64,000 nucleotides of DNA. Source: Candidatus Latescibacterota bacterium (GTDB taxonomy: Bacteria; Latescibacterota; UBA2968). The stretch is from positions 160,001-224,000 of the forward strand of contig OZ242010.1 of assembly GCA_965204745.1 (NCBI GenBank), in the 5' to 3' direction. This document shows, one piece after another, positions 1 through 64,000 of the stretch (positions are counted from its first letter, which is position 1; each line of letters starts with the position of its first letter). The position numbers were made by a program, and so were the translations under genes. Below the pieces are notes generated by a model. It was not told where the DNA came from and made no database searches. It saw nothing but the letters and a program-made list of their open reading frames with translations.

Positions 1-256
1 TGAGCAACCATTCCACGGGATGGCCCTCTTGCAAGGCCCAAAACGCAATGCCGTAGGCTTTGAGGTGATCGGTTTGCGTCACATCCATCGGGATGAGCAC
101 CTTGCCGACATTGACCTGCCCCCCACCAATCGCCGCCGTGCAAACAGAGGATAGGGTCAAGATGAGGAAGAGGGAAGAGGCAAGAGGTGAGAGGGAAGAG
201 GCAAGAGGTGAGAGGGAAGAGGAGAGACGGGAGAGGGAAGAGGCAAGTTTAGCCAC
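1..256 (-). CDS. 5' part of a secreted protein of the family often labelled 'asparagine synthetase B' in Bacteroidota-like genomes (runs off left edge)
   Basis: Hand translation of minus strand from GTG 256: VAKLASSLSRLSSSLSPLASSLSPLASSLFLILTLSSVCTAAIGGGQVNVGKVLIPMDVTQTDHLKAYGIAFWALQEGHPVEWLL; LIPMD..Q..HLKAYG.A.W....V.WLL is the family motif as I recall it. Start codon uncertain; not in the ORF track. Confidence 0.6.
   Translation of the reverse strand, partial: MAKLASSLSRLSSSLSPLASSLSPLASSLFLILTLSSVCTAAIGGGQVNVGKVLIPMDVTQTDHLKAYGIAFWALQEGHPVEWLL
166..246. repeat. Heptameric tandem repeat (GGAAGAG/GCAAGAG/GTGAGAG variants)
   Basis: Consecutive 7-mers visible directly, with a 21-bp super-period. 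Confidence 0.85.
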
Positions 257-550
257 GAGCGGGGTACAACTGGGCGACAGCCAGTTCAAAGGCACAAAAG
301 GCACAAAAGCCACAAGCGGGGTACAACTGGGCGACAGCCAGTTCAAAGGCGAGCAGGGTGGGTAGGGGCGATGCCCTCGCGCTCGACCAAAGATACGAGA
401 GGGAAGACGGGAGTTTAGCCACAACAGGCACAAAAGGCACAAGAGGCGAGCAGGGTGGGTAGGGGCGATGCCCCCGTGCTCGCCCAAAGATACGAGATGG
501 GAAAGGCGAGACATCCGCCCACCGTCACTCCGGCGAAAGCCAGAATCCAG
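247..550. repeat. Composite intergenic repeat cluster with GTAG-type REP-like palindromes
   Basis: AGCGGGGTACAACTGGGCGACAGCCAGTTCAAAGGC twice (58-bp period); AGGCGAGCAGGGTGGGTAGGGGCGATGCCC..AAAGATACGAGA twice; GTCACTCCGGCGAAAGCCAGAATCCAG palindrome at ~523-549. Confidence 0.7.
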
Positions 551-687
551 TGATTTTTTGATTTTTCGCCGTGTCCGTCCGTCTTTGTGGGTGGTTATCT
601 GTGATTGCATTCTTGGGCCTCCGTGTCATTATGGATCGCGGATTTTCGCGGATTAGGGGATTGCGCGGATTACCTCCCCCAACCCCT

Positions 688-799
688 CTTGCTTCTCACG
701 TCTTGCTTCTCACGTCTTGCCTCTCACGTCTTGCTTCTCACGTCTTGCCTCTCACGTCTTGCTTCTCACGTCTTGCTTCTCACGTCTTGCTTCTCACGC
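688..799. repeat. Heptameric tandem repeat (CTTGCYT-CTCACGT)x8
   Basis: 16 consecutive heptamers; the last contains the rqcH stop codon. Confidence 0.95.
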
Positions 800-2524
800 C
801 TTTTGATTCGCATCTTCGCGCGTGAGTTCGCGGGGGGCGACCATCAGGGTTTTTTCATTGCGGATTGTGACCAAACCCGGGCGCGCGCCTCGGGGCTTTT
901 GCACATAGCGCACTTCCGTGTGGTTGACCGGCACGCTCTTGGCCCCGCGCGCTTTGCTCCAGTACGCGGCGAGTGCGGCGGCTTCTTTCAGGGTCTTGCG
1001 AGAGGGGCGGTCCGCTCTGCCATCGCGCTTGAGGATGACGTGCGAGCCCGGGCATCCGTGAACGTGCAGGAAAATGTCGTCTCGTGCCGAGCGTTTGGTC
1101 AACCGGTCGTTTTCCGCATTGTTCCGCCCCACGAGCACGCGCCAGCCATCTCGCGTGCGATACCGCCTGGGGTGAATGTCCCCAGGCTGGCGTTTGGACT
1201 GGGCGGGCGGTCTCTTTTTTGGTTTTCTGATTAGGCGGGCGTCTTCCAATTCCCGGCGCAGGGAGTCGAGTTCATCTTCGGATTGCACGGCATTGAACCG
1301 GTCGAGGTAATGCTGGATTTTGTCCTTCTCCTGTCGGGCGATCTCGAGGCGTTTGCCGAGGATGGGCGCGCCTGTTCGCGCTTTTCGCGCCCGTTTGAGA
1401 TAGTCGCTGGCATTTTCTGAGGGCGTGCGCCGCGGGTTGAGGGGAATGACCATCTCTGCGCTAGCCGGGTCGAACAAGTCGGGCAGGGTGATGGCTTCGA
1501 CATAGAGGGGGATTTGCGCGAGGTGGCACATCAGCAAGTTGCCCATTCTTTCGTACTGATCCGCGCGGCCCGCGTCGGTTATGTCCTCGCGGATGCGGGT
1601 GATTTTGCGCTCTGTGGTGGTCAGGCGGTTTTGCAGGTCTTTTGCCAAATTCTTCTGCTGCCCTTGACGCGCTTCTGCCTGCACTTCTCTCGCAGCGACA
1701 TCCGCGATGGCTCGGCTCAAGGTTGAATACGTCTGCTCGGCCTGCGTGTGTTGAAGGGACAGGGCGCATACCGCGTCCCGATTGTCCATGTCGCGCACGC
1801 GCATGCCCCCGGCGCAAAAGGGCGGCGTTTTGAAAAAGGTGCTAATGGTTTGGGCAAACGCGCCGAGGTCGTCGGGCAAGAGCGGCTGTTTGTCCATCAG
1901 TCCGGCGAGATGGAGCACTTCGCAAGCCGATACCGGGTCGATCCCTGCGATGCGTTGTACCAGCGCGTTGGCGCGGGCGTCTTCGGGGCAATCGGTCAAA
2001 AAGGTGAGGGATTGCGCGGTCAGGGTTTCGGGCGGGCGGCGGTCGAGCGCGGGCGGCGGCTGATAGGTCGTCCCCGGGTAGATGGCCCGCACGCGATTTT
2101 GGCGCGCGCGCGTGGATCGCAATGCCCCGAGGATTTTGTTCGTCTCGGCGTGAACGAGAATGACATTGGCATATCGCCCGATCAATTCCACGACAATGCG
2201 GCAATCCATGGCCGTGCCAATGCGGTCGCGTTTGCGCGCGATGAGATGCACAACGCGCTCGTGGGCAACATGTTCAATGCCGATAATTCCCCCACCGCGC
2301 AAATACCGATCCGCCCAGGGCAGTTGCACGCGCCGCGCAGGCGGTTGGGCAAATACCACGCAACTCCTGTTCGGATGCGCGGACAACAAGAGATGCCCGG
2401 CATCGCCCAAGTTCAAATACAGATCGCGCTGATCCACCAAAAAGACATCGCGTATCAAACGATAGTCAATTTGCGGTCGCAACTCATCGCACAACCTGCG
2501 AAGTGTGAGGGGGCTGAGGGTCAT
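794..2524 (-). CDS. rqcH: NFACT/Rqc2 family ribosome quality-control protein (FbpA-like, DUF814 C-terminus)
   Basis: ERVV, ELIGRYANVILV, coiled coil with NASDYLKRARK, VLVGRNNAEND, FLHVHGCPGSHVI, AAYWSKAR motifs; ATG 2524 preferred over 2578. Confidence 0.9.
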   Translation of the reverse strand: MTLSPLTLRRLCDELRPQIDYRLIRDVFLVDQRDLYLNLGDAGHLLLSAHPNRSCVVFAQPPARRVQLPWADRYLRGGGIIGIEHVAHERVVHLIARKRDRIGTAMDCRIVVELIGRYANVILVHAETNKILGALRSTRARQNRVRAIYPGTTYQPPPALDRRPPETLTAQSLTFLTDCPEDARANALVQRIAGIDPVSACEVLHLAGLMDKQPLLPDDLGAFAQTISTFFKTPPFCAGGMRVRDMDNRDAVCALSLQHTQAEQTYSTLSRAIADVAAREVQAEARQGQQKNLAKDLQNRLTTTERKITRIREDITDAGRADQYERMGNLLMCHLAQIPLYVEAITLPDLFDPASAEMVIPLNPRRTPSENASDYLKRARKARTGAPILGKRLEIARQEKDKIQHYLDRFNAVQSEDELDSLRRELEDARLIRKPKKRPPAQSKRQPGDIHPRRYRTRDGWRVLVGRNNAENDRLTKRSARDDIFLHVHGCPGSHVILKRDGRADRPSRKTLKEAAALAAYWSKARGAKSVPVNHTEVRYVQKPRGARPGLVTIRNEKTLMVAPRELTREDANQKA

Positions 2525-2559
2525 AAGCGGTAAGACGGGAGAGGTAAGAAGTGAGAGGG

Positions 2560-5500
2560 CTAGGGGGGTAGGTCCCAATTCCCTATCGCAGTTGTTTCGC
2601 CTGTCGAGCCATAGATGGCGGCGAAGATGCGGAAATCGTCATAGTCAATTTGCCCATCGCCATTGAGATCGTACAGGGCGTCATATCGCTTTTGACCGAG
2701 CCGCGATTCGTACTTGACCACAAAGTTCGAGAAGTCGGCGAAATTCACAACCCCATCGCCATTGAAGTCGGGCGAGGGGAGTGAGACCTCGAGCGTGAAG
2801 GGCAGCGAGGCCGTATCGCCATCGGCTTCCAACGCGCTCAAGGTGTAGGTCGCCTGGGCCTTAGCCTCGGTCGGCAGACCGGAAAGGGTGCGCGTGGTCG
2901 GGTCAAACGATAGGCCCTCTGGGAGGAATGGCAAGAGGATATAGACCAACATCCCATCGTCATTGCTCGCTTGCGGGAGCGTTAGGGACGCGATCTCCTG
3001 ATTGACGAGATAGCTCTGTGGATCGATAGTCGTATCGCCAAAGGTCGGCATCCAATTCTGGACTTCAAGGGTGAACAGGAGATGCACTTCATCGCCATTG
3101 CCGTCTGTTGCGGTCAGCGTGTAGGTCGTCTCGTCCATGGCCTTGATCGGTGTGCCAGACGCGATGCGCGTCTCGGCGTCAAAGGTCAAGCCCTCGGGCA
3201 GATCGGGGAGTAGCGCGTAGGTCAGCGGTTTATCGCCACCGGTTGCCGGCGGTAGGGTCAAGGGATCGATCTTTTGATATTGCACATAGCCCTGTGCGGC
3301 GACGGTCGTCTCGCCGAAGGTCGGTATCGGATCGGTCATTACAGAGAGGATGAACATCAAGGTCGCCTCGTCGCCATTTCTGTCTGTTGCGGTCAGCGTA
3401 TAGGTCGTGTCGGCTATCGCCTCGAGCGGCGTGCCAGACAGCACCCGCGTCTTTTTATCGAAACTCAAGCCCTCGGGCAGATCCGGGGTCAGCGCGTAGG
3501 TCAGTGGTTTATCGCCACCGGTCGCTTGTGGGAGCGTCAGGGACTCGATCTCTTGCTTTCGCATATAGGCTTGGGCGGCCACACTCGCATCGCCAAAAGA
3601 GGGTATCGGGTTCGCGATGACGGTGAGGAAGAAACTCAGGCCGGCCTCATCGCCATCTTCTTCTGTGGCGGTTAGGGTGTAGATCGCTTTTTTTATTGCC
3701 TTAAGTGGTGTGCCAGACACAGTGAGCGTCTCCGCGTCAAAGGTCAAGCCCTCGGGCAGATCCGGCAGGCTGTACGTTAATGTTCTCATCGTCTCATCGC
3801 CATATAGCACCGCGGCGGGCAGGGTCAGCGGTTTAATGGCCCTGTGTTGATAGTAGCTTTGCGGATCAACGGCATCGGTGAAGGTCAGTTCCGTATCCGG
3901 TTCTGGTTCTGGCTCGGGTTCTGGCTCTGGCTCGGGTTCTGGTTCTGGCTCGGGTTCTGGAGTAGCGGGCCTCTCGGGGGGATCGTCTTCCTCAATGGTT
4001 AGGGTCACGGGAGACGCTAGCGACGCCAGATTGCCACCCGTCACCGTTGCAGACACGGTCACGCGCTTGTCAGGCTCATTGAACGAGTTGTCCACGGCTG
4101 TGATCGTCACGGTGCCCGTGCTCGTCGTTTGCCCCGCCGCGACGGTCAGCGTGGTCGTGGTCGATAGCGTGAAGTCATCCACAGACGATTCAGCCTCAGT
4201 TGAGACAGTGATCGTCGTCGCTTCGGTTGCGGGCCGATCTAGCGTCGCCGTTACTGTCGAAACTCCGCCATTCTCCGTAATCGCCACCGGAGACAAAACC
4301 AACGTCACCTGCGGCACGTCGTCATCGGTAATCGTCAGCGTCGCAGAAGTGACCGATCCCGCGCCCTGGCTGTTGGATGGCGTGCCCGTCACGGTTACCG
4401 TCTTGCTCCCCGAAGCGATATTGTTGTTCACTGTCGTGATCGTCACGATGCCCGTGCTCGTCGTTTGCCCGGCCGCGACGGTCAGCGTGGTCGCCGTGCT
4501 CAGAGTGTAGTCGGATGATGTAGGCACGGAAACCGCGATCGTCGTCGCCTCGCTCGACGGGTGAGACAGCGTCGCTGTCACTGTCGAAACCCCGCCGTTC
4601 TCCGAAATCGACGCAGGCGACACAACCATCGTCACGGCCGGCGCAACATCGTCGTCCGTCAGCGTCAAAGAGCCCCCGGTCACACTGCCCGCGCCTTGGT
4701 CGTTGCGCGCCACACCGGTCACGACCACGTTGCGTGGAGGCGCGTCTCGGTTGTTGTCCACGGACGTGATGATCACCGTGTCCGCAGTGTTCGCAGTTTG
4801 CCCGGCCGCGATGGCAATCGTCGAATCCGTCGCCCCCACCGTGTAAGCACCAGGCACCGAGCGCACCGTGATCGTCGTGATCGCGCTCGACTTGTGAGAC
4901 AGCGTCGCCGTGATCGTCGAGACCGCGCCGTTCTCTGAAATCGACGAAGGATCCGGCGTCAACATCACCGTCGGTGGATCGTCGTCATCTGTGATCGTCA
5001 GGGGCTCGGAAGACGATAGCGACGCCAGATTGCCAGCCGCCACCGTTGCAGACACGGTCACGCGCTTGTTCGGCGCATCGGTCGTATCGTTCACCGCCGT
5101 GATCGTCACGGTACCGGTGCTCGTCGTCACACTCGCCGCGATAGTCAGCGTGGTCGTGGCCGATAACGTGAAGTCACCCGCAACCGCAGGCGACACAGCC
5201 AGTGCTGAAACCGTGATCGTCGTCGCCGCGGTCGCAGTGCGATCCAGCGTCGCTGTGATCGTGGAAACCCCGCCATTCTCCGAAATCGACGACGGAGACA
5301 AAACCAACATCACCTGCGCCACGTCGTCATCGGTAATCGTCAGCGTCGCAGGAGTGACCGACGACCCTACGCCCACGCTGTTGGATGGCGTGCCCGTCAC
5401 GGTCACCGTCTTGCTCCCCGAAGCGATATTGTTGTTCACCGTCGTGATCGTCACGGTGCCCGTGCTCGTCGTTTGCCCGGCCGAGACGGTCAGCGTGGTC

Positions 5501-8500
5501 GCCGTGCTCAATGTGTAGTCGGATGACGTAGGCACGGAAACCGTAATCGTCGTCGCCGCGCTCGATGGGCGATTCAGCGTCGCCGTCACAGTTGAAACCT
5601 CAATGTTCTCCGAAATTGACGACGGAGACACTGCCATCGTCACGTCCGGCGCGGCCTCATCCTCTGTGATCGTCAAAGTCGCGGCGGTCACATTGCCCGC
5701 GCCTTGGGCGTTGCCCGCCACACCGGACACGGTCACACGCTTGTCACGCGCATGGGTCGTGTTGTTCACGGCCGTGATCGTCACACTGCCCGTGCTCGTC
5801 GTCTCGCCCGCCGCGACGGTCAGCGTCTTCGTGGTCGATAGCGTGAAATCGCCCGCAACCGCAGGCGACACAGCCTCTGCTGATACCGTGATCGTCGTCG
5901 CCGCGCTTGACTTGTGAGACAGCGTCGCCGTGATCGTGGAAACGCCGCTCGCCTCTGAAATCGACGCGGGCGACAGCGATAGTGCCACCGTCGGCGCGGC
6001 ATCATCGTCGGTGATCGTCAGGGTCACATCAGACGGGGCAGACGCCAGATTGCCAGCCGCCACCGTTGCAGACACGGTCACGCGCTTATTCGGCGCATCG
6101 GTCGTATCGTTCACCGAGGTGATCGTCACGGTGCCCGTGCTCGTCGTCACACTCGCCGCGATAGTCAGCGTGGTCGTGGCCGATAGCGTGAAATCGCCCG
6201 CAACCGCAGGCGACACAGCCTCCGCTGAAACCGTGATCGTCGTCGCCGTGGTCGCGGGGCGATTTAGCGTCGCCGTTACGGTCGAAACCTTAGCATTTTC
6301 AGAAATCGACGCAGGAGACAAAACCAACGTCACCTGTGCCACGTCGTCATCGGTAATCGTCAGCGTCGCATCCGTGACCGATCCCGTGCCCACGCTGTTG
6401 GATGGCGTGCCCGTCACGGTCACCATCCTGTCCCCCGAAGCGTTGTTGTTGTCCACCGTCGTGATGACCACCATGTCCGACGCGTTCGCCGTTTGCCCGG
6501 CCGCGATGACAATCGTCGAATCCGTCGCCCCCACCGTGTAAGCACCAGGCACCGAGCGCACGGTGATCGTCGTCGCCGCGCTCGATGGGCGATTCAGCGT
6601 CGCCGTCACGGTTGAAACCTCGCCAGTCTCCGCAATCGACGTCGGGGACACTGCTATCGTCACGGCCGGCGCGGCCTCATCCTCTGTGATCGTCAACGCC
6701 GTGCCGGTCACACTACTGCCCACGCCTTGGTCATTACGTGGCACAACGGACACGGTCACACTGTTGTCCGGCGCATGGGTCGTGTTGTCCACTGCTGTGA
6801 TGAGCACCGTATCAGACGTGTTCGCCGTTTGCCCGGCCGCGATGACAATCGTCGAATCCGTAGCACCCACCGTGTAAGTACCAGGCACCGAGCGCACGGT
6901 GATCGTCGTCGCTTCGCTCGACTTGTGAGACAAGGTCGCCGTGATCGTGGAAACGCCGCTCGCCTCTGAAATTGACGCGGGCGATAGCGACAGGGCCACC
7001 GTCGGCGCGTCATCATCGTCGGTGATCGTCAGGGTCACGTCAGACGGGGCCGACGCCAGATTGCCAACCGCCACCGTTGCAGACACGGTTACGCGCTTGT
7101 TCGGCGCATCGGTCGTATCGTTCACCGAGGTGATCGTCACGGTACCGGTGCTCGTCGTCACACTCGCCGCGATAGTCAGCGTGGTCGTGGCCGATAGCGT
7201 GAAGTCACCCGCAACCGCAGGCGATACAGCCTCCGCTGAAACCGTGATCGTCGTCGCATCGGTCGCGGGGCGATCCAGCGTCGCTGTGATCGTGGAAACC
7301 CCGCCATTCTCCGAAATCGACGTCGGAGACAAAACCAACGTCACCTGCGCCACGTCGTCATCGGTAATCGTCAGCGTCGCATCCGTGACCGATCCCGTGC
7401 CCACGCTGTTGGATGGCGTGCCCGTCACGCTCACCATCCTGTCCCCCGAAGCGTTGTTGTTGTCCACCGTCGTGATGATCACCGTGTCCGATGTGTTCGC
7501 CGTTTGCCCGGCCGCGATGACAATCGTCGAATCCGTAGCCCCCACCGTGTAAGCACCAGGCACCGAGCGCACGGTGATCGTCGTCGCCGCGCTCGATGGG
7601 CGATTCAGCGTCGCCGTCACGGTTGAAACCGCGACGTTCTCCGAAATTGACGACGGTGACACCGCCATCGTCACGTCCGGCGGGGCCTCATCCTCTGTGA
7701 TCGTCAAAGTCGCGTCGGGCACATTGCCCACGCCTTGGGCATTGCCCGCCACACCGGATACGGTCACGCGCTTGTTCGGCGCATGGGTCGTGTTGTTCAC
7801 CGCCGTGATCGTCACACTGCCCGTGCTCGTCGTCTCGCCTGCCGCGAAGGTCAGTGTCTTCGTGGTCGATAGCGTGAAATCGCCCGCAACCGCAGGCGAT
7901 ACAGCCTCCGCTGATACCGTGATCGTCGTCGCCGCGCTCGATTCGTGAGACAAGGTCGCCGTGATCGTGGAAATGCCGCTCGCCTCTGAAATCGACGCGG
8001 GCGACAGCGACAGCGCCACCGTCGGCGCGGCATCATCGTCTGTGATCATCAGGGTCACATCAGACGGGGCCGACGCCATATTGCCACCCGCCGCCGTTCC
8101 GGACACGGTTACGCGCTTGTCCGGCGCATCGGTCGTATCATTCACCGATGTGATCGTCACGGTACCCGTGCTCGCCGTCGCATTCGCCGCAATCGTCAGC
8201 GTGGTCGCGGCCGATAGCGTGAAGTCACCCGCAACCGCAGGCGATACAGCCTCCGCTGAAACCGTGATCGTCGTCGCCGTGGTCGCGGGGCGATTTAGCG
8301 TCGCCGTTACGGTCGAAACCTCGGCATTTTCAGAAATCGACGTCGGAGACAAAACCAACGTCGCCTGTGCCACGTCGTCATCGGTAATCGTCAGCGTCGC
8401 ATCAGTGACCGACGACCCTACGCCCACGCTGTTAGTTGGCGTGCCCGTCACGGTTACCGTCTTGTCCCCCGAAGCGATGTTGTTGTTCACCGTCGTGATC

Positions 8501-11500
8501 GTCACGCTGCCGGTGCTCGTCGTTTGCCCGGCCGCGACGGTCAGCGTCTTCGCCGTGCTCAGCATGTAATCGCCTACAACCGCAGGTGACACAGGCGTTA
8601 CCGAAACCGTGATCGTCGTCGCCGCGCTCGATGGGCGATTCAGCGTCGCCGTCACGGTTGAAACTGCGACGTTCTCCGAAATTGACGTAGGTGCCACCGC
8701 CATCGTTACGTCCGGCGCGGCCTCATCCTCTGAGATCGTCAAAGTCGCGTCGGGCACATTGCCCACGCCTTGGGCATTGCCCGCCGCACCGGATACGGTC
8801 ACGCGCTTGTTCGGCGCATGGGTCGTGTTGTTCACCGCCGTGATCGTCACACTGCCCGTGCTCGTCGTCTCGCCTGCCGCGAAGGTCAGTGTCTTCGTGT
8901 TCGATAGCGTGAAATCGCCCGCAACCGCAGGCGATACAGCCTCCGCTGATACCGTGATCGTCGTCGCTTCGCTCGACTTGTGAGACAAGGTCGCCGTGAT
9001 CGTGGAAATGCCGCTCGCCTCCGAAATCGACGCGGGCGACAGCGATAGTGCCACCGTCGGCGCGGCCTCATCGTCGGTGATCGTCAGCGTCACATCAGAC
9101 GGGGCAGACGCCAGATTGCCAGCCGCCACCGTTCCGGACACGGTCACGCGCTTGTTGGGCGCATCGGTCGTATCATTCACCGATGTGATCGTCACGCTAC
9201 CCGTGCTCGTCGTCACACTCGCCGCGATAGTCAGCGTGGTCGTGGCCGATAGCGTGAAGTCACCCGCAACCGCAGGCGATACAGCCTCCGCTGAAACCGT
9301 GATCGTCGTCGCCGTGGTCGCGGGGCGATTTAGCGTCGCCGTTACGGTCGAAACCTTGGCATTTTCAGAAATCGACGCAGGAGACAAAACCAACGTCACC
9401 TTTGCCACGTCGTCATCGGTAATCGTCAGCGTCGCAGCCGTGACCGATCCCGTGCCCACGCTGTTGGATGGCGTGCCCGTCACGGTCGCCATCCTGTCCC
9501 CCGAAGCGATGTTGTTGTCCGCCGTCGTGATGACCACCGTGTCCGATGTGTTCGCCGTTTGCCCGGCCGCGATGACAATCGTCGAATCCATCCCCACCGT
9601 GTAAGCACCGGTCACGGGCCGCACGGTGATCGTCGTCGCCGCGCTTGATGGGCGATTCAGCGTCGCTGTCACGGTTGAAACCGCGCCATTCTCAGAAATT
9701 GACGTAGGCACCACTGCCATCGTCACGTCCGGCGGGTCCTCATCCTCTGTGATCGTCAACGCCGTGCCGGTCACACTACTGCCCACGCCTTGGTCGTTGC
9801 TCACCTCAACGGGCACGGTCACACTGTTGTTCGGCGCATGGGTCGTGTTGTCCACTGCTGTGATGAGCACCGTGTCCGTCGCGTTCGCCGTTTGCCCGGC
9901 CGCGATGACAATCGTCGAATCCGTCGCCCCCACCGTGTAAGCACCAGGCACCGAGCGCACGGTGATCGTCGTGATCTCGCTCGACTTGTGAGACAAGGTC
10001 GCCGTGATCGTGGAAACGCCGCTCGCCTCTGAAATCGACGCGGGCGATAGCGTCAGTGCCACCGTCGGCGCGGCCTCATCGTCGGTGATCGTCAGCGTCA
10101 CGTCAGACGGGGCCGACGCCAGATTGCCAGCCGCCACCGTTCCGGACACGGTCACGCGCTTGTTCGGCGCATCGGTCGTATCATTCACCGATGTGATCGT
10201 CACGGTACCGGTGCTCGCCGTCGCATTCGCCGCAATCGTCAGCGTCTTCGTGGTCGATAGCATGAAATCGCCCGCAACCGCAGGCGACACAGCCTCCGCT
10301 GAAACCGTGATCGTCGTCGCATCGGTCGCGGGGCGATTTAGTGTCGCCGTTACGGTCGAAACCTTGGCATTTTCAGAAATCGACGCCGGAGACAAAACCA
10401 ACGTCACCTGCGCCATGTCGTCATCGGTAATCGTCAGCGTCGCAGCCGTGACCGATCCCGTGCCCACGCTGTTGGATGGCGTGCCCGTCACGGTCACCAT
10501 CCTGGCCCCCGAAGCGATGGCGTTGTCCACCGTCGTGATGAGCACCGTATCCGTCGCGTTCGCCGTTTGCCCGGCCGCGATGACAATCGTCGAATCCGTC
10601 GCACCCACCGTGTAAGCACCAGGCACCGAGCGCACGGTGATCGTCGTCGCCGCGCTCGATGGGCGAGACAGCGTCGCCGTCACGGTTGAAACCGCGACGG
10701 TCTCCGAAATTGACGTAGGTGACACTGCTATCGTCACGTCCGGCGGGTCCTCATCTTCTGTGATCGTCAACGCCGTGCCGGTCACACTACTGCCCACGCC
10801 TTGGTCGTTACGTGGCACAACGGACACGGTCACACTGTTGTTAGGCGCATGAATCATGTTGTCCACTGCTGTGATGAGCACCGTGTCCGTCGCGTTCGCC
10901 GTTTGTCCGGCCGCGATGACAATCGTCGAATCCGTCGCCCCCACCGTGTAAGCCCCGGCCACCGGGCGCACGGTGATCGTCGTCGCTTCGCTCGATTCGT
11001 GAGACAGGGTCGCCGTGATCGTGGAAATGCCGCTCGCCTCCGAAATCGACGCGGGCGACAGCGACAGTGCCACCGTCGGCGCGGCATCATCGTCTGTAAT
11101 CGTCAGGGTCACGTCAGACGGGGCAGACGCCATATTGCCACCCGTCGCCGTTCCGGACACGGTTACGCGCTTGTCCGGCGCATCGGTCGTATTGTTCACC
11201 GATGTGATCGTCACGATGCCCGTGCTCGTCGTCTCACTCGCCGCAATCGTCAGCGTCTTCGCGGCCGATAGCGTGAAATCGCCCGCAACCGCAGGCGATA
11301 CAGCCTCCGCTGATACCGTGATCGTCGTCGCCTCGGTCGCGGGGCGATTTAGTGTCGCCGTTACGGTCGAAACCTTGGCATTTTCAGAAATCGACGTCGG
11401 AGACAAAACCAACGTCACCTGTGCCACGTCGTCATCGGTAATCGTCAGCGTCGCAGCCGTGACCGACGACCCTACGCCCACGCTGTTAGCTGGCGTGCCC

Positions 11501-14500
11501 GTCACGGTTACCGTCTTGTCCCCCGAAGCGATGTTGTTGTTCACCGTCGTGATCGTCACGGTGCCGGTGCTCGTCGTCTCGCCCGCCGCTATCGTCAGCG
11601 TCTTCGCCGTGCTCAGCGTGTAATCGCCTACAACCGCAGGTAATACAGGCGTTACTGAAACCGTGATCGTCGTCGCCGCGCTTGATGGGCGATTCAGCGT
11701 CGCCGTCACGGTTGAAACTGCGACGTTCTCCGAAATCGACGTAGGCGCCACCGCCATCGTTACCTCCGGCGCGGCCTCATCCTCTGTGATCGTCAAAGTC
11801 GCGTCGGGCACATTGCCCACGCCTTGGGCATTGCCCGCCGCACCGGATACGGTCACGCGCTTGTTCGGCGCATGGGTCGTGTTGTTCACGGCCGTGATCG
11901 TCACACTGCCCGTGCTCGTCGTCTCGCCTGCCGCGAAGGTCAGTGTCTTCATGGTCGATAGCGTGAAATCGCCCGCAACCGCAGGCGATACAGCCTCCGC
12001 TGATACCGTGATCGTCGTCGCTTCGCTCGACTTGTGAGACAAGGTCGCCGTGATCGTGGAAACGCCGCTCGCCTCTGAAATTGACGCGGGCGACAGCGAC
12101 AGCGCCACCGTCGGCGCGGCCTCATCGTCGGTGATCGTCAGCGTCACATCAGACGGGGCAGACGCCAGATTGCCAGCCGCCACCGTTGCAGACACGGTCA
12201 CGCGCTTGTCCGGCGCATCGGTCGTATCGTTCACCGATGTGATCGTCACGCTGCCCGTGCTCGCCGTCGCATTCGCCGCAATCGTCAGCGTGGTCGCGGC
12301 CGATAGCGTGAAATCACCCGCAACCGCAGGCGATACAGCCTCCGCTGAAACCGTGATCGTCGTCGCCGTGGTCGCGGGGCGATTTAGTGTCGCCGTTATG
12401 GTCGAAACCTTGGCATTTTCAGAAATCGACGTCGGAGACAAAACCAACGTCACCTGCGCCATGTCGTCATCGGTAATCGTCAGCGTCGCAGCCGTGACCG
12501 ATCCCGTGCCCACGCTGTTGGATGGCGTGCCCGTCACGGTCACCATCCTGGCCCCCGAAGCGATGTTGTTGTCCACCGTCGTGATGACCACCATGTCCGA
12601 TGTGTTCGCCGTTTGCTCGGCTGCGATGACAATCGTCGAATCCGTCGCCCCCACCGTGTAAGCACCAGGCACCGAGCGCACGGTGATCGTCGTCGCCGCG
12701 CTCGATGGGCGATTCAGCGTCGCCGTCACGGTTGAAACCGCGCCAGTCTCCGCAATCGACGTAGGTGACACCGCCATCGTCACGTCCGGCGGGTCCTCAT
12801 CCTCTGTGATCGTCAACGCCGTGCCGGTCACACTACTGCCCACGCCTTGGTCGTTGCTCACCTCAACGGGCACGGTCACACTGTTGTTCGGCGCATGAAT
12901 CATGTTGTCCACTGCTGTGATGAGCACCGTATCCGTCGCGTTCGCCGTTTGCCCGGCCGCGATGACAATCGTCGAATCCGTCGCACCCACCGTGTAAGCA
13001 CCAGGCACCGAGCGCACGGTGATCGTCGTCGCCGCGCTCGATTCGTGAGACAGGGTCGCCGTGATCGTGGAAACGCCGCTCGCCTCTGAAATTGACGCGG
13101 GCGACAGCGACAGTGCCACCGTCGGCGCGGCCTCATCGTCGGTGATCGTTAGGGTCACGGCAGACGGGGCAGACGCCATATTGCCACCCGTCGCTGTTCC
13201 AGACACGGTTACGCGCTTGTCCGGTGCATCGGTCGTATCGTTCACCGATGTGATCGTCACGGTACCGGTGCTCGTCGTCACACTCGCCGCGATAGTCAGC
13301 GTGGTCGCGGTCGATAGCGTGAAATTGCCCGCAACCGCAGGCGATACAGCCTCCGCTGATACCGTGATCGTCGTCGCCTCGGTCGCGGGGCGATCTAGCG
13401 TCGCCGTTACGGTCGAAACCTCGGCATTTTCAGAAATCGACGCAGGAGACAAAATCAACATCACCTGCGCCACGTCGTCATCGGCAATCGTCAGCGTCGC
13501 AGGAGTGACCGACGACCCTACGCCCACGCTGTTAGTTGGCGTGCCCGTCACGGTTACCGTCTTGTCCCCCGAAGCGATGTTGTTGTTCACCGTCGTGATC
13601 GTCACGCTGCCCGTGCTCGTCGTCTCGCCCGCCGCGACGGTCAGCGTCTTGTCCGTGCTCAGCGTGTAATCGCCTACAACCGCAGGTAACACAGGCGTTA
13701 CTGAAACCGTGATCGTCGTCGCCGCGCTCGATGGGCGAGACAGCGTCGCCGTCACGGTCGAAACCGCGCCAGTCTCCGCAATTGACGTAGGCTCCACTGC
13801 TATCGTCACGTCCGGCGCGGCCTCATCCTCTGTGATCGTCAACGCCGTGCCGGTCACAATACTGCCCACGCCTTGGTCGTTATGTGGCACAACGGGCACG
13901 GTCACACTGTTGTTCGGCGCATGGGTCGTGTTGTCCACCGCTGTGATGATCACCGTGTCCGTCGCGTTCGCCGTTTGCCCGGCCGCGATGACAATCGTCG
14001 AATCCGTCGCCCCCACCGTGTAAGCACCAGGCACCGAGCGCACGGTGATCGTCGTCGCTTCGCTCGACTTGTGAGACAAGGTCGCCGTGATCGTGGAAAC
14101 GCCGCTCGCCTCTGAAATCGACGCGGGCGATAGGGTCAGTGCCACCGTCGGCGCGGCATCATCGTCGGTGATCGTCAGGGTCACATCATCCGGGGCCGAC
14201 GCCAGATTGCCAGCCGCCACCGTTCCGGACACGGTCACGCGCTTGTCCGGTGCATCGGTCGTATCGTTCACCGATGTGATCGTCACGGTGCCCGTGCTCG
14301 TCGTCACACTCGCCGCGATAGTCAGCGTGGTCGTGGCCGATAGCGTGAAATCGCCCGCAACCGCAGGTGATACAGCCTCCGCTGAAACCGTGATCGTCGT
14401 CGCCGTGGTCGCGGGGCGATTTAGTGTCGCCGTTACGGTCGAAACCTTGGCATTTTCAGAAATCGACGTCGGAGACAAAATCAACGTCACCTGCGCCACG

Positions 14501-17500
14501 TCGTCATCGGCTATCGTTAGCGTCGCAGCAGTGACCGATCCCGTGCCCACGCTGTTAGTTGGCGTGCCCGTCACGGTTACCGTCTTGTCCCCCGAAGCGA
14601 CGCTGTTGTCCACCGTCGTGATTGTCACGGTGCCCGTGCTCGTCGTCTCGCCCGCCGCTATCGTCAGCGTCTTCGCCGTGCTCAGCGTGTAATCGCCTCC
14701 AACCGCAGGTGACACAGGCGTTACTGAAACCGTGATCGTCGTCGCCGCGCTCGATGGGCGAGACAGCGTCGCCGTCACGGTTGAAACCTCGCCAGTCTCC
14801 GCAATCGACGTCGGGGACACCGCTATCGTTACGGCCGACGCGGCCTCATCCTCTGTGATCGTCAACGCCGTGCCGGTCACACTACTGCCCACGCCTTGGT
14901 CGTTACGTGGCACAACGGACACGGTCACACTGTTGTTAGGCGCATGAATCATGTTGTCCACTGCTGTGATGATCACTGTATCCGGCGCGTTCGCCGTTTG
15001 CCCGGCCGCGATGACAATCATCGAATCCGTCGCCCCCACCGTGTAAGCACCAGGCACCGAGCGCACGGTGATCGTCGTCGCTTCGCTCGACTTGTGAGAT
15101 AGGGTCGCCGTGATCGTGGAAACGCCGCTCGCCTCTGAAATCGACGCGGGCGATAGCAACAGTGCCACCGTCGGCGCGGCCTCATCGTCGGTGATCGTCA
15201 GGGTCACATCAGATGGGGCCGACGCCATATTGCCACCCGTCGCTGTTCCAGACACGGTCACTTCCTTGTCCGGTGCATCGGTCGTATCGTTCACCGAGGT
15301 GATCGTCACGGTACCCGTGCTCGTCGTCACACTTGCCGCGATAGTCAGCGTGGTCGTGGCCGATAGCGTGAAATCGCCCGCAACCGCAGGCGATACCGCC
15401 TCCGCTGATACCGTGATCGTCGTCGCCTCGGTCGCGGGGCGATTTAGTCTCGCCGTTACGGTCGAAACCTCGGCATTTTCAGAAATCGACGTCGGAGACA
15501 AAACCAATGTCACCTGCGCCACGTCGTCATCGGCTATCGTTAGCGTAGCAGCCGTGACCGACGACCCTACGCCCACGCTGTTGGATGGCGTGCCCGTCAC
15601 GGTTACCGTCTTGTCCCCCGAAGCGACGCTGTTGTTCACTGTTGTGATCGTCACGGTGCCGGTGCTCGTCGTCTCGCCCGCCGCGACGGTCAGCGTCTTC
15701 GCCGTGCTCAGCGTGTAATCGCCTACAACCGCAGGTAATACAGGCGTTACTGAAACCGTGATCGTCGTCGCCGCGCTCGATGGGCGATTCAGCGTCGCCG
15801 TCACGGTTGAAACCGCGATGTTCTCCGAAATCGACGTAGGTGACACTGCTATCGTCACCTCCGGCGCGGCCTCATCCTCTGTGATCGTCAAAGTCGCGGC
15901 GGTCACACTGCCCACGCCTTGGGCGTTGCGTGGCACAACATTCACGGTCACATCGTTGTCCGGCGCATGGGTCGTGTTGTTCACCGCTGTGATGAGCACC
16001 GTATCAGACGTGTTCGCCGTTTGTCCGGCCGCGATGACAATCGTCGAATCTGTCCCCACCGTGTAAGCCCCGGCCACCGGGCGCACGGTGATCGTCGTCG
16101 CTTCGCTCGACTCGTGAGATAGGGTCGCCGTGATCGTGGAAACGCCGCTCGCCTCTGAAATCGACGCGGGCGATAGCGACAGTGCCACCGTCGGCGGATC
16201 GTCGTCGTCTGTAATCATCAGGGTCACGGCAGACGGGGCAGACGCCAGATTGCCAACCGCCACCGTTGCAGATACGGTCACGCGCTTGTCCGGCGCATCG
16301 GTCGTATTGTTCACCGATGTGATCGTCACAAGACCCGTGCTCGCCGTCGCATTCGCCGCGACGGTCAGCGTCTTCGCGGTCGATAGCGTGAAATCGCCCG
16401 CAACCGCAGGTGATTCCGCCGTAGCTGAAACCGTGATCGTCGTCGCCTTGGTCGTGGGGCGATCCAGTGTCGCTGTGATCGTGGAAACCCCGCCATCCTC
16501 TGAAATCGACGCAGGAGACAAAACCAACATCACCTGCGCCACATCGTCATCGGCTATCGTCAGCGTCGCAAGAGCGACCGTTCTCGTGCTCGCGCTGTTG
16601 TCCACCGCGCTGAACACGGTCACCCTCTTGTCCCCCGAAGCGGTGTTGTTGTCCACGGCCGTGATGACCACCGTGTCCGACGCGTTTGCCGTTTGCCCGG
16701 ACGCGATGATGATCGTCGAATCCATCCCCACCGTGTAAGCCTCGGCCACCGGGCGCACGGTGATCGTCGTCGTCGCGTCCAACGACTGTGTCAGCCTCGC
16801 CGTCACGGTCGAAACGCCGCCGTTTTCCGAGATCGTCGAGGGCGTAAGTGTCAACATCACTATTTCTGGTTGCAGATCAAATTGCACAGTGGTGTCCATG
16901 CCGTCATACTTCAAGACCGGATACTGATTCACCGTGCCAAAGTGCCACGGATCGTCGTCGCCGGGTTGTCCGTCGATGTCGATGTTCCAATTTTCGTAGA
17001 TGCCGGTGTATCCTGTAACGGATACGAGTTCGGCGGTGGTCTTGCTGGTGACGCCGCTGGTGTCGGGGTCAGGGCTGTGGACGGCGCCGATGGCACGGCT
17101 CAGTCCGCTGGTTTCGGTGTCATAGTAGCTGTTGGATATGTCGTTGGTGTTTTGGTTTAAGCCTCCGATAAATCCGCCAGAGCCGTGCCATCGGCGCCAG
17201 TTACCGGCGCGGACGCGGTCAGTGGAGCTGACAGGGCCGATGGCGTAAGAGTTTATTATAACACTGTTAAAAATTCTGCCCACTAGACCGCCGACATACC
17301 TACTGCCGCTGACAGATGCCGTAGAGTAGCTCGTGGAGATCTTTCCGCGGATATCGGTCCGGCCTACTAATCCACCGATAGTGTAACCCCCACGGGGAGA
17401 GGGATCGGGCCACCGCCACTCAATGGGATTGAAACCGGCGACCCTGCCGGTGGTGTAGCAAGCGACAATGGTGCCGTGATTTTGTCCGGCCAGAATACCT

Positions 17501-20500
17501 ACATGAGAAATTCCCGTGATATTGGCGTTGGTTATGCCCAGGGTTTCGACGCGGGAGAAGGCGCCAAGTTTGAAGAACAGGCCGAGGAAATTGGGGTTGG
17601 TGCCGCTACCGTAGATGGTGCGGTTGATGAACAGGTTGTTTATGGTGTGACCGTTGCCCTTGAAGTAGCCTGTGTAGCTGTTGCTGGTTCTGCAACAGGC
17701 GATGGGTAGCCAGCCGGAGCCGCCGTCCCAGTATTTGCCGCTGTGGTCGGTGGCATCTACATCGCCATCGCCATTGCTGTCGAAATCGAGGCTTGCGGTG
17801 AGTTCGTAGCCGACGCAGCGCCCGGACGGGCACCCCATGCGCTCCGCGGCAGCGGTGAAACGGTTGGGGAATGCAGCGTTGTAAGCGTTGTAGTTCATGG
17901 TATCAGCAGGGGCTACGAAACCATCGCCGTTGAGGTCATAGCGTATGGCGTTGAGTTGGTCGAGGTTGGCTACATCGATGTAACCGTCGTTATCCTCGTC
18001 GTAGTCGATCACATTCTCTGTGATCATCAGGGTCACGGTAGACCGGGCCACTGCTCCATTGCCACCCGCCACCGTTGCAGACACGGTCACGCGCTTGTCC
18101 GACGCCTGGATCATATTGTTCGCCGCTGTGATCGTCACAAGGCCCGTGCTCGTCGTCACACTCGCCGCGATAGTCAGCGTGGTCGCGGCCGATAGCGTGA
18201 AATCGCCCGAAACCGCAGGCGGTACCGCCGTAGCTGAAACCGTGATCGTCGTCGCCTCGGTCGCAGGGCGATCCAGCGTTGCCGTGATCGTGGAAACCCC
18301 GCCAGCCTCCGAAATCGACGACGGAGATAAAACCAACGTCGCATGCGGCCGGTCGTCATCGGTAATCGTCAGCGTCGCAGCCGTGACCGTTCCCGTGCCC
18401 GCGCTGTTGTCCACCGCGCTCAACACGGTCACCGTCTTGTCCCCCGCCGTTATGGCGTTGTCCACCGTCGTGATGACCACCGTGTCCGACGCGTTCGCCG
18501 TTTGCCCGGCCGCAATGATGATCGTCGAATCCATCCCCACCGCGTAAGCACCGGTCACGGGCCGCACGGTGATCGTCGTCACCGCGCTCGATGGGCGAGA
18601 CAGGGTCGCCGTCACGGTCGAAACCTCGCCAGTCTCCGCAATCGACGTCGGGGACACCTCCATCGTCACGTCCGGCGGGTCCTCATCCTCTGTGAACGTC
18701 AACTCCGCGGTGACCACGTTTATGCCGTGCCAGTTAGTCACCTGAACCCACACGCCACGGCTGTTGTCCGGCGCATGAATCATGTTGTCCACTGCTGTGA
18801 TGATCACTGTATCCGTGGTCGCCGTTTGCCCGGCCGCGATGGTAATCGTCGAATTCGTCGCCCCAACCGTGTACACGCCAGGCACCGGGCGCACTGTGAT
18901 CGACGTCGGCGCAACCGAACTACCCGATAGCGTCGCCGTGACCGTGGCAACACCGCCGTTCTCCGAAATCGACGACGGGTTCACCGCCATCGTCACTGTC
19001 GGCGTGGACTCATCGTCGGCAATCGTCAGGATCGCGTGCGACGTCGTTATATCGTTTGCCCCTGAAACCGTTGCCGCCACGGTCACGCGCTTCCACGGCG
19101 CATCGATGGCGTTGTCCACCGCTGTGATCGTCACGGTGCCCGTGCTCGTCGTCGCATTTGCCGCTATCGTTAGCGTCTTCGCGGTCGAGAGCGTAAAATC
19201 GCCCGCAACCGCAGGTGCCACCGCTGTCGCCGAGACCGTGACCACCACTGCGGATGTCAGTGGTTTCGTCAATGCTGCCGTCACAGTCGTCTGATTGGCT
19301 GTACCACTCTCGTCGATCTGTCGTGGCGTAAGTATCAATGTCACGAGTCGTGGTTGCAGATTAAATTGCAAGTCGGTGTCCATGTCGGCATACTTCAAGA
19401 CCGGATACTGACTCGCCGTGCCAAAGTGCCACGGATCGTCGTTGCCCCCTTGCCCGTCGATGTCGATGTTCCAGTTTGAGTAGATGCCGGTGTAGCCGGT
19501 AATGGATCGGAGTTCGTGGGTGGTCTTGCCGACGCCGAGCGCGCTGGTGCCTTTCCCACTGCTGTGCATGTCCCAATAGCTGAAGTTTGCGATGTTCGTA
19601 GTCGCTCGTACCCCGCCGCAGGCGAACGTTGCACCACTGTAAGTATAACAGGTGCTTTCGTCATTCGCATTCCCTACTAACCCGCCGGCCCAGCTGGCTT
19701 CGACGCTGGGGTACTCCTCTGCACCACCGACGCCGACGCCGACGGCGGGGAGGACCGCGCCCTGATCACGCTCACTTCTTATTATCCTGCCGAAAGCGTT
19801 GCCTCCGGTGACTATGCCGTTGGCGTAAGAGCTTGATATATGGGTGTTCTGCCACGCAGTGCCTACCAGACCACCGACGTCTCTGACTTCGCTGACATTT
19901 GCCATGGAGTAGCTCGCGTGGATAGTTCCCTGGAAGGAAAAACCGACTAATCCACCGATACTGTGGCTGTTGACCCCCCACGGGGTGAAGTGCGGGGTTG
20001 GGGTGCCTACTGGAGCGAAATCTTGGCCAGAGACCGTGCCGTGTGTGTAGCAGGCGACAATGGTACCTTTGAAAAGTATTCCGGCCAGAATACCTAGGTA
20101 AGAACCTCCTGTGACATTGGCGTTGATTATGCCCAGGGATTCGACGCGGGAGCCGATTCCAAGGCTATAGAACAACCCGAGTTTAGAGACAGAAAAGCCA
20201 ACAGTGCTGGTTCTCTTTATGAACAGGTTTTTTATGGTGTGGCCGTTGCCCTTGAAGTAGCCTAAGTAGCCCGATTGGTGCCCTTGGTCCCCCCCGGGCA
20301 CCCAGTAGCGGTAGTCGTACCTGTCTCCATAGAAGGCCCCAGAGGTTCCGGCGATTGGTCTCCAGCCGCGGCCGTTGTCCCAGTATTTGCCTCCGTGGTC
20401 GTCGGCATCTACATCGCTATCGCCATCGCTGTCGAAGTTGAGGTCGTTCAGCAGTTCGTAGCCGACGCATCCAGAAGTGGGGCAGCCCATGGGTCCAACA

Positions 20501-23376
20501 GAAGAGGTGGGAGTGACGATGCGGTCGGGGAATGCGGCGTTGTAGGGCCGGGTGTAGGTCAGGGTATCGACAGTGGGCCATATCCCTGGAGTGGGAAATA
20601 TCTCTGGCCTCGGGAGGTCCACGACGCCATCGGCGTTTATGTCACTGCGAATGGCAGAGAGCTGATCGAGGTTGGTTATATCGATGTAACCGTCGTTATC
20701 CAGGTCGTAGTCAACAAAGCCGTCGTTGTCTATAATCGTCAAAGAGCCGGTCACGTTGCCCACGCCTTGGTCGTTGCTCACCCCAACAACCACGGACACT
20801 ACGATATCCGCGGTATTGACTGCGTTGTCCACGGCCGTGAGGATCACCGTGTCCGACGCGTTCGTCGTGTCCCCGGCCGCGATGGTGATCGTCGAATCCG
20901 CCCCCACCGTGTAAGTATCCGCCACCGGGCGCACGGTGATCGTCGTGATCGCGCTCGATAGATGCGACAGGGTCGCCGTGACCGTGGAAACGCCGAGCGC
21001 CTCCGAAATCGTCGAGGGCGACATCGACAAGGTTATGTCCGGCGCGGCCTCATCGTCGGTGATCGTCAGCATCAGGGTAGCCGGGATCGTCGCCCCATTG
21101 TCGCTCTGCACAATTGTGGGCACGGTCACTCTGTTGTCCGGCGCATCGGTTATATTGTCCACGGCCGTGAGGATCACCGTGTCCGACGCGTTCGCGGTTT
21201 GTCCTGCCGCGATGGTGATCGTCGAATCCGTCCCCACGGTATAAGCCCCCGCCACCGGGCGCACCGTGATCGTCGTCGCCAGGGTCGATGCGCGAGACAG
21301 GGCCGCCGTGATCGTGGCAACACCGCCGTTCTCCGAAATCGTTGACGGGTTCGCCGCCAGCGTCACTGTCGGCGCGGCCTCATCGTCGGTGATCGTCAAT
21401 GTCGCGTTCAATACCGACAATGTGTCGCTCGAAGCTGACCCCGAGACGGTCACGCGCCTGTGCCGCGCATCGGCGGTCGCGTTGTTCACCGCTGTGATCG
21501 TCACAAGTCCCGTGCTCGTCGTCGCATTCGCCGCGACAGTCAGCGTCTTCGCGGCCGATAGCGTGAAATCGCCCGCAACCGTAGGCGATACCCCTGTCGC
21601 AGCCACCGTGATCGTCACTGCGTTGTTCACCGCTCTCGGCAATGTTGCCGTTACAGTCGTCCGATTGGTCGCACCGCTCTCGTCGATCGTCGAAGGCGCG
21701 AGTGTCAACCTCGCCACCGCAATCTGGGCGGCAAATTGCGCGGTGGTGTCCATGCCTGCATACTTCAAGACCGGATACTGATACGCCGTGCCAAAGGTCC
21801 ACGGATCATCGTCGCCGAGTTGCCCGTCGATGTCGATGTTCCAGTTTTCGTAGATGCCGGTGTATGTCGTAACGGATACGAGATCGCTGGTGATATAGCC
21901 GGTGCCGACAGCACTGGTGTCTTGTCCACTGGTCAAAGTGTCCCAATAATTGTCGCGTGTGCTGGTGTTTCTCTTCAGCCCTACTAACCCGCCGACGCGG
22001 GAGGTTCCGGTGACCCGGCCGGTGGCGTAAGAGTTTATTACCCTACCTGGAGGATACCCTGTGGATGGCGAGTAAACAGCTCCGCCCAGCAAACCGCCGA
22101 CACCGATGTGACCGCTGACAGATGCAGTGGAGTAGCTCGTAGAGATAATTCCTAAGGATTCGCCGACTAATCCACCTGCATAATGTGAGTAGCGAGAATT
22201 TAAGGCCCTGACCGTGCCTGTGGTGTAGCAGGCGACAATTTCGCCAGCAGTGTAAGCGGCCAGAATGCCTGCACCACCTAAGGTTGTGATATTGGCGTTG
22301 GTTATGCCCAGGGTTTCGACGCGGGATCCGGGGCCAAGCTGGTAAAACAGACCTGCATACGCGCTGCCATCCCGATAGAGACGGAGGTCGCTGAATAGGT
22401 TGTTTATGGTGTGACTGTTGCCCTTGAAGTTGCCTGTGAGGCTGTAGGGTAGCCAGCCAGCGCCGTTGTTCCAGTATTTGCCGCTGTGGTCGTTGGCATC
22501 TACATCGCCATCGCCGTCGCTGTCGAAGTCGAGGCTTGCGGTGAGTTCGTAGCCGACGCATCCGGAAGTGGGGCAGCCCATGAGTCCAACGGAAGCGTTA
22601 GCAGTGGCGATGCGGTTGGGGAATGCGGCGTTGTAGGCGGCACCCTCCCGCAGATTTGTCGCGACGGAGATGGAATCGAGCCATCCCTGAGTAAAAGGGC
22701 GACTTCCCGCAGCGCGCCATGCCGCGATGCTGACCGCTAAGGCAAGGGAATCGGCGACCGAATGGGCTCTATCCCGGGCGCCATCGGTGTCCATGTCATA
22801 GCGAATGGCATTGAGCTGATCGAGGTTGGCTACATCGATGTAACCGTCGTTATCGAAGTCGTAGTCAACCTCATCGTCGGTGATCGTCAGGGTCACGGCA
22901 GACGGGGCCAATGCCCCATTGCCACCCGCCGCCGTTGCAGACACGGTCACGCGCTTGCTCGGCACCTGGGTCCTATCGTCCACCGCCGTGATCGTCACGA
23001 TCCCCGTGCTCGTCGTCGCATTCGCCGCTATCGTCAGCGTGGTCGCGGCCGATAGCGTGAAATCGCCCGCAACCGCAGGCGATACAGCCGTAGCTGAAAC
23101 CGTGATCGTCGTCGCCTCGGTCGCAGTGCGATCCAGCGTTGCCGTGATCGTGGAAACCCCGCCGTTCTCCGAAATCGACGACGGAGACAAAACCAACGTC
23201 ACCTGGGCGTTTTGGGCAAAAGCCGACCCCGATGCCATCAGCAAAACCAGCACGATATAGAACCACACCCCAAGAAGGGGATGGCCGCCATGAACCCCGG
23301 TTTTCGCGGGAGGACAAGCGGTGGGAACCGAGGGCCTAAATGGGTTCAAACAGCGTCTGAAAATTTCGGCAATCAT
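2560..23376 (-). CDS. Giant 6938-aa secreted/surface adhesin-like protein (Calx-beta-like repeats, 3 GLUG-type domains, PE linker, 4 Ig-like domains, EF-hand/dockerin-like tail)
   Basis: Uninterrupted ORF; signal peptide ending SAFA-Q; ~110-aa T/V/A/S-rich modules ending TLTITDDD; GGLVG repeats; LPEGLTFD.. Ig repeats; DFNGDG..DLNGDG tail. Confidence 0.9.
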   Translation of the reverse strand: MIAEIFRRCLNPFRPSVPTACPPAKTGVHGGHPLLGVWFYIVLVLLMASGSAFAQNAQVTLVLSPSSISENGGVSTITATLDRTATEATTITVSATAVSPAVAGDFTLSAATTLTIAANATTSTGIVTITAVDDRTQVPSKRVTVSATAAGGNGALAPSAVTLTITDDEVDYDFDNDGYIDVANLDQLNAIRYDMDTDGARDRAHSVADSLALAVSIAAWRAAGSRPFTQGWLDSISVATNLREGAAYNAAFPNRIATANASVGLMGCPTSGCVGYELTASLDFDSDGDGDVDANDHSGKYWNNGAGWLPYSLTGNFKGNSHTINNLFSDLRLYRDGSAYAGLFYQLGPGSRVETLGITNANITTLGGAGILAAYTAGEIVACYTTGTVRALNSRYSHYAGGLVGESLGIISTSYSTASVSGHIGVGGLLGGAVYSPSTGYPPGRVINSYATGRVTGTSRVGGLVGLKRNTSTRDNYWDTLTSGQDTSAVGTGYITSDLVSVTTYTGIYENWNIDIDGQLGDDDPWTFGTAYQYPVLKYAGMDTTAQFAAQIAVARLTLAPSTIDESGATNRTTVTATLPRAVNNAVTITVAATGVSPTVAGDFTLSAAKTLTVAANATTSTGLVTITAVNNATADARHRRVTVSGSASSDTLSVLNATLTITDDEAAPTVTLAANPSTISENGGVATITAALSRASTLATTITVRPVAGAYTVGTDSTITIAAGQTANASDTVILTAVDNITDAPDNRVTVPTIVQSDNGATIPATLMLTITDDEAAPDITLSMSPSTISEALGVSTVTATLSHLSSAITTITVRPVADTYTVGADSTITIAAGDTTNASDTVILTAVDNAVNTADIVVSVVVGVSNDQGVGNVTGSLTIIDNDGFVDYDLDNDGYIDITNLDQLSAIRSDINADGVVDLPRPEIFPTPGIWPTVDTLTYTRPYNAAFPDRIVTPTSSVGPMGCPTSGCVGYELLNDLNFDSDGDSDVDADDHGGKYWDNGRGWRPIAGTSGAFYGDRYDYRYWVPGGDQGHQSGYLGYFKGNGHTIKNLFIKRTSTVGFSVSKLGLFYSLGIGSRVESLGIINANVTGGSYLGILAGILFKGTIVACYTHGTVSGQDFAPVGTPTPHFTPWGVNSHSIGGLVGFSFQGTIHASYSMANVSEVRDVGGLVGTAWQNTHISSSYANGIVTGGNAFGRIIRSERDQGAVLPAVGVGVGGAEEYPSVEASWAGGLVGNANDESTCYTYSGATFACGGVRATTNIANFSYWDMHSSGKGTSALGVGKTTHELRSITGYTGIYSNWNIDIDGQGGNDDPWHFGTASQYPVLKYADMDTDLQFNLQPRLVTLILTPRQIDESGTANQTTVTAALTKPLTSAVVVTVSATAVAPAVAGDFTLSTAKTLTIAANATTSTGTVTITAVDNAIDAPWKRVTVAATVSGANDITTSHAILTIADDESTPTVTMAVNPSSISENGGVATVTATLSGSSVAPTSITVRPVPGVYTVGATNSTITIAAGQTATTDTVIITAVDNMIHAPDNSRGVWVQVTNWHGINVVTAELTFTEDEDPPDVTMEVSPTSIAETGEVSTVTATLSRPSSAVTTITVRPVTGAYAVGMDSTIIIAAGQTANASDTVVITTVDNAITAGDKTVTVLSAVDNSAGTGTVTAATLTITDDDRPHATLVLSPSSISEAGGVSTITATLDRPATEATTITVSATAVPPAVSGDFTLSAATTLTIAASVTTSTGLVTITAANNMIQASDKRVTVSATVAGGNGAVARSTVTLMITENVIDYDEDNDGYIDVANLDQLNAIRYDLNGDGFVAPADTMNYNAYNAAFPNRFTAAAERMGCPSGRCVGYELTASLDFDSNGDGDVDATDHSGKYWDGGSGWLPIACCRTSNSYTGYFKGNGHTINNLFINRTIYGSGTNPNFLGLFFKLGAFSRVETLGITNANITGISHVGILAGQNHGTIVACYTTGRVAGFNPIEWRWPDPSPRGGYTIGGLVGRTDIRGKISTSYSTASVSGSRYVGGLVGRIFNSVIINSYAIGPVSSTDRVRAGNWRRWHGSGGFIGGLNQNTNDISNSYYDTETSGLSRAIGAVHSPDPDTSGVTSKTTAELVSVTGYTGIYENWNIDIDGQPGDDDPWHFGTVNQYPVLKYDGMDTTVQFDLQPEIVMLTLTPSTISENGGVSTVTARLTQSLDATTTITVRPVAEAYTVGMDSTIIIASGQTANASDTVVITAVDNNTASGDKRVTVFSAVDNSASTRTVALATLTIADDDVAQVMLVLSPASISEDGGVSTITATLDRPTTKATTITVSATAESPAVAGDFTLSTAKTLTVAANATASTGLVTITSVNNTTDAPDKRVTVSATVAVGNLASAPSAVTLMITDDDDPPTVALSLSPASISEASGVSTITATLSHESSEATTITVRPVAGAYTVGTDSTIVIAAGQTANTSDTVLITAVNNTTHAPDNDVTVNVVPRNAQGVGSVTAATLTITEDEAAPEVTIAVSPTSISENIAVSTVTATLNRPSSAATTITVSVTPVLPAVVGDYTLSTAKTLTVAAGETTSTGTVTITTVNNSVASGDKTVTVTGTPSNSVGVGSSVTAATLTIADDDVAQVTLVLSPTSISENAEVSTVTARLNRPATEATTITVSAEAVSPAVAGDFTLSATTTLTIAASVTTSTGTVTITSVNDTTDAPDKEVTVSGTATGGNMASAPSDVTLTITDDEAAPTVALLLSPASISEASGVSTITATLSHKSSEATTITVRSVPGAYTVGATDSMIVIAAGQTANAPDTVIITAVDNMIHAPNNSVTVSVVPRNDQGVGSSVTGTALTITEDEAASAVTIAVSPTSIAETGEVSTVTATLSRPSSAATTITVSVTPVSPAVGGDYTLSTAKTLTIAAGETTSTGTVTITTVDNSVASGDKTVTVTGTPTNSVGTGSVTAATLTIADDDVAQVTLILSPTSISENAKVSTVTATLNRPATTATTITVSAEAVSPAVAGDFTLSATTTLTIAASVTTSTGTVTITSVNDTTDAPDKRVTVSGTVAAGNLASAPDDVTLTITDDDAAPTVALTLSPASISEASGVSTITATLSHKSSEATTITVRSVPGAYTVGATDSTIVIAAGQTANATDTVIITAVDNTTHAPNNSVTVPVVPHNDQGVGSIVTGTALTITEDEAAPDVTIAVEPTSIAETGAVSTVTATLSRPSSAATTITVSVTPVLPAVVGDYTLSTDKTLTVAAGETTSTGSVTITTVNNNIASGDKTVTVTGTPTNSVGVGSSVTPATLTIADDDVAQVMLILSPASISENAEVSTVTATLDRPATEATTITVSAEAVSPAVAGNFTLSTATTLTIAASVTTSTGTVTITSVNDTTDAPDKRVTVSGTATGGNMASAPSAVTLTITDDEAAPTVALSLSPASISEASGVSTITATLSHESSAATTITVRSVPGAYTVGATDSTIVIAAGQTANATDTVLITAVDNMIHAPNNSVTVPVEVSNDQGVGSSVTGTALTITEDEDPPDVTMAVSPTSIAETGAVSTVTATLNRPSSAATTITVRSVPGAYTVGATDSTIVIAAEQTANTSDMVVITTVDNNIASGARMVTVTGTPSNSVGTGSVTAATLTITDDDMAQVTLVLSPTSISENAKVSTITATLNRPATTATTITVSAEAVSPAVAGDFTLSAATTLTIAANATASTGSVTITSVNDTTDAPDKRVTVSATVAAGNLASAPSDVTLTITDDEAAPTVALSLSPASISEASGVSTITATLSHKSSEATTITVSAEAVSPAVAGDFTLSTMKTLTFAAGETTSTGSVTITAVNNTTHAPNKRVTVSGAAGNAQGVGNVPDATLTITEDEAAPEVTMAVAPTSISENVAVSTVTATLNRPSSAATTITVSVTPVLPAVVGDYTLSTAKTLTIAAGETTSTGTVTITTVNNNIASGDKTVTVTGTPANSVGVGSSVTAATLTITDDDVAQVTLVLSPTSISENAKVSTVTATLNRPATEATTITVSAEAVSPAVAGDFTLSAAKTLTIAASETTSTGIVTITSVNNTTDAPDKRVTVSGTATGGNMASAPSDVTLTITDDDAAPTVALSLSPASISEASGISTITATLSHESSEATTITVRPVAGAYTVGATDSTIVIAAGQTANATDTVLITAVDNMIHAPNNSVTVSVVPRNDQGVGSSVTGTALTITEDEDPPDVTIAVSPTSISETVAVSTVTATLSRPSSAATTITVRSVPGAYTVGATDSTIVIAAGQTANATDTVLITTVDNAIASGARMVTVTGTPSNSVGTGSVTAATLTITDDDMAQVTLVLSPASISENAKVSTVTATLNRPATDATTITVSAEAVSPAVAGDFMLSTTKTLTIAANATASTGTVTITSVNDTTDAPNKRVTVSGTVAAGNLASAPSDVTLTITDDEAAPTVALTLSPASISEASGVSTITATLSHKSSEITTITVRSVPGAYTVGATDSTIVIAAGQTANATDTVLITAVDNTTHAPNNSVTVPVEVSNDQGVGSSVTGTALTITEDEDPPDVTMAVVPTSISENGAVSTVTATLNRPSSAATTITVRPVTGAYTVGMDSTIVIAAGQTANTSDTVVITTADNNIASGDRMATVTGTPSNSVGTGSVTAATLTITDDDVAKVTLVLSPASISENAKVSTVTATLNRPATTATTITVSAEAVSPAVAGDFTLSATTTLTIAASVTTSTGSVTITSVNDTTDAPNKRVTVSGTVAAGNLASAPSDVTLTITDDEAAPTVALSLSPASISEASGISTITATLSHKSSEATTITVSAEAVSPAVAGDFTLSNTKTLTFAAGETTSTGSVTITAVNNTTHAPNKRVTVSGAAGNAQGVGNVPDATLTISEDEAAPDVTMAVAPTSISENVAVSTVTATLNRPSSAATTITVSVTPVSPAVVGDYMLSTAKTLTVAAGQTTSTGSVTITTVNNNIASGDKTVTVTGTPTNSVGVGSSVTDATLTITDDDVAQATLVLSPTSISENAEVSTVTATLNRPATTATTITVSAEAVSPAVAGDFTLSAATTLTIAANATASTGTVTITSVNDTTDAPDKRVTVSGTAAGGNMASAPSDVTLMITDDDAAPTVALSLSPASISEASGISTITATLSHESSAATTITVSAEAVSPAVAGDFTLSTTKTLTFAAGETTSTGSVTITAVNNTTHAPNKRVTVSGVAGNAQGVGNVPDATLTITEDEAPPDVTMAVSPSSISENVAVSTVTATLNRPSSAATTITVRSVPGAYTVGATDSTIVIAAGQTANTSDTVIITTVDNNNASGDRMVSVTGTPSNSVGTGSVTDATLTITDDDVAQVTLVLSPTSISENGGVSTITATLDRPATDATTITVSAEAVSPAVAGDFTLSATTTLTIAASVTTSTGTVTITSVNDTTDAPNKRVTVSATVAVGNLASAPSDVTLTITDDDDAPTVALSLSPASISEASGVSTITATLSHKSSEATTITVRSVPGTYTVGATDSTIVIAAGQTANTSDTVLITAVDNTTHAPDNSVTVSVVPRNDQGVGSSVTGTALTITEDEAAPAVTIAVSPTSIAETGEVSTVTATLNRPSSAATTITVRSVPGAYTVGATDSTIVIAAGQTANASDMVVITTVDNNNASGDRMVTVTGTPSNSVGTGSVTDATLTITDDDVAQVTLVLSPASISENAKVSTVTATLNRPATTATTITVSAEAVSPAVAGDFTLSATTTLTIAASVTTSTGTVTITSVNDTTDAPNKRVTVSATVAAGNLASAPSDVTLTITDDDAAPTVALSLSPASISEASGVSTITATLSHKSSAATTITVSAEAVSPAVAGDFTLSTTKTLTVAAGETTSTGSVTITAVNNTTHARDKRVTVSGVAGNAQGAGNVTAATLTITEDEAAPDVTMAVSPSSISENIEVSTVTATLNRPSSAATTITVSVPTSSDYTLSTATTLTVSAGQTTSTGTVTITTVNNNIASGSKTVTVTGTPSNSVGVGSSVTPATLTITDDDVAQVMLVLSPSSISENGGVSTITATLDRTATAATTITVSALAVSPAVAGDFTLSATTTLTIAASVTTSTGTVTITAVNDTTDAPNKRVTVSATVAAGNLASLSSSEPLTITDDDDPPTVMLTPDPSSISENGAVSTITATLSHKSSAITTITVRSVPGAYTVGATDSTIAIAAGQTANTADTVIITSVDNNRDAPPRNVVVTGVARNDQGAGSVTGGSLTLTDDDVAPAVTMVVSPASISENGGVSTVTATLSHPSSEATTIAVSVPTSSDYTLSTATTLTVAAGQTTSTGIVTITTVNNNIASGSKTVTVTGTPSNSQGAGSVTSATLTITDDDVPQVTLVLSPVAITENGGVSTVTATLDRPATEATTITVSTEAESSVDDFTLSTTTTLTVAAGQTTSTGTVTITAVDNSFNEPDKRVTVSATVTGGNLASLASPVTLTIEEDDPPERPATPEPEPEPEPEPEPEPEPEPEPDTELTFTDAVDPQSYYQHRAIKPLTLPAAVLYGDETMRTLTYSLPDLPEGLTFDAETLTVSGTPLKAIKKAIYTLTATEEDGDEAGLSFFLTVIANPIPSFGDASVAAQAYMRKQEIESLTLPQATGGDKPLTYALTPDLPEGLSFDKKTRVLSGTPLEAIADTTYTLTATDRNGDEATLMFILSVMTDPIPTFGETTVAAQGYVQYQKIDPLTLPPATGGDKPLTYALLPDLPEGLTFDAETRIASGTPIKAMDETTYTLTATDGNGDEVHLLFTLEVQNWMPTFGDTTIDPQSYLVNQEIASLTLPQASNDDGMLVYILLPFLPEGLSFDPTTRTLSGLPTEAKAQATYTLSALEADGDTASLPFTLEVSLPSPDFNGDGVVNFADFSNFVVKYESRLGQKRYDALYDLNGDGQIDYDDFRIFAAIYGSTGETTAIGNWDLPP
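3897..3960 (-). repeat. (Pro-Glu)n linker repeat within giant protein
   Basis: PEPEPEPE.. in translation; 6-bp codon repeat. Confidence 0.9.
3970..16860 (-). repeat. Intragenic array of about 12 three-module super-repeats (~1.0 kb period)
   Basis: Homologous antisense ORFs start at 4910, 5930, 6941, 7961, 8996, 10004, 11015, 12050, 13061, 14087, 15110 and 16130 (spacing 1008-1035 nt). Confidence 0.9.
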
Positions 23377-23454
23377 TCTGAAGTCTCGAAAAATACAACG
23401 AGTTGCACGGGCAGGGCTTTTGCCTGCGTGCGCGAAATAAAGATGGTGGAGGAC

Positions 23455-23492
23455 AAAATAAGACTTTACGCCATTTCGTCAAAGCGTAAAGT
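23455..23492 (-). promoter_or_regulatory. Candidate sigma70 promoter of giant gene with overlapping inverted repeat
   Basis: Minus strand TTGACG-16-TATTTT; ACTTTACGC-N12-GCGTAAAGT (23463-23492) brackets the -35. Confidence 0.4.
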
Positions 23493-23522
23493 GACGAGGG
23501 GATCGTCAAGGCAAGGGGGAAT

Positions 23523-23808
23523 GGGACCTACCCCCTGGCCCCGTTACTCGCTACGCTTCGTTGTAGGCTACGCCTGTGCCTAAAAGGAAGGGGGAATGGC
23601 GATGGGTCTTCCGAGGGGAATGGCGAGAGGGGTTGCGAGGGATTGTGCGAGAGGGGTTTGGTTTTTCATGGCGTGATTCATTCGCTCAAAGCCATCAAAA
23701 CAGCTAGGGAGACAAACCTTCAAGAAAGCCATACGCGCCCCCTTTCCTCGTAGACACAGGCGTAGCCTACAATGAGCGAAGCGAATAACGGGGGTCGGGG
23801 GGATAGGG
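23523..23808. mobile_element. MITE-like dispersed element, family A (variant copy)
   Basis: Begins GGGACCTACCCCCTGGCCCC; shares GTAGGCTACGCCTGTG blocks with copies at 30975, 44639 and 62188. Confidence 0.65.
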
Positions 23809-23823
23809 CTATGGCGACAGGGC

Positions 23824-23926
23824 ATGCGAAGGACACAGCGGAGTGGGAACGATGAAGCGGTGGTAGGGCGGTGTGGGGTAATCCGCGCAATCCGCGTAAT
23901 CCGTTTAATCCGCGATTCAGACACGG
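23824..23926 (+). repeat. Dispersed element family B (nonamer AATCCGNNN array ending AATCCGCGATTCAGACACGG)
   Basis: Near-identical copies at 53758-53860 and 62420-62520; inverted or partial copies at ~635-673, 56559-56605, 57993-58042 and 58298-58367. Confidence 0.8.
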
Positions 23927-23984
23927 TGGGGTGGAAAGGGCACGCACACGGCGGAGTTGCTCGCTGATCGCTCATCATGATAGC

Positions 23985-24013
23985 TTGACAGTTTGGCGTC
24001 ATACTGGTATTGT
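23985..24013 (+). promoter_or_regulatory. Sigma70 promoter of clpX-like gene
   Basis: TTGACA-17-TATTGT with TG extended -10, ~120 nt upstream of the ATG. Confidence 0.65.
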
Positions 24014-24134
24014 TTAGAGACTTACTCCCGCCCCCCTAATATCTCCGCTCCCCGCGTCGGAGAGCGACCGAGAGAGGGGTAGCTTTCTTACGTCTCACGT
24101 CTTACGCCTTTCATCTCACCACATTGGAGCTTTT

Positions 24135-25670
24135 ATGTCGAAAAAACAACCTTTCTCGCCGACGGATTTGCAAAAAGACCTCAAGGATTTCCTCGAGCAA
24201 AAATACGGCAGTCAGGTGGTCGTGCAACAGGGAGAACCCGCCGGGATGAAGGAGGACCCGCCCGTGGAAGAGCCCGCAGAGGAGACCATTGATTTTGACC
24301 TCAAACCCGAAGAACTGGAGGCGTATTTAGACGAGTATGTGGTCGAGCAGGGCGCGGCAAAAGAAGTGTTGGCAACCAAGATCTGCACGCATTACAACCG
24401 CATGAAACTCGACCGCGAAGACCCGGAGTTTTCGCGCAAAAACGTGGGGCAGATCAAAAACAACATCCTCCTGATCGGGCCTACGGGTGTGGGCAAAACG
24501 TATTTGATCAAGTTGATCGCGCAGCGCATTGGCGTGCCCTTTGTCAAGGGCGATGCGACCAAATTCAGCGAGACGGGATACGTGGGCGGCGATGTCGAAG
24601 ACCTCATTCGGGAACTGGTGCGCGAGGCCGATGGCAGCATTGCAAAGGCGCAATACGGGATTGTGTACATCGACGAAATCGACAAAATCGCGTCGTCCTC
24701 AAATCTGACCGGCCCGGATGTGTCGCGCACCGGCGTTCAGCGCAACTTGCTCAAGTTGATGGAAGAGACCGATGTCGATCTCAAAGCACCGCACGACCTC
24801 ACGTCGCAGATGGAATCGATGATGCAATTTCAGCGCAGTGGCAAAGTGGAGCGGCAAAAAATCAACACGCGCAACATTTTGTTTATCGTCAGCGGCGCGT
24901 TCAGCGATCTTGAGGACATCGTGCGAAAGCGGCTCAATTTGGGCAAGGTCGGGTTTCAATTTGAGCGCGAGATCGCCCAGGCACAGGAACGGGATCGGAC
25001 CGCGCTTTTGCAAGAGGTCAAAACAGAAGACCTCATCGAATACGGGTTTGAGTCTGAATTTGTGGGCCGGTTGCCGGTCACGGCGATTTTGACATCCTTG
25101 AGCGTTGACGATCTCTACGCGATTTTGAAAAGCCCGACGAGTTCGGTGATCGTGGGCAAAAAACGCGATTTCAAAGCCTACGGCATCGATCTGAAATTTG
25201 ACGACGACGCGTTGCAGTTGCTGGCTGAACAAGCCGCGCTAGAACAAACCGGCGCGCGCAGTCTGGTCAGCGTTTGCGAACGCGCCTTGCTCAAATTTGA
25301 AAAATCCCTGCCCTCAACGGATATCGACGCCTTCCGCGTGACGAAAAGTGTGATCGAATCCCCCGAGCACGCACTTCGGCAATTGTTGGTCTTGCGGGAC
25401 ACGGGCGCGTTTGTCGACCGGTTTCGAGACGCTTACGGCATCGCGCTCACGTTCGACGATGCGGCCCTGCGAGAACTCGCGCAAAAAGCAAAGAGCGAAC
25501 ATCGCCCGGTTCACGAGATCTGCCAAGATATGTTCGACGACTACGGACACGGGCTGAAGTTGCTCGGACACGCGACATTTGAAATCCCCGCCGAAGCCAC
25601 GCGCCGCCCCAAAGATTTTCTCAACAGTCTGGTCAAAGCATTTTACCAAGCGGATAGGGCAGAAAAATAA
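24135..25670 (+). CDS. clpX: ClpX-like AAA+ ATPase lacking the N-terminal zinc finger, with extra C-terminal domain
   Basis: NILLIGPTGVGKT Walker A, DATKFSETGYVGGDVE pore loop, YIDEIDK Walker B, DVS..GVQ, KVGF (IGF-like loop), EFVGRLP, TGARSL. Confidence 0.8.
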   Translation: MSKKQPFSPTDLQKDLKDFLEQKYGSQVVVQQGEPAGMKEDPPVEEPAEETIDFDLKPEELEAYLDEYVVEQGAAKEVLATKICTHYNRMKLDREDPEFSRKNVGQIKNNILLIGPTGVGKTYLIKLIAQRIGVPFVKGDATKFSETGYVGGDVEDLIRELVREADGSIAKAQYGIVYIDEIDKIASSSNLTGPDVSRTGVQRNLLKLMEETDVDLKAPHDLTSQMESMMQFQRSGKVERQKINTRNILFIVSGAFSDLEDIVRKRLNLGKVGFQFEREIAQAQERDRTALLQEVKTEDLIEYGFESEFVGRLPVTAILTSLSVDDLYAILKSPTSSVIVGKKRDFKAYGIDLKFDDDALQLLAEQAALEQTGARSLVSVCERALLKFEKSLPSTDIDAFRVTKSVIESPEHALRQLLVLRDTGAFVDRFRDAYGIALTFDDAALRELAQKAKSEHRPVHEICQDMFDDYGHGLKLLGHATFEIPAEATRRPKDFLNSLVKAFYQADRAEK

Positions 25671-25703
25671 CCCCGCCCCGCTTCCCTTCATCGGAAAATC
25701 GCG

Positions 25704-26006
25704 TCACGCCTCCGCGTCCAATTCGCGCTGAAATTCACCCAGATCCGAGACTTGCACTGCCGAGCGATGCAACTGCTTGAGGCGTTGCAAATCTTCGATA
25801 GCTCGAATGCAACCTGCGACCTGATCGGCCCCGGCAGGATCAAAGCGAATCTCCAGCACGTCGAGAATCGCGTCCATGGTATGTTCCCTACCCCCTCGCT
25901 CAATGCCCTGCTCAATGCCCTGCTCAATGCCCTGCTCAATAAACTGTTCCTTGAAGTGTTCCTTGAGGTATTGGGCAAACGATGATTCACGCATAATCGC
26001 GTCCAT
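25704..26006 (-). CDS. Putative internally initiated small Rpn C-terminal protein (RpnS-like antitoxin), 100 aa
   Basis: AGGAGG at 26017-26012, 5 nt before in-frame ATG 26006 (MDAIMRESS..EQGIEQGIEQG..). Confidence 0.55.
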   Translation of the reverse strand: MDAIMRESSFAQYLKEHFKEQFIEQGIEQGIEQGIERGGREHTMDAILDVLEIRFDPAGADQVAGCIRAIEDLQRLKQLHRSAVQVSDLGEFQRELDAEA

Positions 26007-26636
26007 AAAACCCTCCTGAGAAATGATACGCTTGATGGTGTTCGACTCATAAGCCAAGCCACTCATGACCGCCAAGCCACCCAAAAAGTTGATCTTGCTT
26101 GAATGATCCAAGGGCATCGCATCGGTCTTGCGGATACACTGACGCAACCATGCCTCTGAATCCACCCCCACAGGAGGTTTCATCAACGGCGCGAAAGGAA
26201 GCAAGCCCGCCTGACCCCCTTCAAGAATGCTTTGCCCATCCACCTCACTCAGCCGAATCACCTTGTATTCCACAAAGATGAAATGGCCGGGAAGTTCTTG
26301 CGTGTAGCATCCTGGATCGTGCCGCCCGGCATTGCGCCGCAAGTAGATCACACAGGAATAGACCGGCAGGCCATACTGCGCGATAATGTAACCCATGTAA
26401 TTGATCATGCGGCGATTCATCGGGGTGCCCGTGCTGTCGGTGGTTTGAAATTCCGTGTGAACCAAGGCCTCCTGACCGTCAAGGCGCACGCGAATCAGAT
26501 TATCGCTTCGACGCAGGTGGGTTGTTCGGTTTCGAGCAGACCGTCAACTTCCACATCAACTCGTCCGAGGATGAATTGGACGAGGTCGGCTGGATAGTTT
26601 TGAATCAGGTTTGGAAATTGTATCGTACTCGGCCAT
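25704..26636 (-). pseudogene. Rpn/YhgA-like PD-(D/E)XK nuclease, disrupted by two frameshifts near the 5' end
   Basis: AGGAG RBS + ATG 26636; MAEYDTISK / LIQNYPADLVQF..ETEQPT / RRSDNLIRV..HTEFQT..RRMINY needs two frame changes; GLLPFAPLM and (GIEQ)n repeats follow. Confidence 0.8.
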
Positions 26637-26709
26637 GTGAATTCTCCTAAATAAAGTCACTTCAGGGCATCTGAAGTAACGGGTCAATGCCACTGGTTGG
26701 ACGAATAAA

Positions 26710-27612
26710 TCACTTCCCCAAGACCGCGTTGACGACGCCATGGTTTTCTTTGAGCAATGCACGGGCCGTTTCTATGGAGACGGCCCGTTTTGTCATGACG
26801 AGGGCGGTTTTGAGGTCGCCCTGTGCGAGGGCGAGGGCGCGGCGACTTTCTTCTGGCGTTAAGTCCGCGACGAGGCCCAAAATGCGTTGGGCGCGGTCCG
26901 CGAGTTTGTCGCAGGTGGGTGCGAGATCGACCATCAGGTTTTCATAGACCTTGCCCATGCGGATCATCGCGGTCGTGGTGATCATGTTGAGGACGAGTTT
27001 GGTCGCTGTGCCCGCTTTCATGCGCGTGGATCCGGCGATGACTTCCGGGCCGACGACCGGGGCGATAACGACATTTGCACACACCTCTCGATTGGGATTG
27101 CAAGTGAAAAACACGGTCTTCGCGCCGATGCGATAGGCGTAGTCGAGCGCGCCGAGCACAAAGGGCGTAACCCCACTCGCGGCAATGCCCATCACGACAT
27201 CATCAGCGGAACAGGCGCGGGCTTCAAGGGCGGCTCGTCCGGCTTCGGGCTGGTCTTCCGCGCCTTCTTGGGATCGGGTCAACGCGGGTGTGCCGCCTGC
27301 GATGATGCCGTGTACCAGGTCGGGTTGTACCCCATAAGTCGGCGGGCATTCAGCCGCGTCGAGCACGCCGAGGCGCCCGCTTGTGCCCGCGCCCACGTAA
27401 AAGAGCCGCCCGCCCTTTTGAAATGCTTTGACCACGAGATCCACGGCTTTGGCTATGTCGCCTATCGCGCCTTCAACCGCATGGGCGACTTTTTGGTCTT
27501 CGGCATTGATGATCCGAAGTGCATCCGCAGTCGAACACCGGTCGATGTAGGTGCTGTTGGGATTGCGCTGCTCCGTGAGCAACCCCGCCCATTTTGAGAT
27601 TGGATTATTCAT
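26710..27612 (-). CDS. murQ: N-acetylmuramic acid 6-phosphate etherase
   Basis: LTEQRNP, GAGTSGRLGVLDAAECPPTYG, GPEVIAGSTRMKAGTATKLVLN, GKVYENLMVD. Confidence 0.95.
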   Translation of the reverse strand: MNNPISKWAGLLTEQRNPNSTYIDRCSTADALRIINAEDQKVAHAVEGAIGDIAKAVDLVVKAFQKGGRLFYVGAGTSGRLGVLDAAECPPTYGVQPDLVHGIIAGGTPALTRSQEGAEDQPEAGRAALEARACSADDVVMGIAASGVTPFVLGALDYAYRIGAKTVFFTCNPNREVCANVVIAPVVGPEVIAGSTRMKAGTATKLVLNMITTTAMIRMGKVYENLMVDLAPTCDKLADRAQRILGLVADLTPEESRRALALAQGDLKTALVMTKRAVSIETARALLKENHGVVNAVLGK

Positions 27613-27711
27613 GAAATGCAACCACAGATAAACGCGGAGAGAAAGTTGAAGTATCCACTTTTTTTATCCATCAGAAGGAATCACAATTTTGGCGATTGTG
27701 AGCCAATAACC

Positions 27712-27950
27712 AATGTGTTGCTTGCTCATTTAAGGCGTTTGGTCCTACAGCCTCGTTGGTTGCCTCCGATGCCTTCGGCGACCTACTTTTTTTCAACAGC
27801 AAAAAAAGTAGGCGAGCGGGGTACAACTGCCCCAGCAGTTCAAAAATGCCGCTCTCAAACGCCGAGGGGCTTGCACAGCGCAAAGCGCTTTTGTAACAGA
27901 ACGATATGCGCCAGCCTGCAAAGTGGGTTGCATAATGGACGTTGGTTGCC
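27712..27950. repeat. Dispersed element family D (contains TACTTTTTT..AAAAAAAGTA hairpin)
   Basis: Homologous inverted copy at 38837-38996 plus 40173-40280, split by the IS5 element. Confidence 0.75.
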
Positions 27951-28100
27951 AATGGACTTGCGCGCTGTGCGTGATGGCTTGATCGGAGGAGTTTTGCGAG
28001 GGCACTTGTTGGGATGCCTTCTTTGAACTGCGGAACGTCAGGGCTTGATTTTCTCGATAAACCGCTCAAGCCCTACGGGTGATGGGCACGCCCTGCTTTT

Positions 28101-30836
28101 TCATTTTTCTCCATTCATGCGCCGAAGGGTTTGGCGCAGGGCGTCGATGCTGTGTCCGTAGTCGGAGAACGCGCCTGCGCGCAAGTGTTTTTGGGCCGTT
28201 TCAAATTGGCGATAGGCTTGGCGGGCGAGGGCCTCGAGGTCTTCGGGCAACTGTGCATCGGACGGTGGGGCGTCTGAGTTGGCGAAAACCCGGTCGAGCG
28301 CGTCGTCGAGGTCTTCGCCCATTGCCAAGCGATCCCCGTGAATCGCGAGCACGCGCTTGAGTTCGGGCATGCCGTGTTGGGACGCGCGCAAATAGAGCGG
28401 TTCGACGTAGATGAACGAATTGCGGATGGGAATGACCAGCAAATTGCCGCGGATCACATCCGAGCCGCGCTGGTCCCAAAGGGTGATCTCGCGGGAAATA
28501 TCCGTGTCTTGGTTGATGCGTTGTTCGATGAGCATCGGCCCGTAGATGAGTTTTTCCTTGGGCAATTTATAGACCACGAGTTGACCGTAATTCTCCCCGT
28601 CGCAGCGCGCGAAAATCCAGCCGATCATGTTGGGCTTGTTCGACGGCGTGGCCGGCAACATGAGGATGTATTCCTCGCGCTCCTCACCGGGCAAGCGCGC
28701 CATCACGTAATACGGGCGCATGCGAATGGGGCGGTCCATCGTGCCGTAGTATTCCGTGGGGATTTCCCAAACGTCTTCGCGGTTGTAGAACACGATAGGC
28801 GTGGTCATGTGATACGTGTTGTAGAGCGACGCCTGAATGTCGAACAGGTCGAGGGGATAGCGCAGGTGGGCGCGCAGGGACGGACGGATTTCATCCGCGG
28901 ATTTGAACAGGTCCGGGAAAATCGCCATGTACGTCTCGAGCAACGGGTCGGTCGGATCCCAGGCGTAAAAGGTGACGCTACCATGGTACGCGTCCAACAC
29001 CACTTTGACCGAATTGCGGATGTAATTCATCTCCCGCACGTAAGGCCGGCCATAAGGCATGGAATAGGGGAACATGTTGGAGACCGTATAGGCGTCCTGA
29101 ATCCACACCAAGCGTTGGTCGACTAAGGCGAGATAGGGGTCGCTGTCAAAGTGGAGAAACGGGGCGATTTTGTCAAAGCGGCGCGGCGCGGTTTCGCCAA
29201 AGCGCGTGCCGATGTGCCGGTCGAAGATGATGCGGCTCTGCGCCGTAATCGCGTCGGTAAAGAGGATGAAGGGATCCGCAAAGCGCAGGGCAAAGCCGAG
29301 GCGCGTCAAAAACCCGCCCATGGGCACGCCGCCGCGCCCTTTGTACGTGGTGTAAATATTTTCGTCGCCTTTGGGATAGTCGAACTCCGGGGTGTTGGTC
29401 TGCACGATGACGTAGTCGCGCATGTCCTCCCCGTAGTAGAGTTCCGGGCGGGCGACGACGAGGCCGGGCGACGTGGCGGGCGGGATGTCCTTGAGCAGAA
29501 ACCCGGGCAGGCCCTCGGCCGCGATCTCATTGGCCGGGCTCATCACCAGCCCGTACCCGTGCGTGTACACGAGGTGGCGATTGACCCACGTATCCCCGGG
29601 CAAATCGCGCGGGTTTCGGGCGAGTTCGCGTGCGGCCAGCATGACCTGCCGATACGCCCCGTCAATGCGATACCGGTCCACATCCACACTGCGGAATTTG
29701 TAGTAGGAGCGGATCTCCTGAATCTGCGAGTACGTGTCCATCAAGGGCCGGCGATCCCACAGGGGAATGCTTTGGATGGTGGCCTGATTGGTTTCGATAT
29801 CGCTCGCCGTGAGGTCCGATTCCCCGGGAAAGGGCACTTCCTCGATTTTGTCCAGCGCGTACGCCGTGCGCGTGTAGTCGATGGCGTGTCGGATATACGG
29901 GGCTTCGCGGTCAAATTCATTGGCTCGCACGACCACGAGTTCAAACGCCATGGGGACGAACCAACTCAGAACGACGAGCGCGCCGAGGTAGGCCGCCGCG
30001 CCAAACCCGGGGATTTTCCAAGTGCGGACGCGCGCGTTGTAGGCGAGCGACAAGGCGAGTGCGACAAGGCCGACGAGCATGGCGCGATAGGCCAGTATTT
30101 GAATGTTGAGGTCCGTATAGCCCGCGCCGAAAAAGGCTTCTTTGCGAGAGGAATAGAGCAGTTCGTATTCCTTCAGCCAATAGCCCCACGCGAGCAACAA
30201 GGCGATTCCCGCAGCGAGAATCGAGACATGGGCGCGCACATGCGGGATCGTGATCCAGCGTTTGTCGTCATACCGAATCGCGCGGTCTCGGTGATAGGAT
30301 ACCACAGTGGCAATGCCCGTGACGATCAAGGCGGCGATGAGCCAGCCCTGCAAAAAATTGTACAGGGGCAGGCGGAACGCGTAAAACGCGATGTCCCGCC
30401 CAAAGATGGGATCCGCCAAGCCAAAGCTGGAGGGATGCGCGTATTTGAGGACGACGATCCAGGACGAGGTGCCCGCAACGCCCATAAAAAAGGACAACAG
30501 CGCGATAATGCCGATCCACGCATATTGTTGCCTGCGGGCGTGATCCGGAGGCATGGCAACATCGCCATCGATGACGACCTGTAGCGCCATGATGCGCGTG
30601 GGCTGTCCGTAATACCGCGCTGCAAAAATACTCACGCCGCAGATCAGGGCAAACGCGCTGCCAAATGCGAACAAGACGAGGGTCTTGGTGCGGATGATCG
30701 TGACAAAGGTATCGCGGAACCCGAGTTCTGAAAACCAGAGGTAATCGGTTGAAACCACCGCGACCAGCCTGAGCACGACAAAAACAGCGAGCACGGCAAA
30801 ACAAGAGATGAGGAGGATGAAGGCGCGTTTTGACAT
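28101..30836 (-). CDS. UPF0182 family membrane protein
   Basis: DYLWFSELGF, DPIFGRDIAFYAFRLP, GAGYTD, QEIRSYYKF..VDVDRY, HLVYTHGYG, NYIRNSVK, RGNLLVIP, YVEPLY. Confidence 0.95.
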   Translation of the reverse strand: MSKRAFILLISCFAVLAVFVVLRLVAVVSTDYLWFSELGFRDTFVTIIRTKTLVLFAFGSAFALICGVSIFAARYYGQPTRIMALQVVIDGDVAMPPDHARRQQYAWIGIIALLSFFMGVAGTSSWIVVLKYAHPSSFGLADPIFGRDIAFYAFRLPLYNFLQGWLIAALIVTGIATVVSYHRDRAIRYDDKRWITIPHVRAHVSILAAGIALLLAWGYWLKEYELLYSSRKEAFFGAGYTDLNIQILAYRAMLVGLVALALSLAYNARVRTWKIPGFGAAAYLGALVVLSWFVPMAFELVVVRANEFDREAPYIRHAIDYTRTAYALDKIEEVPFPGESDLTASDIETNQATIQSIPLWDRRPLMDTYSQIQEIRSYYKFRSVDVDRYRIDGAYRQVMLAARELARNPRDLPGDTWVNRHLVYTHGYGLVMSPANEIAAEGLPGFLLKDIPPATSPGLVVARPELYYGEDMRDYVIVQTNTPEFDYPKGDENIYTTYKGRGGVPMGGFLTRLGFALRFADPFILFTDAITAQSRIIFDRHIGTRFGETAPRRFDKIAPFLHFDSDPYLALVDQRLVWIQDAYTVSNMFPYSMPYGRPYVREMNYIRNSVKVVLDAYHGSVTFYAWDPTDPLLETYMAIFPDLFKSADEIRPSLRAHLRYPLDLFDIQASLYNTYHMTTPIVFYNREDVWEIPTEYYGTMDRPIRMRPYYVMARLPGEEREEYILMLPATPSNKPNMIGWIFARCDGENYGQLVVYKLPKEKLIYGPMLIEQRINQDTDISREITLWDQRGSDVIRGNLLVIPIRNSFIYVEPLYLRASQHGMPELKRVLAIHGDRLAMGEDLDDALDRVFANSDAPPSDAQLPEDLEALARQAYRQFETAQKHLRAGAFSDYGHSIDALRQTLRRMNGEK

Positions 30837-30880
30837 GGGGATTTCCAGAGAAAAGCAACCACAGATGAACTTTGCGCGAG

Positions 30881-31172
30881 GGGACCTATCCCCCGGCCCC
30901 TTTCCTAAAAGGAAAGGAGAGTAAAATTCCTTTGATGGCTTCTAGCTACGGTTGCTCTGATGGCGTGGCGCGAGGGGACCTATCCCCCGGCCCCTTTCCT
31001 ACGAGGAAAGGGGAGTAAAGTGCCTTTGATGGCTTATCAATGGCTACTCTGGTGGCGTTGCGCGAGGGCATAAAGCGATTAAAAAACCGCTCGCCATTCC
31101 CCCCTTCCTCACAGGCACAGGCGTAGCCTACAACGAAGCGTAGCGAGTAACGGGGCCAGGGGGGTAGGTCCC
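30881..31172. mobile_element. MITE-like family A: partial tandem copy (30881-30972) plus full copy (30975-31172)
   Basis: Terminal inverted repeats GGGACCTATCCCCCGGCCCC / GGGGCCAGGGGGGTAGGTCCC; internal CCCCTTTCCT-N-AGGAAAGGGG hairpin; 94-bp tandem duplication. Confidence 0.75.
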
Positions 31173-31376
31173 GATAGGAAGTAGGTCTAAAGTACAAGAA
31201 ACAAATGGGTTGAACAACATTTTTGTCTGCGCGACTTCCGCAGCGACGTACGCATGTTGCTCGTTGCCCAATTTTTTCTTGCCGTGTGTAATGATACCGC
31301 CTAAATTGATGCGTTGTTCGTCGGGTAGTTGAGAGATCGCATCGCTTGTACGCAAAAAATGAAGTGAGACGAGAAC

Positions 31377-32741
31377 ATGGACACCATCCAACCATTGCAG
31401 ACGCCGCGCACCAAACCGCCTGTGGCGCATAAGGACCTCGCGCATCGCGCATTGCGCCGAGACGAATTTTGGCGGCGCGTGCCCGGGTTTAAGCACATCG
31501 ATGCGCGCACCTTTCACTCGCATGAGTTTCAGGCGCGGCATTCGATCACCAATGTGGGCAAGTTGCAGGCGGCTATTGGCGAACTCGCGTCTGACGCTTT
31601 TTACCGAGAGGTCGCGGCGGGCTTGCAACACGCGCCGATGAGCGTGCGAATTTCGCCGTACATCTTGAGCTTGATCAACTGGGACGATCCGTATGGCGAT
31701 CCGCTTCGCAAACAGTTTTTGTCTCTGCGCGGCGAGCAACGCCCCGATCACCCGGAATTGCTCCTCGATTCGCTCAATGAATTGGGAGACGCGCCCGTCG
31801 CGGGCTTGACGCATCGCTATCCGGATCGCGTGTTATTTCTCGTGTTGGACACCTGCCCGGTGTATTGCCGGTTTTGCACGCGAAGCTATGCGGTGGGGTT
31901 GGATACAGAGGATGTCGAAAAGGTGAAGTTGCGGGTCAATCGGGCGCGGTGGGACGACGCGATAGGGTATATTCAATCGCGCATCGAGGTCGAAGATGTG
32001 GTGGTCAGCGGGGGTGACGTGTATCAACTCAAAGCCGATCAGTTGGCGGAATTGGGCAACCGCCTGTTGGATATCGACCACATTCGCCGGTTTCGGTTTG
32101 CCACAAAAGGCCCGGCCGTGATGCCGCAAAAACTCGTCACCGATGACGCCTGGGTCGATGCCCTAACCCGCGTGGTGGATCGCGGGCGCGCCATGCACAA
32201 AGACGTGGTTTTGCACACGCATTTCAATCACCCCGCGGAAATCACGGGCATCACGCAAGATGGGCTCAATCGGTTGCTGTCGCGCGGGATCACGATCCGC
32301 AACCAAGCCGTGTTGCAACGCGGCGTGAATGACGACACAGAGACCATGACGCTCTTGGTCAAGCGGCTGAGTTATCTCAACGTGCAACCCTATTACGTGT
32401 TTTTTCACGATCTCGTAAGCGGGGTCGAGGATTTACGCACCACCCTCGGCGATGGCCTCGCCCTTGAAAAAGCCATCCGCGGCGTCACGTCCGGGTTTAA
32501 CATGCCCACGTTCATCGTAGATACCCTAGGCGGCGGCGGGAAGCGAGACGCGCATTCCTACGAGTATTACAACCGGGAAACCGGGATCGCCGTTTATATC
32601 AGTCCCGTAGTCAAGCCCGACGCATTCTTTTTGTATTTTGATCCGCTTTGGCGATTGAGCGCAGACGTGCAAGCGCGATGGCAGGATGAGGCGGAGCGAG
32701 AGAAGATGAAGGCAGAAGCGATAAAAGCGGCGGGAAGGTGA
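31377..32741 (+). CDS. KamA family radical SAM aminomutase (lysine/arginine 2,3-aminomutase-like)
   Basis: LTHRYPDRVL, CPVYCRFC, SGGD, HTHFNHP, NQAVLQRGVND, PYY, GGGGK (PLP lysine). Confidence 0.9.
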   Translation: MDTIQPLQTPRTKPPVAHKDLAHRALRRDEFWRRVPGFKHIDARTFHSHEFQARHSITNVGKLQAAIGELASDAFYREVAAGLQHAPMSVRISPYILSLINWDDPYGDPLRKQFLSLRGEQRPDHPELLLDSLNELGDAPVAGLTHRYPDRVLFLVLDTCPVYCRFCTRSYAVGLDTEDVEKVKLRVNRARWDDAIGYIQSRIEVEDVVVSGGDVYQLKADQLAELGNRLLDIDHIRRFRFATKGPAVMPQKLVTDDAWVDALTRVVDRGRAMHKDVVLHTHFNHPAEITGITQDGLNRLLSRGITIRNQAVLQRGVNDDTETMTLLVKRLSYLNVQPYYVFFHDLVSGVEDLRTTLGDGLALEKAIRGVTSGFNMPTFIVDTLGGGGKRDAHSYEYYNRETGIAVYISPVVKPDAFFLYFDPLWRLSADVQARWQDEAEREKMKAEAIKAAGR

Positions 32742-32753
32742 GAGGCAAAAGGC

Positions 32754-32865
32754 GTGAGAGGTAAGAGGTAAGACGTAAGACGTAAGACGTAAGACGTAAG
32801 ACGTAAGACGTAAGACGTAAGACGTAAGACGTAAGACGTAAGACGTAAGACGTAAGACGTGAGAC
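32754..32865. repeat. Heptameric tandem repeat, (GTAAGAC)x13 with variant flanking units
   Basis: 13 perfect copies at 32768-32858. Confidence 0.97.
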
Positions 32866-32929
32866 GGTCACCGCGCTGTCTCTCTCGAGTTGTCAGTTGT
32901 CAGTCCGCCCTCAACACAGGAGAAATGTC

Positions 32930-33514
32930 ATGGAAATCACCGTTACAGATGTCGCGCAAACGGAAATTGCCCGCTTGATGCACGAGCAAGAGCAGGTGAT
33001 TACGGGCGTGCGGATCGCCGCCGAGGCCACATCGCCCTTGCAGGCCAATTACCGCCTCGCCTTTGTCGCCGAAGGGCAGGATACGGACCGCGACACCGCG
33101 GTTCCATTCGATGGGTTCAACATTTACATCGACGAAGACAGCGTGCCTTATGCCCAAGACATCACGCTCGATTTTGTCGATGGCCTGATGGGGCGCGGCT
33201 TCAAAATTGACAACCCGCACAAAGTGCCGCCGCACCTCAAGGGTAGCGTGGCTGAAAAAATCCAACTGGTCATCGACGAAAAAATCAACCCGAGCATCGC
33301 CGCACATGGCGGGCATGTGGCATTGGTCGATGTGAAGGAAGACACGGCCTTTCTGCAATTTGGCGGCGGATGCCAGGGTTGCGGGATGGTCGACGTCACC
33401 CTCAAACAAGGCGTGGAAGTCATGATCAAAGAAGCCGTGCCCGAAATCGCGAGCGTCCGCGACATCACGGACCACGCCGAAGGCACAAACCCGTATTACC
33501 AGACGACGCAATAA
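32930..33514 (+). CDS. nfuA: Fe/S biogenesis protein NfuA (degenerate A-type carrier + Nfu domain)
   Basis: AGGAG RBS; GFKIDNP; INPSIAAHGG..FGGGCQGC..TLKQGVE..DITDHAEGTNPYY. Confidence 0.9.
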   Translation: MEITVTDVAQTEIARLMHEQEQVITGVRIAAEATSPLQANYRLAFVAEGQDTDRDTAVPFDGFNIYIDEDSVPYAQDITLDFVDGLMGRGFKIDNPHKVPPHLKGSVAEKIQLVIDEKINPSIAAHGGHVALVDVKEDTAFLQFGGGCQGCGMVDVTLKQGVEVMIKEAVPEIASVRDITDHAEGTNPYYQTTQ

Positions 33515-33540
33515 CAGCCGAATGATTGCCCCTACGCACA

Positions 33541-33580
33541 AGCACCCGATTCTCGCCTGCGGAATCGGGTGCTCTGTTAT
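33541..33580 (+). terminator. Hairpin after nfuA
   Basis: 12-bp perfect stem AGCACCCGATTC / GAATCGGGTGCT; weak U tail. Confidence 0.55.
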
Positions 33581-33657
33581 TAGACCCCGTCTTAATTTTC
33601 CTCCATTATATTTTTTCGCAGTTGTGTATATTTTGGGTTGGGATAGGAGAATAGGGC

Positions 33658-34032
33658 ATGAAAGTCACGAATTACTTCGTCACCGTGCTACTCGAAAAAC
33701 ACCCTGAGACCCTGCGAAATTTACGGGCGATTATCGATGCCGTAGATAGTGGAAAAATGGAAGGTTACGAAGTGGAATCTTCGGGGCGCATTCGCCGATG
33801 GGTGTATATTCCCGATGCAAAAAAATATTTTCGACTCGTCTTTCTGCCCGATCAAAAAACCGTCTTGAATGCCTTTCCAGATGCCGATACAAAAGGAGTA
33901 AATGATGAAAAAACCATTTATGTATTTCCCCGACTCGGACACGTTGGAAATCACGTTGGCCCATGGCCCGGTATCCAAAACCGAAAACGCAGGCATCGAT
34001 GGGGAACACGACAATATCCTCTTTTCTTATGA
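33658..34032 (+). CDS. Putative RelE/BrnT-like toxin of DUF2283 pairs, probably frameshifted near 33876
   Basis: SGRIRRWVYI..KYFRLVFLPD.KTVLNAFPD resembles the small partner of DUF2283 proteins; 131-nt overlap with next gene. Confidence 0.6.
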   Translation: MKVTNYFVTVLLEKHPETLRNLRAIIDAVDSGKMEGYEVESSGRIRRWVYIPDAKKYFRLVFLPDQKTVLNAFPDADTKGVNDEKTIYVFPRLGHVGNHVGPWPGIQNRKRRHRWGTRQYPLFL

Positions 34033-34360
34033 CGATCAGGGTCGGATCGTATCCATTACAATTGACGCGGCGACTCAGGCTGTGAATTTGTCGGACATCA
34101 CCCGGAATAAAGAGAACGCGATTGCGGGACAGGCTTCAGAAATTTTCACGGTATCGAGTCTGGCAAAATTGTGGAATATCTCCCCGCGCACCATTCAAAA
34201 AACCGTCCGATCCATGTTGGAAGCGGGCATCGCGGTTGGCGTCCAAAACAGTGGGCATATTGTGTTGACAGAAGCAGACGCCCACAAAATTGACCAATGG
34301 CGAAAAAAACATCCTCGTGACCGTCCAAAACGGTCGCACGCGTCGGAAGAAAAAAAATAA
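33902..34360 (+). CDS. DUF2283 antitoxin-like protein with C-terminal HTH
   Basis: YFPDSDTLEI..ILFSYDDQGRIVSITI..A; then FTVSSLAKLWNISPRTIQK; AAGGAG RBS. Confidence 0.7.
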   Translation: MMKKPFMYFPDSDTLEITLAHGPVSKTENAGIDGEHDNILFSYDDQGRIVSITIDAATQAVNLSDITRNKENAIAGQASEIFTVSSLAKLWNISPRTIQKTVRSMLEAGIAVGVQNSGHIVLTEADAHKIDQWRKKHPRDRPKRSHASEEKK

Positions 34361-34399
34361 AAGGATGAGATATTCCCCGCTTTGGATTGCACCCCTCCC

Positions 34400-35377
34400 A
34401 TGTCCCACATCATCGTTGAAAATCTGACCAAAACCTTTCACATCGCCCAGCGGCAACCCGGGGTTTGGGGGGCGTTGCGCGGGGTCGTGCGGCGCACGTA
34501 TCGCCAGATCGCGGCCTTGGACGGGATCTCGTTTGCGATAGCGCCCGGGGAACTCGTGGGGTATATCGGGCCGAATGGCGCGGGGAAATCCACCACGGTC
34601 AAAGTCTTGTCCGGCATTCTCGTGCCGGATGCGGGGCGGTGTGAAATCCTCGGGCGCGTTCCGTGGAAAGAGCGCGTCGCGCATGTGGCGCAAATCGGCG
34701 TGGTCTTTGGGCAGCGCACGCAACTGTGGTGGGATTTGCCGGTCATGGAATCCTTTGACTTGTTGCGCGACATCTACCGAGTTGACCCGCGCCACTACGG
34801 GCAAACCCGCGATGAATTGATCGCCCTGCTCGCCCTCGAAGACCTCCTCGACATCCCGGTGCGCCAACTCAGTTTGGGGCAACGCACGCGCTGCGACCTG
34901 GCCGCGGCCCTCATCCATCGCCCGGCCATCCTGTTTTTGGACGAACCCACAATTGGCTTGGACGCAGTCGCCAAACTCGCGGTGCGCGACTTTGTCAAAC
35001 GCCTCAACCGGGAACGCGACATCACGGTCATCCTCACCACGCACGACATGGACGACATCGAAGCCCTTTGCACGCGGGTCATGGTCATCGCACAGGGGCA
35101 TATCTTGTCCGATGGCGCGTTGGAAGACCTCCGCGACCGGGTCACAAAAGAGCGGCGCCTCATCGTCGATCTCGAAGGCGCGGGGGACATCGCGGACCCG
35201 GACGCTCGCGTGGTCTTGCGAGACGGGCAGCGCGTGCATCTCGCGTTTGACCCGGACCGCATCGCCACCGCGGCATTGATCGCCCGCATCACAGCGCGGC
35301 ATCCGGTGCGCGATCTCTTTGTCGAAAACACACCTATCGAAGAAATCATCTCGCGCCTCTACGCCGAGAACCAATAG
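34400..35377 (+). CDS. ABC transporter ATP-binding protein (DUF990-associated exporter type)
   Basis: GPNGAGKSTT, VFGQRTQLWWDLP, LSLGQR, LFLDEPTIGLD, LTTHDM. Confidence 0.93.
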   Translation: MSHIIVENLTKTFHIAQRQPGVWGALRGVVRRTYRQIAALDGISFAIAPGELVGYIGPNGAGKSTTVKVLSGILVPDAGRCEILGRVPWKERVAHVAQIGVVFGQRTQLWWDLPVMESFDLLRDIYRVDPRHYGQTRDELIALLALEDLLDIPVRQLSLGQRTRCDLAAALIHRPAILFLDEPTIGLDAVAKLAVRDFVKRLNRERDITVILTTHDMDDIEALCTRVMVIAQGHILSDGALEDLRDRVTKERRLIVDLEGAGDIADPDARVVLRDGQRVHLAFDPDRIATAALIARITARHPVRDLFVENTPIEEIISRLYAENQ

Positions 35378-35400
35378 CCACAAAGCCGAAGAGAAACCGC

Positions 35401-36216
35401 ATGAATCCCTCCAATTTGCCCGTTGTCAAAGCGTACGCAGCGGTTTGTTCGGCCAGGTTCCGCGCGCTCTTGCAATACCGCGCTGCGGCAGTTGCCGGGT
35501 TTGGCACGCAACTCTTTTGGGGCCTCATCCGCATCATGATCTTCGAGGCGTTTTTCCGATCCGCCACCGCGGCCCAGCCCATGACCTATCCGGAAGTCGC
35601 GACCTATATTTGGCTCAGTCAGGCATTTTTGGTGATCCTCCCTTTTACGCCCGATCCGGACATCCGCGGCATGGTGCGGTCGGGCAATGTGGTCTATGAA
35701 CTCCTGCGCCCGGCCAATTTGTATTTCTTCTGGTACAGCCGCGCCATCGCGCAACGCACCGCGCCCGGGGTGTTTCGCGCCCTCCCTTTGGTCATCACCG
35801 CGCTCGTCTTTTTTGAGCTGGATCTGCCGCCCGATTTTTTAGGCGCGGGGGCATGGTTCATCTCGATGATCTTCGCGATCCTCATCAGCGCGGCCCTCAC
35901 CAATCTTTTGAACATTTCCATCTTGTGGACCCTATCGGGCGAGGGCATCAGCGTCCTCGTCGCGGCCTCGGCGGGGTTGTTGAGCGGGCTCGTCATTCCC
36001 TTGGCGTTTTTCCCGGACTGGTCACAGGCGTTCATCGCCCTCCTCCCGTTTCGCTACATGATGGACATTCCCTTTCGCTTTTACCTCGGCCACCTCGCGC
36101 CGGGCCAAATTTGGACGCACTTGCCGGTTCAAATTGGACACCTCATCGCGCTGATCGCGGCGGGGCAGCTCATTCTCAACCGCGGGATTCGCCGGCTCGT
36201 GGCGCAAGGAGGGTAG
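35401..36216 (+). CDS. ABC-2 family permease (DUF990)
   Basis: LQYR, VRSGNVVYELLRP, LSGLVIPLAFFP..LLPF, C-terminal VAQGG. Confidence 0.88.
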   Translation: MNPSNLPVVKAYAAVCSARFRALLQYRAAAVAGFGTQLFWGLIRIMIFEAFFRSATAAQPMTYPEVATYIWLSQAFLVILPFTPDPDIRGMVRSGNVVYELLRPANLYFFWYSRAIAQRTAPGVFRALPLVITALVFFELDLPPDFLGAGAWFISMIFAILISAALTNLLNISILWTLSGEGISVLVAASAGLLSGLVIPLAFFPDWSQAFIALLPFRYMMDIPFRFYLGHLAPGQIWTHLPVQIGHLIALIAAGQLILNRGIRRLVAQGG

Positions 36217-36218
36217 TT

Positions 36219-37022
36219 GTGACCAACGCGCTCCGCCTGTACGCGCATTACTTGAGCCAATCGGTTCGCAGCCAAATGCAGTATCGCGCGTCGTTCATCA
36301 TGCTCTCGCTCGGGCATTTCGTCAATTCCGGCATCGAATTTCTCGCGGTTGCCGCGCTCTTTGCGCGATTTGAACACATTCACGGCTGGGCACTCCCGGA
36401 AGTCGCTTTTCTCTATGGCCTGATCAACATCGCCTTTGCGGTTGCCGATGCTGCATCTCGCGGGTTTGACACGTTTGGCATCATGGTCAAAAGCGGGGAT
36501 TTTGACCGCCTCTTGCTCCGGCCGCGCAGCACGGCCTTGCAACTCGCAGGGCAGGAACTCACCCTGCGCCGGGTCGGCCGCCTGCTTCAGGGCGCAATCG
36601 TCTTTTTCTGGGCGTGCCACACCTTGGATGTGGCGTGGTCGCTGCCCAAGGGCTGTCTCGCGTTGTTCGCCATCTTCGGCGGGGCGTGTTTGTTTGTGGG
36701 CCTGATGGTCATACAGGCCACAGTCGCGTTTTGGACCACGGAATCCCTCGAGCTGATGAACACCATGACGTATGGGGGCGTGCAGACCGCGCAGTATCCC
36801 ATGAGCATTTACCGCGCCTATTTCCGCAAATTTTTTACTTACGTCGTCCCCCTCGCGTGCGTAAATTACCTGCCCGCGCTGGCCATTCTCGACCGCAGCG
36901 ATCCCCTCGGCTTTCCCGTTGTCTCGCAGTGGATCGCGCCCCTCATCTGCATTGTCTTTCTCGTCGTTGCCCTCCAAGTCTGGAAAATCGGCGTGCGCCA
37001 TTATCGCTCCACCGGGAGTTGA
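36219..37022 (+). CDS. ABC-2 family permease (DUF990)
   Basis: GTG after GGAGG; MQYRASF, GW.LPEV, GDFDRLLLRP, QYPMSIY, YRSTGS. Confidence 0.88.
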   Translation: MTNALRLYAHYLSQSVRSQMQYRASFIMLSLGHFVNSGIEFLAVAALFARFEHIHGWALPEVAFLYGLINIAFAVADAASRGFDTFGIMVKSGDFDRLLLRPRSTALQLAGQELTLRRVGRLLQGAIVFFWACHTLDVAWSLPKGCLALFAIFGGACLFVGLMVIQATVAFWTTESLELMNTMTYGGVQTAQYPMSIYRAYFRKFFTYVVPLACVNYLPALAILDRSDPLGFPVVSQWIAPLICIVFLVVALQVWKIGVRHYRSTGS

Positions 37023-37033
37023 GGAGGTTCTCC

Positions 37034-38305
37034 GTGAACGACACCACCTTATTTGACCAGGCGTATGCAAGCCGCAAACGCCCGATCCTCGAAAGAGTCG
37101 TCGATCAAATTCGCCCGATTTACACGGCGGCAGAACTGACCGCCATGCGCGTTGACCCCATCAACCGCGCCATTCTCTCGCAGCGTTCGGGGCGCGGTTT
37201 TGTCAATCGGGACTTGCTCGAAACCGCGCTCGGCAACTTGCTCGAATGCGTGGCGCCCGGCTCGCACAATGCGTCTGAAGCCGCGCAAGCGACCCTGCTC
37301 GAGAACATCGAGGAAATCGTGGATCAGCTCTACGCGATGATCTACCAATCGCTTCAAGCCGCGCAGGGCGAAGGCGGTCCGATAGAAGAGGTCGCGCTCC
37401 AATCCGCGTTCGCGCTCGTGTCTCGGTTGCCCCGCCTGAAAACCCGCGCCCTGTGGAACCGGTTTGCATCCCTCAAAGACCCCGCGGTGTGGGACGCGTA
37501 CTTACGCAACGCGCACGGCTTGGACGAAGACGACCTCGCTTCTTGGACCTTTTCCCCGATCATCGACGAGGCCATTGAAGCGCGGTCTTTCGCGCCTTAC
37601 GAAGCCTTTCTCGCGGGCAAGGGCTTGGAATCGGCTTTGGCGTATCAGATGCAACTCGTCGCCAGTGCCTACCCCGGATGGCGCGTTTTGTTTTACCACG
37701 ACATCGCCCATGCCCTAACGCAACGAGGCGAGGTCGCGACGTTTGCCTGTACGCCCATTCCCCTGTTGCCGCGCGCCATCTCCGAACTCGGCGGACGCTA
37801 TTATCAGGCCGACATCCATCCGGAAACCACCCTAGCAGACGCCAATTTTCTCGAACACCCGCATCGCGGCCTCACCACGGGGCAAACCGGCGTGATCGGG
37901 TACGGTTGCATCATCTACCCCTGCACCCTCGGCGGGCTTACAGAACGGGCGCGACAACGGCATCCCACCATCGGCAATTTTGTCAAAATCGGCACAGACG
38001 CCACCTTGCTCGGCCCGGTGGTGATCGGTGACCGCTCCACCATTGGCAGCGGCACGGATATTTACGGCTTTGTGGAAACCGGCACCAGTTGTCAAATCGC
38101 GTCGTCCGTCGTCCTCGGCACCTTGCGGTCAGGCGCGCGCGACCCGGGCAAAATCATCTTGGGGGATCACGTCCGCGTAGGCGACGGCACCATAGTCGAA
38201 AACAGCACGGAACTCGATCTCATCATCCCCGACAAATCCGAAATCCCGGCCCGCTCCCACATCGTCAACGACGGCTTCGGCAATCCCAAATACGCACGGG
38301 AATAA
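37034..38305 (+). CDS. Divergent serine O-acetyltransferase (CysE)-like left-handed beta-helix protein with long N-terminal domain
   Basis: GAGGAGG RBS + GTG; AYPGW..HDIAHAL, ADIHPETT, TLGG..RHPTIG, LLGPVVIGD hexapeptide repeats. Confidence 0.7.
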   Translation: MNDTTLFDQAYASRKRPILERVVDQIRPIYTAAELTAMRVDPINRAILSQRSGRGFVNRDLLETALGNLLECVAPGSHNASEAAQATLLENIEEIVDQLYAMIYQSLQAAQGEGGPIEEVALQSAFALVSRLPRLKTRALWNRFASLKDPAVWDAYLRNAHGLDEDDLASWTFSPIIDEAIEARSFAPYEAFLAGKGLESALAYQMQLVASAYPGWRVLFYHDIAHALTQRGEVATFACTPIPLLPRAISELGGRYYQADIHPETTLADANFLEHPHRGLTTGQTGVIGYGCIIYPCTLGGLTERARQRHPTIGNFVKIGTDATLLGPVVIGDRSTIGSGTDIYGFVETGTSCQIASSVVLGTLRSGARDPGKIILGDHVRVGDGTIVENSTELDLIIPDKSEIPARSHIVNDGFGNPKYARE

Positions 38306-38368
38306 GCGAGATCCACAAAGGGCAAACGTCACGCTGGCGGGGTAGGGCGGGGACTGACCACTGACAAC

Positions 38369-38826
38369 GGCGTTGTTGCATAAATGTTGTCGTGGCTAAG
38401 TTCGTCCCTTTCCCGCGAGATTTAAGCCCCTCGCCTTCGCCATACCCTTTCAGGCCGGTGGAATCCACCACCAAGTGGATCGGCGCATGACGGGATTGGA
38501 CAGGTAAATCCACATTCAAATCGCCCTGTCGCCGGCAGAGGGTCGTGTGATCGGGCACGCGCAAATCCACCCCCATCAACGCCAAGATGGACGTGAGAAA
38601 CCCCTCGGTTTGACGCAGGGGCAAGGCAGAGACCAAGCGCAACATCAACGCCGTTTGAATAGCCAAATCTGAAAAGGTGTATGGCCTCCCCCGTTGCGTT
38701 GGCCCTTGATGGTACCACCCCCGAAGATCTTGCGGCATGATCCAAAACGTCAGACTGCCCCGCTGCTTGAGACCGGCCTCGTAGGCCGGCCAGTTCCGAA
38801 CCCGATAGACAGGCGCACAGCGCGCA
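38369..38826 (-). mobile_element. Internally deleted, truncated inverted copy of the neighbouring IS5/IS903 element
   Basis: Right TIR GGCGTTGTTGCATAAAT at 38369; transposase codons RCAPVY..GYGEGE joined directly to the 3' end; left end missing. Confidence 0.85.
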
Positions 38827-38996
38827 AGGCCGTCTCGCAACCAACGTCCATTATGCAACCCACTTTGCAGGCCAACGCATGTCGTTCTGCTACAAAAGCG
38901 CTTTGCGCTGTGCAAGCCTCTCGGCGTTTGAGAGCGGCATTTTTGAACTGCTGGGGCAGTTGTACCCCGCTCGCCTACTTTTTTTGCCAAAAAAAG

Positions 38997-40172
38997 GGCG
39001 TTGTTGCATAAATAGCAATTTCCTGCAAGTTGGGATTGCAAAAAGACAGGCTCCTTCGTAGATTGGGCATATAGATCACCAAAACAACTCACCCTTTCTC
39101 ACCAGGAACCTGTCATGCCCAAGATAACCGCTTCCAAACCCGCCGTCAAGTCCCCGCGTCGCCCGCGCTGTGCGCCTGTCTATCGGGTTAGGAACTGGGC
39201 GGCCTACGAGGCCGGTCTCAAGCAGCGGGGCAGTCTGACGTTTTGGATCACGCCGCAAGCCCTTCGGAACTGGTACCATCAAGGGCCAACGCAACGGGGG
39301 CGGCAAAACACCTTTTCAGATTTGGCTATTCAAACGGCATTGATGGTGCGCTTGGTCTATGCCTTGCCCCTGCGTCAAACCGAGGGGTTTCTCAAGTCCA
39401 TCCTGGCATTGATGGGGGTGGATTTGCGTGTGCCCGATCACACGACCCTCTGCCGGCGACAGGGCGATTTGAACGTGGATTTACCTGTCCAATCCCGTCA
39501 CGAGCCGATCCACTTGGTGGTGGATTCTACCGGCCTGAAAGTGTATGGCGAAGGCGAATGGAAGGTGCGTCAACACGGCTTTTGCAAGCGCCGGACTTGG
39601 CGCAAATTGCACATCGGCGTCGATGAGGCCACCGGGGAGATTGTCGCACAGACCCTGACCTCGGCAAGCGTTGATGACGCTTCGCAGGTCAACCCCTTGC
39701 TCGATCAAGTCCCGGCCCCTGTCCATACGCTGGGCGCCGATGGCGGCTATGACAAACGCAAGGTCTTCAACACATGCGCCGCCCCCAAACAAGGAGCCCC
39801 CATCCGACCTCTGATTCCCCCGCGCCATGATGCCAAAATTGAACAACACGGAAACAGGAAGGCACCCCCCCTCGCCCGCGATGAAATCATCCGAGCCATC
39901 CGGCGTCAAGGCCGCCGACAGTGGAAACGCACCAGTGGCTATCATCGTCGCTCGGTCGTTGAAACCCACATAGGCCGCTACAAACAACTCATTGGGCGGC
40001 AGTTGCGCGCACGAAAAAAGAAGAACCAAGAAACGGAAGCACGGTTGGGATGTGCGGTGCTCAATCGCATGATGAGGATCGCGAAACCCGTGTCCTATCC
40101 CATAGAAAGAAGGGCTTAAATTTCGCGGGAAAGGGACGAACTTAGCCACGACAACATTTATGCAACAACGCC
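38997..40172 (+). mobile_element. IS5 family (IS903 group) insertion sequence, 1176 bp
   Basis: 17-bp perfect TIR GGCGTTGTTGCATAAAT; 9-bp TSD CAAAAAAAG at 38988-38996 and 40173-40181. Confidence 0.95.
39115..40119 (+). CDS. IS5/IS903 DDE transposase
   Basis: YRVRNW..Y..L.QRGSLTFW, VDSTGLK.YGEGEW, RRTWRKLH, ADGGYD, GYHRRS.VE. Confidence 0.95.
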   Translation: MPKITASKPAVKSPRRPRCAPVYRVRNWAAYEAGLKQRGSLTFWITPQALRNWYHQGPTQRGRQNTFSDLAIQTALMVRLVYALPLRQTEGFLKSILALMGVDLRVPDHTTLCRRQGDLNVDLPVQSRHEPIHLVVDSTGLKVYGEGEWKVRQHGFCKRRTWRKLHIGVDEATGEIVAQTLTSASVDDASQVNPLLDQVPAPVHTLGADGGYDKRKVFNTCAAPKQGAPIRPLIPPRHDAKIEQHGNRKAPPLARDEIIRAIRRQGRRQWKRTSGYHRRSVVETHIGRYKQLIGRQLRARKKKNQETEARLGCAVLNRMMRIAKPVSYPIERRA

Positions 40173-40351
40173 CAAAAAAAGTATGAAAACGCGAATAATT
40201 TGAGCGTTTGACGCCGAAGGCATCGGAGGCAACCAACGAGGTTTTAGGATCAAACGCCTTAAATGAGCAAGCAACACATTTGCTAATCTGTGCGTAACGA
40301 TTAAAAAATGAAATGTCAACAGAACCTAGCAACGCGGGGTATGTCACCCGA

Positions 40352-41278
40352 TCACGCCTCTAGCACCATCTGCAACAGTGCCATGCGGATATAAACGCCG
40401 TTGTGCGCTTGGCGGAAGTACGCGGCGCGGGGGTCTTTGTCCACCGCCGGATCGATCTCATCCACCCGGGGCAAGGGGTGCATCACGATGGCGTCGTCCG
40501 AGAGCATGGACATCGCCGCCGAGTCGATGATGTATTTTCCCCGAACCGCTTCGTAGTCCGCGATGCGGTCGCCGAACCGCTCTCGCTGGATGCGCGTTTG
40601 GTACACCACATCCACGTCGGCCATGACCTTCATCAGGTCTTCTTCTTCTGCAAACGCGACCCCGTGTTCTGCCAAATACGCTTTGATATCGTCTTTCATC
40701 CGCACCATATCCGGCGCGACAAAGTAGAGTTTCACATCCTCGTACTTGGTCAACAAATAAGCCAGTGACCGCGCGGTGCGCCCATTGGCGAGATCGCCTA
40801 CCAATGCCACCCGAATCCCATCCAACCTGCCGATCTCTTTCTGAATTGTGTACACATCCAACAGGGCTTGTGTGGGGTGCTGCCCCGGCCCGTCGCCCGC
40901 GTTGATAATGGGAACCCCCGCCACATCTGCGGCGCGCTGTGCGGACCCGCTCTCGTAATGGCGCAACACGATCACGTCTGCGTACCCCTCGACAATGCGG
41001 ATCGTATCCTCGAGGGTTTCGCCCTTTGCCGCAGAGGAAAACTCCCGCGCGCTTTCCGTGGTGATCACCTCGCCGCCCAAGCGATACATCGCCGCTTCAA
41101 AAGACAACCGCGTGCGCGTGCTCGGTTCGTAAAACAGGGTTGCCATAATCCGTCGATTCAAGATATTCGACTCATAGTGGCTGACCACCTGCTCCATCTC
41201 GCGCGTGCGGTCAAAAATCCCCTTCATCACCTCGCGGCTAAATTGTTGCGCCTCAATCACATGAAACAGACCATCCAT
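40352..41278 (-). CDS. pyrB: Aspartate carbamoyltransferase catalytic subunit
   Basis: FYEPSTRTRLSFE, KGETLEDT, NAGDG..HPTQALLD, YQTRIQRER, MHPLPR. Confidence 0.97.
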   Translation of the reverse strand: MDGLFHVIEAQQFSREVMKGIFDRTREMEQVVSHYESNILNRRIMATLFYEPSTRTRLSFEAAMYRLGGEVITTESAREFSSAAKGETLEDTIRIVEGYADVIVLRHYESGSAQRAADVAGVPIINAGDGPGQHPTQALLDVYTIQKEIGRLDGIRVALVGDLANGRTARSLAYLLTKYEDVKLYFVAPDMVRMKDDIKAYLAEHGVAFAEEEDLMKVMADVDVVYQTRIQRERFGDRIADYEAVRGKYIIDSAAMSMLSDDAIVMHPLPRVDEIDPAVDKDPRAAYFRQAHNGVYIRMALLQMVLEA

Positions 41279-41295
41279 CGTTGCCTCCCATGCAC

Positions 41296-41323
41296 AAAAA
41301 AACGCCCCACCGGAGGAGCGTTT
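41296..41323 (-). terminator. Intrinsic terminator/attenuator in the pyrB leader
   Basis: Minus strand AAACGCTCC-TCCGGT-GGGGCG-T7 just upstream of the GGAGG RBS. Confidence 0.65.
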
Positions 41324-41353
41324 GGTATGCGATTCGCGTTTTCATTGCGCGAA

Positions 41354-41382
41354 AATATAGATTGAAAAACAAGCTCTTGCAA
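41354..41382 (-). promoter_or_regulatory. Sigma70 promoter of pyrB
   Basis: TTGCAA-17-TATATT. Confidence 0.6.
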
Positions 41383-41434
41383 GCAGAAAAACGAGCGACG
41401 CCCTGCCGACCCGCGCCCATGTGCAGGATGCCAT

Positions 41435-41463
41435 TTGACAGAAATGGGAAATCAGGGTATTAT
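41435..41463 (+). promoter_or_regulatory. Sigma70 promoter of glyQS
   Basis: TTGACA-17-TATTAT, divergent from the pyrB promoter. Confidence 0.75.
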
Positions 41464-41563
41464 GAGGGAACTTTACTGATTTGATTGCTGACCGCTTGGG
41501 GTGCTGGGCGGCCCTCTCCCGTCTTCCCTCTAACGTCTCACTTGCGGAAGGGCTGGGCGGGGA

Positions 41564-41598
41564 CTGACCACTGACCACTGACCACTGACCACTGACAA
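41564..41598. repeat. Heptamer repeat (CTGACCA)x4 + CTGACAA
   Basis: Directly visible; shorter copy with the same GGGCGGGGA flank at 38346-38368. Confidence 0.85.
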
Positions 41599-41612
41599 CT
41601 GAGGAACATCCC

Positions 41613-44597
41613 GTGAACAACGCACTGAATTTCCAAGACTTAATCACGCGCCTCGAGCGATTTTGGGCGGACAATGGCTGCATCATCTGGCAACCGTACA
41701 GCGAAAAAGTGGGCGCGGGCACGATGAATGCCGCCACGGTTTTGCGCGTGCTCGGCCCGGAACCGTGGAACGTGGCTTATGTCGAACCCTCGTACCGCCC
41801 GGACGATGGGCGCTTTGGCGAAAATCCCAACCGCATGCAAATGCACACGCAGTATCAGGTCATCCTCAAGCCCGATCCCGGCGATCCCCAAGAACGGTAT
41901 CTCGACAGCCTCGCGGCACTCGGCCTCGACTGCAAAGCGCACGACATCCGCTTTGTGGAAGACAACTGGGAATCGCCCGCACTCGGCGCGTGGGGCCTGG
42001 GGTGGGAAGTGTGGTTGGATGGCATGGAGATCACGCAATTCACGTATTTCCAACAGGCCGGCGGCATGCAACTCGACCCGGTTGCGGTCGAAATCACGTA
42101 CGGCTTGGAGCGCATTGCCATGTATCTCCAGGGCGTGGATGAGGTTTGGCAGTTGCAGTGGAACGACTCGGTGACGTACGGCGACATGCTCAGAAAGCAG
42201 GAAATCGAATATTGCAACTACGAGTTCTACTGGGCCGATGTCAACCGACTCAAATCCATGTACGACATTTTCGCTGCCGAAGCGCAGGCGGCCATTGACA
42301 GAGACCTGGTCATTCCCGCGCACGACTACGTCATTCGCTGCTCGCACACGTTTAATTTGCTGGACACGCGCGGCGCGATAGGCGTGACCGAACGCGCGCG
42401 GTTTTTCGCCCGCATGCGCGATCTCTCTCGCCGAGTTGCCGAAGCCTTTGTCAAACAGCGCGAGGATCAGGGCTATCCCCTTTTGGCGTCAGCGCCGGAA
42501 AAAGCCGAATCCCGGACCGTCAAAGCCGACGACCTGCCCGAAGTCGCATCTGCGGATCTCTTGCTCGAAATCGGCACTGAAGAACTGCCGCCCGCCGATG
42601 TGACAAGCGCGATAGCACAACTTCAAAACCTGTTGCCCGAACACCTCGTAGCGGCCAATCTCGCGTACGACAGCATCGAAGTCAGCGGCACGCCGCGCAG
42701 GCAGTACGCGCTGGTCAAAAATCTGCTCGGCAGGCAACCGGATGAGGTCAGGCAAGTGCGCGGGCCGGCCATTCGCATCGCGTACGACGCAACGGGCAAC
42801 CCCACCCGAGCACTCGAGGGATTCGCGCGCGGGCAGGGCATCGAGCCGTCCGAGGTGGAACAGCGCGACGACTATGTTTGGGCCAACATCCCCATTTACG
42901 GCCGCGAAACTCGGGAACTGCTCGCCGAGTTGTTGCCCGAGGTCATCGGCAAACTCGGTTTTGGCAAGACCATGCGCTGGAACTCCGATGGGGTGGCGTA
43001 TCCGCGGCCCCTGCGCTGGATCGTGGCCCTGTTCGGGGATCGGGTCGTCCGATTTGATTACGGCCGCGCAAGCGTTGGGCGCATGAGTCGGGGGCTGCGT
43101 TCCGATGCGTCTCCGGAAATCGAAATCGCGTCTGCGGCCGATTATCACGCACGCATGCAAGACTATGGCATCGCGGTCAACCGCGACGCACGGCGCGAGG
43201 CCATCCGCCGACAAGTTGAGGCGCGCGCCCGAGAGATCGGTGGCATTGTGCCGCACGATCCGGACCTGCTCGACGAAGTGACGGATCTCGTAGAGGCGCC
43301 GCACGCGCTTTGCGGCCACTTTGAAGCAACGCGCCTGTCCCTGCCCCGCGAAGTGCTCATCTCCGTCATGAAAAAGCACCAGCGGTATTTCCCGGTGCTC
43401 GACGAACAGGGCGCCCTCAAGCCCAATTTCATCACCGTGTCCAATGGCGTGCCCGGGGATGCCGATCTCGTGGTCAAAGGCAATGAAAACGTCATTCGCG
43501 CGCGCTATGCGGATGCCGAATTCTTTTATCATGACGACACCAGCAAAAAACTCGGGGACTTTTTGCCCCGGCTCGACACCCTCATTTTTCAGGAAAAACT
43601 CGGCTCGATGCGCGACAAAACCCGCCGCACAGAAAAACTCGTGGGGGACTTGGCCGACACTTTCGGCCTCGGGGATGAAGACAAACGCACGGCCCTGCGC
43701 GCCGCCAAATTGTGCAAGGCGGACTTGGCGACCAGCATGGTCGTGGAAATGACCTCCCTGCAAGGCATCATGGGCCGGTACTACGCCTTGGCTTCCGGAG
43801 AAACAGAGGACGTGGCCCGCGCCATTGAAGACCATTACCACCCGCGCTTTCCGGGGGACGACCTGCCGCAAACCTGGCCCGGTGTGGCGGTTTCCATCGC
43901 GGATCGGCTCGACAGCTTGTCCGGCTTGTTCAGCGCGGGCATCGAGCCACGATCCAATGCGGATCCCTACGGTCTCAGGCGAGACGCACTCGGGTTGCTC
44001 GCAACGCTGCTCGGTCACGAAATCCCCTTTTCCCTGCGCGATGGCCTCGTTGCCGCGGCGCGCCATTTGCCCATTGTGGTCAACCGAGAAGCCCTCGACG
44101 AGGCGTTCGAGTACATCATCCGCCGTCTCGAGGTGGCGTTGCGCGACCATGGCCTACGCCACGACGCGATCTCTGCGGCGATTGCAGCGCGGTTGGACGA
44201 TCCCGATCAAATCCAGCGAATCGCCCGCGAGTTTAGCAGGTTGATCCAATCCGATCACTGGCTCGATATTTTGCACGCCCACGCGCGGTGCAAACGCATT
44301 GTGCGCGATCTCCCTGAACGCTATCCCCTCAATCCCGATGTCGATCCCGAAGAAGCCTCCCGCGCACTGCACAACGCCTATTTGGTCGCACGCGCCGAGA
44401 TGGACTCGACCGACGAAAAACTCGCCGCGCTCATTCCGGTCATGCACGACTTGCGCGATCCCATCAATCACTTCTTTGCAGACGTGCTCGTCATGGTCGA
44501 CGAACCCGCGCTTCGCCAATCGCGCCTCGCCCTCGTGCAACACATCGCGGCCCTGCCCGATGGCATCGTCGATCTCAGCGCGTTTGAGGGGTTCTAG
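41613..44597 (+). CDS. glyQS: Glycine--tRNA ligase, fused alpha/beta subunits
   Basis: Alpha motifs ([32 protein letters not shown]) continue in frame into beta motifs ([32 protein letters not shown]). Confidence 0.95.
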
Positions 44598-44638
44598 ATT
44601 GTGTTGACATTTACGAATGCGAACTTGTCTTTTTGTTG

Positions 44639-44861
44639 GGGACCTACCCCCCTAACCCCCGTTACTCGCTACGCTTGTTGTAGGCTACGCCTGTGCCTTA
44701 GAGGAAGGGGGGAACAGTGAGCGGTTTTGCGAGGGTATTGATGAGGGATTTTTGATCGCTTTATGCCCTCGGTCAATGCCATCAGAGCCACCAGAGCGAG
44801 AAGCCATCAAAGGAACTTTACTCCCCTTTCCTCGTAGGAAAGGGGCCGGGGGATAGGTCCC
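44639..44861. mobile_element. MITE-like family A, full copy (inverted relative to 30975)
   Basis: GGGACCTACCCCCC..GGGGGATAGGTCCC termini. Confidence 0.75.
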
Positions 44862-44927
44862 CTCGTGCAACACATCGCGGCCCTGCCCGATGGCATCGTC
44901 GATCTCAGCGCGTTTGAAGGCTTTTAA
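44861..44927 (+). repeat. Duplicate of the last 67 nt of glyQS
   Basis: Matches 44531-44597; both encode [21 protein letters not shown]-stop. Confidence 0.95.
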
Positions 44928-44942
44928 TACCAAGAGGAAATT

Positions 44943-45446
44943 GTGACCGATGTGCTCTTGACAAGTTCTGACCAAGAAGAAGCCCTATCTCATGTCTATG
45001 CATGTGCTGTAGCAACGCGGGCCGGTTATACCACATCTAGTTGTAACCTGGATCGAGATGGTGTAGATTTGAGGATTCATGCCGGCGGGGCGATGCGCCC
45101 TGCGCTTGACTTACAGTTGAAGGCGACAGTCAATATGATGGGCAACCCGGCTGATGGGTATGTTCGATTCCCCCTGAAACGCAGAAATTACGATCTACTG
45201 CGTATGGAGACCCAAACGCCACGGTTGCTGATGGTACTCGATTTGCCGAAAGACGAAGATCTGTGGCTGACGATTACCGAAGACGCGCTTGTGCTGAGGC
45301 ATCGAGCCTATTGGCTGAATCTGAGAGGATTTGAAGAAACCACCAATAAGTATTCTGTCACTGTCCGTATTCCGCAACAAAACCTGTTCACTGTCGAAAG
45401 TCTGCGTGCCTTGATGGACCAGTCAAGAGGAGGTCGAATCCAATGA
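44943..45446 (+). CDS. DUF4365 family PD-(D/E)XK-like protein
   Basis: EALS..Y..AVA..AG, D.DGVD, DLQLKAT, NYDLLR..PRLL, AYW.NL, VRIP..N.F. Confidence 0.8.
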   Translation: MTDVLLTSSDQEEALSHVYACAVATRAGYTTSSCNLDRDGVDLRIHAGGAMRPALDLQLKATVNMMGNPADGYVRFPLKRRNYDLLRMETQTPRLLMVLDLPKDEDLWLTITEDALVLRHRAYWLNLRGFEETTNKYSVTVRIPQQNLFTVESLRALMDQSRGGRIQ

Positions 45447-46393
45447 AAGTGGACATCCGAGACAGAGAAGCCTTGATCGCGGTTTCGCCTGCGGCCCTAT
45501 CGGCTTATGCTCGCGGTGTGGGTTGGATTAAGGGTGAGCCTTATGGCGACCATTCCGATGTGTATGATGCCGAGGGGTTGCCAGAAATCATTTTGCCGCG
45601 CACCCAATGCCTCGGCGACTACGCCCATGTCGTATCGCAACTCATCGAGATTTTTGCGCGTGTCGCCGAGGTGGATGAACTCGCGCTATACCGCGACTTG
45701 GTTACGGCGGATTACGATGTGATTCGGGTGCGTGCCGGCGGCAATGAAGGTGCAAAGGGCGATGTGTCCATAGACGCGGGAATCGACCTGATGTGCGGCG
45801 CACGCGATATGCTCGTAGCCACGGCCTGCTCGCTGGAGAAGCCACGTCCGCTCTATCGCACAAATACAATCAAAAAAGCCAGAGACGATTTGAGCCGCGT
45901 GCGCTTGGGGCAGACCGAACAAGGCAGTTTTGTCGTCACTTTGTTGATCCCTTGGACATCGCACTTTAAGCCTATTGAAAGGCGGATAACGAGACGCCTG
46001 TCAGATGCCTTGTCAGCTATCCAAAAAGCGACCAAAAGAACAAATGGCGGAGATGTAGAGGCGTTTTTCAATACCGTGTCTGATGGCGTAAGTGCCAATC
46101 TGTGCGAAGCACTCGTGAAACTCATTGAACCGTTCCCAACATTGGATATCAGCGTGGTTTGGGCACGCACGCGGCCGATGAAAACCGGGCGAGAGACCAT
46201 TCGTTTCGCCAAGGACGACGCGCCAATTTTGCGCGCGGTAGCACGGTCATTCCGACGAGAAACCGATTGGGAAACGTTGCCTCGCCACTTGCAGGATGCC
46301 GTTGACGCCAAGTTGATGGAAGAAGCGCGTGGGGAAAACAGCGCAACACTTCCTCTGAGAGGTCTCCTGCGTGAGACTGGAGAAGCACCGTAG
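45443..46393 (+). CDS. Conserved hypothetical partner of DUF4365 protein
   Basis: ATGA overlap with upstream gene; LGQTEQGSFVVTL and GVSANLCEAL motifs. Confidence 0.7.
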   Translation: MKVDIRDREALIAVSPAALSAYARGVGWIKGEPYGDHSDVYDAEGLPEIILPRTQCLGDYAHVVSQLIEIFARVAEVDELALYRDLVTADYDVIRVRAGGNEGAKGDVSIDAGIDLMCGARDMLVATACSLEKPRPLYRTNTIKKARDDLSRVRLGQTEQGSFVVTLLIPWTSHFKPIERRITRRLSDALSAIQKATKRTNGGDVEAFFNTVSDGVSANLCEALVKLIEPFPTLDISVVWARTRPMKTGRETIRFAKDDAPILRAVARSFRRETDWETLPRHLQDAVDAKLMEEARGENSATLPLRGLLRETGEAP

Positions 46394-46408
46394 CAATGGA
46401 GTTCTTTC

Positions 46409-47248
46409 ATGCGTGTATATCTCGATCGGTTGCGATATATTCTCGACCACGGCATCAAAAAAAATGATCGCACAGGCGTGGGGACGATCTCGTGTTTTGG
46501 TCTGCAAGCGCGTTACGCGATGGCCGATGGATTTCCGGCCGTGACGACCAAGCGATTGGTTTGGAGATCCCTGCTCTCGGAACTGCTGTGGTTTGTGTCT
46601 GGGTCGGACAACATCCATGATTTGAAAGCCCATTTGAAAAGCAACCGGCTGTGGGATGGCAATTACGCGGACTATTTGAATCGCTTGGGACTGGATGCAA
46701 ACGACGGTGGCATGGGGCGCATTTACGGGGTGCAATGGCGGTGCTGGCAAGGGGCCAATGGCGAGGTGGTGGATCAACTTCAAGAGGCGATAGATTTGAT
46801 TAGACACAATCCCGAGTCCCGGCGCATTCTGGTCAATGCGTGGAATGCGGCTGAAGTAAGTCCGCAAGACGTGGCCCTGCCCCCGTGTCACAACTTGTTT
46901 CAATTTTACGTGGCAGAGGGCAAATTGTCTTTGCAGATGTATCAGCGGTCCTGCGACATGTTTTTGGGCGTGCCCCTCAACATCGCGTCCTATTCCACAT
47001 TGTTGCACATGGTCGCCAAAATCACAGGGCTTGTGCCGCACGAATTTATTCACGTCCTCGGCGACGCCCACATTTACCTCAACCACCTCGACGCGGTCAA
47101 AGCGCAACTGTCTCGCACGCCGTATCCCCTGCCCCAGTTGCAGATTGCAGACCGCGGTCAAACCGAGATCGATGATTTTGTGATGGACGATTTTGAACTG
47201 ATCGATTACCAGCACCATCCGACCATCCGAGCGAAAATGGCGGTGTGA
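46409..47248 (+). CDS. thyA: Thymidylate synthase
   Basis: DRTGVGT, ELLWF, YGVQWR, SRR, ALPPCH, YQRSCD.FLGVP.NIASY, GDAHIY.NH. Confidence 0.97.
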   Translation: MRVYLDRLRYILDHGIKKNDRTGVGTISCFGLQARYAMADGFPAVTTKRLVWRSLLSELLWFVSGSDNIHDLKAHLKSNRLWDGNYADYLNRLGLDANDGGMGRIYGVQWRCWQGANGEVVDQLQEAIDLIRHNPESRRILVNAWNAAEVSPQDVALPPCHNLFQFYVAEGKLSLQMYQRSCDMFLGVPLNIASYSTLLHMVAKITGLVPHEFIHVLGDAHIYLNHLDAVKAQLSRTPYPLPQLQIADRGQTEIDDFVMDDFELIDYQHHPTIRAKMAV

Positions 47249-47288
47249 AGGCGGGGAGAGGGAAGAGGCAAGATACTCTCTTAAAAGG

Positions 47289-48296
47289 TCAAGGGGTTTT
47301 CGGGGTGATTCGATAGAATTTTTCGCCCTCAAAATCTTGGTCATGGCGCAACATGCCCCAGATCGAATGGAGCAACTTTCGCATCACCGCAACGATAGCC
47401 TGCAAAGGTTTCTTGCCGCGGGCGATGAGTTGGTCATAGAAGGCTTTGACATGGCCTTCGTGTCTGATGGCCACCCAGGCAGGCATATAGAGGGCATGGC
47501 GGAGGTACTTATTCCCGGTTTTCGAGATGCGTCTTTGTGGATTGGCGGTTCCGGATTGTTTGGGTTTGGGATCCAGGCCTGCATGTGCGACCCACTGGGG
47601 CGGTTGCATCTCCTCTGGCAAAAGGGTCAACTCGGCCAAGAGCCGCAAGGCACTCGTTTGCGCGATGCCAGGCGTCGAGCAGAGGCGTTGGTAGGCACGC
47701 TTGAGGGGCTCATCGTGCAAAACGAGATCGAGGGCTTGGCTTTCCAAGTATGCAATCCGGCGTTTGAAGTGTCGAATATTCACCTGAATATCGCGTGCGA
47801 TGAGACGTGTGCTGCGGATGTGGTAGCTCTGCGCGTGGTTGCGGCTCTGTTCGCGGATGATCTCCTGCTTGAGTTGGTCAATGCGTCTGGTGAGGGCTTG
47901 CAGTTGAAGCCGTTGCTCGCTCGGCGCTTGCCAAGGCACAAAAGGCATGCGCTCGGCATAGTCGAGGATCAACAACGCATCCTTCGCATCCGTCTTCGCC
48001 CGTTGCATGCAGGCTTGGGCGTACTTGCTCATCGCTTTGGGATTGACGACCATGACCTTTGTGTGGCGATGCCGATGCAAGGCCAAGGCCACCCCCAAAC
48101 TGTAAAGCCCGGTCGCTTCGAGGCACACAGAGACCATGTGCCCGCCCTTCGTGAGCCACTTCAGCAACCGCTTATGCGCTTGGGGATCATTGGCAAAGGT
48201 CGCTTGCATGACAGCTTGTCCGGGTCTGGACAGGGCAACGGACAACGTGCGGGCACTGACATCAATGCCGGCAAAAGCGGGGTGAGATTTCGACAT
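47289..48296 (-). CDS. IS110 DEDD recombinase/transposase
   Basis: GIDVS, LEATG, KTDAKDA, PGI, AGLDP..QSG, SK.GN.YLR.ALY, A.VAVMRKL; AGGAGG RBS before ATG 48296. Confidence 0.95.
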   Translation of the reverse strand: MSKSHPAFAGIDVSARTLSVALSRPGQAVMQATFANDPQAHKRLLKWLTKGGHMVSVCLEATGLYSLGVALALHRHRHTKVMVVNPKAMSKYAQACMQRAKTDAKDALLILDYAERMPFVPWQAPSEQRLQLQALTRRIDQLKQEIIREQSRNHAQSYHIRSTRLIARDIQVNIRHFKRRIAYLESQALDLVLHDEPLKRAYQRLCSTPGIAQTSALRLLAELTLLPEEMQPPQWVAHAGLDPKPKQSGTANPQRRISKTGNKYLRHALYMPAWVAIRHEGHVKAFYDQLIARGKKPLQAIVAVMRKLLHSIWGMLRHDQDFEGEKFYRITPKTP

Positions 48297-48349
48297 GGGG
48301 GCCTCCTGTGATGAGGGGGTTGTAAGGGATCTGGTGCGCGCTCGGGGTC

Positions 48350-48535
48350 GCGTCCCGACCATTGACGCCAAGTCTACCGGTCTTGTATATGCAGCCTCAA
48401 GGGGCTTAGATACTCTTCGGCATAGACCCGGCGGTCGGGGGGCCTATCTTACCTACAAGGTCATCGCCTTCAAGAGGGGCCGGCCTTCCCCGAGCCGGGC
48501 ATCAAGATGGCTTATCTCGATACGAGGGCGCAACT
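48350..48535 (-). ncRNA. Predicted IS110 bridge RNA, copy 1
   Basis: 5' hairpin, then two internal loops: LTG CCCCTCTT (48479-48472), RTG AGGTAAGA (48454-48447), LDG AGAGTATCT (48416-48408), RDG ATACAAGA (48388-48381), matching target and donor junctions. Ends approximate. Confidence 0.85.
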
Positions 48536-48645
48536 CCTAATTAACCCTTACTTCCAAGATACAAGAGGGGAGACGCGAGAGGGGAGAGGGAAGTTTAGTC
48601 ACGAGCGGTACAACTGGCGACAGATTGAAGGAGATGACGAAATGA

Positions 48646-48771
48646 AAAAGAGCGATTTCGAGCAAACCAGCGAACTTCGATCCAAAATTTGACCTCGACA
48701 GCGACGGAGAGGTCGGCTTTTCCGATTTCATCATTTTTGTCGATTCTTTTGGCAAACCCGTCAATGGATAA
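48646..48771 (+). pseudogene. Orphan 3' fragment encoding an EF-hand/dockerin-like C-terminal domain
   Basis: PANFDPKFDLDSDGEVGFSDFIIFVDSFGKPVNG-stop, with in-frame stop at 48643 and no start. Confidence 0.65.
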
Positions 48772-48809
48772 TCCTTTCGCTTTATCGTCATCCCTTTGAG
48801 TGCGAAACC

Positions 48810-49379
48810 GTGGAACGCTTTCTCATTTTGGTCAAACACGCGATGCCTCGCATTGACGAGACGAAATCCGCCGCAGACTGGCACCTGTCTGAGCGCGGCC
48901 GGGCGAGTTGTCTCGATCTCGCCGAGGCGTTGCGTCCCTATAACCCCGACCTTTTTGTCACGAGCGACGAACCCAAAGCGCGAGAAACAGGTCAACGCGC
49001 CGCCGAACACCTTCGGCTTCCCTGTTCACCCGTCCCCAATCTGCATGAACACGACCGCAAAGGCGTTCCCTTTATGCGCCGAGAAATCTGGCATGCCACG
49101 CTAAAAACCTTCTTTGCTCGCCCCGACGACCTGATCTTGGGCAATGAAACGGCAAATCAAGCGCGGCTTCGGTTCAGCCGAGCGGTTGAAGCAGTTGTGA
49201 AAACGCACCCCCACAAAACCATCGCCATCGCCACACACGGCACGGTCATCTCTTTATTCGTCGCGCAAAAAACGCGAACCAATGGCTTCGATCTCTGGCA
49301 ACGCTTGGGCTTGCCCTCGTATGTGGTGCTCGACCTGCCGGACTACAACTTGCACGCCCTTGCAGAACGGATAGGATAA
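48810..49379 (+). CDS. Histidine phosphatase (phosphoglycerate mutase) family protein
   Basis: LILVKHA, LSERG, TS.E.KA.ET, LHE, IATHG. Confidence 0.85.
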   Translation: MERFLILVKHAMPRIDETKSAADWHLSERGRASCLDLAEALRPYNPDLFVTSDEPKARETGQRAAEHLRLPCSPVPNLHEHDRKGVPFMRREIWHATLKTFFARPDDLILGNETANQARLRFSRAVEAVVKTHPHKTIAIATHGTVISLFVAQKTRTNGFDLWQRLGLPSYVVLDLPDYNLHALAERIG

Positions 49380-49507
49380 CGCGCCGCATTCTCAACGGAA
49401 AAAAATCTCCTTCACTTGCTTTGCCTGTGCAACTCGACAAACAGGCCGGTATTTTGTAAAAAGCAAGCACATCGTAGCCATTTTGATATGAAAGGGGCCC
49501 CACGCCA

Positions 49508-49795
49508 ATGATCTACGCAATCATACCTTTTCAGCGGAGTAAAAAAGAAAAACTTCGCAACAAAGTAGAGACACTCGGGATTCCCGTCTATACTGACGAA
49601 GCCCCCACCGCTTACTTTGTGTCGTACAACGGGACGACGCGCGAATTGGCCGAAGCTATCGGGTTTAGCAATGGCGAGTCGGGTACGGGTATCGTCATAC
49701 CGGTCTCGAATTACTACGGTTATGCAGCCAAAGACCTCTGGGAGTGGATCAACATCCACGAACATGACTATGTAGTAGGATGGCCGCGGATATGA
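49508..49795 (+). CDS. Small hypothetical protein
   Basis: Natural-looking 95-aa ORF ending YYGYAAKDLWEWI; GGGG RBS; overlaps next gene. Confidence 0.6.
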   Translation: MIYAIIPFQRSKKEKLRNKVETLGIPVYTDEAPTAYFVSYNGTTRELAEAIGFSNGESGTGIVIPVSNYYGYAAKDLWEWINIHEHDYVVGWPRI

Positions 49796-50160
49796 CACCT
49801 GACCAAAACAACAATGCAGAGAACGCTGAAAACCGGGAACTCAGCCCTCCGCCACGTCCAGAATCGCCATCCCATTCTCCTGGAGACACGAGTCAGTGGA
49901 TCATGCGGAGTCTCAACATGATTAACGACACACTCGACGAGATTAGAAAAGACATCAGCGATCTAAAAGACCGAGTCGCTCGCGTGGAAGAAAAGGTCGA
50001 ATCGATCTCACGGGTTGAAAGTGGATTGCAGAGCCTGGAAAAAAGAGTGCGGAAGCTTGAAAATCGCTTTTGGGTCGCCGTCGGAATTTTTGTGGTTATT
50101 ATCTTTTTGGCGCGCATATTTCTCCCCGATTTTGACATCGCGATCACACCAAAGCCATAA
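49780..50160 (+). CDS. Coiled-coil protein with C-terminal TM helix (XhlA-like architecture)
   Basis: Heptad L/V/I pattern then FWVAVGIFVVIIFLA. Confidence 0.65.
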   Translation: MAADMTPDQNNNAENAENRELSPPPRPESPSHSPGDTSQWIMRSLNMINDTLDEIRKDISDLKDRVARVEEKVESISRVESGLQSLEKRVRKLENRFWVAVGIFVVIIFLARIFLPDFDIAITPKP

Positions 50161-50331
50161 GGCAAGCGTCTATCGTAGGCAACGACTTGACGCGGGGAAA
50201 GGGAACGGAAAATCAGTGAGATAAATCAGCCCGAACCCGTAGGGATTATTCAGTAATCACTCAAACAGTCAGGAGTAGCGTGTCGAAAATAAATTGTCAA
50301 CATTTGTTCATAAAAGCCGAATGTTATTACT

Positions 50332-50925
50332 ATGGCTTATGTAAATACGCGCAAAGCAGTTGCTTTGCTTGGCGTTCATCCGAATACGTTGCGTAAGTGG
50401 GCGAATGACGGTCGGATTGAACATATCCGCAGTCCAGGTGGACGGAGACTTTACAATGTCGATGCGTTCTTGCGGGAAGAAGTTGGCGTTGCCGTTGTGT
50501 GCTATGCACGGGTTAGCAGTGATGCCCAAAAAGACGACTTGCGAGGGCAAGTTGCACTCTTGCGATCCCGTTATCCCGGAGCAGAGATCGTCAAAGACAT
50601 TGGCGGGGGCCTCAACTAAAAGCGGAAAGGACTTGTCGCCCTACTGGAACGCTTACACAGCGGAGAGAAGTTGCGAATTGTGGTTGCCCACCAAGACCGC
50701 CTTGCACGGTTCGGCTTTGAACTTATTGAGTGGTTGGCAAAGCAAAACGGGGGCGAGATCGTGGTTCTCGACGAGTCAAGTTGCAGTCCAGAACAAGAAC
50801 TCACGCAGGATATTTTGTCCATTCTCCATACGTTCTCTTGTCGGCTGTCCGGACTCCGCAAGTATCGTGACAAAATCGAGAAAGATAAGAGTCTCTCTGA
50901 CAAGCGAGCAGAAGGCGTTGGTTAA
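50332..50925 (+). pseudogene. tnpA: IS607 TnpA serine recombinase with internal nonsense codon
   Basis: MerR-like HTH (LGVHPNTLRKW), YARVSS, GGGLN-TAA(50617)-KRKGL in the same frame, DRLARFG. Confidence 0.9.
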
Positions 50926-52008
50926 GTTATGGATGGATGGTAGCCGTTGGTGGTATAACGAGGCGGTGTCTTTGTATCGTTTGGGATATGATTTGTCTGA
51001 GTATGAGATGCGTGCTATTGTTCGTGCGGTGAGTCCTGAGTGGTTTGCGGATGTTCCGAGCAAGATATTGTCTGGTGCGATAACGGATGCTCATAGGGCT
51101 AACCGTGCGGTAAAGAAGAAGCGTAAGCAGTTGAAGGATAGAGGTATAAAGCGTAAGGTTGAGTTGGATTTTCGTAATCGTAAGGATCCTATTCAGTCGT
51201 TTTCGTTGTGTAATGTGGCATGGAACAAGGCTTTGACGACGATCTATCCTCGCAGTCTTGGCGATATTCGTTTGTCCGAGCCTGTCTCTGTTGTACCGAG
51301 GGATGGTCGTTTGGTCAGTCACAATGGCAGGCCTATGTGACCGTGCCCTATTCAAGTCCACAACACGTAGCCGAGAACCAAGGGCGTGTTGTGGCACTTG
51401 ATCCAGGTATTCGCAGTTTTTTGACGTTCTTTTTTCAAACAGATTGTGGCAAGATTGGCGACGGTGACTTTGGTCGTATTCAGCGTTTGTGTGTTCATCT
51501 TGACGGGTTGATCGGTCGCATGACAAAGGCCATCGGCTTTCGCCAGGTGCGTTTGAAGCGTGCCTGCCATCGCATGCGGTGGCGCATCCGAGACTTGATC
51601 GATGAACGCCACAAACAGACTGCTCGCTGGCTGGTGGACAACTACGATGTGATTCTTCTGCCCACATTTGAGACCAGCGAGATGGTTGTGCGTGGCAAGC
51701 GTTGCCTTCGTCGTAAGTCTGTTCGCAGTCTGTTGACCTTTGCTCATTACCGCTTCAAGCAGTTCCTCAAGCACAAGGCGTTTGAAACTGGCAAGTTGGT
51801 CTTGGATGTGAACGAGGCATACACGTCCAAAACAGTCAGTTGGACAAGCGAGATTGTAAAGAACTTGGGCGGAGCGAAAGGCATTCGTAGCAGGAAAGAT
51901 GGTCAAGCGATGGATCGAGATATCAACGGCGCACGGGGTATTTTTCTCCGTGCTTTGGGGGATACACCCAAGTTGCGGAACTGTTTGGATGCAACTTGCA
52001 CTGGTTGA
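50360..52008 (+). pseudogene. tnpB: IS607 TnpB RNA-guided nuclease (pro-Fanzor-type motifs), frameshift near 51330
   Basis: KSRKIRV..EQK..W....RWWYN; HNG / AYVTVPY frame change; ALDPGIRSF, NEAYTSKT, DRDINGARGI. True start uncertain. Confidence 0.88.
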
Positions 52009-52068
52009 ACACTTATTGATTTGCTTAGGTTGTTAATAAGGGTCAACAGAAAGGTATCAGATAGGCAC

Positions 52069-52272
52069 ATGGACGACCGAATCTCCATCGATCCCAAAGT
52101 GTATCACGGTCAAGCATGCATTCGAGGAACGCGCCTTCCCGTGCATCAAATCCTCCGAATGCTCGCTAATGGGGATACTGTTGAAGACCTCCTTCGAGAA
52201 TATCCCTCTGTGACGTGGGAAGATATCCGCGCTTGCTTTGACTATGCAGCGTCATTGGCTGAAACCGCTTGA
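52069..52272 (+). CDS. DUF433 antitoxin
   Basis: RISIDPKV.HGQACIRGTRLPV..IL.MLANG.T.EDLL.EYP.V..EDI.A...YAA. Confidence 0.92.
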   Translation: MDDRISIDPKVYHGQACIRGTRLPVHQILRMLANGDTVEDLLREYPSVTWEDIRACFDYAASLAETA

Positions 52273-52290
52273 TAGCCCCTTGGATGAGGT

Positions 52291-52653
52291 ATGAAAATCT
52301 TCGTCGACGAGCATATTCCCCTCATGACGGTCCAAGCCCTGCACCTGAGGGGGCATGATGTCCGTGATATTCGCGGTACCCCAAATGAAGGAATGCAAGA
52401 CGACGCATTGTGGGAAATGGCACAACGGGAAGCGCGTCTGTTGATTACGACTGACAAGGGCTTTATGCACTACCGCACAGTGTCGCACTATGGGGTGCTC
52501 ATCATCCTGCTACGACAACCGAACCGCCACGAGATTCACCAACGCATTATGCAAGCACTAGGACAGTTTGACGACGCGGAATGGCCCGATTTGCTGGTGG
52601 TCATGCGGGATATTGCCCAGCGTACATGGCACAGTACTACGCGCAGAAGTTGA
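52291..52653 (+). CDS. DUF5615 PIN-like toxin (VapC45-like)
   Basis: MKIFVDEHIP, L..GHDV, G..D, A..E.RLLITTDKGF, H.GV. Confidence 0.88.
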   Translation: MKIFVDEHIPLMTVQALHLRGHDVRDIRGTPNEGMQDDALWEMAQREARLLITTDKGFMHYRTVSHYGVLIILLRQPNRHEIHQRIMQALGQFDDAEWPDLLVVMRDIAQRTWHSTTRRS

Positions 52654-52712
52654 AACGAATAGAGCGCGGGGAATGGCAACTGCACCACCGCCGCTTAAAA
52701 AAGGAAAACACT

Positions 52713-53516
52713 ATGCAACTGATAGAAATAGGGAGAAAGGACTGGGTCTTTCGAGATCCGACGATTACCGATGAGATCCAGCAAAAACTCGATCGAGCAT
52801 TGGATACCTGGGAAGCGGGTCAGGTTGAACGGGCAAAAAAAATGCTTCGCGCTATCATCGAGGAGTGTCCCAATCACATCGATGCGTGCCATCATTTATC
52901 GCTTATCTACGAGGAGCAAGGTAGAACATTGGAGGCTTACGTTTTCTGCCAAGCTGCCGTCAGCATCGGGTTGCAAGCGATTCCCGAGAAATTCAAATGG
53001 GAGCAATCAACAGTCACATGGGGTCTGTTGGATAATCGTCCATTCCTGAGAGCGTACCATAATCTTGGTTTGTGGCATTTCCATAACGATAGGTACGACG
53101 ATGCAATTGAGATTTTTGAGAGACTCCTATTTGTTAATCCAAACGACAATCAGGGAGTCAGATATCTGTTGCCGATCTGTTGGTTTGAAAAAGACGAATT
53201 ATCGGCAATTCTCGATCTCTGCCACCAATACTCGGATGATATTGGTCCCGCAATTCTCTACTCTGAGGCATTGGCACTTGCACTCCTTGGGCGAGGCGAG
53301 GAGGCGCGAGCGGCGCTGAAGAATTGTGTTCTTAAACTGCCGTTGGTCGGCAAGGAGCTTTTGAAGAAGCGACATCCCAAGCCGAAATTCCGAATAGAGG
53401 GTTATATTACTCATGGAGACCATGCTCAAGCCTATGAATATTGGAGAGATTTCGGCAAATACTGGTCAGATTCGGAATCCGCGATGAAACTTTTGAGACG
53501 GGCAATGAAACGATGA
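52713..53516 (+). CDS. Tetratricopeptide-repeat protein
   Basis: AAGGA RBS + ATG 52713; TPR helices; W..LDNRPFLRA and NPNDNQGVRYLL motifs. Confidence 0.75.
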   Translation: MQLIEIGRKDWVFRDPTITDEIQQKLDRALDTWEAGQVERAKKMLRAIIEECPNHIDACHHLSLIYEEQGRTLEAYVFCQAAVSIGLQAIPEKFKWEQSTVTWGLLDNRPFLRAYHNLGLWHFHNDRYDDAIEIFERLLFVNPNDNQGVRYLLPICWFEKDELSAILDLCHQYSDDIGPAILYSEALALALLGRGEEARAALKNCVLKLPLVGKELLKKRHPKPKFRIEGYITHGDHAQAYEYWRDFGKYWSDSESAMKLLRRAMKR

Positions 53517-53594
53517 ATCGCACGGGTGAAAGCATCCTCGCAAAACCATCGCCATGTGCGGCACGGTCATCGCTTTCTTCGTCGCGCCAAAACC

Positions 53595-53626
53595 AAAACC
53601 CGACCACCTGAGTGGCCGGGTTTTTT
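53595..53626 (+). terminator. Intrinsic terminator
   Basis: AAAACCCGACCAC-CTGA-GTGGCCGGG-T6. Confidence 0.65.
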
Positions 53627-53653
53627 GGATGATTCTCGATCTCTCTCTCGTGA

Positions 53654-53740
53654 ATACCAAATTGAATTGCTGTTGTCCTACTATACTGGAACACGTCAAC
53701 GAGTCACTGCTTCGGACAGGCACGGGGGCCTGTCTCTACG
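53654..53740 (+). repeat. Dispersed element family C ending in GTAG-type REP palindrome
   Basis: Direct copy at 58134-58218; ends CGGACAGGCACGGGGGCCTGTCYCTAC. Confidence 0.85.
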
Positions 53741-53757
53741 GGTGATGGCGGCGGGAG

Positions 53758-53860
53758 ATGCAAAGGACATAGCGGAGTGGGAACGATGAAGCGGCGGCAG
53801 GGCGGTGTGGGGTAATCCGTGCAATCCCCTAATCCGCGAAAATCCGCGATTCAGACACGG
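53758..53860 (+). repeat. Dispersed element family B
   Basis: Matches 23824-23926. Confidence 0.8.
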
Positions 53861-53949
53861 CGGGGTGGGGAAGGGACGGGAACGCACGGGCGGGGGGTAA
53901 GGACGAAGCAGTGGATCGACTTGGCGGTGAAAAAATCGGGAGATGAGCC

Positions 53950-54744
53950 ATGGTCGCTGCGGCACACAAACACCTCAAAACGGTCGTCATGGTCGCCACG
54001 CGCTCGTTGGACGACAAGGGGTGGGTCATCGTTGGGGGATATGGGTTGCGCTTGTTGCGCGTGGTGTTCCTGCTTTCCCTGTGGCGCGTCTTGTTGCCCG
54101 AAACCGGTGAAGTCTCGGGCCTGACGCGCGATGCCGTGCTGACTTATACCCTCATTGCCGAAGTCTTTGCCGGGCAAATCTCCGTTCGCACGGGCCTCGA
54201 TGGCGCGCTTTGGCACGGGGATATCGCCAATCGCTTCTTGCGCCCGGTGGGCATCTACGGGCAATTCATCGCAGAGATGGTCGGCGCGGGCCTGCCCAAT
54301 CTGGTCATGTTCTCATTGCCCCTCTTTTGCCTGGCCCCGCTGTTGGGCGTCGATCCATTTCCGGAACATGCGATAGCCGGCGGTTTGTTTTTCGTCAGCC
54401 TGATTTTGGGCATTGCCATCGGCGCGGCATTTGACTTCATTTTTGCGAGCCTCATGGTTTTGTTAGAGCAAAGCGTTTACGCGCTGATGCAAATTCGAGA
54501 TGCGGTCAGCGTCTTGTTGTCCGGCGCGATCATTCCCCTCGCGCTGATGCCCTGGGGGGTTGGCGATATCCTCACTTACTTGCCCTTTGCGTCGCTGGCC
54601 TCTGCGCCCCTGCGGATTTACACGGGCACGGGCGATCCCGCGTTCCTCATCGGCCTTCAGGCCGTTTGGGCGGTCATCCTGTGGCCCGTTGCCCACCATT
54701 TCTGGAACGCCAATCGAGAACGCTTGGTCTCGCACGGAGGATAG
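53950..54744 (+). CDS. ABC-2 family permease (DUF990)
   Basis: GDIANRFLRP, LSGAIIPLALMP..LPF, C-terminal VSHGG. Confidence 0.85.
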   Translation: MVAAAHKHLKTVVMVATRSLDDKGWVIVGGYGLRLLRVVFLLSLWRVLLPETGEVSGLTRDAVLTYTLIAEVFAGQISVRTGLDGALWHGDIANRFLRPVGIYGQFIAEMVGAGLPNLVMFSLPLFCLAPLLGVDPFPEHAIAGGLFFVSLILGIAIGAAFDFIFASLMVLLEQSVYALMQIRDAVSVLLSGAIIPLALMPWGVGDILTYLPFASLASAPLRIYTGTGDPAFLIGLQAVWAVILWPVAHHFWNANRERLVSHGG

Positions 54745-54748
54745 CGCG

Positions 54749-55579
54749 GTGAACACCTTGACCCAACTGATCGCCCGTTGGCGCGTGCAGGCGTATTTGG
54801 ACTTCATGTGGATGACGCGGGATTTTCGGTTCTTTCTGATCAACATCGTCTCGGACATCATTCTCAACCTCGCGGGGGTGATGGCGGTCTTTCTCTTGAC
54901 CGAACGCTTTGAGGGCATCGGCGCGTGGTCGCGCGATCAAATCGTCTTCATGCTCGGGTACGCGGCCTTGGTGCGCGGCCTGCTGGACGTGGGATTCAGC
55001 TACAACGTCCTCCACATCAGCCGCCGCATTGGCCGCGGGCAGATCGACCACCTCCTCGTGCAACCGCAACCCCTGTGGATGGGTCTTCTGACCGAGGGAT
55101 TTATGCCGTTCTCCGGATCGTGGTCTTTGCTCACCGGCATCGGCATTATGGCTTGGGCCATCCACCAACTCGGCATGGCGTCGACCACGTACTGGTTCGC
55201 GTTCGCCTGCAATCTCGCGGCCTCCTGCGCGATAGTGCTCGCATTCTCTTTTGCCTGGGGCAGTTTGGCATTTTGGGCGCCGGTCGCCGCCGAAGAAATC
55301 AGCAGCCGCGCGGTCAATTTTATGTACCAACTCAAATCGTTTCCCCTCGATGGTTTAAGCGCGTTTGTGCTCGCCAACATGCTCGCGGTCTTGCCAGTCG
55401 GGTTTGTCGCGTGGTATCCCTGCCGGCAATTGCTCGGCATCGCCCCGCCGAACCTGTGGCACACCCCGCTCGTCGCCATCGCCTTCTCGCTCATCGCGTG
55501 GGTCGCGTTCAAAAAAGGCATGCAACACTATGAACAAACCGGATCACAACGCTACCTCGGCTGGGGCCATCGCAGTTAA
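54749..55579 (+). CDS. ABC-2 family permease (DUF990)
   Basis: GTG after GGAGG; GAWS, GQIDHLLVQP, FPL, Y..TGS. Confidence 0.85.
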   Translation: MNTLTQLIARWRVQAYLDFMWMTRDFRFFLINIVSDIILNLAGVMAVFLLTERFEGIGAWSRDQIVFMLGYAALVRGLLDVGFSYNVLHISRRIGRGQIDHLLVQPQPLWMGLLTEGFMPFSGSWSLLTGIGIMAWAIHQLGMASTTYWFAFACNLAASCAIVLAFSFAWGSLAFWAPVAAEEISSRAVNFMYQLKSFPLDGLSAFVLANMLAVLPVGFVAWYPCRQLLGIAPPNLWHTPLVAIAFSLIAWVAFKKGMQHYEQTGSQRYLGWGHRS

Positions 55580-56549
55580 ACTCCGCAAGGTCGATAAAAT
55601 TTTCTACCAACGCCAGCGGTCCGAAAAAATCCAAGACGTGTTCAAAAACCTGTTTCGCCCGAACATCCGGAAAATTCGCGCCTTGCAACAGGTCGATCTC
55701 AGCATTCGCCGAGGCGAAATCGTGGCGTATGCCGGCCCCAATGGCGCGGGCAAATCCACCACTGTCAAGTTGCTCTCCAGCGTTTTGGCCCCCACAGCCG
55801 GCAGCGTGGAATGCTTGGGCATGGATCCCATGAAAGACCGCGTGCAGTACGTCAAGCGCATCGGCGTGGTGTTTGGGCAGCGCACTGAATTGTGGTGGGA
55901 CCAACCCGTGGTCGCCAGCTTTGAGTGGAAGCGCGTGGTGTGGGAGATTCCCCGCAACCGGTATGACGCCATGCTCGGCTTTGTCAAAGACCTGCTCGGC
56001 ATCGACGAATTTTTCAACGCCCTGGCGCGGCAACTCAGCCTGGGACAAAAAATGCGCGCAGACCTCGCCCTGATGCTCATGCACGAACCGGAAATCCTCT
56101 TTTTGGACGAACCCACCATCGGCGTTGACGTGCTCGCCAAACGCAACATCCTCAACTTCATCAAAAACCTCAACCGGGAAAAAGGCGTCACAGTCCTGCT
56201 CACCAGCCACGACATGGACGAACTCGAGCAACTCGCCGGGCGCATCGTCATGATCGACAAGGGCCGCATCGCGTATGACGGGGATTTTCGACACCTGCGC
56301 CGGCAATTTGGCGACCACCGCCACCTCACCATTGAAACCGCGAGCGCGGACCCGCCAAAACTATCGGGCGTTCGATTCATCCGCAGCGAAGGCAACCGCC
56401 ACCACTTCACGTTCGACGCCGCGCAAACGCCCATTCCCACCCTGCTCGACCAAGTGCAAACTCCGATCCGAGATATCGAAACCCACCGCGCACCCATTGA
56501 CGACGTGATCGCAGATATGTACGAACACTGGGATGCAAGGGATCAGTAG
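55530..56549 (+). CDS. ABC transporter ATP-binding protein
   Basis: GPNGAGKSTT, VFGQRTELWWD, LSLGQK, LFLDEPTIG, LTSHDM. Confidence 0.93.
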   Translation: MNKPDHNATSAGAIAVKLRKVDKIFYQRQRSEKIQDVFKNLFRPNIRKIRALQQVDLSIRRGEIVAYAGPNGAGKSTTVKLLSSVLAPTAGSVECLGMDPMKDRVQYVKRIGVVFGQRTELWWDQPVVASFEWKRVVWEIPRNRYDAMLGFVKDLLGIDEFFNALARQLSLGQKMRADLALMLMHEPEILFLDEPTIGVDVLAKRNILNFIKNLNREKGVTVLLTSHDMDELEQLAGRIVMIDKGRIAYDGDFRHLRRQFGDHRHLTIETASADPPKLSGVRFIRSEGNRHHFTFDAAQTPIPTLLDQVQTPIRDIETHRAPIDDVIADMYEHWDARDQ

Positions 56550-56692
56550 TCAGTCCATTGTCTGAATCGCGGATTAAACGGATTGCGCGGATTGCACGGA
56601 TTACCGCGCCGCCGCCCGTGCGTGCCCATCCCGTCCTACCGCAAGCCCTATCCCCAAGTAAGAGGCAAGAAGTAAGATACTCTCTTAAAAGG

Positions 56693-57700
56693 TCAAGGGG
56701 TTTTCGGGGTGATTCGATAGAATTTCTCGCCCTCAAAATCTTGGTCATGCCGCAACATGCCCCAGATCGCATGGAGCAATTTTCGCATCACCGCAACGAT
56801 AGCCTGCAAAGGTTTCTTGCCCCTGGCGATGAGTTTGTCATAAAAGGCTTTGACATGGACTTCGTGCCTGCAGGCCACCCAAGCAGGCATGTAGAGGGCA
56901 TGGCGGAGATATTTATTTCCGGTTTTCGAGATGCGTCTTTGTGGATTGGCAGTCCCGGATTGTTTGGGTTTGGGATCCAGGCCTGCATGAGCGACCCATT
57001 GGGGCGGTTCCATCCCGTCTGGCAAGGAGGCCAGCTCGGCCAAGAGCCGCAAGGCACTCGTTTGGGCGATACCGGGCACCGAGCAGAGGTGCTGGTAGGC
57101 ACGCTTTTGGGGCTCGTCCTGCAAAACGAGTTTGAGGGCTTGGTCTTCCAAGTAGGCAATGCGGCGTTTGAGGTGTCGAATATTCACCTGAATATCGCGT
57201 GTGATGAGGCGGGCACGCTTGACGGGGTAGTCCTGCGCGTGGTGCCGGTTCTGTTCGCGGCTGACCTCCTGTTTGAGTTGGTCAATGCGTCTGGTCAGCG
57301 TTTGCAGTTGCAGGACGTGCTCGCTCGGCACTTGCCAAGGCACAAAGGGCATGCGCTCGGCATCATCGAGGATCAACAACGCATCCTTCGCATCTGTCTT
57401 TGCCCGTTGCATGCAGGCTTGAGCGTACTTGCTCATCGCTTTGGGATTGACGACCATGACCTGCGTGCAGCGATGCTGATGCAAGGCCAAGGCCACCCCC
57501 AAGCTATAACGCCCGGTCGCTTCGAGACAGACCGAGACCATGCGCCCGCCCTTGGTGAGCCACTTCAACAGGTGCTTGTGCGCCCGAGGCGCGTTGTCAA
57601 AGGTGGCTTGCATGACCCCTTGTCCGGGTCTGGACAGGGCAACGGACAACGTGTGGGCACTGACATCAATGCCGGCAAAAGCGGGTTGAGTGTTCGACAT
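56693..57700 (-). CDS. IS110 DEDD recombinase/transposase
   Basis: Same motifs and length (335 aa) as copy 1, with many substitutions. Confidence 0.95.
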   Translation of the reverse strand: MSNTQPAFAGIDVSAHTLSVALSRPGQGVMQATFDNAPRAHKHLLKWLTKGGRMVSVCLEATGRYSLGVALALHQHRCTQVMVVNPKAMSKYAQACMQRAKTDAKDALLILDDAERMPFVPWQVPSEHVLQLQTLTRRIDQLKQEVSREQNRHHAQDYPVKRARLITRDIQVNIRHLKRRIAYLEDQALKLVLQDEPQKRAYQHLCSVPGIAQTSALRLLAELASLPDGMEPPQWVAHAGLDPKPKQSGTANPQRRISKTGNKYLRHALYMPAWVACRHEVHVKAFYDKLIARGKKPLQAIVAVMRKLLHAIWGMLRHDQDFEGEKFYRITPKTP

Positions 57701-57754
57701 CGGGGCCTCCTGTGATGAGGGGTTTGTAAGGGATCTGGTGTGCGCTCGGGTTCG

Positions 57755-57937
57755 CGTCCCGACTGTTTGCCCAGTCTACCGGTCTTGTATATGCAGCCTC
57801 GATGGACTTAGATACTCTTCGGTATCAACTCGGCGGTCGGGGGGCCTATCTTACTTACAAGGTCATAGCCTTCAAGAGGCACCGGCCTTCCCCGAGCAGG
57901 GCATCAAGATGGCGTGTCTCGATGCGAGGGCGCAACA
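57755..57937 (-). ncRNA. Predicted IS110 bridge RNA, copy 2
   Basis: LTG TGCCTCTT (57881-57874), RTG AAGTAAGA (57856-57849), LDG AGAGTATCT (57818-57810), RDG ATACAAGA (57790-57783). Ends approximate. Confidence 0.85.
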
Positions 57938-58133
57938 CCTAAATTAACCCTTTCTGACAACATACAAGAGGTAAGATCCACCCACCGCCCCGCCGTGTCT
58001 GAATCGCGGATTTGCGCGGATTAGGAGATTGCGCGGATTACCCCTCTCCGCCCGTGCGTGCCCGTCCGCACTACCTCTCCACCCGTGCGTGCCCAGCCCA
58101 TCTCCGCCCTGCCATGTGCGTTAGCCCCATCTT

Positions 58134-58218
58134 ATACCAAATTGAATTGCTGTTGTCCTATATACTGGAACACTTCAACTATCACTGCTTCGGACAGGCA
58201 CGGGGGCCTGTCCCTACG
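58134..58218 (+). repeat. Dispersed element family C
   Basis: Matches 53654-53740. Confidence 0.85.
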
Positions 58219-58567
58219 ATACGCCTGTGCGCGCTTTTGTCGTGTATTAGAAAAATTAGGACAACGAAAAATCACATTGGTATTATATCCTGCGGTTGGG
58301 GATTGCGCGGTTACTCCCCACCATCCTACCGCCGCTTCATCGTTCTCCTGGCTATGTCCTTCGCATCCCCTGCCACAAGCAGTGGTCAGCGGCTTTGGGA
58401 ACATCGCCCGCCATTGCCCTCTGTACGCACAAGCCCTCGCAACAGGCTCCTACCTTCAGGGGCCGTTGCGAGGGCTTGTGTCGTTATCGGCTCTTTCTTT
58501 GCACCAACCGGTTAGGGAAGCGCGTCAATCCTGTAATCGTCGCCCACCCTACTCCCTCTAAATCCGT

Positions 58568-58760
58568 TCAAATTGAAGTTGCGACCAATGCAAAACCTGC
58601 CGCTACCAAGACGATTTCGATTTTGACATGGGCGACGCCCTCGTCGACCATATCCAACTTTTTCGCCGCGCCCAACGACAGGTCAAGGATGCGCCAGCCG
58701 ACGAATGGCCCGCGGTCATTGACCTTCACCACAACGGATTTGCCATCTTCGCGCCTCTTC
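58568..58760 (-). pseudogene. RlpA-like (DPBB) lytic transglycosylase C-terminal fragment
   Basis: DGKSVVVKVNDRGPFVGWRILDLSLGAAKKLDMV..GVA.V; the N-terminal half of the domain is absent. Confidence 0.75.
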
Positions 58761-58775
58761 GCGGCGGCCGCGGTC

Positions 58776-59882
58776 TCAAGGTTGCAAGTCGTCGAGCCAG
58801 CGGGCGACAAGTTGGCTGCCTTTTTGAATTTCGGCAATGGCTTCTCGGTCGGGTTGTTCGCGTTCGTCGATCAGCCCTTTTCGCCGGAAGCGGTTGCGAA
58901 CATAACCCCCGCAAAGATGCGCGCCGATAGCGCCGGGATTTTTGAGCAGATCGCAGAGGGCATCGACATACCATTTGCCATCCGCGAGGTAGTACTCCCC
59001 ATCGAGATACTTTCCGCTGTCATCCGCGATGGTTGCCCGCGGGCGAGAGCCATCTGCCCACAAAACCGCCTTGCCCGTGGTCGCATACCAGTCGCGCAGG
59101 TGTTCGACCGGGTTTGAGAAGTCCTGAAAGCTGAGGACATCAACGTAGGGATCGGCGGCTTGGACAATCTCTATCGGGAGGGGTGCATTGGCTTCGTAGC
59201 GGTCGCCGAGGATCAAGTGGTGGGGATCGTAGCGGCGAATCGCGTCGTGCGTGACTCGGTAGTAGCGCGACGCCATCTCGAACAGGTCGGATCGCCCGGC
59301 TTTTGACGAGAGTCGCTCGGGGTCGAACATGGGGCCGCGCCAGGCATTGGGCGGCCGGACGTGAACCCAGGTCGGGCAGTCCGAGTAAAAATAGCCGATC
59401 AAATTCGGTTCATTTCTCAAGCGCGAGCATTGGGATCGCGCGACATAATCGCACCAGTCCTCAAAATCCTCGCTGAAGATATCGGGATTGGCGTGCCATT
59501 GGTTCCACTGATGGGTTTCGATGAACGGGAGCAGGTGGCAGTAGGGCAACGATAGGGCGCGGTATTCCTCCAGCGAGAAGCTCGGGGTGTGCGCGTGGTG
59601 CTTGATGCTCACGTCCTGCACCCAGCCGACGGTGTTAAACCCCCACGATTTCAGGTTGGGCGACACGGATTCGCGGATCCACTTGTGGCTATCATTGCCG
59701 TATTTTTGTTCCCAGCGCGGCAGGTTTTCCGGGTAATGCAATGGGGAAGAATCGATGTGGTTTAGCCCGACCGAGAAAAATGGCTCCCGATCTGGCGTGA
59801 GGAGAATCCAGTGCCCGCCGCGTTTGGCGAGGGTGAAGAACCCTTTGGACGATGTCTGCGTTGTTTGGATCGCGTTGGACAT
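58776..59882 (-). CDS. Putative beta-agarase-like (GH50-related) glycoside hydrolase
   Basis: GFF..W.L.TP...FFS.G.NH, WGFNT.GW, LIGYF, YYRV..DAIRRYDPHHLILGDRY, KGL.D. Confidence 0.7.
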   Translation of the reverse strand: MSNAIQTTQTSSKGFFTLAKRGGHWILLTPDREPFFSVGLNHIDSSPLHYPENLPRWEQKYGNDSHKWIRESVSPNLKSWGFNTVGWVQDVSIKHHAHTPSFSLEEYRALSLPYCHLLPFIETHQWNQWHANPDIFSEDFEDWCDYVARSQCSRLRNEPNLIGYFYSDCPTWVHVRPPNAWRGPMFDPERLSSKAGRSDLFEMASRYYRVTHDAIRRYDPHHLILGDRYEANAPLPIEIVQAADPYVDVLSFQDFSNPVEHLRDWYATTGKAVLWADGSRPRATIADDSGKYLDGEYYLADGKWYVDALCDLLKNPGAIGAHLCGGYVRNRFRRKGLIDEREQPDREAIAEIQKGSQLVARWLDDLQP

Positions 59883-59935
59883 GTTCTTTCCTTAGTCCTC
59901 AATGGGGACACCTGAGCAGATCCCGAAAAGCGAAG

Positions 59936-60484
59936 TCAGGCGTCCTCGCCCCGTTGCAAATTCGTTTCAAACGCCAGGGTATCGGCCACGGCTTTTATCG
60001 TGGTGGCGATGCGCGCGATGTCTGCGATTTGTCGGGCGTCTATGCCCAAGTTATTCAACTGCGACGCGTGGGCATTCACACACAGACCACACGCATTGAC
60101 CACGCTCGCCGAGAGGCTCCACGCCTCGAACAGGGCGCGGTCAACGCCGCCGTGGTTCAGCACGGCATTCATCCGCAATTTGGGCGGTTGTTTTTTGACC
60201 TCGGCGTCCCGAATGAGATCGGTGAACTTGTACCACACATTGGTCATGCTCATCATCGCTGCCGCGGATTTCACGGCTTTGAGCTGCGCCTCGTCCAGAA
60301 ATGCCTGCGCGTCTTCGGCAACATGCCCAATGACCCGCGCATTTTTCGACACCAGTGCCGCGGCGAGCGCGGACCCCCATGCCATTGCGGGGTCGAGGAG
60401 CGATGCCGACATGACCGATCCCAAATTCAGCCGCAGATCCCGTGCATAGTCGGGCATTTCGGACCGCAAAGTGTCTATACCCAT
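59936..60484 (-). CDS. ahpD: Alkyl hydroperoxide reductase AhpD (CMD family)
   Basis: PDYARDLRLNL, AA.MSM.NV.Y, LRMN, FE.WSL..S..NACGLCV.AH. Confidence 0.9.
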   Translation of the reverse strand: MGIDTLRSEMPDYARDLRLNLGSVMSASLLDPAMAWGSALAAALVSKNARVIGHVAEDAQAFLDEAQLKAVKSAAAMMSMTNVWYKFTDLIRDAEVKKQPPKLRMNAVLNHGGVDRALFEAWSLSASVVNACGLCVNAHASQLNNLGIDARQIADIARIATTIKAVADTLAFETNLQRGEDA

Positions 60485-60568
60485 AACCATCTCCCTCCGC
60501 AAAAGCGCGAAGCGCAGAGAGCAAACCACGCCCTCTGCGCTCTTGTGTGGATCGTCGATGCAACGCCA

Positions 60569-62032
<1,464 letters not shown>

Positions 62033-62187
62033 GACAACGCTCCTTTTGAATGGGGTGAAAATTGGCGTGACCCGCGTAAAATAAAAAATTCGCGCCTTTT
62101 TACAAGTAAATTTTAAGCGCATGTGCTGAAATGTTTTTATTTTGTAGGACTACAGATGGGTGTCTTGCATCTTGTATCTTTGGGCAT

Positions 62188-62405
62188 GGGACCTATCCCC
62201 CGGCCCCTTTCCTAACGAGGAAAGGGGAGTAAAGTTCCTTTGATGGCTTATATCTATGGCTACTCTAGTGGCATTGACCGAGGGCATAAAGCGATTAAAA
62301 ATCCCTCATCAATACCCTCGCAAAACCGCTCACAGTTCTCCCTTCCTCACAGGCACAGGCGTAGCCTACAACGAAGCGAGTAACGGTGGTTAGGGGGATA
62401 GGTCT
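62188..62405. mobile_element. MITE-like family A, full copy
   Basis: GGGACCTATCCCCCGGCCCC start; GGGGGATAGGTC end; colinear with 30975-31172. Confidence 0.75.
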
Positions 62406-62419
62406 ATAGGCGGCGGGGG

Positions 62420-62520
62420 ATGCGAAGGACATAGCGGATGAGAACGATGAAGCGGTGGTGGGGATGTGGGGGGTAATCCGCGCAATCCCCTAATCCGTTT
62501 AATCCGCGATTCAGACACGG
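62420..62520 (+). repeat. Dispersed element family B
   Basis: Matches 23824-23926; again follows a family A copy. Confidence 0.8.
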
Positions 62521-62556
62521 GCGGTTGGGTGGCTCTCGCCTCTTACTTCTCCTCTC

Positions 62557-63012
62557 TTACTTGGAGAGAGGGCTTGCAAGGATGTCTTTCAGCGAGTCAA
62601 ATCCGCCTTGGAAGACCCCGTTGCCGATAAAATCGACGAGTTCCTCTTCTTCGTCTGGTGGACAGGCAAATTCCGCGGTCCATTGGATGTACGTGCGATT
62701 GCCGTCTGTAATCGGGGTCAATCGCAAGGTCGCCACGTAGTTTTCAACGGCCATGGGCGATTCGAGGATGGAATACGTACACGTAAAGGTGGCGTCGCTC
62801 AGGGTGAGCAGTTGTTCGCGGATATTGCCACCATCTTTGAGATTGAAATTGCGGATGCAACCCACTTTGTCGCTGGGTTGGTCGCCTTCGATGTGGCTGT
62901 CTGCAATTGCGGGATGCCATTCGGGAAGGGCATTAAAATCGCGGATTTTCGCCCACACGTCGTCGATAGTTGCGTCGAGAACCGAACTGACAAAAACACT
63001 GGCCTTCGCCAT
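62557..63012 (-). CDS. SRPBCC (polyketide cyclase/MxaD-like) protein
   Basis: VWAKIRDFNALPEWHP, G..R.F.L.DG..IRE.L, YSIL, W.AEF; GGAGG RBS. Confidence 0.88.
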   Translation of the reverse strand: MAKASVFVSSVLDATIDDVWAKIRDFNALPEWHPAIADSHIEGDQPSDKVGCIRNFNLKDGGNIREQLLTLSDATFTCTYSILESPMAVENYVATLRLTPITDGNRTYIQWTAEFACPPDEEEELVDFIGNGVFQGGFDSLKDILASPLSK

Positions 63013-63032
63013 CTCATCCTCCTTTGCGTGCG

Positions 63033-63377
63033 TCACGGGCTATTTTGAATGACTTCGAGATGTTTCAAAATTTGCCACAAGATCGCAAGTGCGCCGATGA
63101 CACTGGTCACGATTAACCCGTTAAACCATCGCCTATCGGTTTTGAGTTCATTTTCCAAGCGGTGGATGTCGGCTTTCAACGCACCAAAACCCGCATCCAT
63201 GCGATCAATTAGCATTTCAAAACGATTGATGGATTGCGTCTCCACGCGGTCGATGTTCTTCTCGTTTTGTTCGGTTTTGGTTTCGACCACAACCACGCTT
63301 TTTTCCGCGTTCTGGATTCGCTGGTCTTGTTGGGCAACGGCTTTTTCAACCCGCGCCACCTTTTCATGATCGGTCAT
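63033..63377 (-). CDS. Coiled-coil protein with C-terminal TM helix
   Basis: AAGGAG RBS + ATG 63377; heptads then RWFNGLIVTSVIGALAILW. Confidence 0.65.
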   Translation of the reverse strand: MTDHEKVARVEKAVAQQDQRIQNAEKSVVVVETKTEQNEKNIDRVETQSINRFEMLIDRMDAGFGALKADIHRLENELKTDRRWFNGLIVTSVIGALAILWQILKHLEVIQNSP

Positions 63378-63476
63378 GCCAAGTCTCCTTTCTCGGGTGG
63401 GTAAAGTGAGAAAAAAAGAATACGGCATTTGGGTTGCCGCGTCAAGGGGTGGAAGACGGTAGGGCGGTGGTCCGGT

Positions 63477-63581
63477 CTCACCTCTCGCCTCTCACCTCTC
63501 ACCTCTCGCTTCTCACCTCTCACCTCTCGCTTCTCACCTCTCACCTCTCGCCTCTCACCTCTCACCTCTCGCCTCTCACTT
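63477..63581. repeat. Heptameric tandem repeat (CTCACCT/CTCGCCT/CTCGCTT)x15
   Basis: 15 heptamers; supplies the last codons and stop of the kinase. Confidence 0.95.
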
Positions 63582-64000
63582 GCAGGGTCAAGCCAAATGT
63601 CGATCCCTTGCCCTGTTCGCTTTTCACATAGACGCGCTCGCCGTGGGCGTCCATGATATGCCGCACGATAGACAAGCCCAAGCCCGTGCCGCCCATGGCG
63701 CGGGAACGGCCTTTATCGACCCGGTAGAACCGCTCAAAAATGCGGTCCATCGCCGAAAGCGGAATCCCGATGCCCGTGTCTTTGACCTCTAAGGCGATGC
63801 GTTGCTTTTTCGTTTGTGCGGGCGGCGGTGAGGAATGGCTGACTTCGTCGCGTGCCTGGTTTGGATCGCGCATCTGAATCCAGATTTGACCGCCTTTGGC
63901 CGTGTATTTGATGGCGTTGTCGAGCAGGTTGAGCAATGCCTGTTCGATGAGTTTTCGGTCGCACTGCACGCGGATGTTTTCAGGGAGATCGACCGCGATG
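63562..64000 (-). CDS. Sensor histidine kinase (PhoR-like), C-terminal HATPase part (runs off right edge)
   Basis: [40 protein letters not shown]. Confidence 0.9.

Follow-up and report, generated by a model that had tools for sequence, protein, structure and literature searches.

How does an insertion sequence come to lie, twice over, in short tandem repeats of seven bases? The window, by which we mean the whole 64,000-nucleotide stretch analysed here, comes from the 5.48-Mb genome of an uncultured sponge-associated bacterium, Candidatus Latescibacterota (G000 among the relatives compared below). It carries two copies of an IS110-family element, and a first-pass annotation proposed that the element is guided to heptameric tandem repeats of its host. 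The flanks of its copies genome-wide, the matching of guides to flanks, the site statistics and the empty alleles, all observed here together with the anatomy of the element, support that proposal. Very probably targeting is RNA-guided: the guide of an IS621-like element matches a junction in host CCTCTNN arrays, and the element inserts there for that reason. The two copies and their neighbours are:

47273–48563, minus strand: copy 1 of the IS110-family element, 1291 bp
48563, minus strand: left end of copy 1, starting TGTATCTTGG
47273, minus strand: right end of copy 1, ending ...AAGAGAGTAT
47289–48296, minus strand: recombinase gene, 335 aa plus stop
46409–47248, plus strand: thymidylate synthase gene (thyA), neighbour of copy 1 and convergent with it
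56677–57966, minus strand: copy 2, 1290 bp, ~89% identical to copy 1
55365–56549, plus strand: ABC ATPase gene, neighbour of copy 2 and convergent with it

Copy 1 has no terminal inverted repeats and shares its exact sequence with 30 further copies in the genome (31 counting itself). There are 52 full-length copies in the 5.48 Mb, all 52 with a core CT (AG on the plus strand) at both junctions, and the 57 PF01548 matches in the whole genome all come from this single element family. The copy 1 recombinase matches PF01548 (E 1.2e-24) and PF02371 (E 4.8e-20), and both domains score above the Pfam cut-offs in both window copies. Compared with PDB sequences it matched ISCro4 (9t56, E 7.6e-40) and IS621 (8wt6, E 5.8e-36), and the stretches GIDVS, LEAT, KTDA.DA and SK.G are conserved in the ISCro4 alignment. 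The catalytic residues of IS621 are given as D11, E60, D102, D105 and S241 in the accessible part of PMC11208158. Its sequence places copy 1 among the IS621-like elements of the IS110 family, related to both IS621 and ISCro4.

Heptamers flank copy 1 on both sides, and a similar array elsewhere in the window is unoccupied:

47252–47272, minus strand: array segment on the right-end side of copy 1; right target CT-TGCCTCTTCCCTCTCCCC, core CT at 47271–47272 (AG on the plus strand)
48564–48595, minus strand: array segment on the left-end side of copy 1; left target ...GCGTCTCCCCT-CT, core CT at 48564–48565
167–243, minus strand: unoccupied heptamer array, 11 strict units, adjoining the GTTTAGCCACGAGCGG module that also follows copy 1

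The right-end segment starts 4 bases past the thyA stop codon, and the left-end side has four strict units at 48562–48589. Deleting copy 1 together with one CT gives the array that the first-pass annotation had predicted, GGGAGAG GGAAGAG GCAAGAG GGGAGAC GCGAGAG GGGAGAG GGAA followed by GTTTAGTCACGAGCGG..., and the same joined form exists as contigs. Contigs in sequencing runs X1 and X12 join 47268 to 48562, skipping 1293 bases (1291 plus one CT) and restoring the uninterrupted array exactly as predicted, with one CT. A contig in X14 joins the thyA flanks across copy 1 as an array-length variant with 11 extra letters. The three runs come from three studies; of the 17 runs found to hold the stretch, none is recorded as RNA. 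The unoccupied locus likened to this site does resemble it, with an array at about 167–275 followed by the same GTTTAGCCACGAGCGG... module. Downstream of thyA in the relatives G018 and G001 there is neither synteny nor an array, and that comparison is uninformative for copy 1.

The claims made for copy 2 also held when checked in the sequence. Its deletion restores GTAAGAG GCAAGAA GTAAGAG GTAAGAT. The perfect target said to lie two heptamers from its insertion is there, unoccupied, at 56656–56667 on the minus strand (TGCCTCTTACTT) and matches copy 2’s own guides. The supposed 11/12 empty site at 62537–62548 on the plus strand (CGCCTCTTACTT) is also present; the other four members of copy 2’s subfamily have the guide CGCCT-CT, which this site matches at 12/12, and it lies in another paralogue of the dispersed repeat harbouring copy 2. 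Among the matches listed, this repeat has 18 empty paralogues against 5 filled ones. The uninterrupted alleles from three studies and the empty paralogues together indicate that the repeats pre-exist and are not moved along with the element.

We defined an array as a same-strand run of strict CCTCTNN units, with at least three (strict) or at least two units. The genome has 647 arrays of at least three units, covering 0.50% of its length. When all 52 copies were removed in silico, 48 of the reconstructed sites lay in arrays of at least three strict units and 51 in arrays of at least two, as the annotation’s proposal would lead one to expect. Lag-7 identity reached at least 0.5, the 99th percentile of the background, at 48/52 sites. 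About 48 of the 647 arrays are occupied. The flanks are in-phase CCTCTNN arrays and not palindromic repeats of the REP kind, and the target 12-mer, with one purine and otherwise pyrimidines throughout, is unable to pair with itself. A second family of heptamer arrays, ACTGACN, outnumbers the CCTCTNN arrays in this genome and never contains the element; of 20 other genomes of the genus, 16 also have some arrays of this family, in low numbers.

Such uniform flanks might also arise if copies had spread along with their surroundings by segmental duplication or homologous recombination rather than by site-specific insertion. The five copies of the 89% subfamily have long flanks in common on both sides, as this would predict, but those flanks are the dispersed repeat with its 18 empty copies among the matches listed. 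The sequence outside the array is unrelated from copy to copy in the 45 copies with the main guide, and copy 1 has an empty allele. Spread by duplication is the least probable of the readings we weighed. If site-specific insertion is preferred, the question becomes what specifies the site, and the non-coding left end offers a candidate:

48297–48563, minus strand: non-coding left end, putative bridge RNA, 267 nt, upstream of the recombinase
48471–48479, minus strand: predicted target-binding loop, 5' side; left target guide CCCCT-CT, then TG
48446–48456, minus strand: predicted target-binding loop, 3' side; GTAGGTAAGAT, whose reverse complement includes CT-TACCT (right target guide)
48408–48418, minus strand: predicted donor-binding loop, 5' side; GAAGAGTATCT, matching right end plus core (AGAGTAT-CT)
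48380–48391, minus strand: predicted donor-binding loop, 3' side; CATATACAAGAC, whose reverse complement includes CT-TGTAT, core plus left end
57873–57881, minus strand: copy 2 left guide, TGCCT-CT
57848–57858, minus strand: copy 2 right guide, reverse complement CT-TACTT

A consensus fold of the left end from eight relatives has 60 pairs, with compensatory changes in five. It predicts two conserved stem-loops in which the guide stretches read as internal loops, and the variable positions of the alignment fall mostly in the guide-bearing loop columns. The donor loop agrees with both ends of the element, GAAGAGTATCT with ...AGAGTAT-CT and the reverse complement of ATATACAAG with CT-TGTAT. In the target loop, the right guide is trailed by AT (AU in RNA) at the position of the IS621 handshake guide, as described in the accessible part of PMC11208158. 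We assign the RNA by analogy with IS621, because an Rfam scan of 47200–48650 (E up to 1) matched no bridge-RNA family and gave only a chance miRNA match. On that analogy, a bridge RNA would be made from the left end and would pair as in IS621.

For the comparison of guides with flanks we applied the pairing rules in the accessible part of PMC11208160, by which the bottom strand left of the core pairs with the left target guide and the top strand right of it with the right target guide, the core being part of both pairings. All 52 full-length copies have flanks of the CCCCT-CT / CT-TRCCT type. Of the 45 copies bearing the left guide CCCCT-CT, 40 have exactly these seven bases on the left of the element, and the right target of copy 1 pairs with its right target guide with one G:U wobble. 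Counting Watson–Crick and G:U pairs, 42/52 copies have guides that pair with their own flanks in both halves. Among the ten that match incompletely, four match perfectly in the right half and have two mismatches in the left flank, TACCT-CT; two match perfectly in the left half and have three mismatches in the right flank, CT-CCCGT; and two have a single distal mismatch. The copy at 602789 fits another copy’s guide and not its own, while the mismatch at 5198951 is a register artefact from a 1-base insertion in the left end.

Where the guides vary, the flanks vary with them in three subfamilies here. Between its flanks TCCCT-CT and CT-CACCT, the copy at 1297043 carries the guides TCCCTCTCG and GGTGAG. 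The 89% subfamily has guides CGCCT-CT and CT-TACTT with matching flanks; of its five members, copy 2 differs in its left guide, TGCCT-CT, and is flanked by TACCT-CT and CT-TACTT. Decayed copies with the guide TTCCCC-CT are found at flanks ATTCCCC-CT. That guide drift tracks heptamer variants, another suggestion of the first-pass annotation, is thus upheld by three guide states here and one in each of two related genomes, G018 and G016, all matching their own flanks. Relatives of the G036 type (54% identity), with core CT or AT, were excluded from this covariation argument.

The target 12-mer is the junction between two unit variants (‘CC’ then ‘TA/TG’) of the host (CCTCTNN)n arrays. In the IS-free genome CCCCTCTTRCCT is found 106 times, where base composition predicts 1.7; 101 of these matches are in arrays and 36 are occupied. 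Taking the 3872 in-phase unit junctions within arrays as the base, the perfect 12-mer CCCCTCTTACCT is occupied at 19 of 24 junctions (79%), the G:U-wobble version CCCCTCTTGCCT at 15 of 77 (19%) and the commonest junction, TGCCTCTTGCCT, at 0 of 238.

This graded occupancy bears on whether the recombinase might instead read the polypyrimidine array through DNA shape or a non-B structure, the likeness of loop to flank being incidental. A structural layer has precedent in ISPpu10, reported in the accessible part of 10.64898/2026.03.19.712850 to use a target stem-loop as a second layer of specificity. Here, though, occupancy tracks the 12-mer among arrays of the same composition, loop and flank change together in five or six independent guide states, and the same family inserts outside arrays in G016. 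Shape reading is scarcely plausible.

The related genomes show the family with other aims. The sequence (CCTCTNN)x4 is found 528 times in G000 and 219 times in G018 across 41 related genomes, the other 39 having 0 or 1. G018, a sister species, and G000 are each other’s closest relatives by thyA (92% identity). In G018, 16 of 18 element loci are in arrays; the guide is TCGCCT-CT / CT-CCC and the flanks are YRCCT-CT / CT-CCCGT. A third species, G016, has nine recombinase matches and no arrays; none of its five loci with determinable boundaries lies in an array (the boundary was not found at two more), and its guide, TCCTC-CT / CT-TTTCT, agrees with its flanks.

The restriction of abundant (CCTCTNN)x4 to the two genomes whose elements aim at it, and the lack of an array downstream of thyA in the sister species, might suggest that the arrays are made by the element or carried with it, as footprints, by unequal recombinase-mediated exchange or as moving flanks. 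We consider this very unlikely. The shared ancestry of G000 and G018 explains the co-occurrence, and G016 has the recombinase and no arrays at all. Within G000 most arrays are unoccupied, the flanks differ between copies from ~14 bases outward, the whole array is kept in the empty alleles, and the numerous ACTGACN arrays, present also in other genomes of the genus, are free of the element. The independence of array from element is demonstrated at single loci; it does not extend to the origin of the arrays, because these are abundant only in two genomes whose elements aim at them.

Insertion directed by the guide into a pre-existing array might proceed as follows. A DEDD/serine recombinase would act with a bridge RNA transcribed from the non-coding left end. 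The donor loop (LDG GAAGAGTATCT, RDG ...ATACAAG) would match the element’s own ends around the CT core. In the target loop CCCCT-CT, the left guide, would bind the bottom strand to the left of the core, and the top strand to its right, CT-TACCT, would be bound by AGGUAAG, the right guide. Insertion would be at a CT that occurs once in the empty site. As the target 12-mer is almost confined to arrays in this genome, the element lands in arrays, in one orientation and in phase. Mutations in the guide would then give subfamilies that use other unit junctions, such as CGCCT-CT-TACTT (that of copy 2) and TCCCT-CT-CACCT. Transposition is probably by way of a circle. In such a circle the right-end TTGACC, as read from the sequence, would lie 17 bases before the position of the left-end GTATCT. 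No contig joining right end to left end was listed in four runs, and contigs are unable to prove the absence of the junction.

It is quite possible, though we lean slightly against it, that targeting is RNA-guided as described and that the ‘safe harbour’ was never selected for: a chance match of the guide to any high-copy sequence lets the element multiply, whether or not its insertions are harmless. With 101 of the 106 12-mer matches in arrays no further preference is needed, and the near saturation of the perfect target (19/24) is expected if the supply of targets limits copy number. Both window copies do lie just 3' of a gene and convergent to it, as annotated, which is true for those two copies. 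Over the 52 sites all four gene arrangements are found (16, 15, 12 and 9) with none preferred, and 12/52 are ‘inside’ an ORF, by a crude longest-ORF proxy that is unreliable, having mis-called thyA as a shadow ORF. Against this indifference, no protein can be read through a 7-base period without frameshifts; the arrays are necessarily non-coding and insertions in them spare genes, the logic generally given for REP-targeting relatives (PMC11208160, accessible part).

The element may also have left traces in other repeats. In the IS-free genome its first eight bases, TGTATCTT, follow a CT at 165 places where 5.7 would be expected, and 101 of these are fused to a 37-base REP-like hairpin. The fused TGTATCTT-hairpin has 149, 212 and 61 copies in the three genomes with this element family against 0–4 in 38 others. 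As a miniature element it was unconvincing: a GGCTAAA-type end lies within 600 bases in just 23 of 183, and removal restores a strict in-phase array in 1/23 and lag-7 identity of at least 0.5 in 9/23. The hairpin repeats may be non-autonomous passengers that move by way of one donor arm, or 7-base scars from excision at the CT (TGTAT-CT) that the left end contains. On either reading, guides opening up new junctions would be favoured once the perfect junction is saturated. We suggest only tentatively, and think it on balance unlikely, that the recombinase shapes the repeat landscape of its host besides using it, with hairpin repeats as such passengers or scars and with arrays and guide subfamilies co-diversifying.

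An IS110 element with a heptamer-array target is an undescribed target class in a known kind of element. A literature search combining IS110 with heptamer and tandem-repeat terms found no such targeting described, although the supplementary tables of natural targets in PMC11208160 may include similar cases. Papers pairing IS110 with tandem repeats gave no precedent, the phrase there meaning tandem copies of cargo; a broader search on simple repeats brought up nothing on IS110, and one on insertion sequences of sponge-associated latescibacteria brought up no papers. Bridge-RNA recombinases are under development as programmable genome-writing tools, and the natural evolution of their guides and the limits to their spread are little documented. 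This genome serves as a compact natural experiment. Its 52 copies carry at least three coexisting guide states, each with its own junction of a single repeat family; occupancy is graded, some copies fit only half of their guide, and in sister species the same family aims elsewhere. The case also adds microsatellite-like heptamer arrays to palindromic REPs as landing sites, and such arrays mutate by slippage, so that targets are continually created and destroyed.

Relatives in the same superfamily that aim at attC also use a repeated, non-essential target sequence, but attC-type targets are part of other mobile elements and not simple tandem repeats. The mycobacterial IS110 elements IS900, IS901 and IS902 use a short pyrimidine-rich consensus near ribosome-binding sites and insert there in one orientation. 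That consensus resembles the targets of CCTCT type described here and the G016 target CCTCC-CT-TTTCT; the mycobacterial targets are single dispersed sites, not tandem arrays. Like our element, ISPpu9 and ISPpu10 of Pseudomonas putida (IS110) are multi-copy and confined to a repeated intergenic host sequence. Their targets, however, are of REP type, and ISPpu10 adds a GC-rich target stem-loop (10.64898/2026.03.19.712850, accessible part), which heptamer arrays do not offer. The TAACTGA repeats of Beggiatoaceae (PMC4679880) are likewise intergenic arrays of 7-base units; the unit here is CCTCTNN, and the accessible part of that report describes no insertion sequence homing to theirs.

The closest parallel in detail is with IS621 of Escherichia coli. 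The two have the same pair of Pfam domains and homologous recombinases (8wt6, E 5.8e-36), and a non-coding left end with target- and donor-binding loops, here predicted. In both, the left guide has the same sense as its target, the right guide is the complement of its own and both include the CT core (PMC11208160), AU follows the right guide at the handshake position (PMC11208158), as far as the accessible parts of these sources describe IS621, and one mismatch or wobble is tolerated (target position 4 in IS621). Unlike IS621, whose natural target ATCAGGCCTAC lies in a palindromic REP, the element described here uses a junction in a non-palindromic polypyrimidine heptamer array, and it is further set apart by its 52 copies and by several guide variants in one genome.

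The window carries two copies of an IS110-family element:

47273-48563, minus strand: copy 1, element of 1291 bp
56677-57966: copy 2, element about 89% identical to copy 1

In element orientation the sequence starts with TGTATCTTGG and finishes with AAGAGAGTAT, and CT flanks both sides. The encoded protein of 335 amino acids has PF01548 and PF02371, the two domains of IS110-family recombinases, and its sequence relatives with solved structures are ISCro4 (E 7.6e-40) and IS621 (E 5.8e-36). The neighbouring genes, for thymidylate synthase at copy 1 and an ABC ATPase at copy 2, are each convergent with the element, as the first-pass annotation had described, and the strings it quoted all lie where it placed them. 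This layout, 3' of a gene and convergent, is true of the two window copies. Every family feature that can be tested in silico was found, and on sequence grounds this would be an ordinary IS621-like element in its mechanism class.

The 267 bases from the left end to the start codon were folded in an alignment with the corresponding bases of seven relatives. The consensus has two stem-loops and 60 pairs, five with compensatory changes, and the sequence variation gathers in the guide-bearing loop columns. Following the IS621 pattern, we read the putative guide stretches as internal loops; the folding program paired some of them with each other.

First loop: 5' side CCCCTCTTG, 3' side GTAGGTAAGAT
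Second loop: 5' side GAAGAGTATCT, 3' side CATATACAAGAC

Durrant et al. set out the rules by which IS621 guides pair with their targets, which the donor loop also obeys (PMC11208160). Under these rules the second loop gives AGAGTAT-CT and CT-TGTAT, the element's own right and left ends, and the first gives CCCCT-CT and CT-TACCT. Copy 1 lies between ...CGCGTCTCCCCT-CT on the left and CT-TGCCTCTTCCC on the right, matching its guide perfectly in the left half and with one G:U wobble in the right. The two bases after its right guide, AU, are at the position known for the IS621 handshake guide (PMC11208158) and could pair with the AT before the core in the donor. No Rfam family matched the RNA region. 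From membership of the IS110 family one would expect the RNA to be transcribed and a circular intermediate to form; on reading the sequence, TTGACC in the right end is at a spacing that makes the left-end GTATCT a -10 element in a circle.

The first-pass annotation had proposed that the element is guided to the host's heptameric tandem repeats. The genome, a single 5.48-Mb contig, has 52 full-length copies (31 match copy 1 at 100% identity, six at 99%, eight at 96.1%, two at 95% and five at 88-89%) and about 25 further partial matches, and all its recombinase genes of this Pfam family come from this one element. Pyrimidine heptamers of the form CCTCTNN flank all 52 full copies. When each copy was taken out by script with one CT, lag-7 self-identity was at least 0.5, the 99th percentile of 20,000 random 35-mers, at 48 of the 52 reconstructed sites. 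Genome-wide, the flanks bear the proposal out: same-strand arrays with three or more strict units (647 arrays, 27.1 kb in total, 0.50% of the genome) hold 48 of the 52 sites, and arrays of at least two units hold 51. Base composition predicts 1.7 occurrences of the 12-mer CCCCTCTTRCCT; there are 106, of which 101 are in arrays and 36 are occupied. At G000:C1:1121593-1124180, in the genome of the window (G000), two copies stand in direct tandem with 9 bases between them (CT-TACCT-CT), the second copy's left target being built partly from the first copy's right junction.

Occupancy is graded among the 3872 in-phase unit junctions inside arrays. Of the 24 junctions with a perfect match to the main guide, CCCCTCTTACCT, the element occupies 19; for the G:U-wobble version, CCCCTCTTGCCT, the figure is 15 of 77, and for the commonest junction, TGCCTCTTGCCT, 0 of 238. 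Neither composition nor array structure can by itself produce this ranking; base pairing to the loop can.

Contigs of four public sequencing runs from four studies were compared with window positions 46700-49200; the runs in which the stretch is present carry the label of sponge or marine metagenomes. A single 908-base contig of run X1 covers 46700-47268 and then 48562-48787, skipping 1293 bases, which are one CT and the element. In X12 this joint recurs at a depth of 108.6, with flanks at 107-111, while X14 has the joint plus 11 extra letters, an array-length variant; no joint was seen in the X17 contigs over 46700-49200. The uninterrupted array of X1 and X12 is exactly the sequence that the first-pass annotation had predicted on removal of copy 1. 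The copy 2 subfamily is flanked by a dispersed repeat, ...GGTGGGTGG-TCTCGCCT-CT-TACTTCTTGCCTCTTACTTG-GGGATAGGGCTTGCGGT, and among the matches listed 18 are empty with the full three-unit segment and five are filled. A more diverged empty copy lies at window 62537-62548. Had the repeats travelled with the element, empty sites should lack them; the empty alleles and empty dispersed copies already have them, so the heptamer repeats predate insertion and are not carried along.

The main guide is present in 45 of the 52 copies. The five copies of the 89% subfamily have guides CGCCT-CT (TGCCT-CT in copy 2) and CT-TACTT, and flanks CGCCT-CT, CACCT-CT or TACCT-CT on the left and CT-TACTT, in one case CT-TACCT, on the right. 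The copy at 1297043 has guides TCCCT-CT(CG) and CT-CACCT, and exactly the same flanks. Decayed copies with a TTCCCC-CT guide are located at ATTCCCC-CT of a different repeat, which looks like an older target of the element family. These copies (G000:C1:921772, 1263487, 1433018 and 2089466) are truncated, at 88-90% identity, and their sites are in a 12-base-period repeat outside the heptamer arrays. Own guides pair with own flanks on both halves in 42 of the 52 copies, with these exceptions:

Four copies: left flank TACCT-CT, right half perfect
Two copies: right flank CT-CCCGT, left half perfect
Two copies: one distal mismatch
One copy (602789): matches not its own guide but that of copy 1297043
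One copy (5198951): register shift only, from an extra base in the left end

The one-sided matches have the appearance expected of IS621-type half-match insertions, which have been reported (10.64898/2026.08.31.748434), and later array slippage would be an equally possible origin. At locus L032 (G000:C1:602782-604072) there is a mismatch between the element's guides, TGCCT-CT / CT-TACTT, and its flanks, TCCCT-CT / CT-CACCT; for those flanks the guides of the copy at 1297036 are a perfect fit. The RNA may have acted in trans, or a new guide region may have replaced the old one once the element was in place.

Among public sequences, the recombinase has its closest relatives in two complete metagenome-assembled genomes of the same genus, G016 and G018. 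In G018, a sister species and the nearest genome by thyA (92%), the recombinase has 77% protein identity, the guides are TCGCCT-CT and CT-CCC, and 16 of 18 loci lie within arrays, where the junction is YRCCT-CT / CT-CCCGT. The G016 recombinase (80-84% identity) comes with guides TCCTC-CT or TCCCC-CT, and CT-TTTCT; the flanks agree, and array insertion is seen at none of the five loci whose boundaries could be determined. Matches to (CCTCTNN)x4 number 528 in G000 and 219 in G018; each of the other 39 relatives, among them G016, has zero or one. The element family is thus aimed at heptamer arrays only where arrays exist, which is consistent with guide re-aiming. At the level of the genus, arrays and element may be historically linked. 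Against a causal link, the arrays are mostly unoccupied, G016 has the element without them, and ACTGACN, a second heptamer class that is more numerous (1023 matches in G000; low numbers in 16 of 20 other genus genomes), is untouched by the element.

The ACTGACN arrays (AACTGAC, ACCACTG, ACTACTG; for example G000:C1:619288-619368) have just one match in G018 and resemble the TAACTGA repeats described for Beggiatoaceae. At G016 loci L001-L006, L025 and L033 the guides TCCTC-CT / CT-TTTCT match a site in another dispersed repeat, GGAGATGTTCTGCCCC-CT-TTTCTCGTAGGGAGG..., of which L033 is an empty copy; on the opposite strand this target looks like a ribosome-binding site. The thymidylate synthase match at G016:C1:2606514-2607560 is split, with residues 108-279 and residues 1-123 separated by about 160 bases, and the gene may be interrupted there. 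The region downstream of thyA has different genes and no heptamer array in G018 (L053) and in a further related genome, G001 (L054), so arrays come and go at individual loci. A 54%-identical relative from another family of the same order (G036, L027-L029) shares the start of the left end, TGTATCTTG, and the right end, AAGAGAGTAT. Its flanks, ...GCGCAT and CT-AACGTTC, are beside GC-rich palindromes, and the left-side CT is absent in two of the three copies.

Fragments of the left end are also abundant. CT followed by TGTATCTT, the first 8 bases of that end, has 165 occurrences in the IS-free genome (expected 5.7), while the right end with CT has 7 (expected 7.4). The left-end sites run into a 37-base REP-like hairpin, YGGGCGAGCACGGGGGCATCGCCCCTAC, in 101 cases (a window example is at about 355-400, minus strand) and into another dispersed repeat in 16; nine are element remnants. 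Conversely, TGTATCTT with at most one mismatch precedes 68 of 101 strictly defined hairpins. The fusion is abundant only in the three genomes with the element family (149 in G000, 212 in G016, 61 in G018; 0-4 in the other 38), and the G016 form has a variable left flank, with CT in front in 15 of 20 cases. Within the left end there is another CT (TGTAT-CT), which makes the donor junction a pair of heptamer-like units (AGTATCT TGTATCT) that keep phase with the array. The excess may come from excision scars in a shifted register, from non-autonomous elements with a single arm, or from plain co-inheritance. Testing the hairpin repeats as bounded miniature elements gave an unconvincing result. Tandem repeats of 9 bases (AATCCGCGN type, 66 arrays; AAAAGGCAC type, 115 arrays genome-wide) form modular intergenic repeat clusters with the heptamers, the hairpins and a GTTTAGCCACGAGCGGGGTACAACTGG module. 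Window examples of the 9-base repeats are:

56558-56610
57990-58040
62465-62515
285-330

Since repeats with a 7-base period cannot be protein-coding, it seems reasonable to see a "safe harbour" in the arrays, as the first-pass annotation did. In the article texts searched, no IS110 element tied to heptamer or tandem-repeat targets turned up. IS621 targets ATCAGGCCTAC within REP palindromes, and ISPpu9 and ISPpu10 target REP-type sequences, ISPpu10 with a stem-loop as well, whereas the target here is the junction of two unit variants in a simple tandem repeat. What sets the element apart is its target class: a tandem-repeat target gives many adjacent, slippage-prone sites and several coexisting guide states.

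Follow-up and report, generated by a model that had tools for sequence, protein, structure and literature searches.

The window analysed here, a 64,000-nucleotide stretch of DNA from Candidatus Latescibacterota bacterium, carries on its minus strand two repeats that the original prediction had taken for IS110-family elements, and the sequence strings that it quoted are all present on that strand. Each repeat holds one recombinase gene, and for copy 1 the CT core and the arms of the target can be read on both sides.

47271..48563, minus strand: insertion sequence (IS) copy 1, guide class A (1293 nt including one CT core; junctions read from the sequence)
56675..57966, minus strand: IS copy 2, guide class C (1292 nt; 88.8% identity to copy 1)
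47289..48296, minus strand: recombinase gene of copy 1 (P0001; 335 aa; Pfam and PDB matches)
56693..57700, minus strand: recombinase gene of copy 2 (P0002; 335 aa; translation and Pfam)
48566-48570, minus strand: target left arm of copy 1, CCCCT (junction reading)
48564..48565, minus strand: left core CT of copy 1 (junction reading)
47271-47272, minus strand: right core CT of copy 1 (inside the element span)
47266..47270, minus strand: target right arm of copy 1, TGCCT (junction reading)

The proteins of both copies match the N-terminal DEDD RuvC-like domain (PF01548, 87 bits) and the C-terminal transposase domain (PF02371, 72 bits), which upholds the assignment to the IS110 family; for copy 1 the E-values are 1.2e-24 (DEDD_Tnp_IS110) and 4.8e-20 (Transposase_20). 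The only homologues of solved structure are two bridge recombinases, ISCro4 and IS621. ISCro4 (IS622, PDB 9T56) gives the best match (E 7.6e-40, residues 7-326), has the same architecture and is an enterobacterial orthologue that was engineered for human cells (bioRxiv 10.1101/2025.05.14.653916). IS621, an IS110-group element of Escherichia coli (PDB 8WT6) and thus of a different host, is only distantly alike (phmmer E 5.8e-36), but it shares the two domains and the five catalytic residues: D12, E60, D103, D106 and S248 align with IS621 D11, E60, D102, D105 and S241, whose roles are described in PMC11208158.

One IS110-group insertion sequence is present in the genome in 52 full-length copies, two of which are the repeats described here; this copy number, together with the co-residence of several guide classes, distinguishes the element from IS621. 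At least 98.8% identity to copy 1 is found in 37 of the 52; an intact 335-aa DEDD/Ser frame is present in 51, all of which retain the five catalytic residues, and 34 copies encode an identical protein. Sorted by target guide, 45 copies fall into class A, four into class B, two into class C and one into class D, while truncated copies carry two further classes, giving at least six in the genome. The left end is long (267 nt) and the right end short (18 nt), which is the layout of the IS110 group (PMC11208160). RNA-guided targeting is also known within the same DEDD family from the IS1111 group and its seekRNAs (e.g. ISPpu9 with its Ssr9 RNA), which resemble the present element in inserting into repeated extragenic sequences and in having orphan RNA-gene copies elsewhere in the genome (PMC12288879); the RNA of that group is encoded downstream of the gene, in a long right end, with subterminal inverted repeats of 7-17 bp (PMC11208160). 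Membership in the IS1111 group was ruled out, as the right end here is only 18 nt and the RNA lies upstream, in the left end. In a contig from another sample, 47268 is directly followed by 48562, with 1293 nt missing; the contig represents the empty copy 1 site at a depth of 108.6 compared to 107-111 in its flanks; with only 25 nt on the shorter side of the joint (the advised minimum being 30), its support for the element boundary is weak.

The dinucleotide CT occurs at both junctions of all 77 tabulated elements, once per junction and with no other duplication. The class D copy and 18 copies in a related genome have CT-T at the left junction (the donor base) and CT-C at the right junction (the target base), and seven copies in a third genome have a C before CT at the left junction (the target base) and a T at the right one (the donor base). 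These junctions rule out the 4-nt TCTT core of the original prediction: the first and last bases of TCTT, at positions 7 and 10, follow the arms in relatives and in other guide classes, so that only CT is common to donor and target. As read from the junctions, the shared core is CT, as in IS621, and the T on either side of it, at positions 7 and 10, is read by the guides and happens to coincide between the donor and the class A-C targets.

The long left end contains the predicted bridge RNA, with the following parts.

48375..48500, minus strand: predicted structured part of the copy 1 bridge RNA (MFE fold, RNAalifold, covariance model)
48441-48485, minus strand: predicted target-binding stem-loop of copy 1 (MFE fold, RNAalifold)
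48375-48422, minus strand: predicted donor-binding stem-loop of copy 1 (MFE fold, RNAalifold)
57777..57902, minus strand: predicted structured part of the copy 2 bridge RNA (aligned with copy 1; consensus structure)

Folding, which had been proposed for the RNA regions of both copies, gave a mixed result, as the MFE fold of copy 1 recovered both stem-loops, but the MFE fold of copy 2 taken alone lacked the consensus structure (z -0.5). The copy 1 fold also pairs part of both target guides together, the guides thus not being strictly single-stranded in silico. RNAalifold, applied to an unfitted MAFFT alignment, returned the same five stems, and a covariance model built from 8 sequences found 73 matches in 78 loci of relatives, all of them preceding the recombinase gene on its own strand. 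Relatives with as little as 39% protein identity have the two stem-loops, internal loops included, upstream of the gene, and compensatory changes are seen: paired cells amount to 85.9% versus 74.4% in shuffled controls (a value reached in 0 of 500 shuffles) and 23.6-47.6% with the partners shifted, covariation is 0.272 versus 0.117, both sides have changed in 22 of 30 pairs, and the helices flanking the internal loops are 92-99.6% paired with two to three compensatory pairs each. No Rfam family matches the bridge-RNA stretch, and none of the sequencing runs listed as containing this DNA is an RNA run. The covariation supports the earlier claim that the left end carries a (predicted) bispecific bridge RNA of the IS621 kind, in which, as in IS621, the target loop precedes the donor loop. 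The two sides of each loop read as follows.

48471-48481, minus strand: 5' side of the copy 1 target loop, with the left target guide GGCCCCT-CT-TG in the same sense as the target top strand
48445-48456, minus strand: 3' side of the copy 1 target loop, made up of the right target guide GTAGGTA, the core-binding AG, the putative handshake AU and a final A
48407-48417, minus strand: 5' side of the copy 1 donor loop, A-AGAGTAT-CT-A, corresponding to the final 9 nt of the right end (AGAGTAT-CT)
48380-48392, minus strand: copy 1 donor loop, 3' side, GCATATACA-AG-AC, whose reverse complement matches the CT-TGTAT that starts the left end
57873-57883, minus strand: 5' side of the copy 2 target loop, GGTGCCT-CT-TG; the copy lies in TACCT-CT, where a guide G faces a bottom-strand T
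57847-57858, minus strand: copy 2 target loop, 3' side, GTAAGTA-AG-ATA, whose reverse complement CT-TACTT equals the right flank 56670-56674
57809-57819, minus strand: copy 2 donor loop, 5' side, identical to copy 1
57782-57794, minus strand: copy 2 donor loop, 3' side, identical to copy 1

The left target guide matches positions 3-10 of the site and the right target guide positions 8-14, and the target loop would pair with the chromosomal site such that its 5' side reads the bottom strand over the former span and its 3' side the top strand over the latter. The donor loop, read directly, would pair with the circle junction AGAGTAT-CT-TGTAT. Reading of the bottom strand by the 5' sides (8-9 nt) and of the top strand by the 3' sides (4-7 nt), around a CT core, is the arrangement of IS621. 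[quoted passage not shown] The donor guides are the same in both window copies, as originally noted. Across the genome, 51 of the 52 copies have the same donor loops, and the remaining one, of class D, carries one substitution in the left donor guide. Compared to the IS621 donor ACAGTAT-CT-TGTAT, as printed in PMC13396178, the donor here matches at 13 of 14 bases. The putative target-loop handshake AU fits donor AT (positions 6-7), as it does in IS621, whereas the putative donor-loop handshake is AC instead of GU; its first base faces target position 7 as A:T here, as G:C in one relative and as G-T in another. A further difference from IS621 is that target and donor both have T at positions 7 and 10, and the handshake base A of the target loop and that of the donor loop can each also pair with their own DNA (T at position 7); strand exchange by IS621 is inhibited by cognate handshake pairing (PMC11208158).

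Each window copy matches its own site at 15 of 16 positions (with one G-T/U wobble) versus 13 and 12 of 16 at the site of the other, and the description of the two as a natural reprogramming pair stands. The claimed covariation of target guides with insertion sites extends to the 52 genomic copies and to three genomes. When five left and five right positions were scored per copy and the labels shuffled 20,000 times, guides and sites agreed at 480 of 520 positions in the genome itself (459.7 ± 2.8 shuffled; 0 of 20,000 as high) and at 665 of 770 across the three genomes (537.8 ± 10.5; 0 of 20,000). The copy's own class fits best or tied best among classes A-D in 51 of 52 copies, with non-cognate classes still scoring 6-8.5 of 10; the match is weak at the 3' flank in one related genome, where the guide CCCTA meets sites that are mostly CCCGT (mean 7.1 of 10). 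The natural targets are heptamer tandem arrays of the type CCTCTTR / CCTCTCC, whereas those of IS621 are REP sequences, and the classes read these variants (left arm, right arm):

Class A target: CCCCT, TACCT
Class B target: CGCCT, TACTT
Class C target: TGCCT, TACTT
Class D target: TCCCT, CACCT

Such agreement could also be a by-product of copy history, if subfamilies had carried their flanks along as they spread, through segmental duplication or through homologous recombination among low-complexity arrays, and the loops directed nothing. Because the sites are all pyrimidine-rich heptamer arrays of similar sequence, any two have many bases in common. The four class B copies lie in copies of one larger repeat, sharing 40-150 nt of flank, because of which the class B insertions may not be four independent events. 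Yet the flanks of the 45 class A copies are unrelated beyond about 20 nt, and the reconstructed class B and C empty sites occur uninterrupted at 15-29 other places each. Occupancy of class A sites, measured against the free sites of the same genome, falls from 80% without mismatch (20 occupied, 5 free) to 7.6% with one (18 and 219), 0.44% with two (5 and 1125) and 0.06% with three (2 and 3142). Moreover, different guides in the three genomes go with correspondingly different sites, and in class D position 10 has changed in both loops (a T>C change on the 5' side and an A>G change on the 3' side), with a C at that position of the target. Spread with the flanks is thus a very improbable source of the agreement, and the IS110-group insertion sequence to which both repeats belong in all likelihood moves, like IS621, by recombination under the guidance of its bridge RNA.

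Three of the 52 copies have 3 mismatches each to their own guide, a poor fit, and all three occupy perfect sites of another resident class. Two are pure class A copies in which the left arm, CCCCT, is perfect and the right arm, CCCGT, fits poorly. The third, in a perfect class D site, is a chimera whose first 100 nt come from another subfamily. These may be ordinary off-target insertions by the copies' own guides, a possible if somewhat doubtful explanation: half-match insertion is reported to account for about half of the off-target events of IS621 (bioRxiv 10.64898/2026.08.31.748434), both deviant class A copies have one perfect and one poor arm, and four more class A copies lie in TACCT-CT-TACCT, whose right half is perfect. 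Against this, CCCGT is rare, following only 8 of 702 free CCCCTCT sites, yet is found in both deviant class A copies and is exactly the right guide of a 190-nt transposase-less mini-element (2972660-2972849 of the same genome) that has a complete target loop of its own class; the perfect class D site and the chimeric make-up of the third copy count against it as well. We tentatively consider that co-resident guide classes, sharing one donor, might have target loops that act in trans on each other's circles, with the mini-element as a guide-only satellite; the two deviant class A copies lie in perfect sites of its class. If so, the near-exhaustion of perfect class A sites (20 of 25) would be a pressure for guide diversification and for guide swapping through recombination between subfamilies, of which the chimeric copy (at 602756) would be an example.

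Two short motifs at the ends of copy 1 could form a promoter when the ends are joined, both on the basis of consensus matches only.

47291..47296, minus strand: TTGACC, putative -35 half of the junction promoter (right end)
48556..48561, minus strand: TATCTT, where the left end starts, putative -10 half of the junction promoter

In the computed circle junction, TTGACC and TATCTT are separated by 18 nt and score 9 of 12, again a consensus match only; no such promoter site was found at either integrated junction or elsewhere upstream of the RNA. By homology with IS621, whose circle has a junction promoter, the element would leave as a circle, joining of its right and left ends would create the promoter, transcription from it would yield the bridge RNA from the left end and, further on, the recombinase mRNA, and the DEDD/Ser recombinase would exchange strands at the shared CT dinucleotide. 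It is also conceivable that the family works in this way but is now silent here, the copies being relics of a past burst whose RNA and recombinase are no longer made, as the integrated copies have no promoter-like site upstream of the RNA and only 5 perfect class A sites are still free. We regard silence as unlikely, since a promoter is expected in the circle only, frames are intact in 51 of 52 copies with 34 identical proteins, 37 copies are nearly identical in sequence, and the copy 1 site is empty at full depth in another sample.

Natural guide-target covariation in IS110 elements is how bridge RNAs were found (PMC11208160), and the present element leaves the understanding of bridge recombination unchanged. 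The suggestion of a candidate new programmable recombinase holds only in the sense in which it applies to any of thousands of IS110 orthologues, and the donor is nearly that of IS621. The value of the element is that of a clean natural data set, in which 52 near-identical donors share one genome, the countable free and occupied sites yield a natural specificity curve over 0 to 3 mismatches, and the natural copies give direct evidence that positions 7 and 10 can be programmed and that CT is the core. As a compact orthologue from an uncultured lineage with a donor arm almost that of IS621, it lends itself to simple cross-compatibility tests with IS621 tools, and the hints of target loops acting in trans and of a guide-only mini-element would bear on off-targets when several bridge RNAs are combined.

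Copies 1 and 2 of the IS110-group insertion sequence (IS; window 47271..48563 and 56675..57966) are two 1.3-kb direct repeats, both on the minus strand, each made up of a 335-codon ORF, a 267-nt non-coding left end 5' of the ORF and an 18-nt right end 3' of it. Both IS110-family Pfam transposase domains are present in the proteins of both copies, among solved structures the recombinase matches only two, ISCro4 (E 7.6e-40) and IS621 (E 5.8e-36), both bridge recombinases, and recombinase residues D12, E60, D103, D106 and S248 align with IS621 D11, E60, D102, D105 and S241, which PMC11208158 describes as a composite active site. The window belongs to one 5.48-Mb contig of the host genome (GCA_965204745.1, the "own genome"), in which blastn with copy 1 as query returned 75 pieces, 52 of them full length. 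Relative to copy 1, 37 of these 52 copies are at least 98.8% identical, nine about 96%, one 94% and five, including copy 2, about 88%; 51 of the 52 retain an intact ORF with all five catalytic residues, and all 57 PF01548 matches in the own genome belong to this family. Its distribution in relatives is patchy, with the IS present in 2 of the 18 additional genomes from the genus (both chromosomes; uncultured Latescibacteria, Candidatus Latescibacterota) and in 1 of 12 genomes searched in the neighbouring family.

The surroundings of copies 1 and 2 contain the following features.

Features of the window near copies 1 and 2
46409-47248, plus strand: thymidylate synthase gene (1.4e-103), about 20 nt from the right end of copy 1
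48810-49379, plus strand: histidine phosphatase family gene, on the other side of copy 1
49225-49271 and 53546-53592, plus strand: 47-nt direct repeat, 85% identical, 4321 nt apart, between copies 1 and 2
50360-52008, plus strand: split TnpB-type candidate, two overlapping frames, HTH_OrfB_IS605 (1e-06) and Cas12f1-like TNB (2e-12)

Copy 1 lies between the thymidylate synthase and histidine phosphatase family genes, and its insertion is intergenic. In another sample, one contig connects 47268 directly with 48562, leaving out 1293 nt, and has the depth of its flanks. It represents the predicted empty site of copy 1, although its shorter side is only 25 nt. The frames at 50360-52008, located between copies 1 and 2, look like the split TnpB-type gene of an IS200/IS605-family element.

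All sequence strings from which the original prediction had read a bridge RNA (a left-end RNA with a target loop followed by a donor loop) in both copies were found. The predicted fold was recovered for copy 1, as two stem-loops that both contain a large internal loop, but not for copy 2, whose single-sequence fold lacked this structure, and we therefore used consensus and comparative methods. When eight sequences from four sources were aligned with MAFFT, RNAalifold returned the same five stems surrounding the loops, and a covariance model derived from this alignment found 73 matches in 78 loci encoding relatives (39-84% protein identity), all of them 5' of the recombinase gene and on the same strand. 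In the covariance-model alignment 85.9% of cells were paired, against 74.4% after shuffling (none of 500 shuffles reached the observed value), both-sided changes occurred in 22 of 30 base pairs, and the covariation score was 0.272 versus 0.117 for shuffled alignments and 0.017-0.065 with partners slid; this alignment is fitted to the model and hence biased toward the structure, but the unfitted RNAalifold alignment agrees with it. The left and right target guides can pair weakly with each other in silico, which is to be expected of guides that read the two opposite strands of a single site. Rfam 15 (E up to 1, window 46000-59500) placed no family on the RNA and returned only a chance snoRNA-like match elsewhere.

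To compare guides with insertion sites, we located the junctions and the four loop strands in the 52 own-genome copies and in 25 copies from the two related chromosomes, using IS621 numbering (left arm 1-7, CT core 8-9, right arm 10-14). The target guides of the own-genome copies fall into four classes.

Guide classes among the full-length copies of the own genome
Class A: left arm CCCCT, right arm TACCT, 45 copies
Class B: left arm CGCCT, right arm TACTT, 4 copies
Class C: left arm TGCCT, right arm TACTT, 2 copies
Class D: left arm TCCCT, right arm CACCT, 1 copy

The covariation of guide and site, proposed from copies 1 (class A) and 2 (class C) as a reprogramming pair, holds throughout the own genome: scored over five left and five right positions per copy, 480 of 520 positions agree, compared to 459.7 ± 2.8 after label shuffling (0 of 20,000 as high), and over three genomes the agreement is 665/770 versus 537.8 ± 10.5 (again 0 of 20,000). 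For 51 of the 52 copies, the own guide class is the best or tied best among A-D. Measured against every CT dinucleotide in the own genome, class A insertions fill 20 of the 25 perfect sites, 18 of the 237 sites with one mismatch, 5 of the 1130 with two and 2 of the 3144 with three; of the sites with the G-U variant CCCCT-CT-TGCCT, 17 are filled and 65 free. All four class B copies sit within copies of one larger repeat, with 40-150 nt of flank in common, and thus possibly are not four independent insertions; this larger repeat is also found uninterrupted at 15-29 places per reconstructed site.

The insertion sites are heptamer tandem arrays. TRF analysis of the whole own-genome contig detected 1119 period-7 arrays covering 38,288 nt, in two groups: a CTGACNA type (CTGACAA/CTGACCA/CTGACTA) and the pyrimidine type used by the IS (CCTCTTG/CCTCTCC/CGTCTCC). 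The arrays often form inverted pairs around GGCCACC and adjoin hairpin repeats, in a mosaic repeat architecture. At own-genome 1121573-1124187 (-), two full-length copies (of the 99.9% and 96% subfamilies) lie head to tail with one heptamer unit between them, indicating that each occupies an adjacent unit of a single array. A literature search, with supplementary orthologue lists outside its scope, found no paper on IS110 elements with heptanucleotide or tandem-repeat targets or with Latescibacter hosts.

The 4-nt TCTT shared core of the original prediction did not withstand this comparison. Both the class D copy and every one of the 18 copies on one related chromosome read CT-T at the left junction and CT-C at the right, and the 7 copies of the other related chromosome have C before CT at the left junction and T at the right. 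Bases 1 and 4 of TCTT thus segregate with the arms, so that only CT is common to donor and target. In class D, both target-loop strands are changed at position 10, which is therefore read on both strands. The donor, AGAGTAT-CT-TGTAT, and the IS621 donor given in the PMC13396178 methods differ by one base, so that TCTT is simply donor sequence conserved around the CT core, and class A-C targets share the donor's flanking T's by happenstance. The only class D copy, at own-genome 1297021 (+), carries the left donor guide AAGCGTATCTA instead of AAGAGTATCTA (one substitution) and a right end that keeps AGAGTAT, and hence has a donor-guide mismatch. The handshake bases, which in the target loop are AU (following the core-binding AG) and in the donor loop AC, can by their sequence pair with T7 not only of the partner DNA but also of their own. 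Whereas purely cognate handshake pairing blocked exchange in the IS621 work, the handshake pairing predicted here is symmetric.

Three copies (602756, 1927357 and 5150697) fit their own guide poorly. Copy 602756 has a class C guide, yet is located in a site that fits class D perfectly. This copy is chimeric: over its first 100 nt it resembles classes B and C (93-94%), and over the remainder the 96% subfamily and class D (94-100%). The other two, 1927357 and 5150697, are purely class A, differing from copy 1 by 0-1 substitutions, and both are inserted in CCCCT-CT-CCCGT. A sixth guide class has exactly this sequence as its target and is borne by a 190-nt derivative at own-genome 2972660-2972849 (+) that has a complete target loop with its own right guide (CT-CCCGT), no recombinase gene, and a donor loop kept up to its 3' strand and joined to the terminal 6 nt of the right end. 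The right arm CCCGT is rare, occurring at 8 of 702 free non-cognate CCCCTCT sites. Since PMC11208158 infers that a synaptic complex takes its target loop and its donor loop from two RNA molecules, use of the target loop of another resident class is mechanistically plausible, and the misfit copies may have inserted in this way. Alternatives are half-match off-target insertion, as reported in bioRxiv 10.64898/2026.08.31.748434, and conversion of the guide after insertion.

The 10-mer CTTGTATCTT, made up of the core CT plus the 8 nt with which the IS left end begins, is a genus-wide repeat module equal to the donor right arm. It occurs at 156 sites outside IS copies in the own genome (e.g. window 62170-62179 (+), own-genome 222170), with a pyrimidine run in front of it, in most cases a hairpin (GGGCGAGCACGGGGGCATCGCCC or similar) behind it, and no matching right end. 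No second IS110-type family that could own these sites was found in the own genome, all 57 PF01548 matches belonging to the one family. Miniature elements with the same right end were rejected, as 139 of the 156 sites lack a GTATCT within 400 nt and the own genome contains GAGAGTATCT only 59 times. Nor are the sites by-products of present copies, as five genomes of the genus that lack the IS likewise show enrichment of the 10-mer (11-56 matches versus 3-5 for a reversed control), the hairpins that follow it there having other stems. A footprint model, with TGTATCT left within arrays, is unsupported, as none of these sites has an array unit after it.

The computed circle junction places TTGACC from the right end and TATCTT from the left end 18 nt apart, with 9/12 consensus matches. 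No TTGACC/TATCTT-type promoter site was present at either integrated junction, and the integrated element has no sigma-70-like site 5' of the RNA and no terminator-like site. This predicted circle-only junction promoter agrees with the IS621 account. Among listed RNA runs, none contained this stretch.

Taken together, the original interpretation was correct in all but the core, and the underlying observation is statistically solid. Judged from sequence, the IS of copies 1 and 2 is an ordinary, probably active member of the family described in 2024, for which natural guide-target covariation was the route of discovery (PMC11208160). Its interest lies in a large and clean natural experiment with heptamer-array targets, in a donor near-identical to that of IS621 and in hints of guide sharing.
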